64,000 nucleotides of DNA from Phycisphaerae bacterium (GTDB lineage: Bacteria; Planctomycetota; Phycisphaerae; UBA1845; Fen-1342), in the NCBI GenBank assembly GCA_050115495.1, contig JASFQK010000003.1:1-64000 (forward strand). The letters are read 5' to 3'. Shown here piece by piece: positions 1-64,000 of the stretch (its first letter is position 1; every line of letters starts with the position of its first letter). A program made the position numbers and the translations under genes. Under the pieces are notes generated by a model. That model saw only the letters and a program-made list of their open reading frames with translations. It did no database searches and had not been told where the DNA came from.

Positions 1-74
1 CATCGGCGTACTCCTCTGCCCAGCGTGGGCGGCTCGGAACCAATCTTGATCCCGAGAGTACGCCGCCTTTTTTC
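1..74 (-). promoter_or_regulatory. Structured 5' leader and RBS of a minus-strand gene starting at position 3 and leaving the window
   Basis: Minus strand reads AGGAGTACGCCG-ATG (ATG at 3-1). There is a perfect 10-bp inverted repeat at 4-13/56-65. An inner hairpin at 33-56 pairs fully only on the minus strand, using two G-U pairs. Confidence 0.45.
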
Positions 75-411
75 ATCCCGCCATCAACGAAATTCGGTTA
101 TAGCTCCGTAACGAGAGGAGCCCGGCTCTGTCCGGGCTCTCTTCCTGGCGTGCCAGGCATGGCGTTTGACGAGGAGGTGCAAGCCCTCCGGAGGCCTTGA
201 TCGCAGGAGCCCCCCAGCCGAACAGCAAGGGCGTGCGTCGACGACGCGGGAGTTGTGTTCGGCGGATGGTGGGGATAGCATGCCGCCAGCGCCGTTTGGG
301 GTCGGCGCGGTCGTCTCGGACAGTGCAGAGAAGGTCCGGCCGGCAGGCTGTGCGGGTTGCGCCCGGGGGCGTGGCCGCAGTCGCCGGCGCACGTCATGAG
401 CTGAGGACAAC

Positions 412-663
412 ATGGTCCATAAGAACAGCACGCGCCCGGTGGGGTGCGCCGAGGTCGGCGGCCGAGGGCGACGGGTTCGTCGGCGGGGTGCAGTGGTGGT
501 CGGCGGCGTCCTGCTGGCACTGGCGCTCACCGCCTGCGCTGGATGCGACACGGTCAGCTTTCTCCTGGGTTACGCCGCCGGCCGGATCGGCAGCCCGCCG
601 TTCCAGATCGTGACGGTCGAGCGCATCTGCTACCAGGACGGCGTCCAGATCGAGTGCCCGTAG
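412..663 (+). CDS. Small putative lipoprotein (83 aa)
   Basis: GAGGA RBS upstream, basic N-region, hydrophobic stretch ending LALTAC/CAGC, C-terminal Cys pair and GC3-rich codons. Confidence 0.55.
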   Translation: MVHKNSTRPVGCAEVGGRGRRVRRRGAVVVGGVLLALALTACAGCDTVSFLLGYAAGRIGSPPFQIVTVERICYQDGVQIECP

Positions 664-728
664 TCGGCGAGACGGCGTGCCGTGGGCGGCCAGCTCGACG
701 ATGAGGCCCGTCACACTGGCGGCGCAAG

Positions 729-856
729 TCCGAGCCCCGAGCGGTAGCGACGGGCAAGGCGTGTCAACGCCCATCCGAGCCCTGAGCGGCAGCGACGGGT
801 GGCCGGCAGCAACGCGTCGTCTGCGCACACCGCTTCCTTCCGGTCGCGGCTCGGAC
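729..856. repeat. REP-like elements: two direct copies of TCCGAGCCCyGAGCGGyAGCGACGGG plus an inverted related copy
   Basis: Copies at 729-754 and 774-799. Positions 829-856 are the reverse complement of GTCCGAGCCGCGACCGGAAGGAAGCGGT. Confidence 0.7.
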
Positions 857-898
857 AGAAGCGCGCGTCCGTTGATGTGCCAGCGTGCCGAAACGCCA

Positions 899-1031
899 GT
901 GTGCCACTGCTCTTGAGCAGTGCGCTTCGGCGGGCGTGGGAGCCAGCGTCCTTCGATCATCCAACGATTCACTCGGCTGAATGGACGGCGGCCACGCTAT
1001 CGATCAGCACTGCTCAAGAGCAGTGGCACAC
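899..1031. repeat. REPIN-like inverted pair of the 24-nt palindromic REP GTGTGCCACTGCTCTTGAGCAGTG
   Basis: 899-922 and 1008-1031 are exact reverse complements and the spacer is partly self-complementary. The same unit recurs at 40902-40925, with a variant at 41942-41966. Confidence 0.85.
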
Positions 1032-1119
1032 GTATGCGTTCTCCGGCGATCGGCGGGCGACAGGATGTGCGGCACGTCCTGTACAGCGCGGGGGGCTGTC
1101 GCTGACGTGAGGGGCAGAC

Positions 1120-1263
1120 ATGCCGGCGCCTGAGGCTTCAGCATGCTACACTCCCGTCGCCTGTTTGTTGGCGTTCGACGTCGGCCACAGGGGGCCGACG
1201 CTACACGTCTGGTACGGAGCCCGGACGCTGCATGCCGGCGCCTAGAGCTTCAGCATGCCACAC
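1120..1263. repeat. REP mosaic: direct repeats CATGCCGGCGCCT..GCTTCAGCATGCyACAC flanking GTAG-type REPs
   Basis: Direct repeats at 1120-1151 and 1231-1263. The unit at 1170-1204 recurs at 40845-40879 and 55658-55692. The unit at about 1206-1231 recurs at about 41003-41030. Confidence 0.8.
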
Positions 1264-1293
1264 CTTGGGGAACCTGGACTTCGCGCATACGCT

Positions 1294-1836
1294 TCACGCA
1301 CCGAGGCCGCTTAGTTGGGCGAAGATCTCTCGGGCTTGCACGTAGTCGCGCTGCCCGAAGAAGATGAAGGCAACCCACTCGATCTGCTGGTTCGTTTCGA
1401 GGAACTCGGCGACCGTCTCGATGGCGATGCGCGTCGCCTCCCGGAATGGGTAACCGTACACGCCCGTGCTGATCGCCGGGAAGGCGATCGTGCGCAGGCC
1501 GTGCTCGACGGCGACTTCCAGGCTGCGGCGGTAGCACGAGGCGAGCAACTGCGGCTCGTCCGCGCGGCCGCCGCTGTAGACGGGCCCGACCGTGTGGATC
1601 ACGTGTTTGGCGGGGAGCTTGAACCCGGGCGTGATCTTGGCGTCACCGGTGGGACAGCCGCCGAGCGGGCGACAGGCGGCGAGCAATTCCGGACCTGCGG
1701 CCCGGTGGATGGCCCCATCGACGCCGCCGCCGCCGGCGAGACGGGAATTGGCGGCGTTCACGATGGCGTCGATGGCGAGTTCGGTGATATCTCCTTCACG
1801 AATCTCGATTTTGGTCCAAACGTCGCCACCTGACAT
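1294..1836 (-). CDS. ymdB: Macro-domain protein, O-acetyl-ADP-ribose deacetylase (YmdB-like)
   Basis: Motifs [32 protein letters not shown] and [20 protein letters not shown] lies before ATG 1836, so the ORF track start at 1911 is probably too long. Confidence 0.9.
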
Positions 1837-1928
1837 TGGTCTAACTCCACAGGAATTCGTATGTCTGGACATGCCCAGAGGCGTACAATACGTAGGATGA
1901 CGCCGAGTCACAAGCTGGGAGATCCGTC

Positions 1929-4112
1929 ATGTCACGCTGCATAGTTATCGCCCTCTTGACGTCGTTCGTGGTCGCCAGCCCGGCGGCGGCCCAATTCGCG
2001 GGGGACAGCGTGCCGGCGACCTACATGGTGGCCGCCGATGACCTGTCGCCGCTTCGGCTACTCGCCGGCGTGCGGGCTTATCCGGACGCCGCCCTGCGTA
2101 CGCTGCTGGCCCTGGCCGACCGGCCCGACCTGCTCCGGCAACTCGCCGAACATCCCGAGCTGATCGCCCAGCCCGACCAGATCAGCCCGCCCGTGCCGAT
2201 GGACCTGCAAGCCGCCATCCGCGACATGCAGCGTTTTCCGGAGGCGGTCGCCCTGGCGGCGGCGTATCCGGAGGAACTGGCGACCTTGCGGCGGATCTAC
2301 GCCGAGGCCCCGGACGGTCTCGCGGCGCGGCTGGCGGAGCTGCGGGCGGCGTACGACGCAGCGGCCCTCGACGGCGCCCGGGCCTGGGAGCAGATGCTGA
2401 GCAGCGATCCCGGCGCGGCCGCCGCCTATCGCGACGCGGTGACCCGTTTCTGCCGAGCGGAGATCGAGCAATACCCCGGCTTCCCCTGCGTGCAGGTGAC
2501 CCGGCCCGAGTACTACTACGCGTGTCCGCCGAACGAACTGCTCATGGGCTACGTAGCCGACAGCGCCAACGCGAGCGGCCTGGCCGCGCTGATGGAGCGC
2601 TGGTGGGCGGAGCATGGTTCAGAACAGGTGGACGCCCGCGTGCAGGCGATGGGCGGTCGGGCGCTTAGCTACCCGCCCGCGGGGACCTGCCTGGCGGGCC
2701 TCGACGTCTCGCAACGCATCACGATGTGGCAACTGCCGGCGACGGAGCAGCCGAGTGGGGACCTCGTGCCGATCATCATGCAGCCGCCGGCGGATCAGCC
2801 GCTCGATGCCCGGTTGGCGTTCGCCGTCGCCGAGCATGCCCGGTTGTGGGCGCCGCAATCGCTCCCGGCCGAGGCGGTAGAGCCGGCGCCGGTGGCCCAG
2901 GTCGAACCGGCCCCGGTGCTCTCGCCGGCTCCGGCGCCGATTGAGCCCGACCCGGGCTTCGTGCCCTGGACCGAGGTGGTCGATGCCGAGCCGCAGATGT
3001 ACGGCGATCCTGACTACGATCCGGGTTACACGGTGGTCTACCGTGACGTGTCGCCCAGCCCGACGTACGTGAACTACGGCACCGGCAGCTACCGCCTGCA
3101 CTATGCGACGTGCTACCCGTACTACAGCGGGTACGTGTGGACGTGGCCGTTGATCTCGACGGGGCCGTGCTGGCCGGCGACGGGGCCGCGGCACGGAATC
3201 CACTACGGCTGTGGCTCGCGGGCGCACGTGTCGTACCGCGGCTCGCACGCCCGCGTGCAGTTCTCGATCGGCACCAGCGGGCCGCTGCTCTACTACGATG
3301 CGCCGTACAGGACGCTGTCCGAGCGCTACGCGCGGCACGCGGCCCATCGCGTCGGGCGACGTCCCGTGCGCAGCCGCATCTACTACCCGTCGCACGACCG
3401 GAGCTACTCCGGACACCGCACGTGGGGCACGCCGTCGCACCGTTCCGACGGTGGCCGGCGCGACATGGGCCGATCCGGCCACAGTCCTTGGTCCCGCGGT
3501 GGCAGCGACATCATCCGCCCCTCGGCCAGCCCTCGGCCGGACCACGGTACGCGGGTCGGCGGAACGACGCGCGGCGCGAGTGACCGCCGCACGACTTACG
3601 TGCGTCCGCCGACGCAATCGCGGACTTCAGGCACGCGCCCGTCGTATCAGCGGCCGCCCACGCAGTCGCGGACGTCTGGCACTCACCCGTCGTATCGGCG
3701 TTCGCCGACGCAGTCGCGGACGTCGGGTACGCGTCCGTCCTATCAGCGACCGCCGACCCGATCGCGGACTTCTGGCACGCGACCGTCGGTTCAGCGTTCG
3801 CCGACCCGATCACGGACGTCCGGCACGCGACCGTCGATTCAGCGTCCGCCGAGCCGGACGTCGCAGCGGTCCGGCAATCAGATGAGCGGCTCGCGTCGCA
3901 GCAGCGGGGTCAGCCGGCAGTCGTCAGTTCGGCCGTCGAGCCGCACGAACCGCACGAGCCGCTCCGGCAGCGTCAGCCGGAGTCCATCGTCGCGATCGAG
4001 CCAGCCTCGTGCGGTTCGCCCGACGACCACTCAGCGGCGGTCCTCGTCGAAGCCGCGCAGCAGCACCACGCGGCCGCAATCGACCAGGCGAGACAGCCGC
4101 AGCCGCCCGTAG
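1929..4112 (+). CDS. Secreted hypothetical protein with helical N-domain, Tyr/Trp-rich middle and Arg/Ser-rich repetitive tail
   Basis: Signal peptide (SPAAA-Q), GGAG RBS, 727-aa GC3-biased ORF and low-complexity C-terminus. Confidence 0.75.
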   Translation: MSRCIVIALLTSFVVASPAAAQFAGDSVPATYMVAADDLSPLRLLAGVRAYPDAALRTLLALADRPDLLRQLAEHPELIAQPDQISPPVPMDLQAAIRDMQRFPEAVALAAAYPEELATLRRIYAEAPDGLAARLAELRAAYDAAALDGARAWEQMLSSDPGAAAAYRDAVTRFCRAEIEQYPGFPCVQVTRPEYYYACPPNELLMGYVADSANASGLAALMERWWAEHGSEQVDARVQAMGGRALSYPPAGTCLAGLDVSQRITMWQLPATEQPSGDLVPIIMQPPADQPLDARLAFAVAEHARLWAPQSLPAEAVEPAPVAQVEPAPVLSPAPAPIEPDPGFVPWTEVVDAEPQMYGDPDYDPGYTVVYRDVSPSPTYVNYGTGSYRLHYATCYPYYSGYVWTWPLISTGPCWPATGPRHGIHYGCGSRAHVSYRGSHARVQFSIGTSGPLLYYDAPYRTLSERYARHAAHRVGRRPVRSRIYYPSHDRSYSGHRTWGTPSHRSDGGRRDMGRSGHSPWSRGGSDIIRPSASPRPDHGTRVGGTTRGASDRRTTYVRPPTQSRTSGTRPSYQRPPTQSRTSGTHPSYRRSPTQSRTSGTRPSYQRPPTRSRTSGTRPSVQRSPTRSRTSGTRPSIQRPPSRTSQRSGNQMSGSRRSSGVSRQSSVRPSSRTNRTSRSGSVSRSPSSRSSQPRAVRPTTTQRRSSSKPRSSTTRPQSTRRDSRSRP
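3603..3850 (+). repeat. Coding tandem repeat, about 5 x 48 nt (16 aa: R[PS]PT[QR]SRTSGT[RH]PS[YVI][QR])
   Basis: Visible in the translation. Synonymous positions differ between units. Confidence 0.85.
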
Positions 4113-4184
4113 CACGGCGATCGGACTCGGGCATCAACGTCGGGGCCGGCTGACATTTGCCAGTGCCGCCCGTACGATGCGCAC

Positions 4185-6929
4185 ATGCCCCAGTCGCTCT
4201 ACCTGATTGACGGCCACGCGCAGATTTACCGTGCCTACTACGCCCCGTTCGGCAGTCTGACCTCGCCCGACGGCGAGCCGACGCGGGCCACGCACGTCTT
4301 CTGCCAGATGCTGCTCAACCTCCTCCGCGACCAGCAGCCGGACTACCTCGTCATGGTGCTGGACACGTCGGATGAAACGGTGTTTCGCCGGGACCTCTAC
4401 CCGGAATACAAGGCCCACCGCGACCCGCCGCCGGAAGACCTCCCGCCGCAGATGGACCGCATTGTGGGGATCCTGTCGGCGGTGGGCGTGCCGATTCTGC
4501 GCGTGCCGCGGTTTGAGGCCGACGACATCATCGCCACGTTGGCCGCTCGCCACGCCGGCGACGACCTCGACGTCTTCCTCGTCAGCCGCGACAAGGACCT
4601 CGAACAGCTCCTCACCGAGCGGGTGACGATGTTCGACCCGGGCAAGAACGAGATCATCACGCCCGAGGGGCTGTTCGAAGTGAAGGGCTGGTGGCCGCGG
4701 CAGGCGATCGACGCCCAGGTCCTCACCGGCGACAGCGTGGACAACGTCCCCGGCGTGCCGGGCATCGGCCCGAAGACGGCGGCCAAGCTGTTGCAGAAGT
4801 ACGGTTCCGTCGAAGAGGTCGTCGCCCACGCGGAGGAGTTGACGCCGAAGCAGCGTGAGAACGTGCTGGCGTTCGTGCCGAAGATCGAGCTGACGCGGCA
4901 ACTGGTGACGTTGCGGACGGATGTGCCATTCAAGTTCGACCTGTCGGCGGCGGCGTGCCGGCGGTTCGACTGGTCGGCGGCGGTGCCGATCTTCAGCGAC
5001 CTCGGCTTGCGGCGGTTGCTCGAGCAGTTGCCGGCGGGGGAGGGCGGTGCGCCGCCGGAAGCGCCCGCGCCACCGGCTCCCGCTGCCGTGGCGCCGGCCG
5101 AAGCTACCGATCTGAGCCAGCCGGACGGCGGTGAGTACATCGCGGTCAGCACGCCGGAGAAGCTGGCGGAGCTGGCGGCAGCACTGGCGGCGCAGGACGC
5201 GTTTGCCCTGGACACCGAGACGACCAGCGTGAACCCGATCGATGCGGAACTGGTCGGGCTGTCGTTCTCGTGGGAGGTGGGGCGGGGATACTACGTCCCG
5301 GTGCAGTGCATGTATGGGGGCGCGCTGCCACTGGAGCAGGTGCGGGCGGCGCTCGGGCCGGTGCTGGCCGACGAGCGGCGCGTGAAGGTGGGGCAGAATC
5401 TCAAGTACGATCTGATCGTGTTGCACGAGGCGGGGATGCCGGTGGCCGGGCCGCTGTTCGACACGATGATCGCGGCGTTCGTGGTCGATCCGACGCGGGG
5501 CTCGTTCGCGCTCGACAAGCTCGTGCCGGCGCTGTTCGGTCACGAGATGATCCCCATCACCGACCTGATCGGCAAAGGCCGCGATCAGCTTCGCATGGAC
5601 CAGGTGCCGCTGGAACACGTCGCGGAGTACGCCGCGGAGGACGCCGACTACACGTGGCGGCTGCGGCAGTACCTCGCCCCGCGACTCGCCAGTGCTGGCG
5701 TCGAGAGCCTGTTCTACGAGACGGAAATGCCGCTCGTTTCCGTGCTGACCGACATGGAGCACAACGGCATCAGCATCGACGTCGACCTGCTCACCCGCAT
5801 GTCGAAGGAGCTGGCGGCGCGGACCGCCGAGCTCAGCGCCGAGGTCCAGAAGCTCGCTGGTCGGCCGTTCAACCTCGATTCGCCGAAGCAGCTTGGCGAG
5901 ATACTGTTCGATCGGCTCGAGTTCCGCGTGGTGAAGCGGACGCGCACGGCGCGATCAACCGATGCGGAAACGCTGGAGACGCTCGCCCGCGAGACCGATC
6001 ATCCGCTCCCGCGGCTGCTGCTGGAATATCGCGAATTGCAGAAGCTCCGCGGTACGTACGTCGACGCGCTGCCCGTTGCCCGCAGCCGCCGGACCGGCCG
6101 CATCCACACGAGCTATCACCAGACGGGGGCCATCACCGGGCGTCTGTCGAGCAGTGAACCGAATCTCCAGAACATCCCCGTTCGCACGGAGCTCGGCCGG
6201 CAGATCCGCCGAGCGTTCGTGCCGCGGACGCGCGACGAACTGCTTATCGTCGCGGACTACTCGCAGGTCGAGCTGCGCGTCCTCGCTCATTTCTGCGAGG
6301 ATGAGGCGCTGATCCAGGCGTTCGCCGAAGATCGCGACATTCACACGTTCGTCGCGAGTCAGATCAACGGCGTGCCGCTCGACGAGGTGACCAAGGACAT
6401 GCGGGCCCGGGCCAAGGCGGTCAACTTCGGCATCATCTATGGCCAGACGGCGTTTGGCCTGGCGCAGACGACCGGGCTCGGCCGCAACGAGGCGCAGCAG
6501 TTCATCGACGCCTACTTCGCCCGCTACCCGCGCATCCGTCGCTTCATCGACCAGTGTCTCGCCGAGGCCCGTCGTGACGGCGGCGTGCGAACGATCCAGG
6601 GCCGCCGCCGGCCGATCCGCGACCTCGACTCGAAGAACCGCACGGCTCGTGCCCAGGCCGAGCGGCTCGCGGTCAACACGGTCATCCAGGGTTCCGCCGC
6701 CGACCTCATCAAGACGGCGATGATCCAGCTTCACGAGCGCGTTCGGCGGGAGAAGCTGCCGCTGCGGATGCTGCTCCAGGTGCACGATGAGCTTGTCTGC
6801 GAAGCTCCTCGTGACGCCGCCGCCGGCCTGGCCGAGGTTGTCCGCGACGTGATGGCGGGGGCGATGTCGCTTCGCGTGCCGTTGAAGGTCGACGTTGCCA
6901 CGGGCGAGAACTGGCTGGAGGCGAAATGA
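4185..6929 (+). CDS. polA: DNA polymerase I
   Basis: 5'-3' exonuclease (LIDGH, EADD, DKD, GDSVDNVPG), intact 3'-5' exonuclease motifs (DTETT, NLKYD, YAAED) and Pol A motifs (ADYSQVELR, KAVNFGIIYG, LQVHDEL). Confidence 0.98.
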   Translation: MPQSLYLIDGHAQIYRAYYAPFGSLTSPDGEPTRATHVFCQMLLNLLRDQQPDYLVMVLDTSDETVFRRDLYPEYKAHRDPPPEDLPPQMDRIVGILSAVGVPILRVPRFEADDIIATLAARHAGDDLDVFLVSRDKDLEQLLTERVTMFDPGKNEIITPEGLFEVKGWWPRQAIDAQVLTGDSVDNVPGVPGIGPKTAAKLLQKYGSVEEVVAHAEELTPKQRENVLAFVPKIELTRQLVTLRTDVPFKFDLSAAACRRFDWSAAVPIFSDLGLRRLLEQLPAGEGGAPPEAPAPPAPAAVAPAEATDLSQPDGGEYIAVSTPEKLAELAAALAAQDAFALDTETTSVNPIDAELVGLSFSWEVGRGYYVPVQCMYGGALPLEQVRAALGPVLADERRVKVGQNLKYDLIVLHEAGMPVAGPLFDTMIAAFVVDPTRGSFALDKLVPALFGHEMIPITDLIGKGRDQLRMDQVPLEHVAEYAAEDADYTWRLRQYLAPRLASAGVESLFYETEMPLVSVLTDMEHNGISIDVDLLTRMSKELAARTAELSAEVQKLAGRPFNLDSPKQLGEILFDRLEFRVVKRTRTARSTDAETLETLARETDHPLPRLLLEYRELQKLRGTYVDALPVARSRRTGRIHTSYHQTGAITGRLSSSEPNLQNIPVRTELGRQIRRAFVPRTRDELLIVADYSQVELRVLAHFCEDEALIQAFAEDRDIHTFVASQINGVPLDEVTKDMRARAKAVNFGIIYGQTAFGLAQTTGLGRNEAQQFIDAYFARYPRIRRFIDQCLAEARRDGGVRTIQGRRRPIRDLDSKNRTARAQAERLAVNTVIQGSAADLIKTAMIQLHERVRREKLPLRMLLQVHDELVCEAPRDAAAGLAEVVRDVMAGAMSLRVPLKVDVATGENWLEAK

Positions 6930-7723
6930 CGCCTGCCGCCCGGCTCGTTCGGCGGAACCTGCTTGATCCGCGCGAGGCAGGCGAGGCCGCCGCCGCGCCG
7001 CTGGCCGACAGCGTGAACATCCCCTTCGCCGAGCTGCCGCAGCGCACGCACGAATTGCCGCCGAAGAGCGAGGTCATTTCGGTAACCGGATCGGCGGAGT
7101 TGGCCGCGCGCGTCATCGCTTGGTTGGAGCAGGGCGGCCGGCAGGGGCGGTATGTCGCCGGCGAACCAGCAAGGCCGCAGGTGGGTGAGATCGGCCGGCT
7201 CTGGCAGCCGAACGCGTTTCTCGCGGAAGTGGCAGGGGGGCTGACACCCGGACGGGCGCTCGATCTCGGCTGCGGAACCGGACGGGATGCGATCTACTTG
7301 GCATCGTGCGGCTGGCAAGTCACCGGCGTCGACGTTCTGCCCGATGCTCTGACGCGTGCTCGCGATCTCGCGCGCCGCTGCGCCGCGGCGTGCGGGCCCC
7401 TGGAATGGCTCTGCGCCGATCTCGAAACCGCGCCGCCGACGTTCGCGGCTGAGTTCGACCTGATCGTGATGCTGCGCTACCTGCACCGCCCGCTGTTGGC
7501 TCGCGTTGCCGACTGGCTCCGTCCCGGCGGCAGCTTCCTGTGCGAGTTCTTCACAACGACCCATCGCGACCGTCACGGCCGGCCGGCGAATGCGGCGGCT
7601 GCGCACGAACTGGCGGACTTGCTCGCCGGCTGGCGGATTCTGCACCATTCCGAAGCCTGGCGCGGCGATCGGCACACGGTTCGCATCTGGGCGACACCGG
7701 CCGACAGGGTCGACGGCCGTTAG
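6926..7723 (+). CDS. Rhodanese-like domain fused to class I SAM-dependent methyltransferase (TehB-like)
   Basis: N-terminal LLDPRE..SVNIPFAEL rhodanese-like segment, ALDLGCGTGRDAIYLA, FDLIV and LRPGG. Overlaps the polA stop (ATGA). Confidence 0.75.
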   Translation: MTPAARLVRRNLLDPREAGEAAAAPLADSVNIPFAELPQRTHELPPKSEVISVTGSAELAARVIAWLEQGGRQGRYVAGEPARPQVGEIGRLWQPNAFLAEVAGGLTPGRALDLGCGTGRDAIYLASCGWQVTGVDVLPDALTRARDLARRCAAACGPLEWLCADLETAPPTFAAEFDLIVMLRYLHRPLLARVADWLRPGGSFLCEFFTTTHRDRHGRPANAAAAHELADLLAGWRILHHSEAWRGDRHTVRIWATPADRVDGR

Positions 7724-8949
7724 TTGATGGGCGGGCCGTCGTTACTCCAGGCGGGATAGCAGTGTTCGCCCGCGTTCTCGGGCCAGTAGCATCCACCCGC
7801 ATACCCGCGTTCATTGTGCAGGGACTGTGAATCGACGTCATCGAGGCGCCAATAGCCGATGAGGCTTGTGACCTCCGGGCCGAGCCGCGACCAGCGTAGA
7901 TCCAGGCTCGCCGGCTCCACCCACCAGCGCACCTCGGCGATCCTCCCCGAGAAGCTGGCGCCGATGTGCAGTACTGTCGTGGGGGTATCGTCCCACCACG
8001 ACGCAGGGTAGGTGGGCGGGGCGCTGTACTCGCTGCCCCCCGGTACCTCAGTGAGGTATTCCCCGTCCAGGTAGACGGTCGCGAGGGGCGGCAGCATGGT
8101 GGTGTCGTAGATCAGGGCGATATGGCGCCACTGGCCGTCGAGGCCATGAACCGTGACCGAACTCGTGTTGGGGTCCAGGTGGACCTCGACGAGGTTCGTG
8201 TTCGGATGGAGCGTGACGGTCAGGGCCTCGTCGGAGAAGCTGAACAGCAGCCCGCCCGTCGGGTCCGCTTTGAACCACACCTCGAACATGTAGGTCGGCA
8301 GCGAGTAGGCTCGCGCCCAGAAGTGCGTTAGTTGTTCCGAAGGCACTTGCAGCGAACCGATGATCGCGCCGGCGGTGATCCGGCTCGTCGTCGTGGCTTC
8401 CAGCCCGGTCGCGGTGACCACCCGCAACGTAGCGGTGTAGACGCCTGCCTGTTCGTAGGTATGCGCTGGGGCCGGCTGCTCGCTGGTTTCGCTGGCGTCG
8501 CCGAAGTCCCAGTGATACTCGCTGATCACGTCGTCGTCGCGATAGCTGGCTGAGCCGTCGAACTGCACTGCCAGCGGCAGCAGGCCGGCGTTCGTATCCG
8601 CCTTGATAATGGCGACCGGCACCGGTTCGACGCGCACCTCCACGCTCGCCGGGCCGATGTTCCCTTCCGCATCGGTCACGTGCAACACGATCGTGTACGT
8701 GCCCGCGGTGTCGTACGTGTGCGTGGCTTCCACCGTGTCGGCTGTCGAGCCGTCGCCGAAGTCCCATGCATACGTGAGTTCGCCGGCGGTGGTCGACGTC
8801 GACTCGGCCGCAGAGACCTGCACCTCCAACGGGACCACGCCCGTGGTCGAGGAGATGGTGATGCGGGCCCGGACGGGGCCACCGGGTAGCCACGGGCAAC
8901 CGCCGACCAGGCACAAGGCCAACATGGCTGCAACAGGAAGACGTTTCAT
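7720..8949 (-). CDS. Lipoprotein with 2 PKD domains and a LamG/ConA-like domain (array copy 4)
   Basis: GGAGG RBS before ATG 8949, lipobox LVGGC, WDFGDG..HTY twice, FEVWFK, WRHIAL, VYLDG, IAEVRWW and LIGYWRLDD. Confidence 0.88.
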   Translation of the reverse strand: MKRLPVAAMLALCLVGGCPWLPGGPVRARITISSTTGVVPLEVQVSAAESTSTTAGELTYAWDFGDGSTADTVEATHTYDTAGTYTIVLHVTDAEGNIGPASVEVRVEPVPVAIIKADTNAGLLPLAVQFDGSASYRDDDVISEYHWDFGDASETSEQPAPAHTYEQAGVYTATLRVVTATGLEATTTSRITAGAIIGSLQVPSEQLTHFWARAYSLPTYMFEVWFKADPTGGLLFSFSDEALTVTLHPNTNLVEVHLDPNTSSVTVHGLDGQWRHIALIYDTTMLPPLATVYLDGEYLTEVPGGSEYSAPPTYPASWWDDTPTTVLHIGASFSGRIAEVRWWVEPASLDLRWSRLGPEVTSLIGYWRLDDVDSQSLHNERGYAGGCYWPENAGEHCYPAWSNDGPPIN

Positions 8950-9014
8950 ACCGCACCTCCCGTTCAATCCATCAGACGCGGTCCCCGTCCGTCGTCCGCC
9001 GACGTGGCGGGCCG

Positions 9015-10256
9015 CTATTCCGCGGTGAGCGGTGGTCCGTCGGCGCTCCAGATGAGATCGCACACTGCGTCGTTCACGTACGTGTGACAGACGCCGTCGG
9101 GGCCACATTGGTTGGTCAGCGTGTCTCCACTGCCGTCGTCGAGGCGCCAGTAGCCGATGAGGTTCGGCGTGTTCGGATCGAGCCGCGACCAACGGGTGTC
9201 CCTGCTCACTTCCGCCGACCACCAGCGCATTTCCGCGACCCTCCCGGAGAAGTAGCGCCCAAATGTCAGCGATGTCCAGTCGATGGCCTCCCACCACGGA
9301 AGGGGCATGGGGGTTGGCAAGCCGTTGAACCCGGACTGGGTAACCCTCATCAAATGCTCACCGTCCAGGTAGACCGTCGCCGACCCCGGCCGCCAGGGAT
9401 TCGTCTTGTTGTAGACGAGTGTGATGTGGTGCCACTGCCCGGCCAGATCACGCGCGGTGGCGCAACCTTCGTGCGGGGCCACGTACAGCATCACCCTATC
9501 GTGTTTCGGATAGACACTGAGGGTCATCCAATCGCCTGCGTAGCTGATCAGCTTGCCGCCATCCCCCTCCGCCTTGAACCACACCTCGAACATGCAGACG
9601 TTGTTGTCGGTCTGCGTGGGCGAGAGGATCACCTCGTGGACGTCGCACATGTCCAGCGAACCGATGCTCCCACCGGCCACGATCCGCGTCGTCGACGTGC
9701 ATTCGAGGCCGGTCGTGGCCACCACGCGCAGCGTCGCGGTGTAGACGCCGGCCTGCTCGTAGGTGTGTGCCGGCGCCGGCTGCTCGTCGATGTCGCTGCC
9801 GTCGCCGAAATCCCAGTAGTGCGCGATGATCACGTCACCTTCGACGTGGCTGGTTGCCCCGTCGAACTGGACCGTCAGCGGCAGCGGGCCGGCGTTGGTG
9901 TCCGCCTGGAGGACAGCGACGGGGATCGCTCCAACCTGCACGTACACGCTGGCCGTGCCAACGTTGCCGTCCGCGTCGGTCACGCGCAACAGGATGATGT
10001 ACGTGCCGATTGTCTCATAGATGTGGGTGGCTTCCACCGTGTCGGCCATTGTGCCGTCACCGAAATCCCATTCGTACGTAAGTTCACGCGACACGGACGA
10101 CGTGGACGCGTCGCCGGAGACCTCCACCTGCAAGGGGGCCACGCCCACGGTCGCCGAGATCGTGATACGGGCCGTCACGAGTCCGTTGTACGATTGCCAC
10201 GGGCAGCCGTTGGCCAGCGACAGGGCCAGTACGGCCATGGGGATGAGACGTGTCAT
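9015..10256 (-). CDS. Lipoprotein with 2 PKD domains and a LamG-like domain (array copy 3)
   Basis: Lipobox LANGC and the same motif set as its neighbours. Confidence 0.88.
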   Translation of the reverse strand: MTRLIPMAVLALSLANGCPWQSYNGLVTARITISATVGVAPLQVEVSGDASTSSVSRELTYEWDFGDGTMADTVEATHIYETIGTYIILLRVTDADGNVGTASVYVQVGAIPVAVLQADTNAGPLPLTVQFDGATSHVEGDVIIAHYWDFGDGSDIDEQPAPAHTYEQAGVYTATLRVVATTGLECTSTTRIVAGGSIGSLDMCDVHEVILSPTQTDNNVCMFEVWFKAEGDGGKLISYAGDWMTLSVYPKHDRVMLYVAPHEGCATARDLAGQWHHITLVYNKTNPWRPGSATVYLDGEHLMRVTQSGFNGLPTPMPLPWWEAIDWTSLTFGRYFSGRVAEMRWWSAEVSRDTRWSRLDPNTPNLIGYWRLDDGSGDTLTNQCGPDGVCHTYVNDAVCDLIWSADGPPLTAE

Positions 10257-10321
10257 GACACACCTGCCTCTCGAACGATCTGACGCGGTTGCCGTCCGGC
10301 ACCGGCCGGCGCGGCGGACCG

Positions 10322-11563
10322 CTATCGGAAGTCTGGGCCGTCCGCACTCCAGACGGGATCACTGGGTTCGTCTCCCGGGCTGGTGTAGCAGACGCCGGGG
10401 ACGCCCAGTTGGTTCGTCAAGGTTTGTCCGGCACCATCGTCGAGGCGCCAGTAGCCGAGGAGGTTCGGGATGCTGGGGTCGAGCCGCCACCAACGGTAGC
10501 GCGTGGTCGTTTCTTCTGACCACCAGCGCAGCTCGGCAATCCTCCCCGAGAAACGATCGCCGACGGTCAACGATGTCCAGTCGATGTCGTCCCAGCCCGG
10601 CGGGCGCGTGAAGGTTTCATAATCACCGGGGCCCCAATGAGGGGCACCAAACAGATACTCCCCGTCCATGAACACTGCCGCGCTGCCCGACGGCAGGCGC
10701 GTGCTGTACAACAAGGCGATGTGGTGCCACTGTCCGGCGAGGTTAGGCACGGTGGCCCACTGCGTCTGGGGATCCATGTGCAGTTCCACGCTGTCGAGCT
10801 CCGGATGGAGCACCACGTACAGCAGCCCGTCGGCGAAGCGGAATAGCTGACCCCCGGCCGGATCCGCCTTGAACCACACCTCGAACATGTGTTGCTCGGT
10901 TGCGGTCTCCGGGATCGTGACGATCACCTTCTGCTCGCCGCTCAGGTCCAACGAGCCGATGCTCCCGCCGGCGGTGATCCTCGTTGTCGTCGTGCCCTCC
11001 CGCCCGGTTGTGGCGACCACGCGCAGCGTGACCGTGTAGACGTTCGCCTGCTCGTACGTATGTGCCGGAGCCGGCTGCTCGCTGATCTCGCTGCCATCGC
11101 CAAAGTCCCACGCGTAGGCGACGATCTCGGCATTGTCGACACGGCTTTCCGTGCCGTCGAACTGCACCATCAGCGGCAACAGATCGGCGTTCGTGTCTGC
11201 CAGGATGACGGCCGCGGGCGTCGCGTCGACGCGCACATCCACGCTCGCCGTGCCCACGTTCTCTGACGCGTCGGTCACGTGCAGCTCGACATGGTACATG
11301 CCGGGAGTGTCGTACGTATGGAGGACATCAAGCGTGTCGGCGGTTGTCCCGTCGCCCAGGTCCCATGCGTACGTGAGCGTGCCGACGGGAATTGACGTCG
11401 ACTCGACGCCGGAGATCTTCACCAGTAGGGGGGCGAGTCCCGTGGCGGAGGAGATGGTGATCCGGGCGGTTACGGGGTCGGTGGGTACTTCGTCCGTCGG
11501 CCCCCGCGGACAGCCGCCGGCCAGCCCCAGGGCCAGCGCGGCTGCGCACAGCAGACGTTTCAC
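10322..11563 (-). CDS. Lipoprotein with 2 PKD domains and a LamG-like domain (array copy 2)
   Basis: GTG start, lipobox LAGGC and the same motif set. Confidence 0.88.
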   Translation of the reverse strand: MKRLLCAAALALGLAGGCPRGPTDEVPTDPVTARITISSATGLAPLLVKISGVESTSIPVGTLTYAWDLGDGTTADTLDVLHTYDTPGMYHVELHVTDASENVGTASVDVRVDATPAAVILADTNADLLPLMVQFDGTESRVDNAEIVAYAWDFGDGSEISEQPAPAHTYEQANVYTVTLRVVATTGREGTTTTRITAGGSIGSLDLSGEQKVIVTIPETATEQHMFEVWFKADPAGGQLFRFADGLLYVVLHPELDSVELHMDPQTQWATVPNLAGQWHHIALLYSTRLPSGSAAVFMDGEYLFGAPHWGPGDYETFTRPPGWDDIDWTSLTVGDRFSGRIAELRWWSEETTTRYRWWRLDPSIPNLLGYWRLDDGAGQTLTNQLGVPGVCYTSPGDEPSDPVWSADGPDFR

Positions 11564-11628
11564 AATGCACCTGCCTTTCGATCGATCAGACGCGGTCCCC
11601 GTCCGTCGTCCGCCGACGTGGCGGGGTG

Positions 11629-12834
11629 CTACTCGATATCCGGGCCGTCCGTGCTCCAGGCTGGATCGGACGCCTCAGTGGCCTGGCTAGTGCCGCGTAC
11701 GCCGGCGGGACCGGCGTCGTTCGACAGACTCTGCCCGCTGCCGTCATCGAGACGCCAGTAGCCGATGAGGCCCGTCTCGGACCCCGAGAGCCGCTGATCG
11801 TAGGCGGCCGAAATCTGGGCGGCGGTGCGAACGACCGACCACCACCGCACGTCGGCGATCTTGCCCGCGAAGCCGAGGCCGAGCGTCAACGCCGTCGGGT
11901 CAACGTTCCCGTTGCCGGCCGCCGTGGTGAGGGCGGCGCCGTCGAGGTACAGCGTGGCGTTGCCTGTTCCATCGTAGGCGAGTGCCACGTGTCGCCAGAG
12001 GCCAGACAGGTTGGCCGCCGCCGCATGATAGCTCGTGCCAGCGATCTGGAAGCGGATCTCGTTGTCCGCCGGATCGACCTCGATCGACAGCGTACCGCCG
12101 CCGATGCCGACCAGCGTGCCGCCGCCCGCCGCCGCCTTGAACCAAGCTTCGAACGTGCACGCCGTGGTCTCGGCCGCGACGGCCGTCAGCGTCGCCATCT
12201 GCGTGCCGTCGAATTGCAGCGAACCGACGCTCGCGCCCGCCGTGATCGTCGTGGTCGTTGTGGCCTCCAGCCCGCCGGCCGTAACGACGCGCAGCGTCAC
12301 CGTGTAGACGCCCGGTTCTTCGAAGCTATGTGCCGGAGCCGTCCGCCGGTCGGTCGCCGAGCCGTCGCCGAAATCCCAGTAGTAATCGCGGATCACGTCG
12401 TCGTCGGCGTAGCTGCCCGATCCGTCGAACACGACACCAAGTGGCACGAATCCGCTGTTCGTACTGGCCTCAATGACTGCCACCGGCGTGGCGGTGCCCT
12501 GGACACGGACGTCGACGCTCGTCGTGCCCACTTCGTCCGCCGCATCCGTCACGCGCAGCACGATCGTGTAGAGCCCGGGCGTGGTGTACGTGTGGCTGGC
12601 CAGAACCGTCTGGGCCGTCGCGTTATCGTCGAAGTCCCAGGCGAACGTCATCTCGCCAGCGTTGGTGGAGGTCGACTGCGCGCCTGACACGCTGACCGTC
12701 AGCGGCACCTCTCCGCTGGTGGCCGAGATGGCGATCTGAGCCGTGACGGCGGAGGTGGAATCATCCGACGACTGGTTCGGGCAACCACCAGCCAGGCACA
12801 GTGACAACAGCCCCAGCGAGACGAACCACTTCAT
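11629..12834 (-). CDS. Lipoprotein with 2 PKD domains and a LamG-like domain (array copy 1)
   Basis: Lipobox LAGGC, WDF(D/G)D twice and a canonical LamG C-terminus RLSGSETGLIGYWRLDD. Confidence 0.9.
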   Translation of the reverse strand: MKWFVSLGLLSLCLAGGCPNQSSDDSTSAVTAQIAISATSGEVPLTVSVSGAQSTSTNAGEMTFAWDFDDNATAQTVLASHTYTTPGLYTIVLRVTDAADEVGTTSVDVRVQGTATPVAVIEASTNSGFVPLGVVFDGSGSYADDDVIRDYYWDFGDGSATDRRTAPAHSFEEPGVYTVTLRVVTAGGLEATTTTTITAGASVGSLQFDGTQMATLTAVAAETTACTFEAWFKAAAGGGTLVGIGGGTLSIEVDPADNEIRFQIAGTSYHAAAANLSGLWRHVALAYDGTGNATLYLDGAALTTAAGNGNVDPTALTLGLGFAGKIADVRWWSVVRTAAQISAAYDQRLSGSETGLIGYWRLDDGSGQSLSNDAGPAGVRGTSQATEASDPAWSTDGPDIE

Positions 12835-13057
12835 TTACACACCTACCTTGTTATCCGCCCGGCGCGGCCGGCACCGTCCGTCCATCGGTCCGGCTGACCA
12901 CGCCCCGGGAGGGCACACCCATTATACGTCCGGCGGCCAGTGCGTGTCCCGGTAGCCGCTGGCGTTCGACGGGGCCCCCAGCCCCGCATAGAATGCTCCA
13001 TCGAGCCGCTGGCGGCGTGGTCGCTGCCGTCGAATCCGCATAGAACAGGACAACCGC

Positions 13058-14110
13058 ATGGCGTCGAAGCTCTCCGACCTCACCGGACAGCTCGCCGAAC
13101 TGGCCGAGCACTACGACACGCATTCCTGCTGGCCGCAGCGCTCGATGGACATTTTGGGAGAGTCGGGGTGCTGGCGCTGGGCCATTCCGAAGCGGTGGGG
13201 AGGCCTCGGGCTCGGCGACGTCGGCCTGCTCGAAGCCTACGAGGCGGTGGCCCACGGCTGCCTGGCCACGGCCCTTATCCTCACCCAGCGTGACGGTGCC
13301 TGCGACCTGATCGCCCGTGGTGCCAACGACGGCCTGCGCAAGCGCCTCCTGCGGGCCTACGCCCGGGCCGAGCGCTTCACCTCGATCGGCATCGCCCAGC
13401 TCAGCACGTCGCAGCACGGCCGCAAGCCGGCCCTCATCGCCAAGCGCGTGGGCCGCGACTACATCCTCGACGGCGTAATGCCCTGGGTGACCGCCGCCGA
13501 GCATTGCGACGAGATCGTCACCGGGGCCGTCCTGGCCGACGGCCGCCGCATAATCGCCTGCGTCTCCTGCGAAGACCCCGGCGTTACCTGCGAACCGCCG
13601 ATGCAGCTCATGGCCCTCGGCGCCTCGTGCACGAGCCGCGTGCGCTGCCGGGCCGTGCGTGTGCGGCCGGTGGACCTAGTGACCGGCCCCGGCGAGCAGA
13701 CGCCCACGATGCGAGCTCCGGTCAAGCCGCTGGTCGTGTCGGCGGTGGGCATCGGCCTGGCCGGCGCCCTGGCCGATCGTCTCGGCCGTTGCCGCGCATC
13801 AGCCGAGCTGAAGTCACATGTGCGGACGCTGCTGCGAGCGTATCGCCGCGTGCGCGGCCGGTTGTATGCGGCGGCGGAAAGCGTCGGACAGCGGAACGCC
13901 GATGTCGGCGTCAGCTCCATCCGCGTCAGCGTGAACGACCTCGTCACGCGCCTGGGCATGGCTCACCTGCTGCTGAGTAAGGGCACCGGCTACGCCCAGC
14001 CGCACGCGGCGGAGCGCCTCCTGCGCGAAGCGATGTTTTTCCTGGTCTGGTCCGCGCCGGCGGAGGTGCAGGACGAAACGCTGCGCATGTTGGTCAGCGG
14101 CCTGGGTTGA
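13058..14110 (+). CDS. Acyl-CoA dehydrogenase-family flavoprotein
   Basis: IPKRWGGLG, YILDGVMPWVT and C-terminal KGTGY...AERLLREAMFF. Confidence 0.8.
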   Translation: MASKLSDLTGQLAELAEHYDTHSCWPQRSMDILGESGCWRWAIPKRWGGLGLGDVGLLEAYEAVAHGCLATALILTQRDGACDLIARGANDGLRKRLLRAYARAERFTSIGIAQLSTSQHGRKPALIAKRVGRDYILDGVMPWVTAAEHCDEIVTGAVLADGRRIIACVSCEDPGVTCEPPMQLMALGASCTSRVRCRAVRVRPVDLVTGPGEQTPTMRAPVKPLVVSAVGIGLAGALADRLGRCRASAELKSHVRTLLRAYRRVRGRLYAAAESVGQRNADVGVSSIRVSVNDLVTRLGMAHLLLSKGTGYAQPHAAERLLREAMFFLVWSAPAEVQDETLRMLVSGLG

Positions 14111-14884
14111 AGCGCGGTCAGAAGCGGATAGCATGCACGCGCGCACTCGAATCGCCGCGACGGATCAGCGTCAGGATGCGGCAACGGGAGCCGTGTTCGC
14201 GGTCGCCCGGCCGTCCTGATGGTGTGCGATTGTGGAAGTTATGGGTCCATGTTAGCCGGGCCTCGCGGGTGTTGGATGGGCCGCTCGCCGCGCCCGGACC
14301 AGAATTCCCGGCCGTAGTGTCCGAGGTTCTCGCGATCTTCACGAAGCGCTCAGGTTCCCGTTTATTGTTGGCGATTCCCCTATTATGTCGATGTGGGCCA
14401 CACGCTACACTGGGGCCCAACGAGAGCCGGAAGGCATGTGGCCTTTGTGACGACTCCAGGCGGCTCGTTCACCCAGGTTGTCGGTGCGGACGCGTTCAGG
14501 ACGATGTTTGTTTCGCTGTTGTCTCTTCTCAATGTGCTCGCGGCTCCGGCCGCCGTGCAGACCGAGGCAGCGTCGTTGCATGCAACCTCCGGTTGAACGC
14601 GATGGCATCGTCGGCGAACGGTCCTGGGACGCGCAGTCCGACCTGCGAGTTCTCCATTACCCAGGTGTGTCGGCGGCCGCCCGGGGGCGTGCCCTCGCCA
14701 CAACGCATCCCCGCGACATACGAAGCCGCAGCAGGACAGCAGGCCGCATGTTCACCTTGATGTCTCGGGCAGGGAAGCCGACCAGGACCGAGGTTCCTCA
14801 CGGGCACCATGAACGTCGGCCGGTGATGGCGAGCGCAGTGTGGCGGCGGTTGTTGCCGTGGGCTGGCGCTCGGTGGGTGTGTCC

Positions 14885-16366
14885 GTGAGCAGCGTAACCG
14901 CAAAGCTGCACAAGCTGCGAGGTCTCGTCGAGCGGGTTATCCCCATGGGGCCGTTTGCCCGCAGCGTGGCCGTGGTCGGCGGGGGAACCGGCCTGGGCTA
15001 CGGTATCGTGCTGGCGGCCTCGCCCATCGTCACACGCTTGTACTCGCCGACCGATTTCGGCGTGTTCGGCGTGTACATGTCCATCGTCGCGATGGCGCTG
15101 ATCGTCATCAGTTGGCGGTACGAGCTGGCGATCCCGGCTCCCGAGGACGATAACCGCGCGGCCAACGTGCTGGTCCTGGCGCTGACGCTCGTTGTGTGCA
15201 TGAGTGCCGTGATCGGTGTCGGCTTGTGGCTGCTCGGCAGCGTTCTGCTGTACTGGCTGGACGCGCCGAGCCTGCGCCCCTATCTATGGCTCGTTCCGCT
15301 GAACACGCTGATCGGCGGCTTCTACGGCGCCCTTCAGGTCTGGTGCGTGCGCAAGAAGTCCTTCGCCGCGATCGCGCGGAGCAAGCTGTCGCAGGCCGTG
15401 GGGGCGGTCGTCGTACAGGTGGGGATCGGCCTGTTCTTGCTGGGGCCGCTGGGGTTGCTGATCAGCCACATCGTGCGCTGGGGCGGAGGCAGCACCACGT
15501 TGGGCCGTGCCGTCTGGCGTGGCAGCGCGGCCAGCCTCAAGCAGGTGTCGCCGAAAGGCGTGCTGGACGTGGCTCGGCAGTACCACCGTTTCCCCATGTT
15601 CTCGATGTGGTCCGCCTTGCTGAACAACGTCAGCGCGCAATCGCCCATATTGCTGTTGTCGGCCTTCTTTGGCGGCACGCCGGTGGGGTGGTTCGTCCTG
15701 ACCAGCCAGGTGTTGCGCACGCCGCTGGTCTTCGTCGGCCAAGCCATCAGCCAGGTGTTTTTCTCCAGTGCCAGCGAGGCGAGTCGCAAGGGGCAGACCG
15801 CCGGCATCACGCTCCGCGTCTTCACCGGACTGATGTCGATCGCAGCCCCGTACGTGGCGCTGCTGATGATCACCGCGCCGGAGGTCTTCGGACTGATCTT
15901 CGGCCGGGCGTGGACCATGGCTGGCGTGTTCGCCCAGTTTCTGGGCCCGTGGCTGCTGATTGTGTTCGCGGCAACGCCGGTGACGTCACTCGTGTACGTG
16001 CTTGAGCGCCAGCGTGGGGATCTGGTCTTTCAGACCTGCCTGCTGCTCGGACGCGTGGTGGTGCTGACCATCGGTGGTCAGCGCCACGACGTGTTGCTGG
16101 CCATGGCGCTCTTCGGGGCCGTGAGTGCCGCGATGTGGTTCGTGTACATGCTGTGGCTGCTGCACGTCAGCGGCAATCACCCACGGGACGGCCTCATCTG
16201 CATGGGCAAGAGCCTGGCGGCGGCACTGCCCGTGGTTCTGCCGGCGGCGGCAGCGAAGCTCCTCTTCGGTACGCCTCTCTGGGTCATGGCCGGGCTGATC
16301 ATCAGCGGTGCCTGGGCGACAGCAAACGTGGTGAAAGGGCTGCGCAATCGGGAGCGTTCATCATGA
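14885..16366 (+). CDS. Wzx-type oligosaccharide flippase (polysaccharide biosynthesis family), copy 1
   Basis: PIVTRLYSPTDFGVFG and RYELAI motifs with many TM segments. Start uncertain (14840, 14885 or 14945). Confidence 0.85.
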   Translation: MSSVTAKLHKLRGLVERVIPMGPFARSVAVVGGGTGLGYGIVLAASPIVTRLYSPTDFGVFGVYMSIVAMALIVISWRYELAIPAPEDDNRAANVLVLALTLVVCMSAVIGVGLWLLGSVLLYWLDAPSLRPYLWLVPLNTLIGGFYGALQVWCVRKKSFAAIARSKLSQAVGAVVVQVGIGLFLLGPLGLLISHIVRWGGGSTTLGRAVWRGSAASLKQVSPKGVLDVARQYHRFPMFSMWSALLNNVSAQSPILLLSAFFGGTPVGWFVLTSQVLRTPLVFVGQAISQVFFSSASEASRKGQTAGITLRVFTGLMSIAAPYVALLMITAPEVFGLIFGRAWTMAGVFAQFLGPWLLIVFAATPVTSLVYVLERQRGDLVFQTCLLLGRVVVLTIGGQRHDVLLAMALFGAVSAAMWFVYMLWLLHVSGNHPRDGLICMGKSLAAALPVVLPAAAAKLLFGTPLWVMAGLIISGAWATANVVKGLRNRERSS

Positions 16367-18033
16367 ACAACGTCAAGGTGTATACGCGGAAGGAACTGGA
16401 CTGGCGAACGGTCGGCGGGGCCCATGCCCGCGGCGGTGCGTTCTGGATCGACGGCGCGCAGGAGGCGGTGAACCTGCCGGAGGTGTTCGCCGCCACGAAC
16501 TCGGTGGACGACTTCGTCGCCACGGTGCGCCGACTCAACGGATTCCACACCATCATCGTCGAGCGCGACAGCGAAGTTTGGGCCGCCGTCGACCATACGC
16601 GCAGTTGCCTGCTCTTCTACGGTCAGCGCGACGGACAGCTCTTCCTGAGCGATGATGCGGAGTGGGTGCGTGCCAACGTCGGTGACGAGGAATTCGACGA
16701 TTTCACCGCCACCGAGTTCACGCTCACCAGCTACGTGACCGGTCCCGACACGCTCTATCCCAACGTCAAGCAGCTCCAGGCCGGCGACGTCCTGGTGCTG
16801 TCGCCGGGAGAGGGCAAAGTCGCCGTCCGCATCGTGCCGTACTACCGGCGGCCGTACGACAGCCCGATCGCCATCGAGGAACCCGAGTTGCAGCAGATGC
16901 ACCTGGAGATCCTCGAACGGGCGATGCGGCGGATGTTCTCGTGGGCCAACGGTCGCATGCTGTGCATCCCGCTCAGCGGCGGGCTGGACTCCCGGTTGAT
17001 TGCCCTGATGGTCAAAAGGCTGGGCTACGACCGCGTCATGGCCTTCTCGTACGGCAAGCCGGGCAACGCCGAGTCGGAGGTCAGCCGCCACATCGCCGAG
17101 ACCCTGGGAATACCGTGGCATTTCGTGCCGTACAGCAACGAGGCGTGGCGGCGCTGGTACCACTCTCCGGAGTGCAAGGAGTACTACCGGTTCGTGGACC
17201 GCATGAGCGCCGTGCACCATCCGCAGGATTGGCCGGCCGTGTGGGAGATGAAGCGCGGCGGCGTTGTTCCGGACGACGCCGTGTTCGTGCCGGGGCACGC
17301 CGCCGCCAGCACGTTCCGGTGGCTGCGTCACGAGGGCTCGAGCCTGAAGTATGGTTTCGGCGGTCCGCGGCAGCGCGTGCGGGGTGAGGAGGTCCTGACG
17401 CGTACAATCTTCCGCAGTCACTACCGGCTCGCGGACTGGAATCCGCGGAAAGGCGACCTCGGCGGGCGACTGGCCGACCGCATCATGCGGTGCAGCGAGG
17501 CCACGAGCCTGGAGACATTGGAGGAGGTCGAGCGGGCGATCGGAACGTGGTACTGGCGCGAGCGGCACACGAAGTTCATCGTCAACTCCGTTCGCGTGTA
17601 TGAGTTCTGGGGGTACGGTTGGTGGCTGCCGCTGATCGACCGGGAACTGCTTGACTTCTGGACTCGCGTGCCGGTCGTCTTCCGCCTGTTCAACCCGGAG
17701 CGCAAACCGGTGTACGACCGGCAGGTGCGGGAGATGTGGGCGGCCTTGCCGGGTGTGGCGGAGACGCCGACACCGGAGATGCAGCCCTCGCTTGCGCACC
17801 GCGTGGTTCGGTGGATCCGCGGCCACGGGCTCCACGTCATTCCGCTCTACCGGACGATGTGCAAGGTGCTCGGTCGCAGGTCCTTATACGACAGCCATCC
17901 GCTGGCCTATTACGGCATCATGACCCGGTCGCAGTTCCAGGAGTTCTACAACGGCCGGAACACGCTCTTCTATTTCCTGGTGATGGAGCGGCTGGGACGC
18001 ATCGCGTTTCGCGCCACGGACGACCCCGCTTAG
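16363..18033 (+). CDS. Asparagine synthase-like ATP pyrophosphatase/amidotransferase of polysaccharide loci
   Basis: PP-loop LSGGLDSR, VKQLQAG and VNSVRVYEFWG..WWLPL. Coupled to the flippase by an ATGA overlap. No N-terminal catalytic Cys. Confidence 0.8.
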   Translation: MNNVKVYTRKELDWRTVGGAHARGGAFWIDGAQEAVNLPEVFAATNSVDDFVATVRRLNGFHTIIVERDSEVWAAVDHTRSCLLFYGQRDGQLFLSDDAEWVRANVGDEEFDDFTATEFTLTSYVTGPDTLYPNVKQLQAGDVLVLSPGEGKVAVRIVPYYRRPYDSPIAIEEPELQQMHLEILERAMRRMFSWANGRMLCIPLSGGLDSRLIALMVKRLGYDRVMAFSYGKPGNAESEVSRHIAETLGIPWHFVPYSNEAWRRWYHSPECKEYYRFVDRMSAVHHPQDWPAVWEMKRGGVVPDDAVFVPGHAAASTFRWLRHEGSSLKYGFGGPRQRVRGEEVLTRTIFRSHYRLADWNPRKGDLGGRLADRIMRCSEATSLETLEEVERAIGTWYWRERHTKFIVNSVRVYEFWGYGWWLPLIDRELLDFWTRVPVVFRLFNPERKPVYDRQVREMWAALPGVAETPTPEMQPSLAHRVVRWIRGHGLHVIPLYRTMCKVLGRRSLYDSHPLAYYGIMTRSQFQEFYNGRNTLFYFLVMERLGRIAFRATDDPA

Positions 18034-18579
18034 GGCGTCGCCGAACGTCGGGCACGTTGCGACTGCGACCGGTGACGCGCTGGCGGCGTGACCGGTGTGG
18101 GGCGACTGGATGCGAACGCGGCGGCCACGCTGATGGACGAACAGCGCGCTCTTCTGCCGCGGCGGGTCAATCACGCAGCGGACACGCGAGAAAGAGAGCC
18201 CGCGCCTTGCGCCAATATTCACACAAGGGCGTCATTCTCGTGCTACACTAATAGTTGGAGAGGACCGGGTCGAACATGGTCTCACCAGCAACCTAGGACG
18301 CCAGGCCGCTGAGGCGGCGGGTGGCGATGCATCGTACCGTGCACAGATGCCGTCGTGGTACCCACGGTGTGCTACGCCGCCGCAACCGCGCCAGCGCCCA
18401 GTCTGAGCAACCTTCCGGGCGGCGGCATCGGGGCCGGCTGTACGCCTGGTTCGTACGGTACGTCAGGCATTTCGGCCGGAGTTGAAGCTGATCACAGGTG
18501 TATACCAGTGTCCGCTGGCAGCGGTCATTGTAACGGTGCGCGCGCAGCCTCCCCGACACGGCATCGTGGCGGCGGCGGA

Positions 18580-20124
18580 GTGGGGCCGGCCTCGGCGGCG
18601 GGCCGACTCTGGCGGGCGATCGAGCGTGCGATTCCGGTGGGGTCGTTCGCCCGCAGCGTGGCCGTCATGGGCGGCGGCACGGGCCTGAGCTACGCTCTTG
18701 TGCTGGCCGTCTCGCCCATCGTTACGCGCCTGTACACCCCGCCAGACTTTGGGTTGCTCGGCGTGTATATGTCGATGGTCTCGATGTCGCTGGTCTTTGT
18801 CAGTTGGCGATATGAACTGGCCATTCCGGCACCAAAGGAAGACACCGAGGCGACGAGCGTGCTGGTCCTGGCCATGGCTCTGGTCGTGGGAACGAGCGCC
18901 ATGATCGGCGGCGCGTTGTGGGCGATCGGCGGCCTGATCGTCGACAGCTTGGACGCCCCCGAGTTGCGGCCCTACTTGTGGCTCGTGCCGGTGAATACGC
19001 TGATCGGCGGTGTGTACGCCGTGCTCTACTCCTGGTGTGTCCGAAAGAAGGCCTTTGCGGCGATTGCACGCAGCAAGCTGTCGCAGGCCGTGGGTACCAT
19101 CACGGCCCACGTGGGATTGGGACTGCTGTTCGGCGGGGCGCTGGGGCTGGTGGTGGGGCACATCGTGCGCTGGGGCGGCGGCAGCGTCACCCTGTTTCGC
19201 GATTTCTGGCGCGATAGTGCGGGTTGCCGGAAACGAATATCGCTGCGCGGCACGCTGACGATGGCCTCCCGCTATCGCCGTTTCCCGATGTTCACGGTCT
19301 GGTCCGCCCTGCTCGGCAACTGCGGTACGCAGATGCCGGTGCTGCTCCTGTCGGCGTTTTTCGGGAGTGTGCCGGCCGGGTTGTACGTGTTGACCGGACA
19401 GGTGCTGTGGATGCCGTTGAACGTTGTGGCCCTCGCGATCAGCCAGGTGTTCTTCTCCAGCGCGAGCGAGGCGAGCCGCGGGGGAAAGGCTATCACCCTC
19501 ACGCTGCGCGTGTTCACCCGGCTGGTCGCGGTGGGGACGCCGTTCATCATGCTGTTGATGGTGGCGGCGCCGGAGGGATTCGCGCTGCTCTTCGGACCGA
19601 AGTGGACCATGGCCGGCGTGTACGCCCAGTTCCTGTGCCCGTGGCTGCTGCTGGCCTTCGCCGTCGGACCGGTGACGTCATTGGTGTACGTGCTCGAGCA
19701 CCAGCACGGGGAACTGGTCTTTCAGGCCTGCCTGTTGGTAGGGCGAGTTGCGGCCCTGGTGATGGGCGGCCTGCTCGGCGACCCGGTGCTGGCCATCGCG
19801 CTCTTCGGGGGCGTGAGCGCCGCGATGTGGTTCGTGTACATGCTGTGGCTGCTGCACGTCAGCGGTAACCGGCCACGAGACGGCTTGATCTGTCTGGGGA
19901 AGAACCTCGCGGCGACGTTGCCGGTCCTCCTGCCCACGGCGGCGGCCAAGCTGGTCTTCGACACGCCGCTCTGGGTTGTCGGCGGAGCGGCGATCAGTGC
20001 GGCCTGGGCGGCCGTGAACGTGGTGCGCGGGCTACGCAGGCGAGACGCTACGCCGCCAGACGCCGCCGGCAGACAAGAAATGACGCCGGACGCATCTGCG
20101 CCCGGCGTCATCGCTGCTCGATAG
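18580..20124 (+). CDS. Wzx-type oligosaccharide flippase, copy 2
   Basis: Clear paralogue of 14885-16366. Start uncertain (ORF open from 18355; GTG 18580 chosen by alignment with copy 1). Confidence 0.85.
   Translation: MGPASAAGRLWRAIERAIPVGSFARSVAVMGGGTGLSYALVLAVSPIVTRLYTPPDFGLLGVYMSMVSMSLVFVSWRYELAIPAPKEDTEATSVLVLAMALVVGTSAMIGGALWAIGGLIVDSLDAPELRPYLWLVPVNTLIGGVYAVLYSWCVRKKAFAAIARSKLSQAVGTITAHVGLGLLFGGALGLVVGHIVRWGGGSVTLFRDFWRDSAGCRKRISLRGTLTMASRYRRFPMFTVWSALLGNCGTQMPVLLLSAFFGSVPAGLYVLTGQVLWMPLNVVALAISQVFFSSASEASRGGKAITLTLRVFTRLVAVGTPFIMLLMVAAPEGFALLFGPKWTMAGVYAQFLCPWLLLAFAVGPVTSLVYVLEHQHGELVFQACLLVGRVAALVMGGLLGDPVLAIALFGGVSAAMWFVYMLWLLHVSGNRPRDGLICLGKNLAATLPVLLPTAAAKLVFDTPLWVVGGAAISAAWAAVNVVRGLRRRDATPPDAAGRQEMTPDASAPGVIAAR
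20072..20111 (-). terminator. Intrinsic terminator of the coiled-coil gene, inside the 3' end of the convergent flippase CDS
   Basis: Stem at 20080-20111 (ATGACGCCGG..CCGGCGTCAT) whose G-U pair works on the minus strand, followed by TTCTTGTCT. Confidence 0.6.
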
Positions 20125-20147
20125 AGCCGCCGTTACGTCACGATCGA

Positions 20148-21389
20148 TTACGCGTCACCGTTGTTCCCGATCGTGCTCCGGTCGGTGGCGGCGACCGCTT
20201 CACGCCCGGAGATCGGAGTGTCGATGTCTTCGTCGGCGATGGGGATGTCGCCGTTGTCCATACCACGCAGGGGGATGCCGACCCGCGGCCACGTTTCGAT
20301 GATCCGCCGGCGGGCACGTGTCTTCGTCTCGGTCAGGGCGACTCGAACCTCCGCGAAGGCCTTCTTGACGCTGGCCAGGGCGGTCTCGGTTGTGCGGTTC
20401 GCGTTGCGCAGCGAGGTGACCTCGGTCTCGTAGAAGTGCCGCTGCTCCAGGAGGCGGGCATTCTCCCGCTCCAGGTGAGCCAGTTGGGTCTGCAGCGTCT
20501 TCTTCTCGCCGCGCAGGCTCTCGATCTTCTCCAGGAGCTCGTCCTGTACCTGGGCGATCTCGCGGGCCCGGTCCTCGGCGGCGCGCAGGAGCACCTGGTG
20601 CTGCTGCCGCTCCGAGCGGATCTCGTCGAGGCTCGCCTGCGTTTGCTGGAGACGCGCCTGGAGATTGTTGCGTTCTTCGACCGTATCCCGGCGACCGCGT
20701 TCCATCTCCTGGAAGCGCGCCGTCAGGTCCTTGATATCCGAGCGCAGGCCGTCCCGCTCCTTGCGGATCGTCCACACCTCTTCGAGCTGCTTGTTGGCCG
20801 CCTTCAGCTCACTCTTGAGGCGGGTGCGCTCCTTCTCGATGGAGTTGTATTCTTCGGTCAGCCGGCCGAGCCGCCCGTTGGCGTTGGCGACTTCCTCTTC
20901 GAGGAGGCTCACCTCGCCGCGGACCTGCTCGAGGGCTTCGAGCCGCGTCTGGAGCGTCACGTGCTGCCACTCGAGCTCCTGGTTCCGCTGGCCGGCAGCC
21001 TGGAGCTTCTCGTTGGCCTGAGCCAACTCGTGCTCGAGCGACTCACGGATCTCCTGGTGTCGGTCGAGCTGGTCCTCCAGCTCGTTGATGACCTGCATCA
21101 CGTCGTTCCGCTCGTCCAGCACCGTGTCGTGCAGTGCCGGCGTGAGCGGATGCTCCGTGTCGTCGATGTCCTGGGTCATCTGCCGGATCCGCTGCTTGAC
21201 CTCTTCGATCGACGTCGGAGACGAGGTGGTTCGTTCCGGCGTTTCGGGGCCCCGATCCTGGATGTTGTCTGTCTCATTCATGCCGATGTCCGCCTTCTGT
21301 TCGGCTGCGGTGTCGTCCACGTTGGGCATGTCGGAGATGCGCTCCTTCGCCTGGCTGCTCTTCGTCGAGCCGTTCCGCCTCTTCTCCAT
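20148..21389 (-). CDS. Long coiled-coil protein with acidic/disordered head and tail
   Basis: About 300 aa of E/Q/R/L heptad pattern, essentially free of Pro. AAGGA RBS before ATG 21389. No TM segment or ATPase motif. Confidence 0.8.
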   Translation of the reverse strand: MEKRRNGSTKSSQAKERISDMPNVDDTAAEQKADIGMNETDNIQDRGPETPERTTSSPTSIEEVKQRIRQMTQDIDDTEHPLTPALHDTVLDERNDVMQVINELEDQLDRHQEIRESLEHELAQANEKLQAAGQRNQELEWQHVTLQTRLEALEQVRGEVSLLEEEVANANGRLGRLTEEYNSIEKERTRLKSELKAANKQLEEVWTIRKERDGLRSDIKDLTARFQEMERGRRDTVEERNNLQARLQQTQASLDEIRSERQQHQVLLRAAEDRAREIAQVQDELLEKIESLRGEKKTLQTQLAHLERENARLLEQRHFYETEVTSLRNANRTTETALASVKKAFAEVRVALTETKTRARRRIIETWPRVGIPLRGMDNGDIPIADEDIDTPISGREAVAATDRSTIGNNGDA

Positions 21390-21714
21390 GATCTTCGCTT
21401 CCTTGCACGCCCACGGGGCGCCGTCGGCCACTGCACGTGTTTCCCGGACCCGCCGACCGGGACGGCCGCGCGAGCCCTCGCCATGCCCTGAATTATCGGT
21501 TCGCCCTTTCCCCGCCCTTGACCGTGGGCGCGACACACCGCGCAAAACCCACGCGTCGGCCCCGCCGGCGGGGGGCCGAAACGGCTCTGGCGGCCTCTCA
21601 GGGGTGCTTTACCGCCGCCCGCCGATTGGTATACTGGCGCCGTTGACCGCCCGGGCAAGCTCGGTGTGGCTGGCCGCTGGCAGGCGGCCCGGCTCGACGG
21701 TCCAACGACAGGCT

Positions 21715-21789
21715 GGTGGCGTAGCTCAGCTGGTTTAGAGCGGCGGATTCATAACCCGCAGGTCGGCGGTTCAAGTCCGCCCGCCACCA
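21715..21789 (+). tRNA. tRNA with CAT anticodon, probably elongator tRNA-Met; CCA not encoded
   Basis: Acceptor GGTGGCG/CGCCACC, D-arm GCTC/GAGC, anticodon loop TTCATAA and T-loop GTTCAAGTC. The paired first base argues against fMet. Ile2 is not fully excluded. Confidence 0.92.
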
Positions 21790-21802
21790 AGTGCGACACG
21801 AA

Positions 21803-21834
21803 GCGGCGACGTTCGCCCCAGGCGACGTCGCCGC
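21803..21834 (+). terminator. GC-rich hairpin just downstream of tRNA-Met
   Basis: GCGGCGACG(T)TCGCC-CCA-GGCGA-CGTCGCCGC, with no clear U tract. Confidence 0.45.
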
Positions 21835-22997
21835 CGTCGTATCGCTGAGGCGGGGGACAAGCTCACCGTTTACGGCTCACGCGGCACGGGTCGCCTTCCA
21901 GGGACTGACGCAGCTTCGGTGTTTGCGCGCGGGAGGGCGGCGGTGTGACCGTGTTCGCGGCGCTCGCGCGGTATTCCCGGCTCACCGCCCGGACTCTGCG
22001 CGGCGATGCTGCCGCGCTGCTGTTCGTATGCTCGCTGTGCAGTGTTCATGTAGTCTCTGTGGCCCGTCGCTGCGTGGTGGAGACTGTTGTCTTGCGTCGC
22101 AAACTTCATGAAGGGTAGTGACTACATGTAGACTATGCGGCCGTCGGTCATAGCGGTAGCAACACTGCATCTGGCGTATGTCATTGTGGCCTGTTCAGGG
22201 GACAGTGCAGCACATCCTCACTGGGAACGAGCGCTCATGAGTCAGCGCAGTCAACTACGGGGCGGAAGAGAACGTGAGCGGTTGCGAAATACTCTTGACG
22301 TGCGTTTCCGGACGTGCTATGCTCCCCAGTATACACGTTCGAGGACGGTTCTACGTCCTCTGTTTCTGGGCCGTTTCATTAGTACCGCAAGCTACGGAGG
22401 GCTGCCGACGTAGGCCCGCGCTTACCGGCCTTAAGTGGGCATCGGTTGGGCATGACGCCTAGCCGCCCGCTGAAGAGAGGTCGGAGTTACAGCGTTGGGC
22501 TGCGCCGCGCGCGCCGTGGTCCGGCGTGCAGATCATGTCTAGCGGTCGATCGTGGGTTTACGCGGGTCAGCTTCCGCCCGTTTGATCGCCGCTTTCATGG
22601 AAGGGGCGACGGAGACGGGGTGACGAACGAACGCGGAATTGGGGATGGTCGTGCGGTACCGGCAGGGCACTCAGCGCCTACCTGGAAACCCACTTCGACC
22701 CTGATTTGGATGCACAACGGCTGAGAGAGAGGAGGGACCGACAGGGTCGTGTCCGATCGACTGCTGCCGAGGGCACCGCGGACATCAGTTGCGTTGCGCA
22801 GGCAGGCGGAGGAAGCGGCGGTCACGATACCTCGCAGATAGATTTTGTGGTTCTTGCGAGACACGCAGGTGATCTGCGTGCCGCGGTGGAACGAGCGTGC
22901 CGCTCGTGGGCGACGATGACGCCGACCGGCGGTGCCCCGCAGTTTCTGTGATCACTTATGGTGATCCGCAATCGTAACCAGAGGAAGGGACGACACG

Positions 22998-25900
22998 ATG
23001 AAAGCAGCTAACACTTATGTGAGGGTCGCTGCGTTAGCTTCCCTCGGGGTACTTCTATTGGCACAGTCCGCCTTCGCCCTCGAGCCCGTCGGTGACCCCG
23101 TCCTGTGCGGTCGAGACGGAGGCTGGATGCAGCGGTTCGTCGTGTACAACACGACGGCCTTCGATCAGATTCAGTTCGCGATGGCGGAGGGCAGCGCGTT
23201 CACCATGCCGGACGGCTTCGATCGGCCGGCGTTCATTCCGGACACATGGGACCAGGCCTGCAACGACAGCGTACGCCTCATTGCCACCGGCCCGGAGACG
23301 AACTCGCTCGAGTTCTGGGTGAAGTTCGACACGCCGCTCGCCACCCCCTTCATGATGTACTACCAGGTCTACGGCATGTCCGCGGGCATGCTGACCGAGA
23401 TCACGGCCGCGTGGAACGGTGAGGAGTGGACGCTTGCCGGCGATTCGCCTTGGTCGAACGCCCGCGTCGACTGCGCCTGCCTCCACATGGGCTCGCTGTC
23501 GCTGCTGACCGATCCCGCCGATCAGGTTTGCTACGGCATCGGCGACACCGTCACCATCAATGTGTTCATGTCGGACATCATGGATCCCTACGCCATCGTC
23601 GGTGGCCAGTTCTTCCTCTCCTATAACGCGGCCAAGCTGCAGTTCGTTGAGATGACCGCCGGTGAGGATCCGTTCCTCAACCAGATCTACGAGCACGTCG
23701 ATCCGCTGGCCGGCACGATCGACTACGGCGTCGGCCTGAACTTCGGCGGCGTCGGCACGATCGAAGACTCGGTCATGGCCGTGATCACCTTCACCGCCAT
23801 CAACGAGATCTGCCTGACCGACAGCCTGGTCACCTTCCGGGACAACGAGCCGCCGTCCATGCTGACCTCCGGCTGCTGCGGCGACGTCTGTCCGTTGCTC
23901 TACGAGCTGGCGGCCATCGAGATCGACAGCACCCCGCCGGCCTTCGACAACTGCTCGGGCACGCCCGAGGAGCCGGCAGAGGTTACGGTCGAGTGCCATC
24001 TGCTCGACAGCATGTACCCGGTCTACGACTCGTTCGGCAACCTCCTGGTGACGGCGCAGGACGTCTGCGACGATCCGGATGACCTGACCGACGACGTCAT
24101 GGTCACGTTCAACGAAGAGCGTGAGGACGGCCCCTGCGACGCGACCTACACGCTGACCCGCACCTGGACGGCCACTGACTTCTGCGGCAACGCCGCCGAC
24201 TGCGTGATGATCATCCACGTCCAGGACACGACGGCGCCCTGCCTCGCCGGTTGCCCGCGCGACGCCACCGTCGAGTGCAGCGATCTGGACACGCTCTTCC
24301 CGGTGTACGACGAGTTTGACAACCTGCTGGTGACGGCGACCGACAATTGCGATCCGAACCCGGTCGTCAGCTTCACCGAGGAGCGCGAGTACCCCGATCC
24401 GGAATGCCTCGGGACGTTCTTCCTGACCCGCGTCTGGGAGGCCACGGACGAGTGCGGTAACACCGCCTACTGCGAGCAGTTCCTGACCGTGCAGGACACG
24501 ACGGCCCCCGAGTGGGTCGATCCGGACAACCTGCCGCCGCACATCACCGTGACCTGCGATGCGGTCCCGGAGGTCGTGCACCCGCTGGCGACCGACAACT
24601 GCGCCGAGCCGCGCCTCACCTACACCGAGGACGTGAGCGAGCACGGCGAGTGCCAGACGTACACCATCACGCGCACGTGGGTCTATGACGACTACTGCGG
24701 CAACTCGATCTCGCACACGCAGCTCATCTCGGTTGTGGACAATCTCCCGCCGCAGTTCGCTTTCTGCCCGGAGGACGTCACCGTCGAGTGTGACGCGGTT
24801 CCGGAAGTCCCCGTCATGGAAGCCACCGACAACTGCCCGGATTCGATTCCGGAGGTTTCCTTCGTCGAGTTCCAGACGATGCTCCCGAATCCGGCCTGCC
24901 CGGAGCACTACCGGCTGCGGCGCGCCTGGACGGCCACCGACGGCTGCGGCAACTCCTGCGAGTGCGTGCAGCTCATCACCGTCGTCGACACCACGCCGCC
25001 GGAGATCACCTGCCCTGAGCCGATCGTGGTGAAGGCCGACGTGGGTACCTGTGAAGCGGTGCTCTGCCCCGGCATGGCCGCCGCTGAGGACAACTGCGAT
25101 GACCACGTCGACGTCTTCGGCTTCCGCGACGACGGCCTGGGTGTCTGCTCCGACCCGTACCCGGTCGGCACGACGACGATCACCTGGACCGCTCGTGACA
25201 ACTGCGGGAACGAGAACTCCTGCGACCAGACCGTGACCGTGCTGCCGTACAACGACATGCTGGTCTCGCTGGCGATTCAGGCCAGCTTCCCGTGCCAGTT
25301 CGCGAGCACGCTGGAACGCTGCATCACCTTCGAGCTCTGGAACTGCTCGGAGCCCGGCATGGATCCCGTCGAGTACGAGACCATGATCACGTTCGAGTGC
25401 CCGGAGCAGGGTGCCACCGTCGCGGTGGCGATGGACGTCCTGCTCGAGGACGTGCCCTGCGGTCTGTACACCTGCGTGACGGCCCGCGACAAGCTCCACT
25501 CGCTGCGGGTGACGCTCGGGTCGCCTGAGTTCGCCATGAGCGACAACATGTACGTGGCCGACTTCATCGGCGCGGAGAAGCTGCTGGTTGGCGGAAACGC
25601 CAACGACGACTGCGTGATTGACATCCGCGACTACGGCTTCTTCATCTGTGAGTGGGCCCTCCACTACGACAGCAACGGTGACTTCATCGACGATGGCAAC
25701 ACGCCGTGCGGCATGTTCATCAAGCACGCCGACTTCGACGGCAACGGTATCGTTTGGCAGGAAGACTACATGTACATCCGTGACAACTTCCTGTTCGAAT
25801 GCGATCCGGATTGCTGCGTCGTCGGCCGCATGGGCGGCAAAGAGGCCATCACCCGCATCTCCGTGGCCGAGCTGCGCAAGCAGGGCCTCGGCGACCTGGT

Positions 25901-26012
25901 CATCGCCGACCTCAACCGCGACGGCTGGCTGGATACGGCGGATATGAACGCGTTCATGCAGGGCGTCCGACCTCAGCGCCCGGGCGTGAGCGGCGAGGTC
26001 ATCCGCCCGTAG
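22998..26012 (+). CDS. Large secreted Cys-rich protein: cohesin-like domain, five HYR-like repeats and dockerin/EF-hand-like C-terminal motifs
   Basis: Signal peptide (SAFA), GGQFFLSYNAAKLQF...MAVITFTA, repeats DTTxP..CP..TVEC..ATDNC..TRTWTATD.CGN, and DFDGNG/DLNRDG loops. Confidence 0.85.
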   Translation: MKAANTYVRVAALASLGVLLLAQSAFALEPVGDPVLCGRDGGWMQRFVVYNTTAFDQIQFAMAEGSAFTMPDGFDRPAFIPDTWDQACNDSVRLIATGPETNSLEFWVKFDTPLATPFMMYYQVYGMSAGMLTEITAAWNGEEWTLAGDSPWSNARVDCACLHMGSLSLLTDPADQVCYGIGDTVTINVFMSDIMDPYAIVGGQFFLSYNAAKLQFVEMTAGEDPFLNQIYEHVDPLAGTIDYGVGLNFGGVGTIEDSVMAVITFTAINEICLTDSLVTFRDNEPPSMLTSGCCGDVCPLLYELAAIEIDSTPPAFDNCSGTPEEPAEVTVECHLLDSMYPVYDSFGNLLVTAQDVCDDPDDLTDDVMVTFNEEREDGPCDATYTLTRTWTATDFCGNAADCVMIIHVQDTTAPCLAGCPRDATVECSDLDTLFPVYDEFDNLLVTATDNCDPNPVVSFTEEREYPDPECLGTFFLTRVWEATDECGNTAYCEQFLTVQDTTAPEWVDPDNLPPHITVTCDAVPEVVHPLATDNCAEPRLTYTEDVSEHGECQTYTITRTWVYDDYCGNSISHTQLISVVDNLPPQFAFCPEDVTVECDAVPEVPVMEATDNCPDSIPEVSFVEFQTMLPNPACPEHYRLRRAWTATDGCGNSCECVQLITVVDTTPPEITCPEPIVVKADVGTCEAVLCPGMAAAEDNCDDHVDVFGFRDDGLGVCSDPYPVGTTTITWTARDNCGNENSCDQTVTVLPYNDMLVSLAIQASFPCQFASTLERCITFELWNCSEPGMDPVEYETMITFECPEQGATVAVAMDVLLEDVPCGLYTCVTARDKLHSLRVTLGSPEFAMSDNMYVADFIGAEKLLVGGNANDDCVIDIRDYGFFICEWALHYDSNGDFIDDGNTPCGMFIKHADFDGNGIVWQEDYMYIRDNFLFECDPDCCVVGRMGGKEAITRISVAELRKQGLGDLVIADLNRDGWLDTADMNAFMQGVRPQRPGVSGEVIRP

Positions 26013-26066
26013 GGCGGCGACTGACCGCTGACAGCCGCCACCGCGGCGGCTGATCCGAAGACTGTT

Positions 26067-26105
26067 GCCGGCCGGCGCGCGACCTATTGGTCACGCGCCG
26101 GCCGG
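26067..26105 (+). terminator. Hairpin downstream of the HYR-repeat gene
   Basis: CCGGCCGGCGCGCGACC-TATT-GGTCACGCGCCGGCCGG, a near-perfect stem. Confidence 0.5.
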
Positions 26106-26191
26106 ACTCGGCTGCGATGTGCAGATTTGTGTTCTCTGTGCCGTCTTGTTTTGTCTTGTTTGCGAGCCTGATTCAGGCAGAGGGCGTTACC

Positions 26192-26965
26192 ATGTTGGCT
26201 TTAGCATCCAACCGGCTCTTCATGTTCTGCGCGTGTGCATTACTTTTCTCCTGGGCGGTCTGGCCGTCGTCGGCGCAGGCTGACGTGGATCTGGACCTGC
26301 GCGTCGTCGAGCTGGCCTACGGTCCCGGCTATGCCGAGGCGGACCTCTGGGCCGTCTGCGACAGCCCGGTTCCGCAGGCGATCGGCGGCATGTCGGTGAT
26401 CCTCGTCTGGGATCCCGAGGTCCTCGAGGGCGTCAGTATCAACAGTCTCGAAGGCCCCTATGACTGGGTCAACGAGGACGGGAACCCGCTGGAGGGCTTC
26501 TACGATGACAGCGCCATGGACGGTCTCAACGAGACCTTCCTCGACGGCGATGCCCTCTACATGAATTTCGTCGATTTCGGGGTCGATCTCTACGTCGATC
26601 AGGACGGGTTGTGGGTCGGCCGCTTCACCTTCGAGAAGAAACGCTGCTACGGTCCCGCCATGCTGACCATCGTTCCGGAGCTCGGCGCATACTCCCACAC
26701 CGTCGTCTATGACGGCATCCATCCGGGCGGCCAGGTCACCGGCGACCTCGATGAGGTCGATCTCATGCCGCCACCGATCCCCGGTGACATGAACTGCGAC
26801 GGCTTCGTCAACAACTTCGACATCAAGCCGTTCGTGCTGGCGGTCAGCGACCCCGAGGCCTATGCCGAGCATTACCCGTGCTGCGACATCATGTTCGGCG
26901 ATCTCACCGGCGACGGGCTCGTCAACAACTTTGATATCAAGCCGTTCCTCGAACTGCTGAGGTAA
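26192..26965 (+). CDS. Secreted protein with a cohesin-like domain and C-terminal dockerin-like domain
   Basis: Signal peptide (SAQA), IGGMSVILVWDPEVLE..VGRFTF, and duplicated GDMNCDGFVNNFDIKPF / GDLTGDGLVNNFDIKPF. Confidence 0.8.
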   Translation: MLALASNRLFMFCACALLFSWAVWPSSAQADVDLDLRVVELAYGPGYAEADLWAVCDSPVPQAIGGMSVILVWDPEVLEGVSINSLEGPYDWVNEDGNPLEGFYDDSAMDGLNETFLDGDALYMNFVDFGVDLYVDQDGLWVGRFTFEKKRCYGPAMLTIVPELGAYSHTVVYDGIHPGGQVTGDLDEVDLMPPPIPGDMNCDGFVNNFDIKPFVLAVSDPEAYAEHYPCCDIMFGDLTGDGLVNNFDIKPFLELLR

Positions 26966-27065
26966 ACGGCGCCCCGACAGGCAAGACGGCTGAGCGACGA
27001 CCGGCCACGCGTTTGCAGACGGGTGGCCGGTCGTCCGTCTGCTCTCACCCCGGATACAACCGTGC

Positions 27066-28106
27066 TCAGGAGGAGGCGGGAACCTCCGGCGGCCGCGTTT
27101 CCTGCGCCGGCAGCTTCGGTTCGGGCACCGTCTCCAGCAGCCGCCGAACGATCGCCACCGAGTCGAGCCGCTCGGCCTGCGCCGCGAAGTTGCAGGCGAC
27201 ACGGTGCCGCAGGACGGGGATGGCCACCCGGCGGACGTCGTCCAGGCTGACGCTGTACCGCCCGTCCATCGCCGCCATGGCCCGCCCGCCCCAGATGAGA
27301 AACTGCCCAGCCCGCGGCCCGGCGCCCCAATCCACGTACTTGCGGACGAAATCTGGCGCCGTCGGGTCCGCCGGCCGCGAGGCCCGCGTCAGCGCCGCCG
27401 CGTAATCCACAATGTACGACGTGGCCGGGATGGCCGCGATCAGCTTCTGCATGTTCAGAAGCTGGCGGTCGTTGATGACCGTTCGCAGCGGCGCCGTCTC
27501 GCTCTGCGTCGTCTGCGAGAGGATGCGCTGCTCGTCGGCCAGCGTCGGGTAATCCACCCAGATGTTGAACATGAAGCGGTCGAGCTGCGCCTCGGGCAGG
27601 GGGTACGTACCCTCCTGCTCGATGGGGTTCTGCGTGGCGATGACGAAGAACGGGTTCGGCAACGGGTACGTCTGCGACCCGCTGGTCACCTCGCGCTCCT
27701 GCATGGATTGCAGCAGGGCTGCCTGCGTTTTCGGCGGCGTACGGTTGATCTCGTCGGCCAGCACGATGTTGGCGAACACCGGCCCGGGCACGAAGCGAAA
27801 CTCCCGCCGGCCGTCCGGCAGTTCGTCGATCACGTTCGTCCCGGTGATGTCCGAGGGCATCAGGTCGGGCGTGAACTGGATGCGCTTGAAGACCAGTGAG
27901 GTGATGCGGGCCAGCGTCGAGACCATCAGCGTCTTGGCCAGCCCCGGCACGCCGACCAGCAGGCAGTGCCCGCGGGTCAAGATGGCCGCGAACATCTGCT
28001 CGACGACCTCGGTCTGCCCGACGATGTGGCGGGCGAACTCCTCGCGGATGAGCTGCTGCGAGCGGTGGAACTCCTTCAGCAGGTTCTCGAACGACTCCTT
28101 GGCCAT
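27066..28106 (-). CDS. moxR: MoxR-family AAA+ ATPase
   Basis: GVPGLAKT, RIQFTPDLMPSDITG, LADEINRTPPKTQAALL and ATQNPIEQEGTYPLPEAQLDRF. Confidence 0.95.
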   Translation of the reverse strand: MAKESFENLLKEFHRSQQLIREEFARHIVGQTEVVEQMFAAILTRGHCLLVGVPGLAKTLMVSTLARITSLVFKRIQFTPDLMPSDITGTNVIDELPDGRREFRFVPGPVFANIVLADEINRTPPKTQAALLQSMQEREVTSGSQTYPLPNPFFVIATQNPIEQEGTYPLPEAQLDRFMFNIWVDYPTLADEQRILSQTTQSETAPLRTVINDRQLLNMQKLIAAIPATSYIVDYAAALTRASRPADPTAPDFVRKYVDWGAGPRAGQFLIWGGRAMAAMDGRYSVSLDDVRRVAIPVLRHRVACNFAAQAERLDSVAIVRRLLETVPEPKLPAQETRPPEVPASS

Positions 28107-28690
28107 CAGCCCTCCGTCGATTTGCGTGAGGGGTCGCGCTCGGCCTGCGGCAGCCGGCCGGATTCGTACGCTGCCTGCAACCGCTCGTACGCCGCCTGGT
28201 AGGCGACGAAGCGGACATGATACTCGGCTCGCCGAAGCGCGTCAGGAGCCTTGTCCGGGTGCCAGCGCAGCGACGTCTCCCGCCAGGCGTGGCGAAGCTG
28301 CTCGGCCGAGGCGGTCGGCGTCAGGTGGAACAGGGCCAGCGCTTCGCGCAGGGCCAATTCGCCAGCCCGCCGCCGGAGCTGCTCGGCGATGACCCGCCGC
28401 TCGCGTGGCCCGGCCTTCTCCCGCACCCACTGCCAGTCCCACGCGTCCGGCAGGATCGCGCCCACCGTCGTACCGAACACGGTCATGAAGCGGGTGAACG
28501 GCCGCCCCTTCAGCCGCAGCAGCGTATCGGCCACCAGGCCACCGGTGGCGGCGATCCGCCCGGCGACGCTCGCCGACTTGGCCCGTTGCTGAGCCCGCCG
28601 GCCGCGCAGCAGGGGGGTGATGTCGTCCTGCCAGACGCGTCGCAGGAACCGGCGAAAGGCCTCATCGTCGTTTGAGTGTGTTGCGGTCAT
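28106..28690 (-). CDS. Protein with a C-terminal J (DnaJ-like) domain
   Basis: LRWHPDK followed by AYERL. The stop overlaps the moxR start (TGATG). Confidence 0.8.
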   Translation of the reverse strand: MTATHSNDDEAFRRFLRRVWQDDITPLLRGRRAQQRAKSASVAGRIAATGGLVADTLLRLKGRPFTRFMTVFGTTVGAILPDAWDWQWVREKAGPRERRVIAEQLRRRAGELALREALALFHLTPTASAEQLRHAWRETSLRWHPDKAPDALRRAEYHVRFVAYQAAYERLQAAYESGRLPQAERDPSRKSTEG

Positions 28691-28801
28691 GTCGGTGCTG
28701 CGGCAGTATGTCGCCCGGGCGGTCGCCTCAGGCGGTCGCTACCGGTGTTATAGCATGCGGGCCGACCGGCGGGCAGATGGTCGGCCGGAAAGGATGATTC
28801 G

Positions 28802-30358
28802 TTGATGTGGGCCTGCCTCGCCGAGGCGAGCGATACGGGACTGGAGATCGGTCTGGGCGGCGCGGCCCGCGTCTGGATCATCATCGGTGTTGCCGTGGCG
28901 GTCGCGGCCGTGTTCCGTCGCCGGTTGCCGGTCGGTGTCGGACCGGGGCTCTTCACTTGCGGGCTGAGCATGGCCCTGGCGGCGGCGTATCTGGGCGAGC
29001 CGGGCAGTTCGCTCACGCCGTTGCACCTGACGGCTTTCTTCACGGCACTCGCCATCCTGTGGCATCTCGGGGCTCGATGGATCGAGCACGCCGAGACGCC
29101 GACCGGCCCCGTGAATCGCTTCCTGGTGGCCGGCTACGTCGGCCTGACCGGCGCCTTGTTGGCGGCTGGATCGATCCTCTTTGCCGTTGACGCTCCCGTC
29201 GCCGACCGGCTCGGCTTGACGCTCTGTCTGGTGATCCTGTCGGCACTCGCTCTCCGGCGATGGCTCGACAGATCGAGCGAATTGGGCGGGCACGCGTTCA
29301 TCGCCGCTGTCGGCGGGGCTGTGTACCTGTGGGCCTTGCCCGCGGTCGGCGGGCTGCCACTCGGACGTTGGCGGCTACTGGCGGCCTGTGTCGCCCTTCT
29401 GCTGGCCCTGGTGCCCGTCTGGCGGCATTGGCAGTTCCGTCGCCACGTCTGGCGAACCGAGCCCGAACGGCTAACCGACCCGCCCGCGCCGGCCGGCGGC
29501 GTGCATACGCTTGCTCTCGTCCTCAGCATTCTGGTGGGATTGGGCGGGATTCTGTTGCCGGCTGGCGGCCTGACGCCTGTAGCGGTCGGTCTCGCCGCTT
29601 TGGCGACGTTCACCGTGGCTCATCGCGCCGGCGGCTCCGGGCTGGCGGGCCGCGTCGGATTGGCCCTGACCGCCGAGGCCGTCGTCCTCGCCGCAACATG
29701 CTGGCTGCCGGCGACGGCCGTGAACCTCATCCTCGGCATGGCCGTCGCCGCCGGCTACCTGCTCTGGCTCGCCCGCTTCTGGCGACAGCAGTTGCACGAT
29801 GGCGTCGCCTGGACGACGACGGGTCGGCTCATTCCCGACGCCCGACGTCTTGGATTGGCCCTGGCTGCCGGCTGCTTTGTGACCGCTGCCGCCGCCGCGC
29901 CGCAGGTCGCAACCGCGGCCGCTGGCTCGCTGTGGGTATCCCTGGTGGCGGCGGTCGCGACGCTGCTGCTCGCGTATATGTTGGTCGGCGAGGCGACCAA
30001 GGCCGACAGCCCGCTGATCGCCTGGTTGGCGTGTCTGCTCGCCCTGAGCGTCGCCGTGCCCGTGCAGAGTGCCCTCCACGCCGCTGGCGTGATGTGTCCG
30101 TGGGCGGCACTCGTGCCGTATGCCGCGGTGCTGCTCGCGGTGCGGGTCGGCCCGCAACGTGGCGACGGCCCGCGTGAGGCCGCATACAACGCGTTCATCG
30201 CCGGCGGCGTGCCGGTCGTCGTGCTGGCTGCGCTGGCTGTGCCTGGAGCGCTCCCACCCTCGTGGCTGGGGCCGGCCGTGCTCCTGCTCGGGCTGCTGCT
30301 GGCGGTCGGAGTGCGGCGACCGCGGTGGCGTCGGGTCGAGCCGGCGCCCAGCAGTTGA
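28802..30358 (+). CDS. Multi-pass membrane protein of unknown function
   Basis: About 14-16 hydrophobic segments in a long ORF. Confidence 0.7.
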   Translation: MMWACLAEASDTGLEIGLGGAARVWIIIGVAVAVAAVFRRRLPVGVGPGLFTCGLSMALAAAYLGEPGSSLTPLHLTAFFTALAILWHLGARWIEHAETPTGPVNRFLVAGYVGLTGALLAAGSILFAVDAPVADRLGLTLCLVILSALALRRWLDRSSELGGHAFIAAVGGAVYLWALPAVGGLPLGRWRLLAACVALLLALVPVWRHWQFRRHVWRTEPERLTDPPAPAGGVHTLALVLSILVGLGGILLPAGGLTPVAVGLAALATFTVAHRAGGSGLAGRVGLALTAEAVVLAATCWLPATAVNLILGMAVAAGYLLWLARFWRQQLHDGVAWTTTGRLIPDARRLGLALAAGCFVTAAAAAPQVATAAAGSLWVSLVAAVATLLLAYMLVGEATKADSPLIAWLACLLALSVAVPVQSALHAAGVMCPWAALVPYAAVLLAVRVGPQRGDGPREAAYNAFIAGGVPVVVLAALAVPGALPPSWLGPAVLLLGLLLAVGVRRPRWRRVEPAPSS

Positions 30359-30464
30359 GCAGTCCGGACGTCGGGCCGGTATACTCGCGATTGCAGATCG
30401 CCTTTCGGGCGAGCGACCGCTCAGGCGCGCGGCGGTTGCTTGCTGAACGCACAGTGGAGCCTTC

Positions 30465-33400
30465 GTGGCCTTTCAGCCCTTTGCCGACGAGCTGAGCGAC
30501 TGCCGGGTCGTGTACATCCCACCCGGCCTGGACGACGACCAGCGCAGCCGGTTCGTCGCCCGCGTCGCCGCCGCCGTCGCCCAGCAGACCGAACTCGCCG
30601 CTCATCGCATGGCCGTCCTCCGCCCGACTGGCGAGATCAGCGACGAGGGCGACCGGCTCCTGCTCGGCCACGAGCCGGCGGCAGCGTGCAACCCGGTGGC
30701 CATACTCGACGACCAGCGACCCGACGTCGCCACGCTCTGGTGGATCACCGCCGCCATGCTCGATGCCCTGCACGCCGCGGCGGCGGCCAAGACCGTGCAC
30801 GGTGGTATCCAACTCGGCAGTCTTTTCATCGACGAAGGCGGACAGCCAAAGCTCGGCGATTTCGGCCTCGCGCCGGCGTTCGAAGCCATAGGCGACGCCG
30901 AGGCCCGCCGTTGGACGCATTGCCAGGCTGCCGTGAGTCGGGGCGAGCGGCAACGCGTGTCGTCCGGCGCGTGGCGGCTGCTCGGCGAGGAGGAGACCCG
31001 CGAGCACGGTTGGATCGTGCCGTACGCCAGCCATGAGTTGCTCGAAGGCCGGCTGCGTTTCAATCTGAAATCTGACCAGTTCGCGCTGGGCGTGATGTTG
31101 TACCTGCTGGCCGCGGGCACGCATCCGTACGGCGCGGCGCTGTCCGACCCGACGCTCAATCTCTACTTCCACCTCGATCCGTCGCCGCTGAACGAGGAGC
31201 GACGCGACTGGGCCGAGTCATTCGAGCGGCAGCAGGCCAACCTCGCCACACAGGCCGATCGCTCGATCGTCGCGTGGGCGGAGGTTGTCACGCACCTGCT
31301 GGCCAGCGACGCCAACGCTCGCCAGGCCGCATCCGCTACGGACGAAGGCGTGCGCGAGTACCTCGACGCCAAGTGGACCGAGGCCGCCGCCGCCATCGCC
31401 GCGGGCCGTGGTTCGCTCGAATCTGGCGACGCCGAGGCATTCCTGACCACGCTCACGCCCTGGACGACGGACGAAGCCCTGCCCGAGATCTGGCGGAATC
31501 GGCTGGCGATCTGGGTGGCTGGCATCGATGCACAGAAGGGCGAATTCCGGACGCGGCACGCCCGTCGCCAGCACCTCGCCGCCGCGCAGGATGCGTTCGA
31601 CGGCATCCAGCTCGACCGTGCCCGTGCCGAGGCCGAGGCGGTCGTCAATGATCCGGAGGCCGAGGAAGACCTGCGGCACGCGGCGGAGGAGCTGCTCGCC
31701 CTGTGCAACGAGCAGGAGCAGTTCATCGCCTCCGGCGCGGATGCGGTGGCCGTCGCCTATCTCGACGCCGCCCAGGAAGCCCTCGACCACGAGGCATTCG
31801 AGGATGCCCGCCAGGTGCTCGAAGGATTGCTCCGCGATCCGGCGATGCCGCGGGCCCGTGTCGGCCGGGCTCGGCATCTGCTCGGCGACGTCGAGCTCGC
31901 CGCCCAGCGTTTGCAGCGGCAGACGGAGGAGTTGGCCGCCGCGACGGAGTCGCACCGCAAGGCCGACTATGACACGGCGGCCGTGCGGTTGGCGGAGTTG
32001 CTGGCCGAACCGCACCTGGCCGGCGGCGTGGCCGAGCGGGCCCGCCCGCTCCTGGCCGAAGCGCAAGCCGGGCAGCAACGCCGGGCGGCGCACCTGGCGG
32101 CGATTCGGCAGGGGTATGAGGCGTGGCAGGGGGGGGATCTCGTCGGCGTCGACGCTGCGTTGAACGAAGTCCCCACCGACATCGATGATCCCGCCGTTCG
32201 ACCGGAGCGAGAACGTCTGGCCGCCGCGGCGGACCGGCTTCGTGTCGTCCACGAACAGCAGAGTGAGGCGGAACGGCTGCTCGCGGCGAACGACGCTGAC
32301 GGTGCCCGTACGCTGGCGGAGAAGGCCGCTGCTGAGGACCTGCCAGCCTCGACACTTTCCGGCCTGACTGACTTGGTCAGCCGCTGCCGCGCGCTGGCCG
32401 AAGAGCAGCAACAGGCCCGGCTCTCGGCGGCGCGTGCCGCGCTCGACGAGGCGCAGCGCAGCTTCGACGCCGGCGATGTGCCGGTCTGTCGCCGGTCTCT
32501 CGAACAGGATGTGCTCGCAGCGGCGGGATTACCCGACGAAGTGCGGCAGGAGGCGGAGCGGCTGCTGCGGGAATGCCCGCGGCTGGAGCAGGCGGCCAGC
32601 CTGCTCGACCAGGCGGCGGCTGATCTCGATCGATCGGACTTCGACGCCGCCGACCGCGACGTGCAGGCCGTGTCGCCGACGGGATTGCCCGCCAGTATTG
32701 GCGAACGTTGCGAGACATTGCGTCAGGCCATCGCCGCGGCCCGCCGGAAACGTCTTGAGCAGCAGCAGACCGAGCTGCGCAAGCGGCTGGAACGAGCCAA
32801 GTTGGCGATTGAGGCCACGCGTTTCCGCGAGGCCGCCGCCACATTGCGCGAAGTCGAAGCCTCGCCGTATCTGAACGATGCGTTGCGCGCCCGGGCGGCG
32901 GAGTTGGCGCAATTGCTGGCGGCCCGCCGGCCGTCGCGTAACTACGCCGTTCCGGCGGTCGGCGGCGCGGTGCTCCTCGTTGCGGCCCTGGCCGTTACGT
33001 GGGCGCTGTGGCCGTCTTCGTCGGTCATGCCGCAGCCGGAGCCTCAGCCAAAGCCGCCGACACAACCTGTGGTCACGCCCGCCGTGCCCACGTTCGCCGA
33101 GGCATCGGAAACGCTGCAAGCCGCGCTCGCCGCCGAACTGAAGGGCCTCGACGGCCCGCATCTGCGGGGCACGCCGGCCGACGGTCTGCGGCTCGAGGCT
33201 CGCGCCGGCGAGCATCCGCTGCTGCCCCAAGCGGCGCTAACGTTCGACGCTGCCCAGGGCACGTTCTTGCCCGACGTGGATACACTGGCCAGGTGGTTCT
33301 CGCTGCAGGCGGCGGCGCTCGACGTTGTCGCCCGGCCGGGGGCACTGCGCGTTCAGGACGATGAGGCCGGAGAAGTGACGCTGACGCTGGCCGATCCAAC

Positions 33401-36104
33401 GGGTGTGCGTGTGGAGGGCGTGGACGTGCCGGGCGCGGCCGTGTTACTAACCGTCCCCGTCCGCCTGCCCGATGATCCGCGCCCAGCGAGCCAGTTCGAT
33501 CTGCACGGGCTCGTCGTCGACGGTTTCTTCGCCGCGGATGAGGAAGGCCAGGCGGCGTACGTGGTGTACCGCGACGCGCTGCGCGCACATCTCGCCGCAG
33601 ACCAGGCAGAACGCATGCATGGCGTCCTGGAGAAGCTCCAGGCCGAGGTCGCCGCCGCAGCCGAGCAGGCCACGCGGCCGAACTGGACGCCGCCGCAGTA
33701 CACGCTGCGTTTCGAGCCCGCTGACAACTTGCCGGCGAAGCTGATCGCCGAGGCGGCCGACGGGTCGTCGTTGACGCTGGGCGAGTGCGACGCGGCGGGG
33801 TTGGACGAGCTGACGCTCACGCCGGCGTGGAAAGAACGGCTCTTCCCGCCGCCGGCCATGCCGACATTCACCGAGGCCGCAGCGTCATTCCGCGAAGCAC
33901 TGCAGGCGGCGCTCGGCGCAGACTTCACACTGTCGCCATGGCCGACCGAGCCACAGACGCCGTTGGACATCGGTGCTCGTTGGGACGAGCTGGATCTGCT
34001 GCCGTTCTCACCCGTCGAGTTCGATGCAGCGACGGGCACGCTTGCTCCGCCGCCGGCGACGGTCGCCCAGTGGTTCCGCGGACAGGCGACCGTGCTGGCG
34101 GCGCTCGGCCAGCCGGCGTCGCTCGTGCTCGACGTGGCCGCGCCGTACGACGCCGACCTGACACTGGTCGATCCCGCCGCCGTGCATTTGACCGCATACG
34201 CGCCGGCGTCGCAGAGCATCGGCTTGACCGCGGCCGCGCGATTGGCGGCTGACCCGCGACCGACGGCGAGTTTCACATTTTCCGGCGAGCTCGCCGACGC
34301 CCGGCTAACGGCCGACGCCGCGGGGCAGGGGGCTTTCGCCGAGTACTTGCGTGCGTTGCAGCAGGATCGCGCCACGGCCGTTGCCGAAGAGGCCGCGCAG
34401 TCGTTGAACCTGCCCGCCGGCCTGAGCATTGCCGGTCCGGCCGAATCCGCTGGCGGGCCGGAGTTGACGCTCGACGTGCTCCGCGCGGGCGAGCGGCTGA
34501 CGACGCTACCTGCCGTCTGGGACGCGCCGACGCTCGCGTATCGTGTCGACGCCGCGGCCGGACGCACGCGCATTGCGGAAGCCCTACACGCACTCGCGGG
34601 CAGCGAGTCGTTCCAGGCGACACTCCGTGCCTCGTGGCCGGATGTCGCGAAAGCCCTGGCCGTCCCACCTACGCACCCGGCGGCAGCGTGGTTTGCCCGT
34701 TGCGTGCCGTTGGAGACCAACGTCCGACCCGCCGGCGAGTCGGCGGAATTCGGTGCCGAGACACGTGTCGTGCTCGGCCCGCCCGACGCGCCTCCCGACG
34801 AACGCATCACTATCACCGTTCCGATCGGCTTCGTGGATGGCAAGTTCACCTGGCACACGGACGCCCTCGCCGACACGCAGCAGGCTCTCCGCCAAGCACT
34901 CCAGCAACTCGCCGAGAGTCCCACGCTACGGCAGCGCCGGGCCACCGCGACCATCGCCGCCCTCGCCACCGAGTTGCAGATCGCCCAACCGAGCATCCAA
35001 ACCGCCGCCGAAGGCGACACGCTGACCGCGACCGCCGGCGGCCGCAAGCACACCTGGACTTGGAATCCAATAGCACTCGACTACGGCAACCACCAGGTAG
35101 CGGCGCCTCCCAACCTCGACGACCGCCTCGCTGCCCTGGCCGCCGCGCCGACCATCGACCCGGCGGAGTTCGTCGACGTCCTGCGCGAAGTGACGTTCCG
35201 CAAGGCCGAGGGTTACGGCGCGGAACCCTATCGCCCCGGCCCGGAGCTCTCTGCGCCAGCGCCGGAAGCAGCGCTCCTCAGCCTCAGCAACGCCCTCCAG
35301 GTCCTCACCGCCCCCACGCCGACCGCGGACCCGTTCCCGACCGTTTTCATTGAATTCTTCGCCGGCACGGACCAGGTCTACGGCCTGTCCTGGCACGCGA
35401 CCAGCGGCGCCGACGACCGCCTGACGGGTGTGACCGATCTCGCCGTCTGGCCCGTCATGTCCGCGGCGGACCTGCACGGTGCCGGCAACCCGGACCAGTT
35501 CCGCGCCCGCTACGCCACCGACCCCGAACTCGGCGAGCGCCTCCTCGGCCACGCCCTGGGAGAAGCCGGACAACCGCTGGCAGCCTCGGGCGGCGGGGCG
35601 TTCGGCGTGATTGTCGCCCCGCACGACGCTCTGTGGGCCGTCCGCTGGGAGCAGGTCCGGTTCACCCCGCGCACCATCACCAACCTCGCCAATCGCGGCG
35701 CCGATGACGCCGGCACGTTCCGCATGCTGCGCACCGTCCTCCAGCCGAAGCGCACCCGCCGGAGCGGCACGAACTGGCGCCGCGCCGGCCTGTGGTGCAT
35801 CCCGACGCTCGGCGGCGCGTGGCACGGCCCCGTCGACCCGCAGCAAACCCGCCTGACCATCGGCCGCCTGAACCTGGACAAGGGCGACGTCACGCTGCGG
35901 TTCGCCCCGCGCGGCGCCGACAACCTCGTCTTTGCCTACACCGAGGTCCCGCCGCTCGGCGACTGGGCCTGGGGCACGTTCGTCAAGGAAGTCCGCCGGC
36001 AGGAGATCGGCTACACGTTCTGGGATCGCGGCTGGCGGGAGGACGGAAGCTGGGAGCGAACGCCGTACCTGACCTTTTCGTTGCTGCGCATCGTCGGGGA
36101 GTGA
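30465..36104 (+). CDS. Giant membrane-anchored Ser/Thr kinase-like protein (probable pseudokinase)
   Basis: VHGGIQLGSLFI..KLGDFGLA, PYASHE and KSDQFALGVMLY, then helical TPR-like repeats, one TM (about 32941-33013) and a repeated extracytoplasmic domain. Confidence 0.8.
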   Translation: MAFQPFADELSDCRVVYIPPGLDDDQRSRFVARVAAAVAQQTELAAHRMAVLRPTGEISDEGDRLLLGHEPAAACNPVAILDDQRPDVATLWWITAAMLDALHAAAAAKTVHGGIQLGSLFIDEGGQPKLGDFGLAPAFEAIGDAEARRWTHCQAAVSRGERQRVSSGAWRLLGEEETREHGWIVPYASHELLEGRLRFNLKSDQFALGVMLYLLAAGTHPYGAALSDPTLNLYFHLDPSPLNEERRDWAESFERQQANLATQADRSIVAWAEVVTHLLASDANARQAASATDEGVREYLDAKWTEAAAAIAAGRGSLESGDAEAFLTTLTPWTTDEALPEIWRNRLAIWVAGIDAQKGEFRTRHARRQHLAAAQDAFDGIQLDRARAEAEAVVNDPEAEEDLRHAAEELLALCNEQEQFIASGADAVAVAYLDAAQEALDHEAFEDARQVLEGLLRDPAMPRARVGRARHLLGDVELAAQRLQRQTEELAAATESHRKADYDTAAVRLAELLAEPHLAGGVAERARPLLAEAQAGQQRRAAHLAAIRQGYEAWQGGDLVGVDAALNEVPTDIDDPAVRPERERLAAAADRLRVVHEQQSEAERLLAANDADGARTLAEKAAAEDLPASTLSGLTDLVSRCRALAEEQQQARLSAARAALDEAQRSFDAGDVPVCRRSLEQDVLAAAGLPDEVRQEAERLLRECPRLEQAASLLDQAAADLDRSDFDAADRDVQAVSPTGLPASIGERCETLRQAIAAARRKRLEQQQTELRKRLERAKLAIEATRFREAAATLREVEASPYLNDALRARAAELAQLLAARRPSRNYAVPAVGGAVLLVAALAVTWALWPSSSVMPQPEPQPKPPTQPVVTPAVPTFAEASETLQAALAAELKGLDGPHLRGTPADGLRLEARAGEHPLLPQAALTFDAAQGTFLPDVDTLARWFSLQAAALDVVARPGALRVQDDEAGEVTLTLADPTGVRVEGVDVPGAAVLLTVPVRLPDDPRPASQFDLHGLVVDGFFAADEEGQAAYVVYRDALRAHLAADQAERMHGVLEKLQAEVAAAAEQATRPNWTPPQYTLRFEPADNLPAKLIAEAADGSSLTLGECDAAGLDELTLTPAWKERLFPPPAMPTFTEAAASFREALQAALGADFTLSPWPTEPQTPLDIGARWDELDLLPFSPVEFDAATGTLAPPPATVAQWFRGQATVLAALGQPASLVLDVAAPYDADLTLVDPAAVHLTAYAPASQSIGLTAAARLAADPRPTASFTFSGELADARLTADAAGQGAFAEYLRALQQDRATAVAEEAAQSLNLPAGLSIAGPAESAGGPELTLDVLRAGERLTTLPAVWDAPTLAYRVDAAAGRTRIAEALHALAGSESFQATLRASWPDVAKALAVPPTHPAAAWFARCVPLETNVRPAGESAEFGAETRVVLGPPDAPPDERITITVPIGFVDGKFTWHTDALADTQQALRQALQQLAESPTLRQRRATATIAALATELQIAQPSIQTAAEGDTLTATAGGRKHTWTWNPIALDYGNHQVAAPPNLDDRLAALAAAPTIDPAEFVDVLREVTFRKAEGYGAEPYRPGPELSAPAPEAALLSLSNALQVLTAPTPTADPFPTVFIEFFAGTDQVYGLSWHATSGADDRLTGVTDLAVWPVMSAADLHGAGNPDQFRARYATDPELGERLLGHALGEAGQPLAASGGGAFGVIVAPHDALWAVRWEQVRFTPRTITNLANRGADDAGTFRMLRTVLQPKRTRRSGTNWRRAGLWCIPTLGGAWHGPVDPQQTRLTIGRLNLDKGDVTLRFAPRGADNLVFAYTEVPPLGDWAWGTFVKEVRRQEIGYTFWDRGWREDGSWERTPYLTFSLLRIVGE

Positions 36105-36220
36105 GGCCGACCGGACCGATTTCCAGGCCGCCTCTGTCTCCGCCGGCGCCGGAGCGGTACACTGCCGGCTTGGGGTTCCGAAGTGGTCGTAGCGGCAGGT
36201 CAGGGTGGAGAAACGGGCCG

Positions 36221-36730
36221 TTGAGCGGCGAAAGCAAGCGGAAACAGAAGGGTTCTGACGACCGGCCGCAGTCCGGGCCGACGCGCGCCGGCCGCCCCGG
36301 TCGCCGGAAGACCTGCACGCGGGCGGCGGCTCAGGCGGCCCGCTTCGGCCGCGTCCGCCGCGACCATTCCACCGAAATCGCCGAGGACTACGTCGAACTA
36401 ATCGCCCAGCTCATCACCAATCACGGTGAGGCCCGGGCTGTGGACATCGCCGAGCACCTGGGCGTCTCGCACGTCACCGTCACCAAGACGGTCGCCCGGC
36501 TGCGGCGCGACGGCCTGGTGAGCACCGAGCCGTACCGCGCGATTTTTCTGACGGATAAGGGCCGGCAAATCGCCGAAGAGTCGGCGGCCCGCCACGAGAT
36601 GGTCGTTCGCTTCCTCCGCAAGCTGGGTGTGGAGGGCGACGATGCCGAAGTGGACGCCGAGGGGATGGAGCATCACCTCAGCGCGGCGACGCTGGCGGCG
36701 ATCCGGCGTTTTGTGGAAGAAGGGGACTGA
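36221..36730 (+). CDS. mntR: Manganese-responsive DtxR-family regulator MntR
   Basis: AEDYVELI, DIAEHLGVSHVTV, LTDKG, RHE and DAEGMEHH. TTG start with GGAG upstream; start uncertain. Confidence 0.88.
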   Translation: MSGESKRKQKGSDDRPQSGPTRAGRPGRRKTCTRAAAQAARFGRVRRDHSTEIAEDYVELIAQLITNHGEARAVDIAEHLGVSHVTVTKTVARLRRDGLVSTEPYRAIFLTDKGRQIAEESAARHEMVVRFLRKLGVEGDDAEVDAEGMEHHLSAATLAAIRRFVEEGD

Positions 36731-36867
36731 ACCGGCAGGCTTGTCGGGCAGTCCGAGTGACCTATAATGCCGGGCCGTGTGGGTCTGGCAACTGGTGCGC
36801 GCCCGGAGCCCGTGATATCGGGGCCCCGGACGCTGCCTAATGGTCTGGAATGCCACGGGAGGCGGTC

Positions 36868-38775
36868 ATGGCCACCAACGGCTCCGAGCTACGCAGTATC
36901 GCCTGGTCCGAAGTCTTTCCGTTCGTACGTCTGTTCTCGACGTTTCGACACGCCATCCACTTCTACCGGCTGGGTCTGGGGCTGGCGTGCGTCGCTTGCG
37001 TCTACTTCGGCGGACGCATCCTGGACGGTGTCTGGCGGTCCGGCGGCGGAGGCGTGCTCGTCGCTCCCGACGGCAGCGTCAATGAGATTCAGGCCTACGT
37101 CTCGCGCAATGCGGTGGACTTCGCCGATTGGACGGCGACGGCGCGGGAGGGGCAGCAGCGGCGTGCCGCAGACATCGCGTGCAAGCTTGGCTACGCCGAG
37201 TCGATGGACAAGGCCCTGGGTCAATTGACCACGCGCCCGGCCAGCGAGCTGACGCGTTCGGACCAGCATGAGAAAGACGTCGCCGCGGCGCTGGGTTTCG
37301 TCGATGCCCGGCTCGAAGCCGGACTCGCGAAGGTCGAGGCTGACAAGGACATGACGGCCGACCAGAAGGCGAAGCGACGCGCCGACCTCAGAGAGGCTGC
37401 CGACTGCGTTCGCCTAGTGCTGAACGGTTGTGAACCGAGCGACCTCGGGCTGCAAACGGATGCGACCAACGCCCTCAGGACCGTCTCGAACGCGGCGGGC
37501 GCCGAGTTGCCGGAGGATCAGCAGTCAGCGCAGGAGCAGGCCAGCAAAGCGATGTCCGTCCAGGTGGACATCGGCAGGCTGAACCGCTCCCGCCCGCAGG
37601 GCCCGTTTATCTCACTCTTGCGCTACGAGGGGCAGTGCTTCGCGGGTGCGGTACAGGGCGTGTGCACGCTGCGTTGGGGCTTCTCCGGCCCGACGGATCC
37701 TCGACCGGCACTGGTGGGCAGCATCGTCGCCGCCGGCCAGGGTGTGGCCTGGCTCGTCACGCAGCGGCCCTGGTACGCGGTCTTCTACGCGCTGCTGCAC
37801 CTCGTGGTCTTTTCGTTCTTCGGCGGGGCGATCTGCCGGCACAGCGTAGTGCAGGCGGCCCGCGACGTAAGCCTGAGCTTGAACGAGCCGCTGCGTTTTG
37901 CCCGCGAGAAGTGTGCCGGGTTACTGGCCGCGGCGCTCTTCCCGTTGCTGCTGCTGCTGGCCGGAGCCGTGGTGCTGTTTGTGGTCACCGGCCTGCCGTT
38001 CATCATCGGCTGGCTGCTGTCCTGGATCCCGGGCCTTGGCGCCCTGTTCTACTGGCTCGGTTCGTTGTGGACGATCCTGGTCGGGCTGTTCTACGGATTG
38101 GCCCTGCTGGGCGGCTTGGCGCTGGCCCTGACGTTCATCGCCACCGTGCTCGGGCTGCATCTGACCTGGCCGACGATCGCCGCCGAAGGCTCTGATGCCT
38201 TCGACGCCATCTCCCACGCCGGCGGCTACATCACGCAGCGGGCGTGGCACGTGGCCTTCTATTCGTTCGTGACGCTCCTGTACGGGGCGGTCTGCTTCGT
38301 CATGGTGCGGTTGATCGCCATGACGATGCTGAAGTTTACCCACGCGATCACCGACGCCGCCCTGAGCATGTTTGGCAGCCTGTCCAGCGCCGAGACGAGC
38401 ACCGTCACCAAGCTCGACGCCATCTGGCACATGCCCGCCTGGGCCGATATGACGCTGCTGCCCTCGACCGGCACCGAGCCGTTCTGGGGCACGCTCTGGA
38501 ACGCCCCGCTCAGTTGGTCGGAGGGCCTCGCCGCCTTCTTCATCGCCTGCTGGATCTTCTTCGTGGTGGCGGCGGTCGGTGGTTTCATCGTCAGCTTCTT
38601 CTTCTGCGGCAGCACGCAGATGTACCTGCTCCTGCGTCGCGACAGTGACGGCATCGACTACGACGAGATCTTCTTCGAGGAGACCGACGAGGACCTGCCC
38701 TTCGGCGAGCAGGCCGTGGAACCCGGCCCCGTCGGCGGACCGGCCGCGGACGAGCCTCCCGCGGATAACTCGTAA
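36868..38775 (+). CDS. Membrane protein of unknown function (planctomycete-type)
   Basis: GGAGG RBS, several TM segments, WPTIAAEGSDAFDAIS and YLLLRRDSDG. Confidence 0.75.
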   Translation: MATNGSELRSIAWSEVFPFVRLFSTFRHAIHFYRLGLGLACVACVYFGGRILDGVWRSGGGGVLVAPDGSVNEIQAYVSRNAVDFADWTATAREGQQRRAADIACKLGYAESMDKALGQLTTRPASELTRSDQHEKDVAAALGFVDARLEAGLAKVEADKDMTADQKAKRRADLREAADCVRLVLNGCEPSDLGLQTDATNALRTVSNAAGAELPEDQQSAQEQASKAMSVQVDIGRLNRSRPQGPFISLLRYEGQCFAGAVQGVCTLRWGFSGPTDPRPALVGSIVAAGQGVAWLVTQRPWYAVFYALLHLVVFSFFGGAICRHSVVQAARDVSLSLNEPLRFAREKCAGLLAAALFPLLLLLAGAVVLFVVTGLPFIIGWLLSWIPGLGALFYWLGSLWTILVGLFYGLALLGGLALALTFIATVLGLHLTWPTIAAEGSDAFDAISHAGGYITQRAWHVAFYSFVTLLYGAVCFVMVRLIAMTMLKFTHAITDAALSMFGSLSSAETSTVTKLDAIWHMPAWADMTLLPSTGTEPFWGTLWNAPLSWSEGLAAFFIACWIFFVVAAVGGFIVSFFFCGSTQMYLLLRRDSDGIDYDEIFFEETDEDLPFGEQAVEPGPVGGPAADEPPADNS

Positions 38776-38784
38776 GGGCCGCCT

Positions 38785-39708
38785 ATGGCCGCCCGTCAGC
38801 GTCCTGACCACGCGCCCGGGTCGCCCCCGGCTTCCGGCGGGCGCGACTTCCATGATCTGCGCGAAACGGGCGAACGCGCCGGCGTCGGCCTCCTCATCGG
38901 TCGCGGTTTCGGCACGGCTCGCGACACGCTGGCCCGCGGGCTCCTGCGCCTGGGGGCGACGCCAAACCACATCACCTTCGTCGGATTTCTCATGACCGCC
39001 GCCGCCGGCTTCTGCCTGGCCCGCGGCGCCGGCCAGCAGGTGCCGTATTTCTACGCCGGCCACGGCCCCGTCGGCTGGTGGCCACTGGCCGCGGGCGTGT
39101 TTCTGCTGCTGTCGGCGGCGTGCGACATGCTGGACGGGGCCGTCGCCCGCTTGGGCAACTGCGCCACGACGTTCGGCGCCCTGCTCGACTCGACGCTCGA
39201 CCGGCTGAGCGACATGGCCATCTACGTAGGCTGTGCCGTGTACTTCGCCCTCGCCGGCAACCTCACCTACCAGCTTCTCTCGCTCATCGCCCTCTGTGCG
39301 GCAGTGATGACCAGCTACGTGAAAGCCCGGGCGGAGAACGTCATCGACGACTGTTCCGTCGGCTACTGGCTCCGCGGCGAGCGTTACGTCGGCATCCTCG
39401 TCGGCTGTTTCGCGGGGCACATGCCGGCGCTCCTCTGGCAGCAGTCGCTCACCGTGGCGCTGACCGTGTACCGGCGGGTGGACTATGCCCGACGGGTGCT
39501 GGCGTCGAAGACGAAGGGGACTCCGCCGCCGCGCCGCTGGCCGCGGCGCACCTGGCGGAGCTGGCTGCGGCCGTGGCGGCACCCGCGAGGCTCGATCCCG
39601 CACGACCTGATTAGCGGATTCAATATCGCGTACATCATCCTCGCCGCCCGTTTCTGGCCCGCACTGCTGGCCACGGGTCCGTTCGCCGACCCCTTGATGG
39701 GCCGCTGA
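38785..39708 (+). CDS. CDP-alcohol phosphatidyltransferase (PIP-synthase-like)
   Basis: TPNHIT, DMLDGAVAR-x-G-xxLDSTLDRLSD signature and SYVKARAE. Confidence 0.88.
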   Translation: MAARQRPDHAPGSPPASGGRDFHDLRETGERAGVGLLIGRGFGTARDTLARGLLRLGATPNHITFVGFLMTAAAGFCLARGAGQQVPYFYAGHGPVGWWPLAAGVFLLLSAACDMLDGAVARLGNCATTFGALLDSTLDRLSDMAIYVGCAVYFALAGNLTYQLLSLIALCAAVMTSYVKARAENVIDDCSVGYWLRGERYVGILVGCFAGHMPALLWQQSLTVALTVYRRVDYARRVLASKTKGTPPPRRWPRRTWRSWLRPWRHPRGSIPHDLISGFNIAYIILAARFWPALLATGPFADPLMGR

Positions 39709-39791
39709 GGCCCCGGGATAATCCGAGTGAGTCAACTTCGTCCGCGGCCACTGCGGGCAACTCGGGCCCTTCGGTCGATTGGAGAAACACC

Positions 39792-40820
39792 ATGACGCGC
39801 ACGCTGCCCTGGAGAGGCCTGCCGGCCATCATCGTTTGCAGTCTGATCGGCACCGTCGTCGCCGCCACGCAGGCGCAACCGCCTACCTCGCAACCGACTT
39901 CCGCGCCGGCCGAGCAGCAGGCCGTGCTGGCCCGCGTCATCGAGGTGCAGGGCGACGTACAGCACGCTCCGCTTGGCGGTACCGACTGGCAACCCTGCGC
40001 CGTCGGCGACGAGTACCCGCAGGAGACGGTGATCCGCACCGGTATCCGCTCATCGGCCAAGTTCCAGATCGGCGATGAGGAGCCCTACACGGTTCTCGTC
40101 GTCGAGTCCGCCAGCAAGACCATCATCAGCGAGGCGTACAAGACCGACACCGCCAAGCGCGTTCGCATCGGCGTCGGCTATGGGCGGATCCGCGCCGGCG
40201 TCGCCGAGGGTGGCCTGCAAAGCGACTTCACCGTCGACAGCCCCGTGGCCACGCTCTCGAAGCGCGGCACGTGGGACTTCGGCCTTGCCTACGAACGCGG
40301 CACCGAACGCTTCGACGTCTTCCTGCTCGACCGCGGCCTCGTCCAGGTGCTCCATGAAGTCACCGGCCAGCGCCGCGGCCTGCTGCCCGGCGAGATTCTG
40401 ACACAGGCGATGCGCCGCTGGGCCGACGAGGCCCAGGTCCGCCGCAACGTGCCCGTGCCCGACCTCCTCGGCCAGGGCGACATCGACGTGGCCTTCAACC
40501 GCATCCGGCAGGACGGCCTCGGCGTGACCGATCCGGCGAGTGGACGCCGCGTGCTGATCGACCTGTCCAACAGCATGTCCCAGGCGGAGTTCGCCAACCT
40601 GCTGGGCACGCGGCTGGCGACGCTGCCGTCGCTGCGTCACGGCGTGGGCAACCTCGTACAGGAAGAGGGCTTCTTCGGCACGGGGCGAGGCGACGACCTC
40701 ATCCCGGTGATGATCGGCGCGGACAGCAATCTGGTGCAGAAGGGCGCGGCCCGACCGGGCACGTACAAGTTCCGCCGGGCGGCCCTGGAGAACTGGCTCA
40801 AAGAGTACCGCAACCACTAG
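39792..40820 (+). CDS. Secreted FecR-like domain protein
   Basis: Signal peptide followed by TSQPTSAP, IRTGIRSSA and FTVDSPVATLSKRGT. GGAG RBS. Confidence 0.7.
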   Translation: MTRTLPWRGLPAIIVCSLIGTVVAATQAQPPTSQPTSAPAEQQAVLARVIEVQGDVQHAPLGGTDWQPCAVGDEYPQETVIRTGIRSSAKFQIGDEEPYTVLVVESASKTIISEAYKTDTAKRVRIGVGYGRIRAGVAEGGLQSDFTVDSPVATLSKRGTWDFGLAYERGTERFDVFLLDRGLVQVLHEVTGQRRGLLPGEILTQAMRRWADEAQVRRNVPVPDLLGQGDIDVAFNRIRQDGLGVTDPASGRRVLIDLSNSMSQAEFANLLGTRLATLPSLRHGVGNLVQEEGFFGTGRGDDLIPVMIGADSNLVQKGAARPGTYKFRRAALENWLKEYRNH

Positions 40821-40844
40821 CCGCCCGCTGTTCGGTCCGCCTAG

Positions 40845-41035
40845 GTAGCGTCGGCCCCCCGTGGCCGACGTCGACCGCCAAAAACGCCGCGCTCCGGAAG
40901 ACACTGCTCAAGAGCAGTGGCACACCGCGGCTTGGCTCCCATAGCGGCTGACCTCCGTGTCGGCCGTGGACTGCCGGCAACGCTCCGAATCGCGACCGTC
41001 CCGTAGCATCCGGGCTCCGTACCGGACGTCTTCGC
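40845..41035. repeat. Mosaic REP cluster
   Basis: Units at 40845-40879, 40902-40925, about 40941-40967 and 41003-41035 match units at 899-1231 and 55609-55692. Confidence 0.85.
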
Positions 41036-41052
41036 CCGCGCGTGAGTGCCTC

Positions 41053-41901
41053 ATGCCGATCCGCTTCACCAAAATGCACGGCCTGGGCAACGACTTCGTG
41101 GTCGTCAGCCTGTTCGACCAGCACGTCGCCGATCCCGCGGCTCTGGCTCGCGCCGTCGGCGACCGTCGTCGCGGCGTCGGCAGCGACGGCCTGATTCTCG
41201 TCGCCCCGCCGGCGGACGAGCAGGCCGACGTCTGCATGATCATGTTCAACCCCGACGGCTCGCGGGCCGAGATGTGCGGCAACGGCATCCGCTGCCTGGC
41301 CCGGCTGGTTCACGAGCGCGGCCTCGTCCGCCGCAACCCCCTCCGCGTGGCCACCGACGCCGGTGTGCTGCCCCTCGAACTGAACGTTGACGCCGCCGGC
41401 GACGTGTACGGCGTACGCGTCGCGATGGGCCGGCCCGTGCTGGAGCCGCAGCGCATCCCCGTCTCACTCGCCGGCGACCGCGTCGTGCGTGTACCGCTGT
41501 CTCTCGGCGACCTCAACCTGACGATGACCTGTCTGTCGATGGGCAATCCGCACGCGGTCTTCTTCACGCCCGACCTCGCCGGCGTCCCCGTGGCTGATTG
41601 GGGCCCGCGAATCGAGACGCACGCGCTATTCCCCCAACGGATCAACGTGCACTTCGTCCAGGTCCTCTCCCGCTCGCGGGTGCGCATGGCGACGTGGGAG
41701 CGCGGAGCCGGCCTCACGCAGGCCTGCGGCACCGGCGCCTGTGCCGTCTGCGTTGCCGGCGTGCTCAACGACCTGACCGAGCGCACGATCACCGCCGAAC
41801 TCCCCGGCGGCGAGCTCGAGCTCCATTGGGATCAGCAATCAGCCCAGGTCTACATGACCGGCCCGGCCACCGAAGTCTTCACCGGCACCTGGCCCGATTA
41901 G
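41053..41901 (+). CDS. dapF: Diaminopimelate epimerase
   Basis: FTKMHGLGNDF, AEMCGNGIRC, MGNPH and ERGAGLTQACGTGACA. Confidence 0.97.
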   Translation: MPIRFTKMHGLGNDFVVVSLFDQHVADPAALARAVGDRRRGVGSDGLILVAPPADEQADVCMIMFNPDGSRAEMCGNGIRCLARLVHERGLVRRNPLRVATDAGVLPLELNVDAAGDVYGVRVAMGRPVLEPQRIPVSLAGDRVVRVPLSLGDLNLTMTCLSMGNPHAVFFTPDLAGVPVADWGPRIETHALFPQRINVHFVQVLSRSRVRMATWERGAGLTQACGTGACAVCVAGVLNDLTERTITAELPGGELELHWDQQSAQVYMTGPATEVFTGTWPD

Positions 41902-41941
41902 CTCGATCCGGTGTGAATCAACGTATCACACGAACCCCCCA

Positions 41942-41966
41942 GCGTGCCACTGCTCTGCGAGCAGTG
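41942..41966. repeat. REP palindrome GCGTGCCACTGCTCTGCGAGCAGTG
   Basis: Variant of the 899-922 unit, lying between the convergent dapF and nrdJ genes. Confidence 0.75.
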
Positions 41967-42075
41967 CACTATCGCCTCGCAACAACGCTTCACTTTCCGC
42001 AGGAAGCTCCCGCCCCCAATCGCCTTGTTGCCTCGTTGCCTGCTACCCGTCCTCAGCAACGCCCCATCCGCGCAA

Positions 42076-45000
42076 CTAACACGCCGCCCAACCGCAATGG
42101 CTCGCGCACTTCAGGCACCCCTCCTGACGAGCCACCACACCGCCGCACTGCGGGCAGCGGAGGATGTAACCCGATGCGGCGTCATGCTGGTTTCGCACGC
42201 TCACCAGGTCGTCACTCAGCACGACCACTGGCGTCGTTTCGTCGGCGACGGTCATCTGCTCGCATTCCGTGTCCGGTACGTCGATATCGAGCGTCGCTAC
42301 CTGGAGAACGCCCTCCGCTTCGGCTTCGGCCTCTTCCGGCTCGGCCAGAGCCGTAGCCGTCGCCATGTCGGAGTAGTAGAGAGCGTCGGCGTCGGCTTCA
42401 GCCTCGGCGTACGCATGCCGCTTGCCCTTGCCGTTGGTGCCGCGGGCCTCGAGCGACGATGCCGTCGCCCTGGCTTCCGGCCGCAGCTCATCGGTCAGGC
42501 GTGACGTGTGGGTGGTCGCTCGCCGCTCGATCACGTCGTCGTCCGCCGACGCCGTGAGCGTCCGGCGGGCAGGGGGGGGCGACCCGCCGTTTCCGCTGCG
42601 CGGCGTTTCGCGCGACGCGCTGGGCGTCTGATCGAGCGGCGTAGCCAGCCGGTCGTGCGGTGTCGGCGGGGGGTTCTCGATGTCGGCCGGCTCAATCTCG
42701 CCCAGCAGCAGGGCCCGCAGCCCGAACCGCTCCTTCGCCCGCAGGTACTTCTTCAGGGCACAGGCCAGCCCGTCGGGCAGCGACATGATCCGCCCGGCCC
42801 GCGTGGGCACCTGGTGCGACGTGCCGATCCCTTCCCACTGCTTGATCAGGTGCTTCAGGCTGCCGCCGACCCGCAAGTACAACGATCCGGTTCGGCAGAT
42901 GGCTTCGAGGTCACCGTTGGCCACGTCGCCACCCTTGCCCAGTTGGGCGAAGACCTCGAGCTCCCGCTCGGTGCGCGGATCGACGGTGATCTTCACGTGC
43001 ATGTTGCCGAACGGCGTCAACTGGCGGATGCGGAACCCGCTGACGATCGCCGGCAGGTCGGCCGGCTCGATCGGCTTGCGCTGCGTGTTCGCGACCGGCG
43101 TGGCCTCTTCCTTCGACTCGTCGATCTGCGCGGTGGCGGCCTGCTTCTTCTCGTCGTTGGCCTTGAGGACCATCGGCTGGGTGTCGCGGCAGCCGTCGCG
43201 ATAGACGGTCACGCCCTTGCAGCCGAGCTCGTACGAGAGCTGGTAGATCTTCTCGACGTGCTCCAGCGGGGCGTCGTTGGGGAAGTTGATCGTCTTGCTG
43301 ATGGACGAGTCGCAATGGCGTTGGAACGCGGCCTGCATGCGCGCGTGCCATTCCGGGGAGATGTCGTGCGCGCAGACGAAGATACGCTTGACGTCCTCGG
43401 GCACGTCCTCGACGTGCGCCAGCGAGCCGCTCGCCGCCAACTCGTCGAACAACCCGTCGCGCAGGAAGCCTCGCTGTTCGGCGACCGTGCGGAACGTGTC
43501 GTTTACCTCGACCAGCGGCTTGTCGCCGTGTCGCTGGCCCTTGAGTACGTAGCGGTAGAACGCCAGCGAGAACATCGGCTCAATCCCGCCGGAGCAGTTG
43601 GCGATCATGCTGATCGTGCCGGTCGGCGCGACCGTGGTGACCGCTGCGTTGCGCATGGGGCGGTCGTACTTGGTCTGCCAGATGCTGCCTTTCCAGTTCG
43701 GGAACGAGCCACGCGCCGCCGCCAGCTCGCTGCTGCACTCGTGCCCCTCATCATTGATGAAGCGCATGAACCGCTCGCCCCAGGCGATGCCGTCCTCGCT
43801 GTTGTACGGCACGTTCAGCCGGTACAGGGCGTCGGCGAAGCCCATGATCCCCAGCCCGATCTTGCGATTCGCCTTGCAGATCGCGTCGATCTCGGGCAGC
43901 GGGTACTGGTTCGCGTCGATCACATCGTCCAGGAACCGCGTTGCCAGGTGGATCGTCTCGCGCAGGGCTTCCCAGTCAACTTCGGCCTGCGGCGTGCACG
44001 CCTCACGCACGAACATGCCCAGGTTGACGCTACCCAGGTTGCACGCCTCGTACGGCAGCAGCGGCTGCTCGCCGCAGGGGTTGGTCGCCTCGATGCGGCC
44101 GACCTGCGGCGTCGGATTGTTCTCGTTGATCCGATCCATGAAGACCACGCCCGGTTCGCCCGTCTGCCAGGCGTTGCGGACGATGATCTCCCAGATCTCA
44201 CGCTTGGTGTAGACGTCCTGCGGCAGCTCCTTGCTCTGCGGCGACAGGAGCCGGGGCGACGTGTAGTAGCGGGCCTGGCCGCGAGCCGAAACCGGCTCGA
44301 CACATTCGATCTCGATTAGGTTCCGGATGTCGTATTCCCAGATCTTCACGTCACGCGGAATGACGTAGGACTTGCCCGTGCGCGGATTACGCACGACGTG
44401 CGGCGAGTCCGGGGCCGCCCGGAACTCCTCCATCCACGCGTCCGTCATCTTCACCGAGATGTTGTAGTTGTTGAACTGATTCAGATCCTGCTTGGCGTGG
44501 AGGAACTTCAGAATATCAGGGTGATGAACATACATCATGCCCATATTGGCCCCGCGCCGGAACGCGCCCTGCTGGATGGCGTTGGTGGCTTCACTGAACG
44601 CCCGCCAGAACGTGATGGGGCCGCTGGTCGTCCCGCCGCTGGACTTGATGAAGTCGCCGGTGGGGCGGAGCTCGTCGAACGCGAAACCGGTACCGCCGCC
44701 GGCCTTCTGAATCAGCGCCGTGTGCTTGATGCTATTGAAGATATCCACAATAGAGTCGCGCACCGGCAACACGAAACAGGCGGAGAGCATGCCCATCTCC
44801 CGGCCGGCGTTCATCAACGTTGGCGAGTTCGGCATGAACCGCCCGCTCGTCATCAGGTTGTAGAAGCGGTCCTCCCAACGCTGCCGCTCGTCGTTGTCCG
44901 CCCCATAGAGCTTCTCGACGTCGGCAATCGTCCGCGCCACCCGCCGAAACAGGTGCGCCGGTCGCTCGACGCACATGCCCATTTCGTTCTTTTTCAGGTA

Positions 45001-45096
45001 GCGCGCCTCCAGAACCTTTCGCCCGTTCTCCGTCAGCGCAGGCTCGTCCGTAAGCGCGGCGCTGCCCGTCATATCTTGAGTCCGATCCAGGGTCAT
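42076..45096 (-). CDS. nrdJ: Adenosylcobalamin-dependent (class II) ribonucleotide reductase with TSCPD domain and C-terminal Cys cluster
   Basis: PNSPTLMNAG, LSACFV, RRGANM, TNPCGEQPL, APTGTIS, SISKTIN, KGVTVYRDG and C-terminal CPQC...EGCLKC..CGWAAC. Confidence 0.95.
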   Translation of the reverse strand: MTLDRTQDMTGSAALTDEPALTENGRKVLEARYLKKNEMGMCVERPAHLFRRVARTIADVEKLYGADNDERQRWEDRFYNLMTSGRFMPNSPTLMNAGREMGMLSACFVLPVRDSIVDIFNSIKHTALIQKAGGGTGFAFDELRPTGDFIKSSGGTTSGPITFWRAFSEATNAIQQGAFRRGANMGMMYVHHPDILKFLHAKQDLNQFNNYNISVKMTDAWMEEFRAAPDSPHVVRNPRTGKSYVIPRDVKIWEYDIRNLIEIECVEPVSARGQARYYTSPRLLSPQSKELPQDVYTKREIWEIIVRNAWQTGEPGVVFMDRINENNPTPQVGRIEATNPCGEQPLLPYEACNLGSVNLGMFVREACTPQAEVDWEALRETIHLATRFLDDVIDANQYPLPEIDAICKANRKIGLGIMGFADALYRLNVPYNSEDGIAWGERFMRFINDEGHECSSELAAARGSFPNWKGSIWQTKYDRPMRNAAVTTVAPTGTISMIANCSGGIEPMFSLAFYRYVLKGQRHGDKPLVEVNDTFRTVAEQRGFLRDGLFDELAASGSLAHVEDVPEDVKRIFVCAHDISPEWHARMQAAFQRHCDSSISKTINFPNDAPLEHVEKIYQLSYELGCKGVTVYRDGCRDTQPMVLKANDEKKQAATAQIDESKEEATPVANTQRKPIEPADLPAIVSGFRIRQLTPFGNMHVKITVDPRTERELEVFAQLGKGGDVANGDLEAICRTGSLYLRVGGSLKHLIKQWEGIGTSHQVPTRAGRIMSLPDGLACALKKYLRAKERFGLRALLLGEIEPADIENPPPTPHDRLATPLDQTPSASRETPRSGNGGSPPPARRTLTASADDDVIERRATTHTSRLTDELRPEARATASSLEARGTNGKGKRHAYAEAEADADALYYSDMATATALAEPEEAEAEAEGVLQVATLDIDVPDTECEQMTVADETTPVVVLSDDLVSVRNQHDAASGYILRCPQCGGVVARQEGCLKCASHCGWAAC

Positions 45097-45202
45097 CCGT
45101 GAACGTCCTGTGGTTGAAGGTGGCGAACCAGGCTACTGCTCGGCGTGCCGACGAAGCCTCAGGCTATGCCCGTCACTGCGCCTCGTCAGGCTTCCCCGAC
45201 GA

Positions 45203-45337
45203 GCCCCAGCTATTGGGGGCAACTTCAATGATAACCCAACATATTGCGGTAGTCAAAGTTAAATGTGACCCGGCGCGCAAGTCACTGAAACCAAAGACCT
45301 TGTATCAAAACAAAATGCTCGCCACAACATCTTGTAC
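45203..45337. promoter_or_regulatory. NrdR boxes upstream of nrdJ
   Basis: ACCCAACATATTGCGG (45234-45249) and CCACAACATCTTGTAC (45322-45337) match acaCwAtATaTwGtg. A weaker box at 45203-45218 lies 31 nt from the first. Confidence 0.75.
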
Positions 45338-45466
45338 TTAACCGGTCCTTAGCCCCGACAAAGTATTGTTGACACGCTAACATAATGCGAACGTGCGCCC
45401 TCCCAACGACGTGATTTTCGTCGAAGACGAATCCCCCCAACAGCCCAAATGTGGACCGCCTCGCTC

Positions 45467-46645
45467 TCAGTTAGACCGGCCGGCGTCCAGCGCGAACTGG
45501 GCCAGCAGGGCGGCTCCGCGGGGCAGCGCCCGCTCGTCGATCCGGAAGCCCGGGTGATGGTGCGGCCGGCTCGACCCATCGGGCAACGCCGCCCCCAGGA
45601 ACACCAGCGCCGCCGGCACCCGTTCGGCGTAGTACGCGAAGTCCTCCGCGCCGCCCATGGGCGACATGGTCCGCAGCAGGTTCTCGTCCCAGCCGATGTG
45701 TCGGGCAGCCGTCAGGGCCCGGCGGACGACGTCCTCGCTGTTGACCAGCACCGGATAGCCGGGAAAGACCTCCGCGTCGGCCATAGCGCCATGACCGGCG
45801 GCGATACCCTTCGCCAACTCGATCACGCGTTGGCACACCTTGGTGCGCACGGTCGAACTGAGCGTGCGGATCGTCCCGCGCATGACGGCGAGTTCCGGGA
45901 TGATGTTGTCCCCGGTACCGGCTGTCACGCGCGCCACCGACACCACGGCCCGGTCGGTCATGGCGATCGAGCGGCTCACCACCGTTTGCAGCGCCAGCAC
46001 GATTTCCGCGGAAATAACGACGGGATCGAGGCAGTCTTCGGGCATCGCTGCATGGCCACCGCGACCGTGCACGCGGATCTCGAGGTCGTTGACACTGGAC
46101 ATGAGCGGGCCGGCGCCGACGCCCAGCACGCCCAACGGCAACTGCGACCAGATGTGCAGGCCGAATACCGACTCGACATTGTCCAGCACGCCGGCGGCGA
46201 TCATGCCGCTCGCGCCGCCGGGGTAATGCTCCTCGTGCGGCTGAAAGATGAGACGGACGGAACGCTTGAGCTCGCTCTGGCGCTCCTTCAGCAGGGCGGC
46301 AGCGCCGAGCATCATGGCCATGTGCGCGTCGTGACCGCAGGCGTGCATGACGCCGGCGCTCTCGGAGGCGTAGTCCAGGCCGGTCTCTTCCTGGATGGGC
46401 AGGGCGTCCATGTCGGCGCGGAGGCCGATGGCTGGTCCGCCGTCGGCGTCAAGGTCGACAATCAGACCATAGCCGTCGCCAACCGGACGCTTGGGTCGAT
46501 AACCCAGACGCTCCAATTCCTGGGCGACAAAGTCGGCGGTGGCCCGCTCCTGACCGCTAAGTTCCGGGTGGGCATGGAGATGCCGGCGCCACTGAATCAT
46601 GCGCTCGGCAAGGCCGTCGGCGGCCGCTGATACGGTTGGCGACAT
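45467..46645 (-). CDS. M20D-family amidohydrolase
   Basis: RRHLHAHPELS, LRADMDALP, MHACGHDAH, IFQPHEE, GGHAA and AEDF. Confidence 0.93.
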   Translation of the reverse strand: MSPTVSAAADGLAERMIQWRRHLHAHPELSGQERATADFVAQELERLGYRPKRPVGDGYGLIVDLDADGGPAIGLRADMDALPIQEETGLDYASESAGVMHACGHDAHMAMMLGAAALLKERQSELKRSVRLIFQPHEEHYPGGASGMIAAGVLDNVESVFGLHIWSQLPLGVLGVGAGPLMSSVNDLEIRVHGRGGHAAMPEDCLDPVVISAEIVLALQTVVSRSIAMTDRAVVSVARVTAGTGDNIIPELAVMRGTIRTLSSTVRTKVCQRVIELAKGIAAGHGAMADAEVFPGYPVLVNSEDVVRRALTAARHIGWDENLLRTMSPMGGAEDFAYYAERVPAALVFLGAALPDGSSRPHHHPGFRIDERALPRGAALLAQFALDAGRSN

Positions 46646-46788
46646 ATCGTCTCTCCGTTAACCAATCAGTCCCATAAACCACACATAAATCACGACAAGC
46701 GAAGAGTTTACCTCGAATGGCCCGTGCGGGATAATACACAGTGCCACGGCGACCATGCAAGTTCATGGATTCGCGGAGTTGACTGGGA

Positions 46789-47538
46789 ATGTGGACGTTC
46801 AACCTGATGTGCGACGAGTTCTATGTCGCGTCGCGTCTGTTCTTCAAACTTGACCTCAACCCCTCGCGAGAGACCCTCCTGCACTTCTTCGAGCAGGTGC
46901 GACGGGCCTTTCCGCGCCTGCAACGCCTCCGCCGGCGGGACGACGGCACGATCACGCTCGACGAGGAGCCAGATCTCGAAGGTGGCCGCCGGTACGTCCG
47001 GCTGGGCACCAACGCTCTACGCCTCGGGCAGCTCTCGCCGCGCGGGCCGGAGCCCGTCAAGGCCATGGCCGACATGGTCTTCGAGCACGCCCCGTGTCAC
47101 CTGAGCCTCAGCGACCTGGACTATGACCGGCTCGAGGTTGTCTTCGGTTTCGACCTCGAATTCGCCGGAAACCACGACGGTCTCGTGGGCGAGACGCTGC
47201 TGGGCGATAGCCCCTTGCTCTCGGCGATGACCGGCGGCGGCGACGCGGTCATCGACTGCGCCCCGTGCCTGGGCGTGGCCCTGAGCGCGGACTGCCGCAC
47301 GCAGGCCTACCTCGACGTACGCGGCCGGACGGCGATGTACGAGCTGCGCAGCAACGAGTACGAGACCCGGGTGCTCAGTGTGTCGCTGACGGTGCGGCAG
47401 GACCTTCGCGACTCAGCACCGGACCAACTGGCGTTCGCGCACCACAACCTGGTCGAGACCGCCGAGCGCTTCGCGAACGAACGCGTCGTGCCGCTCGTGG
47501 TTCGCCCACTACGTGAAGCGATCGCCACGCGGCAGTAG
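46789..47538 (+). CDS. Conserved hypothetical protein (planctomycete-type)
   Basis: CDEFY..RETLLHFFE, FGFDLEFAGNHD and VVRPL, with GC3-biased codons. Confidence 0.75.
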   Translation: MWTFNLMCDEFYVASRLFFKLDLNPSRETLLHFFEQVRRAFPRLQRLRRRDDGTITLDEEPDLEGGRRYVRLGTNALRLGQLSPRGPEPVKAMADMVFEHAPCHLSLSDLDYDRLEVVFGFDLEFAGNHDGLVGETLLGDSPLLSAMTGGGDAVIDCAPCLGVALSADCRTQAYLDVRGRTAMYELRSNEYETRVLSVSLTVRQDLRDSAPDQLAFAHHNLVETAERFANERVVPLVVRPLREAIATRQ

Positions 47539-47634
47539 GCCGAACGCCGGTGGGACGGCCAGGGAGGACGCCGGACAGCCCCGGGCGCATATTCACCAAG
47601 CGCGGCAGGTGCACAACACAAGCTGACGCACGAG

Positions 47635-47673
47635 AGCGGGCGAGCCCGCGAAGTCTCGCAACGCTCGCCCGCT
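47635..47673. terminator. Hairpin between the convergent hypothetical gene and tRNA-Arg
   Basis: 11-bp inverted repeat AGCGGGCGAGC / GCTCGCCCGCT. Confidence 0.5.
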
Positions 47674-47688
47674 GCGTTGTTTATGACT

Positions 47689-47762
47689 CGCGCCCGGCAG
47701 GATTCGAACCTGCGACCCCAGGTTTAGGAAACCTGTGCTCTATCCTGCTGAGCTACGGGCGC
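47689..47762 (-). tRNA. tRNA-Arg(CCT); CCA not encoded
   Basis: Minus strand reads GCGCCCGTAGCTCAGCAGGATAGAGCACAGGTTTCCTAAACCTGGGGTCGCAGGTTCGAATCCTGCCGGGCGCG. Confidence 0.95.
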
Positions 47763-47894
47763 ATCATCTCCAACATGATACCACCATGCTCGTCGCCGTG
47801 AAGACCCGGGGCGATAGGCGGGCAGGCCGGACGCTGCTATGCTGATGGCGCGTGTTTCATGAGTTATTGGGGCGCTTACGGGAGGCAAGCAAGC

Positions 47895-48248
47895 ATGCAC
47901 CCACTGGAACAGGCTCTCAGCGTTATTGGCCCGATTGTCGGGGGAATCATCGTACTGGCGTTGTTCTTCAAGTTCCTCGGCAGGGTCGGCCGCGGGATCG
48001 CATCCGGAACTACACGTTTCACGGTCAAGGGTGTATTCGATGGGAACACCCGCGCGACTATCTATCTAAACAGCGGCGATGCACTCAAAGACGTGCGCAT
48101 CCTTGGGTTCACCGAGTCGTCGGTAGGAACAATGGGCTTGCCGTACGAACTCGGCCATCTACTGATCCTGCAACATGCGGATGATCGGCACACGCTCGTT
48201 CACGCCCGGCTGATTCGCAGGATCGAGGTGTCGCCGCAGATCTCGTAG
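47895..48248 (+). CDS. Small hypothetical protein with an N-terminal TM helix
   Basis: GGAGG RBS and hydrophobic N-terminus. Visibly lower GC than the flanks. Confidence 0.6.
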   Translation: MHPLEQALSVIGPIVGGIIVLALFFKFLGRVGRGIASGTTRFTVKGVFDGNTRATIYLNSGDALKDVRILGFTESSVGTMGLPYELGHLLILQHADDRHTLVHARLIRRIEVSPQIS

Positions 48249-48338
48249 AGTGCGCCTGCGTGGCGTGCTCTGAGCCGAAGACGCGGGCATGCAGCTAACC
48301 GCTTCGTGGGGGTTGCAACTCGGACAGGGCGGGCGTGC

Positions 48339-48620
48339 TCAGAGCTCGTCGGCCAGCTCGTACATGCCGTAGCCGCCCTTGCGCAGCTTGCCCTGGCGGA
48401 CCAGCTCGTCCCAGACCGCCGGCGGGTATTTCGCGGGCGGCGTGATGGCCACGATGCCAGAGCGGCCACCGCCGCTCATCGGCCCGTGTCCGAGCCGCGA
48501 CTCGTCGTCCAGTCGGGCGAGCTTCAGCCGCTTCTTAAAGGCCTTGAACGCGTTCTTCACCTGCACGGGATCGAGCCCGCCGGCGGCGTCGCCGGCCGGC
48601 TGGGGCGAGTCACTGGTCAT
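48339..48620 (-). CDS. Small conserved hypothetical protein
   Basis: AGGAG RBS, KAFKKRLKLARLDDESRLG..PP..VWDELV..GMYEL and strong codon bias. Confidence 0.75.
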   Translation of the reverse strand: MTSDSPQPAGDAAGGLDPVQVKNAFKAFKKRLKLARLDDESRLGHGPMSGGGRSGIVAITPPAKYPPAVWDELVRQGKLRKGGYGMYELADEL

Positions 48621-48864
48621 GGCGTGCTCCTGTTCGACCGCGGGGTCGACGGTACAGCGGCCACCATACTCCGCCGGCCCGCGGCGTGCCAAGGGGCCGA
48701 TTCCCGCGTGCCCAGAGGTTGAGGCCATCGGCTATGTCCGTGCGACCTCCGGGCGAAGGAAGACGAGGTGGCCAAGGCGTTCGCGCCCAGGGACTTCCGT
48801 CCCCGCGACCGAAATCGCGGACAGGCCTTGCCGTCGGCCGGGCATGCTTGCTACGCTCACCAGC

Positions 48865-49569
48865 ATGCTCATGAGTAGGCCGCCGCCGAGTTTCGATGAG
48901 TGGGTCGAGTACTGCTTCACGCAGGGGCACGCCGACTCGTCGGTCGAGTCTGGAGCGCCGGGTTACGGCGAGATCATGACGCGGTGGTCGCGATTCACCG
49001 ACTTCGAAATGCGCGTGCTGCCTGAGTACATCACTCGGCTGTTCCGCAGTCCGGCCTTCCTCGCCGACCGCTACTCCGACGACCAGATCGGCGATGGGAC
49101 GTGGTTTCTCCTGGGAGTCGAGTCGGAGTATTTCCTGAAATTGTGGTTTCTGCCTGTTGGGCCAGACATACAGATCGAGTGTATGTCCTCGGTCGCGACG
49201 CTCTACACGGAGCTGTACGACCGCGTGTGCTGCAAGCGCGGGACCGACCCAGGGGGCGACTACACGAATAGCCTCAAGGTCGATATCGCCGTCCACATGA
49301 TCTGGGACATGTGCAGTCTGGACGCGGCCGTCATGCCCCCGGAGCCGATGCCACATCTGGTCGAGCCGGCGTTTACGGTACTGGATACGATCCTCAGGCG
49401 CTGCCGGACCAGTTCGTGTCTCACGAGCGCGCTACATGGGCTCGGTCACCTTCACGAGGCCCACCCACGCCGCGTGGAAAAGCTGATCGACAGGTTCCTG
49501 GTCAGTCGCCAAGTGAGCGAGCACGTTCGCGAGTACGCGCTGGAAGCCAGGGCGGGGGACGTTCAATAA
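48865..49569 (+). CDS. Hypothetical helical protein
   Basis: FDEWVEYCF, MIWD and SALHGLGHL. Start uncertain (48844, 48865 or 48871). Confidence 0.65.
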   Translation: MLMSRPPPSFDEWVEYCFTQGHADSSVESGAPGYGEIMTRWSRFTDFEMRVLPEYITRLFRSPAFLADRYSDDQIGDGTWFLLGVESEYFLKLWFLPVGPDIQIECMSSVATLYTELYDRVCCKRGTDPGGDYTNSLKVDIAVHMIWDMCSLDAAVMPPEPMPHLVEPAFTVLDTILRRCRTSSCLTSALHGLGHLHEAHPRRVEKLIDRFLVSRQVSEHVREYALEARAGDVQ

Positions 49570-49679
49570 CGGAGCCCCGGAGGCTGAATGCTCTGGCCAC
49601 GCTCGTGCACCCTCCGAGCGAAGAAACGTTGCGCGGGCGCCTCTTCACCCATGCGACGCACGAACGAGTCCCTGGACAC

Positions 49680-49716
49680 GCATCCTTGCTCTCTTGAGCG
49701 ATGCAACCCGCCACAC
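49680..49716. repeat. Possible REP-like palindrome
   Basis: GCATC..GCTCTCTTGAGCGATGC followed by CCACAC, an end shared with the 1231-1263 unit. Confidence 0.4.
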
Positions 49717-50317
49717 TCACCCCGCGCGCACCAAACAGAAAGCGGCGTCCCGCCACGAGGTATGGCGAGACGCCGCCGGATGGGCTTGCCGCGAGCCCAC
49801 CGGTCTGCGTGCGGCCTGCTTCCTTCACCCGGGAAAGCACCTTGAACGTCTATTACTTCGCCGACGTCCGGGCGATCCGCGGAAAACCACGCGCTGCCAG
49901 CGTCCGGACGAACTCGCGGGGTGCCCGGATCGACGGATGACATTGACGCCGCGACCATCGCCGCGACGGAGCCACAACCGGCGCCAGACGTCGCCAGTCG
50001 GCGCGTTTCCGCCGGTACAACACCAATTATTCAGGCCATGGTGGAACAGCACGGGGTGGGGAAGGTCGCGTGATCGGCTCGCCACGCGTAGCCCGAGCTT
50101 CAGCCCATCCCACGCACGGCCATTGTGTCGCCCTCGTCCCCGCGAGTGCGTCGGTGGCACCCGCCCTCGGCGACCGCTTCCGGACCGCGGGAACATCACC
50201 GCAGCCCGCGCGGTCCGGGCCAGCACACCCAGGACCGCTACCCAATACTAGGCGCCCCCAAAGTCGCTTGACCAGAGCTTACGACAAATATGCGACCGCC
50301 CGCGCATTTCCGCCGGT

Positions 50318-51307
50318 CTACCACGCCTCAAAATCGCCGATGATCTCCACCGCCAGGTCTTTGATCGTCAGGATTCCCAGGCACATGCCAGCGGCGTTCT
50401 CCACGATCGCCATCGCCTCACGCGTCTGTTGCATGCGGAGCAGGGCGGTGGAGACGCTCGTCTCCGGCGGTAGCCGGAGCGCCTCGCGTACATGAGCCGC
50501 CACCGGTCGTTGCTCGGCGTCGGTCAGCACGTCGTAAACGTTCACGATCCCGATGATTCGTTGTCGATCGCTCTCATACACCGGTAGACGCGAGAAATGG
50601 GCCATCCGGGCGATGCGCAGAAAATCCCCACGCGGGATGGCCCGCGGCACGGTGGCCGCCCGGTCGCGCGTGATCATCACCCGCGACACCGGAGTGTTCG
50701 AAATCCCCATCACCCGGTCCATCAGGCTGCGCTGCCAGACGGTCAGCCCGCCGTGCGCCGCCCCTTCGTGCAGCAGTCGGAGCACGCCAGCCCGCCGCAG
50801 GATGGCCTCGTTGTCCGGTTCGTGCAGTGGGTCGATCCAGCGCGCGAGCCGGTGGGTCAGCGAGCGCAGGGCCCAAACCAGACCGGTGGCCCGCGCCGCC
50901 CGCAGGGCCAGCGACCCGGGCAGGGCCAGGGCGTACATCAACCGATCGCTCTCCCGCCGGAACCAGTCCTTCGGAATAACGCCGCCGAACACGAGGATCA
51001 GCGGCGTTACGGTGGCCGTCGCGTACAGCTCGGTCAGGTTCACCGGCACGGCCGCTCGCAGTAACAGGGCGGACGTGGTCGCCGTGACGATGTAGTCGGA
51101 AATATTGGTGCCCAGCAGGGCAGTGATGACGAGGTCTTCCGGGCGGCGCATGGCCTCGGCGAGTTGCCGGGCTCCCGGCCGGCCGCGTTCGGCGGCGACC
51201 CGCAGCCGTACCCGGTTCAGGCAATACACGCCCGTCTCCGTCCCCGAAGACACGGCGCTCAGCAGCACCGCCGCCAGCAGGATGACCAGCAGCAGGGCGG
51301 TGATCAT
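50318..51307 (-). CDS. CNNM (DUF21) and CBS domain protein
   Basis: SGTETG, LLGTN, FGGVIPK and HFSRLPVY. Coupled to the upstream paralogue. Confidence 0.88.
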   Translation of the reverse strand: MITALLLVILLAAVLLSAVSSGTETGVYCLNRVRLRVAAERGRPGARQLAEAMRRPEDLVITALLGTNISDYIVTATTSALLLRAAVPVNLTELYATATVTPLILVFGGVIPKDWFRRESDRLMYALALPGSLALRAARATGLVWALRSLTHRLARWIDPLHEPDNEAILRRAGVLRLLHEGAAHGGLTVWQRSLMDRVMGISNTPVSRVMITRDRAATVPRAIPRGDFLRIARMAHFSRLPVYESDRQRIIGIVNVYDVLTDAEQRPVAAHVREALRLPPETSVSTALLRMQQTREAMAIVENAAGMCLGILTIKDLAVEIIGDFEAW

Positions 51308-52614
51308 GCCGGCACCTCGCTCTCGCCGACGGCAGGCCGCCGAACCAGTCGCAGGCGGTGCACCCGCCGCCGCTGGACGCTCGTGACGTGGAGCTCGACG
51401 TTGCCCAGTTCGACGACATCGCCGATCTGGGCCGGTCGGCCGAGCCGGGCGGTGACCAGTCCGCCGACGGTGGCCACGCGTTCGGTCTGGCGGGGCAGGC
51501 CGAAGGTCTGCGTCCAGTACCGCACGTCGAGCTGCCCGCTGATCTCGTACTCGCTCTCGGAGAGCTGATGGGTTTCGGGTTCGCCCAGCGCCTCTTCCGG
51601 ATCACTGATGTCGCCAACGATGGCTTCGAGCACGTCTTCGAGCGTGACCAAGCCGGCCATGCCGCCGAACTCGTCAACGGCGATGGCCAGTTGCGTGCGG
51701 GTCTCGCGGAAGTGTTGGAGTAGGTGCTCGCAGGTTGCCAGGTCGGGCACGAAGCGGACGGGCATCACGACCTCGCGCAGTGGCCGGTCAGCTTCGAGGA
51801 AGAGCATCTTCGCGTACACAAGGCCGACGACGTTGTCCATCGACCCTTCGTAGACGGGGACTTTCTTCAGACGCGTCTCGCGCATCAGGGCCCGCAGCCC
51901 CTCCGCCGGCTCGTCGATGTCGTAGGCCTCGACCTCAACTCGCGGTACCATCAGGTCGCGTACGCGCAGCGAGCCGAGGTCGACGATTTCGCGCAGGAAC
52001 CGGTCTTCGACGCGGTCGATCTCCCCTCGCCGCCGGCTCATTTGCAGCAGGGCCTTCAGCTCTTCCACCGAGACGTCGTGCCGTGGCGTTGGCCCCCTCG
52101 TTGGCCGGCCCAGCACGACCCGCCGGAACGGCTCGGCGATCAGCAGGTCGATGATCCGACCGAGCGGGCGGGCGACGTAGCCGACCGGTCCCACGAGCGC
52201 CGCCGCCAGCGGGGCCGCCCGCTCCGCGAAACGCACAGCGAGCACCTTCGGCACGACCTCGCCGAAGACCACCACGACCAGCACGCTCACCAGGCCGGCC
52301 ACCGGCGTCACCCACGGCGAGGAAGACGCTGCAAGCTGCCCAAAAAACACGTACGACACGGCGAACAGGGCCACGTTCACCGCCGTGTTCGCCAGGAGAA
52401 TGACCAGCAGTGTGTCGCGCGGGCGGCGCATCAGCCGGGCGGCACTTCGGCGGAACGGGTTGGCGCTGCCCGCCGCCTGTTCGAGCTGCGTCCGCGAGAG
52501 CGAAAACAGCACCGTTTCACTACCGGAAAAAGCCCCCGAGCAGACGAGCAGCCCCAGCATCAGGGCCAGATTCAGCCCCACGCCCAGCCAACTCAGATCG
52601 GTGATGGCGAGCAT
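51304..52614 (-). CDS. CNNM, CBS and CorC_HlyC domain protein (hemolysin/CorC family)
   Basis: FSGSETVLFSL, FGEVVPK, VRDLMVPR, VDEFGGMAGLVTLEDVLEAIVGDI and TVGGLV. Confidence 0.92.
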   Translation of the reverse strand: MLAITDLSWLGVGLNLALMLGLLVCSGAFSGSETVLFSLSRTQLEQAAGSANPFRRSAARLMRRPRDTLLVILLANTAVNVALFAVSYVFFGQLAASSSPWVTPVAGLVSVLVVVVFGEVVPKVLAVRFAERAAPLAAALVGPVGYVARPLGRIIDLLIAEPFRRVVLGRPTRGPTPRHDVSVEELKALLQMSRRRGEIDRVEDRFLREIVDLGSLRVRDLMVPRVEVEAYDIDEPAEGLRALMRETRLKKVPVYEGSMDNVVGLVYAKMLFLEADRPLREVVMPVRFVPDLATCEHLLQHFRETRTQLAIAVDEFGGMAGLVTLEDVLEAIVGDISDPEEALGEPETHQLSESEYEISGQLDVRYWTQTFGLPRQTERVATVGGLVTARLGRPAQIGDVVELGNVELHVTSVQRRRVHRLRLVRRPAVGESEVPA

Positions 52615-52659
52615 CGCCCACTCTCGTCGCCCGCCGCCGGCACCGACGGAAGCGGCTCG

Positions 52660-53409
52660 CTACTTCACGAACAGGTCCTTCAGCCACTGCGTCGTCGTCT
52701 GCCGCCCGAGCTGCCCGATGGCCTCAGTCAGCGGGATGTCCTTCGGGCAGACCTTCACGCAGTTCTGCGCGTTGCCGCAGCCGGCGATGCCGCCCGGCTC
52801 CATCAGGGCCCGCAGCCGCTCCTCGGCGAAGTACTTGCCCGTCGGATGCGAGTTGTGCAGGCGGGCCTGCCCCAGCGGCGCCGGCCCGATGAAGTCCGAC
52901 GCCGGGTGGAACTGCGGGCACACTTCCATGCAGCAGCCGCAGGTCATGCACCGCGAGAACTGGTAGCGGACCGTCTGCTCGTTCGGCGAGATCCGCGGGG
53001 CGTGCTGGTGCGTGTCGTGCGACCCGTCCACCGGCACCCAGGCCTTCACCCGGATCAGGGCGTCGAACATCTTCTGCCGGTCCACCTGGAGATCGCGGAC
53101 CAGCGGGAACTTCGACAGCGGTTGCAGCACGATCGGCTGCGTCAGCTCGTCGATCAGGGCCGCGCAAGCCTGCCGCACCTCGCCGTTGACGATCATCGTG
53201 CAGGCCCCGCAGACCTCTTCCATGCAGTTCGAGTCCCACACGACCGGCGTGACCTTCTGGCCACTCGCGTTGACCGGGTGTTCCCGCAGGTACATCAGCG
53301 CCGAGACCACGTTATGCCCCGGCGCATAAGGCATGCGGAACTCCTCCCAGTACGGCTGCGTGTTGGGTTCGGCCTGCCGCTTGATCCTGAATTGTATCTC
53401 GTTGGCCAT
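52660..53409 (-). CDS. sdhB: Succinate dehydrogenase/fumarate reductase iron-sulfur subunit
   Basis: CMEEVCGAC..C, CMTCGCCMEVCP and CGNAQNCVKVCP. Confidence 0.95.
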   Translation of the reverse strand: MANEIQFRIKRQAEPNTQPYWEEFRMPYAPGHNVVSALMYLREHPVNASGQKVTPVVWDSNCMEEVCGACTMIVNGEVRQACAALIDELTQPIVLQPLSKFPLVRDLQVDRQKMFDALIRVKAWVPVDGSHDTHQHAPRISPNEQTVRYQFSRCMTCGCCMEVCPQFHPASDFIGPAPLGQARLHNSHPTGKYFAEERLRALMEPGGIAGCGNAQNCVKVCPKDIPLTEAIGQLGRQTTTQWLKDLFVK

Positions 53410-53431
53410 GCCTGGCTTCCTCACGGCCCGC

Positions 53432-55315
53432 TTAGCGGTAATCCCGGGGTTTCTCCGGCGGGAGAACGGACACGTCCACCTGCTTGTACTCGATGACCGG
53501 CCCCTCCACCGTATGCGTGGCGATCGTGTGCTTGAGCCACTTCTCGTTGTTGGCCTTCCACTTCGCCTTGTAGTCGTCGTATTCCGGATCGCCCTCGAAC
53601 TTGCCTTCGGGGATCTTCAGCTCGAACTCGGCCTTGTAGTGCGAGCCGCGGCACTCGTCGCGCATCCGGGCACTGCGGGTGATGACCTCGGCCAGCACGA
53701 TCATGTCCTGCACCTGGCGAGCCCAGGACAGCGACTGGTTCGCCCAGCGCGTCTGGTCGTCCAGGGCCATCTTCTTCGAGCGGGCCTTGAACTCGCCCAG
53801 TGTCGTCAGGGCCTTGTCGAGGCCGGCGTTGTCGCGCTCGACGAAGACGCGGTCGCGCATCAGGTCGCCCGTCTCGCGGTGCAGGGCGAACGGGTTCTCG
53901 CCATTCGTCGCCGACATGATGCTCGCGTTGAGCTCTTCCTGCCGCTTGACCTCGCCGGTCATCTGGGCATCGGTCACGCCGTTGGTCGATTTCACGTTCT
54001 TGAGATAGGCCACGACCGATTCGCCGGCCACGCGCCCGCTGAACGAGCTGCTCAGCAGCGAGTTGGCCCCGAGGCGGTTGGCCCCGTGATAGGCGAAATC
54101 GCACTCGCCGCACGCGTAGAGCCCGGGGATGCTCGTGGCGTGGTTGCGCGGGCTGCCGGCGACCATGCCACCGGACCTGCTGTCGCGCTCGTAATCGACC
54201 CACAGGCCACCCATCGAGTAGTGCGTGGCGGGGAAGATGCGCATCGGCATGACGCACGGATCCTCACCGACGAACGTGCGGTACATTTCGAGGATGCCGC
54301 CGAGGCGGGCTTCGAGGAAGTCGCGCGGCTGGTGGGTCAGGTCAAGGTAAACCATGTCCTGCCCGTTGAGGCCGAGGCCCATGTGCCGCACGACGCGGCA
54401 GATGGCTCGCGAGGCGACGTCGCGCGGGACGGTGTTGCCGTACGCCGGGTACCACTCTTCGAGGAAGTAGAACCGATCGCTGTCGGGGATCTTCGTCGGG
54501 TCACGCGTATCGCCGGCCTTGCGCGGCACCCACACGCGGCCGCCTTCGCCGCGGCAGGCCTCGGACATCAGCCGGTTCTTGTCGTGTCCGGGAATACCGG
54601 TCGGGTGGAACTGGATGAACTCGGCGTTGGCGAACTTGGCGCCCTGCTGATAGACGCGTGAGGCCGGCGCGCCGGTCGAGTTGTTCGACATCGTGGACCG
54701 GCCGTACGTGAGCGCCAGACCGCCGGTGGCCAGGATGACCGCCGCCCCGCGGAACGCCTCGACCTTCATGGTCGTCAGGTTCATCGCCGTGATGCCGCGG
54801 CAGGTGCCGGCGTCATCGAGAATGAGCGAGAGGAAATCCCACCCCTCGTATTTCTTGACGGTACCCTTGGCCTCGTGGGCCCGGACCTGCTCGTCGACGG
54901 CGTAGAGCAGTTGCTGACCGGTCGTCGCGCCGGCGAAGCACGTCCGCCGGTTCTTCACGCCTCCGAACAGCCGCTGGTCCATGATGCCTTCGGGCGTGCG
55001 GCTGAAGGTGACGCCCATGCGGTCGAATGTGCGGATCAGGCCGGGGGCATCCTCGCACAGCGTCTTGATGGGGGGCTGGTCGGCGAGGTAGTCGCCGCCC
55101 TTGATCGTGTCGACGACGTGCTGCCAGACGGTGTCGTGCTGGCCCTTGACGTCGAGGACGGCGTTGATCCCGCCTTGGGCACAGCAGGAGTGCGACCGTT
55201 TGACCGGGAACAGCGAGAAGACGTCCACCGGGTAGCCGCTCTCGGCGATGCGCAGCGTCGCCCACAAGCCGCCCAGTCCACCGCCCACGACGATGACGCG
55301 AGGTTTGCTAGCCAT
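53432..55315 (-). CDS. sdhA: Succinate dehydrogenase/fumarate reductase flavoprotein subunit (Bacillus-type)
   Basis: GGGLGG, RSHSCCAQGGIN, QFHPT, SEACRGEG, HYSMGG and HGANRLGANSLL. Confidence 0.96.
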   Translation of the reverse strand: MASKPRVIVVGGGLGGLWATLRIAESGYPVDVFSLFPVKRSHSCCAQGGINAVLDVKGQHDTVWQHVVDTIKGGDYLADQPPIKTLCEDAPGLIRTFDRMGVTFSRTPEGIMDQRLFGGVKNRRTCFAGATTGQQLLYAVDEQVRAHEAKGTVKKYEGWDFLSLILDDAGTCRGITAMNLTTMKVEAFRGAAVILATGGLALTYGRSTMSNNSTGAPASRVYQQGAKFANAEFIQFHPTGIPGHDKNRLMSEACRGEGGRVWVPRKAGDTRDPTKIPDSDRFYFLEEWYPAYGNTVPRDVASRAICRVVRHMGLGLNGQDMVYLDLTHQPRDFLEARLGGILEMYRTFVGEDPCVMPMRIFPATHYSMGGLWVDYERDSRSGGMVAGSPRNHATSIPGLYACGECDFAYHGANRLGANSLLSSSFSGRVAGESVVAYLKNVKSTNGVTDAQMTGEVKRQEELNASIMSATNGENPFALHRETGDLMRDRVFVERDNAGLDKALTTLGEFKARSKKMALDDQTRWANQSLSWARQVQDMIVLAEVITRSARMRDECRGSHYKAEFELKIPEGKFEGDPEYDDYKAKWKANNEKWLKHTIATHTVEGPVIEYKQVDVSVLPPEKPRDYR

Positions 55316-55464
55316 GGCACCCAGACTTTCCTGCTTTGCGGGCGGCGGCTCGCCGCCCCAGGTGATTCTGTGAGGGGATGATTATACGCGCCGGCGCCCA
55401 AGATGCACCGGGTCCACCCCGAACATCCGCCAGGGCACCGGTTACCTCCTGCAGCACCCCGCAT

Positions 55465-55692
55465 CCTAGTCCCGTAGGGACGGCTGATTGTAGCCCAGCA
55501 CGCAGTGCTGGGACTCGTGCCCGGCCCCCGTTGCCTAGTCCCGTAGGGACGACTGAGCCAATCGCCGCGCCATGGCCTCGCACACGCTCGTCACCTCACC
55601 GCGCGAAGACGTCCGACACGGAGGTCGGACGCTACGTCGCGGGCGTGGTGATTCGTTGGCGTTCGACGTCGGCCACGGGGGGCCGACGCTAC
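55465..55692. repeat. Mosaic REP cluster
   Basis: CCTAGTCCCGTAGGGACG direct repeats (55465-55482 and 55534-55551) around a CCCAGCAC-GC-AGTGCTGGG hairpin. GTAG-type REPs at 55609-55635 and 55658-55692. Confidence 0.85.
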
Positions 55693-55719
55693 GGAGACGT
55701 TCGGCACGGAGACCGCCCG

Positions 55720-56472
55720 CTACCCCCTCTGCAACCGCAACGGCAACTCCAGCCCGCTCGCCTGCAACCGCCCCGCGTCGGCGAGGATTTCGCGAGCCGG
55801 CCCGTCGGCAACCACCTGCCCGCCGGCGAGGAGCACCGCCCGCTCGCACAGCTCCCACGCTAGGTCGAGGTCGTGCGTTGCTACGACCTGCGTCCCCGAC
55901 AGCGACATCAGCAACTTCAACAGCCGCCGGCGATTCCGCGGGTCCAGCGCCGTACTCGGCTCATCCAGCACCAGCACGTCCGCGTCGTAGCTCAGCACCG
56001 TCGCCAGCGCCACCAGCCGCTTCTCGCCGGCGGAGAGCTTCTGCGGCGCCCGCCCCTCGAACCCCGTCAGCCCGACCGCCGCCAGCGCCTGCCGCACGCG
56101 CCGCCCGACCTCTTCGAGCGGCAGCCCCAGGTGCAGCGGCCCGAACGCCACATCCTCCAGCACCGACGGGCTGAAAAGCTGATCGTTCGCATCCTGAAAC
56201 ACATACCCGACCCGCCGCCGCACCTCGGCGAAATTGGCCGGCACGACCTCCCGCCCCATCACCCACAGCCGGCCGGCGGTCGGCGCCAGCAGCCCGTTGA
56301 GATGCCGCAGCAGCGTGCTCTTGCCGGCCCCGTTCGGCCCGACGAGCGCCACCCGCTGCCCGCACGGTACTTCGAGGTCAACGCCGCGCAGCGCGTCATT
56401 GCCGTCGGGATAGCGATGCTGCAAGCCCTCGATCCGCAGGGCGATGCCGTTCTGCGCAGGTGCGTCGCTCAT
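55720..56472 (-). CDS. cbiO: ECF transporter ATPase (CbiO/NikO)
   Basis: GPNGAGKST, VFQDANDQLF, DVAFGP, LSAGEK, LDEP and THD. Confidence 0.92.
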   Translation of the reverse strand: MSDAPAQNGIALRIEGLQHRYPDGNDALRGVDLEVPCGQRVALVGPNGAGKSTLLRHLNGLLAPTAGRLWVMGREVVPANFAEVRRRVGYVFQDANDQLFSPSVLEDVAFGPLHLGLPLEEVGRRVRQALAAVGLTGFEGRAPQKLSAGEKRLVALATVLSYDADVLVLDEPSTALDPRNRRRLLKLLMSLSGTQVVATHDLDLAWELCERAVLLAGGQVVADGPAREILADAGRLQASGLELPLRLQRG

Positions 56473-57236
56473 GGCCGTCCCCCGAGCATGATTCGCAACG
56501 CCACGACCACCGCCACGAAGATGAATCCGGCGACGATGTCGGTCCGGTGCAGGTGACTGTGCTGATACCGCCGGAGTTCACCCGTGTAGCCGCGGGCGAC
56601 CATGGCGTCGGCGACGCGTTCCGCCCGGTCATGCGCCCGGATGAAGAGCGTGCCCAGCACGTTTGCCCCCGACCGCAACGGCCCCGGTCCGCCGCGACCG
56701 AGCGTGCGAGCCGCCCGGGCATCGGTCAGCCGGTGCAACTCCGGCCGCAACACTTCGAGGTAGCGCAGCATGAACGCCAGCACGCCCACCATGACGGCGG
56801 GCAGCCCAACGCCGCGCAGCCCCACCAATAGCGCCTCATGCCCCGTGCTTGCCCACACGAGTGCGACGCCGCCAACGCACAAGATTGCCGCCGATCCGAC
56901 GCGTGCCGCCGTATACAGCCCCTCTCGGCTCACGCTGAGAATGCCCCAGCGCCACGCCACGTGCCCCTCCTTGCATAGTGGCAGCAGCAGGCACAGGACG
57001 ACGATCGCCGGCAGGGCAGGGGCGAGCCGTTTGAGAAATCCCCCGACCAGGTGATGGTTGGCGATGAGCAGGGCGGCGAGCAGGGCGGCATACGCCCCGA
57101 CCAGCACGAACGCTCCCGCCGGCACCGTCACCACGCAACCCGCCCAAACCGCCAGGCAGACCAGCTTTGCCCGCGTATCGAGCGCTTCGAGCAGCGCCGG
57201 CGGCGTTCCCGTCAGAATCAGCGGCTTCTCGTGCAA
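56469..57236 (-). CDS. cbiQ: ECF transporter T component (CbiQ/NikQ)
   Basis: LDTRAKL, MLRYL, ARAAR and RAERVADAMVARGY. Confidence 0.9.
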   Translation of the reverse strand: MHEKPLILTGTPPALLEALDTRAKLVCLAVWAGCVVTVPAGAFVLVGAYAALLAALLIANHHLVGGFLKRLAPALPAIVVLCLLLPLCKEGHVAWRWGILSVSREGLYTAARVGSAAILCVGGVALVWASTGHEALLVGLRGVGLPAVMVGVLAFMLRYLEVLRPELHRLTDARAARTLGRGGPGPLRSGANVLGTLFIRAHDRAERVADAMVARGYTGELRRYQHSHLHRTDIVAGFIFVAVVVALRIMLGGRP

Positions 57237-57302
57237 GGCTGACTCTCCAGGCGACAGCCGGCGGTGGTCTCTCTTACGCTCCGCTGGCGGCTATTGGCGG
57301 TC

Positions 57303-58613
57303 TCAGTCGCCGTCGCTCGCGTTCTGCGCGGCCACGACCCGCGCCAGCCGACTCGGCCGCATCAATCCCCACCCGACCGCCGACGACGCCAGGAACATGA
57401 CGACCGTGCCGATCGCGCCGGCCAAACTCGTGCTGAGCAGCCCCTCCACGCCGGGAACGGTGTAGTCCGGCAGCAGGGCGACGAGCGGCTCGTGTGCGCC
57501 GGCGTCGGGGGCCACGGCCGCGTTGACCGACAGCTCCATTGGCGCCGAATCACGCCGAATGGCGACGTCGATCGCGGTTTGCTTCTCGCTGTCGTGAGAA
57601 TTCAACGCTTCCTCGGCGGAGGTCAGGTCGGTCACCGGAACGCCGCCGATGCGCTCGACGACATCGCCCTGTTTCAACGGCGACGCCAGCGACCCGTACG
57701 CGTGCGCGACGGTCACCCGCCCGTCCTGTGTCTCCAGCCGAACACCCAGGGCGTATGCCGGCAACGTCAGCAACCCGCCGGCGTCGTCGTGCTCCGCCTC
57801 TTCGACGATGAAGCCCTTCTCCATGCCGACGTATTCGAGCCCATCCGGGTAGTCCCACAGCGTCGGCAGCAGCGACAGGAACAGCGCGACAACCAGCGAC
57901 GCCGCCAACCCGCACACGACAACCGCCCGTCCCACCGGCCGCGGCGCGGCCACGCCGGTCCTGAATCCGTACAGCAGCTCCGGCCGCGTCTTCAGCACGA
58001 AAGCCACGACGCTCGCCGTAATGAGCGCCTCGCCGACGCCGATGAACATGTGCGTACCGACCATCGCCGGCAGGGCCCGATCGAGGCCGACCGTCCCGGA
58101 GACGGCCAGTTGCAGGCTGGCGAAAATGCTGGCCAACACGACCGAGATCCAGGCCGCGAAGTAGCTGCCGGCGACGATTCGGCGGGGTTCCATGGCCGTT
58201 TTGCCGAGCACCGCCCGGTACACGAAGTACCCGCCGCACGTCCCGATCACCCCCATGTTGAAGATGTTCGGACCGAGGACGGTGAGCCCGCCGTCACCGA
58301 GCAGCGCCTGAAAGAAGACGACCGCCGCCATGACGACCGTGCCGGCCCACGGACCCAGCAGCACCGCCGCCAGCGTCCCGCCGAGCAAATGCCCGGTCGT
58401 GCCCGAGGCGATCGGGAAATTGACCATCTGACCGGCGAAGATGAACGCGGCCATGATGCCCATCATCGGTACCAGGCGGTGGTCGCCCCGCCGCGACAGC
58501 GACACCATCGCCCCCGCCAGCAATAGAGCGACGGCGATCGCAAAGACAATGTTGACCGGCATGCTGAACAGCCCGTCAGGGGCGTGCATGCCCAGAATCA
58601 GCCCCGGCATCAC
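57303..58613 (-). CDS. cbiM: Ni/Co ECF S component fused to a PDGLE (NikN-like) domain carrying a PDZ-like insertion
   Basis: MHAPDG (ATG 58589), GTTGHLLGG, QALLGDGGLTVLGPN, IGVGEALIT and PDGLE...PDY. The start could be 58613, 58610 or 58589. Confidence 0.9.
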   Translation of the reverse strand: MMPGLILGMHAPDGLFSMPVNIVFAIAVALLLAGAMVSLSRRGDHRLVPMMGIMAAFIFAGQMVNFPIASGTTGHLLGGTLAAVLLGPWAGTVVMAAVVFFQALLGDGGLTVLGPNIFNMGVIGTCGGYFVYRAVLGKTAMEPRRIVAGSYFAAWISVVLASIFASLQLAVSGTVGLDRALPAMVGTHMFIGVGEALITASVVAFVLKTRPELLYGFRTGVAAPRPVGRAVVVCGLAASLVVALFLSLLPTLWDYPDGLEYVGMEKGFIVEEAEHDDAGGLLTLPAYALGVRLETQDGRVTVAHAYGSLASPLKQGDVVERIGGVPVTDLTSAEEALNSHDSEKQTAIDVAIRRDSAPMELSVNAAVAPDAGAHEPLVALLPDYTVPGVEGLLSTSLAGAIGTVVMFLASSAVGWGLMRPSRLARVVAAQNASDGD

Positions 58614-58670
58614 TACTCCTCCCGCCGAGCGGGCTTTCGCCTGTTCGTTCCCGCTCGGCCGCGGCGGCGA

Positions 58671-61517
58671 CTATCCGCCGATGTCGATCGGGATACGCAG
58701 GACCTCGTCCTGACTGGAACGTTCCCGCAGCCGCACGTAGCCGACCGGCCGCGTGCCGTCCGGGATGTCCTTCAACTTGCTGGCGGCCTCGAAGCTCAGG
58801 TGCAGCGGCACGCTCGGCACGAGGTTAAGAGCGTCCTCGCCGCCCTGTGTGACCTCGACCGCCACCGGCGCCCCGAACAACCGATCGATCTGCACCGTGA
58901 CCGGCGTTTTGCGCTGATCGTCGGCGATGGCGAAGCCAGCGTGGATGACGACCTGGAGCGATTTCTTCCCGCGCGTGCTCACGATCCCATCGAACACGTG
59001 CCCGTCGAACGCCGACTGGTAGATGGCCTCGTCGCCGTCCTTGACCAGCACACCGATGTCGGTGACCGTCGCATAGTCTTCCGGCGCGAGCTCCAAGTGC
59101 AGCCGCAGCCGATTGAACCGCTCGTCCAGGCTCACCGAGTAGGTCAATTCGTCCTTGAGCCCCTTGAACTCGGCGTCCTTCTGCATGCGGAAGCCTTCGA
59201 TCTGGCCGTCGCCGCTGGCCGCGATCCGCCGCTCGAACATGTTCGTCACCGTCAGGTCGCCGGCGGGCCTCTCGGGGTTACCTTCAGTGAGGATGGGCGG
59301 GGCGGCGTGGATGCCGAAGAACTGCACCTTCAGTTCGTACGGCCAAGACTCGTCCGGACGGTTGGACACGACGGGCACTTCCCACACGCCGGGCGTCAGG
59401 TCGTCCGTGAATGTCCAGGTCGCCTCGCGCTTGCCGTTTTCCGTGTCGAGGCGCTGCGCACCCGACCGGAACTGCCGGCCGTACGGATCGAAGATGCGGT
59501 CCATGCCGGCCCTCGACTTCGCTCCCTCCGGCGCCGTCAGCACCAGCCTCATGCTCGACGCCCCCGGCGGCACGGCGACGAAGTACCGATCCGGCAGCCA
59601 GCCGGCGACCGTACGCTTCGTGAACGTCTGCGTGAAGTTGTTCCCCTCGTTGAAGCGGTAGGGCACGATCACGGTATTGACCAGCCGGAACGCGGGCAAC
59701 CCGTCCACGAGCCCGTCCACGGTACCCACGTGCAGTCCCGGTTCGGTGAGCTGGGCGGCGTCGTACTCCACGAAAACGCGGGCCACCTGCTCGCTGTGCA
59801 GGTACACGGTCTCCTGGGCCACGCGGCACCAGGGCGTGTTCGAACGCAACGTGTACTGCCGCGTGAAATCCGTTCGCGTGGCCATGTCCGTCGTCGGGGC
59901 GAAGATCGGTGCGATGGTGAACGCTTGGCGGTCGTCGCTCGGGAAGTACGTGCTCCGCCAGTACGCCGCCGGTGCCTCGCCCTCGTAGCCGTGCGGGCAG
60001 GGCGTCGAGATCTCGTAGCCGATCACCGGGTCGTCCTTCGCCGCCGGCAGTAGCTTGGCTAGCACTTCGGCGGCCTTGCTCACCTCGGGCAGGCCCCAGC
60101 CGGAGTCGAGGAACGTCGTGCCCTTCACGGGCCGCCCGGCGAGCCACAGCGCCCGCCGCACGTCAAAGGAGCGCACGTGCACGGCCGGATCCGTCTGCAT
60201 GGCGTTGCTGATGAGCAGGGCACACAGGCCAGCGCAATACGGGCTGGCCATGCTCGTGCCGGCCCAGAAGTCACCGTGGCGCGTCCAGCGCGGCACGGTC
60301 GACGTCGACCAGCCCGGCACCGCCACGTCCGGCTTGTCCAATTCACCGCCGCGCGAGCTGAACAGCGTGATGACCGGCTCGTCCAGGTGCCAGCCGGCGA
60401 CATCGCGCCCGCTGTCGGCGGCCATCATCGCCGCCACGGAGATGGCCGCACTCGCCGCCGCCGGCGTGCCGACGGTGGACAGGCCCGGACCGGCGTTGCC
60501 GGCGGACGTGCAGAACACCAGGTACGGGTTCGCGTATAGGGCTTCGTCCACCACCTCGTCGATGTCCGAGTTGCCCTCGATTTCCGAGTCGACGCCGTAG
60601 GACAGGTTGCACACGACCGGCACGTTGTGCTCGCGGGCGAAACGGGCCGCGTAGGCCAGGGCCTTCCGCTTGCTCTCCGTCACGCTGATACCGCCCAGGG
60701 CCCCGCGCCCGATCTTCAGGCTGATCACCTTCGCCCCGGGAGCGACGCCGTTGAGACCGTCCTGGTTGTTGATGCGGTAACCGGCGGCGATGCCGGCCAC
60801 GTGCGTGCCGTGCGCCCCGTTATCGAAGTGGAACGTCACCTTCGCCTGGCGGAGGAAGATATTCGCGGCGAAGGCCATGGGCACGATCTGCACTTCCGGC
60901 TGTTCGCGATACAGCGTGAAAGTCTCGTAGGCCAGCTTGTAGTTATGCAGCGCCTTCTCGTCGGCGAAGCTGCGGTCCAGGTTGGTGTCCACGTAGCAGA
61001 CGGCCTGGTCGTCGCCGTCGCCGGCCAGCGCGGTCACCAGCACCGGAAAGACGTCGTCGGTCGTGCCGTTGTCATTCAGGTCCGGCTGATCGGCGTTGAC
61101 GAACTTGCTCTCCTTGAACTCGCCGAACCACCAGCGCCGCTCCTCGGCCGCGGCGGGCAGCGCCGGCGGGGTGTACTCGATGGGCGTGCCGTCGTTGTCA
61201 TGCTTGATCAGCATGCCGCTCTGCTCGTCGAGGAGGATACGCAGCAGGTCCACGTCACCGTCGCCGGTGAAGTCCTGCACGTCGATGACTTTGACCTCGC
61301 CGTCGGGCGTGTGGGTCAGGCCGGGGATGGACGGATCGACGCCCGTATCCATGACGGCAATCACGACGCCGCGGCCGTCGCTGTTCGGATGGGCGGCGAG
61401 GAAGGCGTCCACGCCGCAGGTGGACAAGGAAAGCTGCGTCCAGCCGTGCTGGTTCTGGGCGAGGCCGGCACTCATCCCGAGCGCCGCAATGGCGAGCAGC
61501 ACCGCATACTTGCGCAT
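58671..61517 (-). CDS. Secreted S8 subtilase, tripeptidyl-peptidase II-like
   Basis: Signal peptide, DGRGVVIAVMDTGVDP, HGTHVAGIAAG, SAGNAGPGLSTVG and GTSMASP. GGAGG RBS. Confidence 0.9.
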   Translation of the reverse strand: MRKYAVLLAIAALGMSAGLAQNQHGWTQLSLSTCGVDAFLAAHPNSDGRGVVIAVMDTGVDPSIPGLTHTPDGEVKVIDVQDFTGDGDVDLLRILLDEQSGMLIKHDNDGTPIEYTPPALPAAAEERRWWFGEFKESKFVNADQPDLNDNGTTDDVFPVLVTALAGDGDDQAVCYVDTNLDRSFADEKALHNYKLAYETFTLYREQPEVQIVPMAFAANIFLRQAKVTFHFDNGAHGTHVAGIAAGYRINNQDGLNGVAPGAKVISLKIGRGALGGISVTESKRKALAYAARFAREHNVPVVCNLSYGVDSEIEGNSDIDEVVDEALYANPYLVFCTSAGNAGPGLSTVGTPAAASAAISVAAMMAADSGRDVAGWHLDEPVITLFSSRGGELDKPDVAVPGWSTSTVPRWTRHGDFWAGTSMASPYCAGLCALLISNAMQTDPAVHVRSFDVRRALWLAGRPVKGTTFLDSGWGLPEVSKAAEVLAKLLPAAKDDPVIGYEISTPCPHGYEGEAPAAYWRSTYFPSDDRQAFTIAPIFAPTTDMATRTDFTRQYTLRSNTPWCRVAQETVYLHSEQVARVFVEYDAAQLTEPGLHVGTVDGLVDGLPAFRLVNTVIVPYRFNEGNNFTQTFTKRTVAGWLPDRYFVAVPPGASSMRLVLTAPEGAKSRAGMDRIFDPYGRQFRSGAQRLDTENGKREATWTFTDDLTPGVWEVPVVSNRPDESWPYELKVQFFGIHAAPPILTEGNPERPAGDLTVTNMFERRIAASGDGQIEGFRMQKDAEFKGLKDELTYSVSLDERFNRLRLHLELAPEDYATVTDIGVLVKDGDEAIYQSAFDGHVFDGIVSTRGKKSLQVVIHAGFAIADDQRKTPVTVQIDRLFGAPVAVEVTQGGEDALNLVPSVPLHLSFEAASKLKDIPDGTRPVGYVRLRERSSQDEVLRIPIDIGG

Positions 61518-61787
61518 AATAAGCACCTCCAGTTAGCGGGTTTTGTCCCGTGTGTAAGCTTCCCACTGTAACGCCCGGGCCGGGCCTCGTAAAACCCGGG
61601 CAGGGGCCGAGAATCCATGCCCTGACGGCTCGTGACCGACGTGCACGCCCGCGCGCTTTGCGTTCGGTTCGCGGTTGCCGCCTGCTATAATGGCGCTGTC
61701 TCCGCCCGCGGCGGGTCAGCCATGGAGGCGAGTCCCCCGGTCCACGAGTCTGCGCCGCGGCCGGAAGTACACCGTCAGGAGGATGTA

Positions 61788-63923
61788 ATGAGGCACCAAG
61801 GCGCAGCTTTGTGCTACAACATTCGACAGTCGCTGCTGGCGTTGCTGGCGGCGGCGCTGCTGGCCCCGGCCGCACTGGCCGCCGACCGCTTCGTCGTCGT
61901 CGAGCACGTCGCAGCGCTGGGCTGAACGGCCGATCCCCCTTACGCCGGTCAGGCGTTGGATTGGCTGCTCGCCGACTATCCGGACCTGTTCACCTTTGTG
62001 CAGATCCGCGTCGGCTGCGATGGCGCTACGCCCTGGGGCGACTTCCGCTCCAACGACTTCTACCAGGTAACGCAGACCCCGGACGTCTTCTTCGACGGCA
62101 TCGACGACGTGGCCGGTTCGTTCGGTTCGACAGAGGACCAGTACAACGAATACCTGATGCACCTGCTGCCGCGGGCCATGACGCCGACGGACGTCACCCT
62201 GGACGTTACGGTGTACCCGGTCACCGCCGAGGTCTTCCGCGTCAGCGTGCGGGCTTGCCTCGCCGCCGGCGCGCCCGCCCGCACCGTGCGCCTCTACCTG
62301 GTCCAGTTGCTCGACTACTGGCCCGGGAACCCTGACTACTCCCGCAACACGTTCGTGCAGGCCATGCCGACCGTGGACGTCGACCTTGCCGCCGGCGATT
62401 GCCAGAGCGTGAGCCACTACGTCACCTTCGACGCCACGAGCTGGGAGTTCAAGAACGACATCCGCCTCGTCGCCTGGGCCCAGGAGCCGCAGGACACGAG
62501 CCCGCCCGGCGACCGCGCCGAGATTCTCCAGGGCGCGGCCTCACCCTGGCCGTTCACGCCCGACTGCAACAACAACGCCATCGCCGACGACAAGGACATC
62601 GCCGCCGGCACCTCGCTCGATCTCAACGGCAACGGCATTCCCGACGAGTGCGAGCCCGCCCTCCGCGGCATCGACCTGTGGACCACGCCCGGCGGCGGCA
62701 CGACCTACCACGACTTCGCTTTTTCGCCGGTCCCGCCCGACTTCTTCGGCCCGGGCTCCGATCCGTTCGAGGGGCAGGTGGCCCTCGTCGGCCAGCCGCT
62801 CCCGACGGAGCCGCCGGGATTGCTCGGCCCGACCGACCTGGTCGTCGAACGCGTCACCGACGCCGACGTGATCGACATCGCCGCCGTGAGCGAGGTGGGC
62901 CTGGAGATCCGCGCGCTCAACCTGGTCTCCACCGAGCCGGTCGTCGTGACCTACGGTGGGGGGCAGGCCCCCGAGCTGTGGACGCTGCACGTGTGCCTGT
63001 CCGACCTGTGGCAGCCCTCGGGCTTCATGACCATCTATCGCAACTGCGCCGACGGCGGCACGTTCGATGCCTTCCTGCCCGTGCTCCCCAAGCTCATCTT
63101 TACCCGCGAGGGCGACGGCACCGAGCGCGTCTTCGATTTCGGTATCGCCGGCGTCGAGCCGCTGAACTTCGAAGTCTTCGGCGGCCGGTGGGTCGTCGAG
63201 CCCGATCCGGCGTTGGCGATCATCAGCGCTGACGAAGGCATCGTCGTGGACAGCAACTGCGATGGCGTGTTCGACCTGCCGCTGCTCGGGACGTCGCGCT
63301 TCACGGCGGGCATCCGCGCCGTGCCCTGCGACCGCAGCACCTGGCCCGGCGCCGAGCAGCGCAAGCGCCTCACTACTTTCGGCGCTGCGCACAGCACCCT
63401 CGGCCTGCTGCCCGCCCAGATCCCCGGCGCCGACACCGACGGCGACGGTTTGCCCGACGACGCCGACAACTGCCCGGACGACTGGAACCCGTTGCAGGAA
63501 GACGCCGACGGCGATGCCTTCGGCGACCTCTGCGATAATTGCGCCTACATCGACAACCCGTTCCAGGAAGATGCGGACGGCGACGGCGTGGGCGACCCGT
63601 GCGACAACTGCCGCGATGAGTATAACCCGTTGCAGGAAGACGAAGACAGCGACGGCGTCGGCGACGCCTGCGACCAATGCCTCGGCACGCCGGCGGGCAC
63701 GCCGGTCTTCGAGAATGGCTGTCCGTACCCCCGCGGCGATCTCAACTGCGACACCGTGGTGAACAACTTCGACATCAAGGCTTTCGTGCTCGCCGTCTCG
63801 AACCCGCTAGCCTATGCCGAAGCGTACCCCGATTGCCTGATCGACCTCGCCGACGTCAACGCCGACGGCTCGGTCAACAACTTCGACATCAGCCCGTTCG
63901 TGCAGTTGCTCTCCGCACCGTAA
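61788..63923 (+). CDS. Probable secreted selenoprotein (711 aa, Sec at codon 46): Omp28/thioredoxin-like domain, TSP3 Ca-binding repeats and dockerin-like tail
   Basis: AGGAGG RBS, ATG 61788 and signal peptide, then a single in-frame TGA at 61923-61925, after which the frame stays open to 63923. Sequence reads [30 protein letters not shown]. Confidence 0.75.
61926..61965 (+). promoter_or_regulatory. Putative bacterial SECIS element
   Basis: Lower stem GCCGATCC/GGATTGGC and upper stem ACGCC/GGCGT. The apical loop GGTCA starts with G, 21 nt after the UGA. Confidence 0.65.
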
Positions 63924-63944
63924 CGAACACCGCCGCCCCGAACC

Positions 63945-63965
63945 GTAGGGCGGGTTTCACCCGCC
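63945..63965 (+). repeat. GTAG-type REP palindrome
   Basis: GTAG-GGCGGGT-TTC-ACCCGCC just downstream of the stop codon. Confidence 0.6.
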
Positions 63966-64000
63966 GCTCGCCGGCCTCGTCCCCCGATAACCCGCCCGGC

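Follow-up and report, generated by a model that had tools for sequence, protein, structure and literature searches.

The gene at positions 61788 to 63923 of the window (the whole 64,000-nucleotide stretch of Phycisphaerae DNA that was analysed) is predicted to encode an exported selenoprotein of 711 residues with a rebuilt thioredoxin-type active site, Sec46-x-x-Asp49 plus Cys77, which would cycle through a Sec46–Cys77 bond. Judging from sequence comparisons and structural models, we give this reading a probability of about 0.55. That an Omp28-like selenoprotein is hidden behind the UGA is solid, and such proteins have been known since 2008; the new part appears to be the active site, in which UxxD and Cys77 are present and His74 is lost, and of which no earlier account was found. 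The features of the gene and its surroundings are:

61683..61691, + strand: candidate promoter, extended −10-like element TGCTATAAT, proposed from its match to the pattern TGnTATAAT
61777..61782, + strand: ribosome-binding site AGGAGG, read from the sequence, five bases before the ATG at 61788
61788..63923, + strand: whole gene, 711 codons including a single in-frame TGA, ending in TAA at 63921–63923
61788..61880, + strand: predicted signal peptide, residues 1–31, ending A-L-A, read from the sequence
61884..62180, + strand: thioredoxin-fold domain, residues 33–131 (AlphaFold2 pLDDT 96; profile matches to thioredoxins and HBP35; fold search)
61923..61925, + strand: TGA, codon 46, predicted selenocysteine, from the codons in the homologue column
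61927..61967, + strand: SECIS-type hairpin (folding; fit to the published bSECIS model), the conserved part being the upper stem at 61942–61956 with its loop
61932..61934, + strand: Asp49, replacing the second Cys of UxxC (column Cys in 94 of 101 domains)
62007..62009, + strand: Arg74, replacing the family His (His in 74 of 82 alignment rows)
62016..62018, + strand: Cys77, replacing the family Asp (Asp in 70 of 82 alignment rows), candidate relocated partner of Sec46
62079..62081, + strand: Pro98, invariant (82/82 rows), located in the model directly ahead of strand 3, the predicted place of the thioredoxin cis-proline
62187..62555, + strand: Ig-like β-sandwich of Omp28/HBP35 type with the Cys157/Cys205 pair (model; 2r2c, Z 9.3)
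62562..62660, + strand: Asp-rich linker with the repeat ‘DCNNN...NGNGIPDEC’ (many tblastn matches to residues 257–291)
62661..63428, + strand: middle domain, predicted β-barrel, 256 residues (model pLDDT 90.5; fold search)
63432..63683, + strand: thrombospondin type 3 (TSP3) repeats (Pfam TSP_3, 25.4 bits; cut-off, 25)
63726..63920, + strand: dockerin-like C-terminal tail (Pfam Dockerin_1, E 0.03, 14.9 bits, below the cut-off of 22.9)

The first-pass annotation had joined two open reading frames here, reading AGGAGG-N5-ATG at 61788, a leader, the TGA at 61923 and a frame open to 63923, and it had regarded a start lacking a ribosome-binding site, a TTG 30 nt past the TGA in the same frame, as internal to the gene. 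All of these elements are present in the sequence, the leader being hydrophobic, and the TTG at 61956, which is the next in-frame start after the TGA, is where the database protein P0001 (655 residues) begins. Homologues have a similar leader preceding the same ‘AADRVV’ start. About 100 nt upstream of the gene lies TGCTATAAT, the single occurrence of TGnTATAAT in the window, where 0.04 would be expected and where 4 of 100 shuffles contained one; a sigma-70 scan found no full site. Hexamers resembling a −10 element were seen by eye upstream of the homologous loci L134, L042, L132 and L137, and none was noted for L040. Since this element lies upstream and the neighbouring gene on that side, encoding a subtilase, has the opposite orientation, the selenoprotein gene probably has its own promoter.

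A column of TGA and Cys codons, a hairpin tied to the TGA genes and the Sec machinery of the genome together support recoding at the level of genome comparison, and the in-frame TGA is almost certainly read through as selenocysteine. The domain set comprised 102 distinct domains from 97 loci and two stretches of the window’s own genome; it leaves out the weakest matches of the family-wide search, and one row lacks the site. In the 101 homologous domains the site column holds TGA in 59, Cys in 41 (TGC in 36, TGT in five), Ser in one (AGC) and Trp in none, and no other stop falls inside any of the domains, which places the UGA at the first redox Cys of the Omp28/thioredoxin-like domain. The N-terminal module was detected in 44 of the 72 family genomes, and a stricter threshold gave 76 of 279 for the order; the window’s own genome has three paralogues of it, one with TGA at the site (C14:115094) and two with Cys (C14:112855 and C4). 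Those relatives that carry names belong to the Planctomycetota, most of them to the Phycisphaerales. This genome also contains selA (532 bits), selB (302), selD (367) and tRNA-Sec (66.7), all above their cut-offs. Its selD itself carries a TGA, with a GUA loop 33 nt after the UGA, which is outside the 12–24 nt range of our test and inside the published range of 16–37 nt (PMC13188914). selA was found in 67 of the 72 family genomes, so that no Sec-less group is available as a control; selA gave no match in three genomes with TGA genes (G044, G065 and G066, which are 87, 62 and 93% complete). The first-pass annotation had staked its proposal on these points, namely Sec genes in the genome, TGA or Cys in homologues, paralogues with the same UGA and TGA serving as an ordinary stop elsewhere, and all of them were borne out, the last in that TGA ends 349 of 807 stop-free stretches longer than 700 codons in the same genome. 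Recoding as Trp, or an altered genetic code, was rejected: the column contains no TGG, and the genome uses TGA as a normal stop and has a tRNA-Trp(CCA). Scanning the whole genome for further selenoproteins on the basis of codon use and hairpin failed to discriminate (5 TGA versus 9 TAG plus 2 TAA, with the C14 paralogue and selD unlisted), and a loose DNA pattern run over 21 genomes of the class gave background matches only.

The two-stem hairpin with a G-initiated loop that had been described directly after the UGA consists of a lower stem of 10 pairs (61927–61936 with 61958–61967), an upper stem of five pairs and the loop GGUCA at 61947–61951, which starts 21 nt after the TGA. Its energy is −23.6 kcal/mol (z −2.3, a level reached by 2 of 200 shuffles), with z ranging from −1.6 to −2.7 over four folding windows. 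The hairpin lies within all four constraints of the published bSECIS model, i.e. a loop of 3–9 nt with G first, a stem of 4–16 pairs, a distance of 16–37 nt from the UGA and an energy of at most −7.5 kcal/mol (PMC13188914), and with the one-residue insertion in the window protein the loop is still inside the published distance range; Rfam has no match over the hairpin. Among relatives, conservation is limited to the upper stem and the GGU loop, and the long lower stem is not conserved. A Gly codon 12–21 nt downstream of the site is GGT and closes a stem of at least four pairs in 53 of 57 TGA genes versus seven of 36 Cys genes (seven rows without that Gly were left out), GGT making up 16% of Gly codons in the window’s own genome. 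The same was found for 20 of 20 TGA genes and one of three Cys genes in further loci, two of which repeat earlier motifs and may be the same genes. Of 49 distinct TGA rows, 34 have C-G as the innermost pair of the upper stem and 11 have G-C. Pairs 2 and 3 form in Cys genes too (28/30 and 30/30), so part of the upper stem follows from the protein sequence, and the p values of the Fisher and Mann-Whitney tests for both the hairpin and the Cys77 associations are overstated because the genes are kin.

Truncation by standard annotation, which had been foreseen, is seen in P0001 and in the other closest relatives, which begin after the TGA: the closest database proteins start past the site in 17 of 17 cases, as do 91 of the best 150 group representatives. 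The exported proteins of this group are thus widely mis-annotated and lose both the signal peptide and the active site.

The redox module was modelled with AlphaFold2 from an 82-sequence alignment with the TGA read as Cys. The predicted model has a thioredoxin fold followed by an Ig-like domain, as in the Omp28/HBP35 superfamily, and a fold search with it ranked HBP35 (Z 22.8, rmsd 2.6, 215 residues aligned) and Atu2684 (Z 18.8) well above the rest; a five-sequence profile (A1) found no real relative in the PDB. The repeat of the Asp-rich linker is common in secreted proteins of the same genome, and the linker may bind calcium. The first-pass annotation had linked the redox domain to TSP3 repeats and a dockerin-like tail. 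Both are present, the tail scoring under the Pfam cut-off and displaying a repeated Asp-rich loop pattern in its sequence, but the 256-residue β-barrel predicted between the redox module and the repeats had been overlooked. The best folds for this middle domain are tied, with Z 10.6 for DynF (rmsd 3.5, 147 aligned) and Z 10.2 for NspA (rmsd 2.6, 137 aligned). It has no Pfam match, no PDB sequence match and no Foldseek match at E ≤ 0.001, and its Atlas leads (DUF6073/DUF6004) are all under 0.9.

CxxC, or UxxC, is the signature of thioredoxin-fold oxidoreductases. The pattern of this family is (U/C)-x-x-C plus His-x-x-Asp after strand 2. In the window protein the corresponding stretches read U46-T-A-D49 and, where the Omp28/HBP35 superfamily has His-x-x-Asp, Arg74-Val-Gly-Cys77, and a single residue is added ahead of Y-A-G. 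The WCxxCP motif that had been invoked for the Omp28-like domain therefore holds at its first Cys, where the UGA stands, and not at its second, which is absent here. Among database relatives of the same architecture (the closest 17, at 44–54% identity to the query), Cys77 is present in 15 of 17 and His74 in three of 17, residue 49 being invisible in most of the 15, which match no collected locus and whose records begin past it. Cys77 accompanies Cys49 in none of 94 domains and UxxD in four of six. A metagenome pattern with column 77 left free gave 11 matches, five of them family genes and six not, and the UxxD genes among them all have Cys77 (4/4, one of which repeats L038); in the best 150 database representatives, Cys77 occurs in 0 of 59 full-length and four of 91 truncated proteins. 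Cys157 and Cys205 probably form a structural pair: 35 rows have both and 47 have neither (82/82 concordant). Since they always go together, Sec46 is the sole partner left for Cys77 in the window’s module. With Cys77 retained in nearly all of the closest relatives, missing from every domain with Cys49, and the other two Cys paired, we lean somewhat towards Cys77 being the relocated partner of Sec46.

Column 77 corresponds by alignment to thioredoxin’s acidic loop after strand 2, which adjoins the active site and cleft of thioredoxin (PMC9601870, PMC10812433) and in which Asp61 is among the residues within 11 Å of Cys32 and involved in redox activity (PMC9601870). By this analogy, 11 Å would be too far for a Sec46–Cys77 bond unless the loop moves. 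Two homologous UxxD genes, L084 and L094 (the latter sharing the window gene’s architecture), lack Cys77 and retain His-x-x-Asp, which means that Cys77 is not needed for UxxD to be tolerated. A single orthologue group thereby provides a natural series of UxxC with Asp77 (L040), UxxD with Asp77 (L094) and UxxD with Cys77 (the window gene and most others), which makes it directly testable what moving the partner of a selenol does to redox potential and substrate.

In a quick tree that included the trait columns, the Cys77 genes form one clade of seven (SH-aLRT 87) and may have arisen in a single event. Once the trait columns are taken out, the trees resolve poorly; in such a tree L040 (UxxC, Asp77) groups with L042 (UxxD, Cys77) at 99/92, which implies either a joint reversal or a second gain of the trait. 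A second lineage (L133, L143 and L149), which forms its own clade (95/95), has lost the Cys of UxxC and carries a Cys where strand 2 ends. Its members have an extra Cys three residues before Sec (CxxU), which could be the Sec partner in that lineage. The AU test rejects the Cys77 genes and this second lineage as one exclusive clade (p 0.026), which does not prove two origins, since L040 nests among the Cys77 genes.

In the mechanism that we propose, SelB would bind the GGU-loop hairpin and insert Sec, and the leader would export the 711-residue protein. Sec46, at the attacking position of the thioredoxin fold, would attack an oxidised target, which may be a disulfide, a peroxide or a bound small molecule, and Cys77, close to the active site in the loop that follows strand 2, would resolve the intermediate via a Se–S bond, such that the cycle runs through Sec46–Cys77 instead of the usual UxxC bond. 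The β-barrel may hold the substrate, perhaps a hydrophobic one, and the dockerin-like tail may keep the protein at the surface of the cell. The fuller version of this proposal, in which the resolving Cys has moved from CxxC to the strand-2 loop (UxxD...GC77) with the catalytic His dropped, and which combines a long-range Se–S bond, a ligand-binding barrel, a cell-surface location and convergence in the second lineage, is tentative, and we put it at slightly short of even odds.

Sec46 might instead act alone and be re-reduced by an outside thiol, with Cys77 bonding, for example, to a partner protein or a second copy. L094 and L084, which have UxxD without Cys77, would fit such an enzyme, as would L033, which has UxxS, and selenoprotein families with UxxS and UxxT are on record (PMC13188914, PMC2398784). 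Independent roles for the two residues would not, however, predict that Cys77 is kept by 15 of 17 relatives and found in none of the 94 domains with Cys49, and we consider this reading unlikely. The reciprocal change, Cys to Asp at 49 and Asp to Cys at 77, preserves the set of side chains, and this would be expected if U/C, C, H and D were ligands of a metal or heme site and if Sec, Asp and Cys had been reordered in this branch for a soft metal (Cu, Hg or Zn) or a cofactor and not for disulfide exchange. HBP35, the closest structure, binds hemin (PMC2907840) and shares H-Y-N-D, but its 27-kDa form also binds hemin, and its thioredoxin activity requires its two Cys (PMC2907840). Loss of the His in 14 of 17 relatives and retention of the invariant proline before strand 3 also speak against a ligand site, which appears quite improbable.

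It might also be argued that the TGA is a true stop, produced by a nonsense change or an assembly error, and that either the downstream ORF of 655 residues or no product at all is made. The segment at the site is divergent (EHVAALG versus EEFTxxx), the N-terminal module alone has no Pfam or NCBIfam match, and all 17 of the closest database proteins start past the site, as such a stop would have it. Against this, 59 of the 101 domains, from many genomes, share this TGA and contain no other stop, the hairpin goes with the TGA genes, and a leader and the first strand lie upstream of the TGA. A read error had been named as a further way in which the TGA could mislead; the single sequencing run that covers this stretch gives one contig at a depth of 20 with no variant letters, although this run may be the source of the assembly and hence not independent. 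A further run (X2), with a share of 0.05, yielded short pieces only, and no RNA run was listed as containing the stretch. We regard a true stop as highly improbable, and the exported selenoprotein with Sec46 and Cys77 as its proposed redox pair remains the reading that we favour.

With regard to the tail, the first-pass annotation had suggested possible docking on the cohesin-like proteins at 23–27 kb. The window indeed encodes a protein with cohesin and HYR domains (22998–26012), in which the cohesin domain scores just above the Pfam cut-off. The genome as a whole has 160 near-full-length copies of the dockerin-like tail versus two cohesin matches (C3:23541–23810 and C25:71693–71980), such that the nearness of the tail gene and the cohesin gene in the window says little. 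A complex prediction for the tail with the cohesin at 23.5 kb scored 0.18 against a mark of 0.34, both chains having been folded without alignments, and speaks neither for nor against such docking. A cohesin–dockerin complex, the ‘planctosome’, has been put forward for Phycisphaerae as a hypothetical model that concerns peptidases (PMC6461901). The window resembles it in having dockerin-type tails, TSP3 repeats and a cohesin and HYR protein like the proposed adaptor, and differs from it in that the tail falls below the Pfam cut-off and that 160 tails face two cohesin matches.

The hairpin agrees with bacterial in-frame SECIS elements as given in the Figure 2 legend of PMC13188914, with a 5-nt loop starting GG, a 5-pair upper stem, 21 nt from the UGA and −23.6 kcal/mol, and no difference from that description was found. 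For the middle domain, the DynF β-barrel (PDB: 6ubl), which holds a fatty acid, is the top fold match of the model (Z 10.6, 147 aligned); the outer-membrane barrel NspA ties with it (Z 10.2), and there is no sequence match. The two-domain arrangement of thioredoxin and Ig-like folds is, in the model, that of HBP35 from Porphyromonas gingivalis (PDB: 5y1a; Z 22.8) and of Atu2684/DUF1223 (PDB: 2axo; Z 18.8). HBP35 is exported to the surface and has thioredoxin activity (PMC2907840), and has ‘EVFTAEWCGYC’ and ‘HYND’ in the columns that match the window’s site. It differs in having CxxC, no Sec and another C-terminal domain, with 9% identity in the structural alignment, and for the window protein the activity is a prediction.

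The nearest known selenoprotein is GOS_C, described in 2008 by Zhang and Gladyshev as a Trx-like protein that conserves UxxC and for which functional evidence was lacking (PMC2398784), and listed with NF045500 and the motif UxxC in PMC13188914. GOS_C/NF045500, the ‘Omp28-related selenoprotein’, shares with the window protein a thioredoxin-like fold and Sec at the first redox position. NF045500 matches 79 of 82 domains of our group at E ≤ 0.01 (best 3.5e-25), if weakly, and does not match the window’s own module alone. The full window protein scores 94.6 bits, with the best stretch in the repeat tail, and 28 matches were found in its genome, none above the 200-bit cut-off; by the curated test (94.6 versus 200 bits, no UxxC), the window protein is outside NF045500. 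‘UxxD’ is absent from the main texts of PMC2398784 and PMC13188914 (a 2026 review, including its table of prokaryotic selenoproteins), although UxxD members may be present in Figure 6G or Dataset S2 of PMC2398784 or in the BSepDB family table, and neither PMC13326102 nor bioRxiv 2022.07.06.499078 mentions ‘Omp28’ in its main text. Our literature search, which covered main texts, found no account of an Omp28-type selenoprotein with UxxD or a relocated resolving Cys. Compared with GOS_C/NF045500, the window protein has UxxD in place of UxxC, Cys77, no His74, a barrel domain and a dockerin-like tail.

Besides the window gene, the same genome (G000) holds paralogues of its redox module, which comprises the N-terminal thioredoxin fold and the Ig-like sandwich:

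G000 contig C14, 115094-112058, minus strand: tandem near-copies of the redox module
G000 contig C4, 106116 onward, plus strand: Cys-form paralogue of the redox module (C-GSC)

At the Sec site, one copy of the C14 tandem pair has TGA (U-GYC) and the other Cys (C-SYC). The sequence of the C4 paralogue joins several CxxCH heme-binding motifs to the redox module, multiheme cytochrome Pfam matches are present in its relatives, and some members of its clade (the loci L044, L070 and L073) have the TGA form. This heme-motif paralogue could supply the redox module with electrons.

The active site itself varies among homologous loci. One locus shares the architecture of the window protein and its Sec-x-x-Asp (UxxD) site:

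L094, genome G059, contig C4, 12574: window-type architecture, UxxD

L094 retains the family's His-x-x-Asp motif after strand 2 and lacks Cys77, and is a possible intermediate of the site change. A second variant of the redox site is seen in L133, L143 and L149, which have C-x-x-U with no Cys after Sec, a Cys replacing the His after strand 2, a GGU hairpin 21 nt from the TGA, and different middle domains.

The predicted beta-barrel domain of the window protein (62661-63428), for which no Pfam family was found, is a mobile module, since it occurs as two consecutive copies in the related proteins P0002, P0018 and P0019 and free of the redox module in P0018, P0019 and P0021.

Within the window, the following features relate to the surroundings of the gene and its dockerin-like tail:

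58671-61526, minus strand: secreted subtilase (951 residues; Pfam Peptidase_S8), divergent neighbour of the window gene
22998-26965: cohesin and HYR protein, then a 292-residue dockerin-tailed protein

At six orthologue loci, the subtilase was not seen among the adjacent long ORFs; the flanking sequence is short at several of these loci. The 292-residue protein gave no Pfam match. Across the whole genome, 160 near-full-length dockerin-like tails stand against two cohesin matches.

With respect to the selenocysteine machinery, a second tRNA-SeC predicted by ARAGORN (G000 contig C3, 95769-95868) is missing from the Rfam model matches for tRNA-Sec, folds unlike tRNA-Sec, and is probably false. 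The selD gene is itself a TGA gene:

G000 contig C36, 5956-6891, minus strand: selD

Its hairpin carries a GUA loop 33 nt downstream of the UGA, whereas this distance is 18-21 nt in the family of the window protein.
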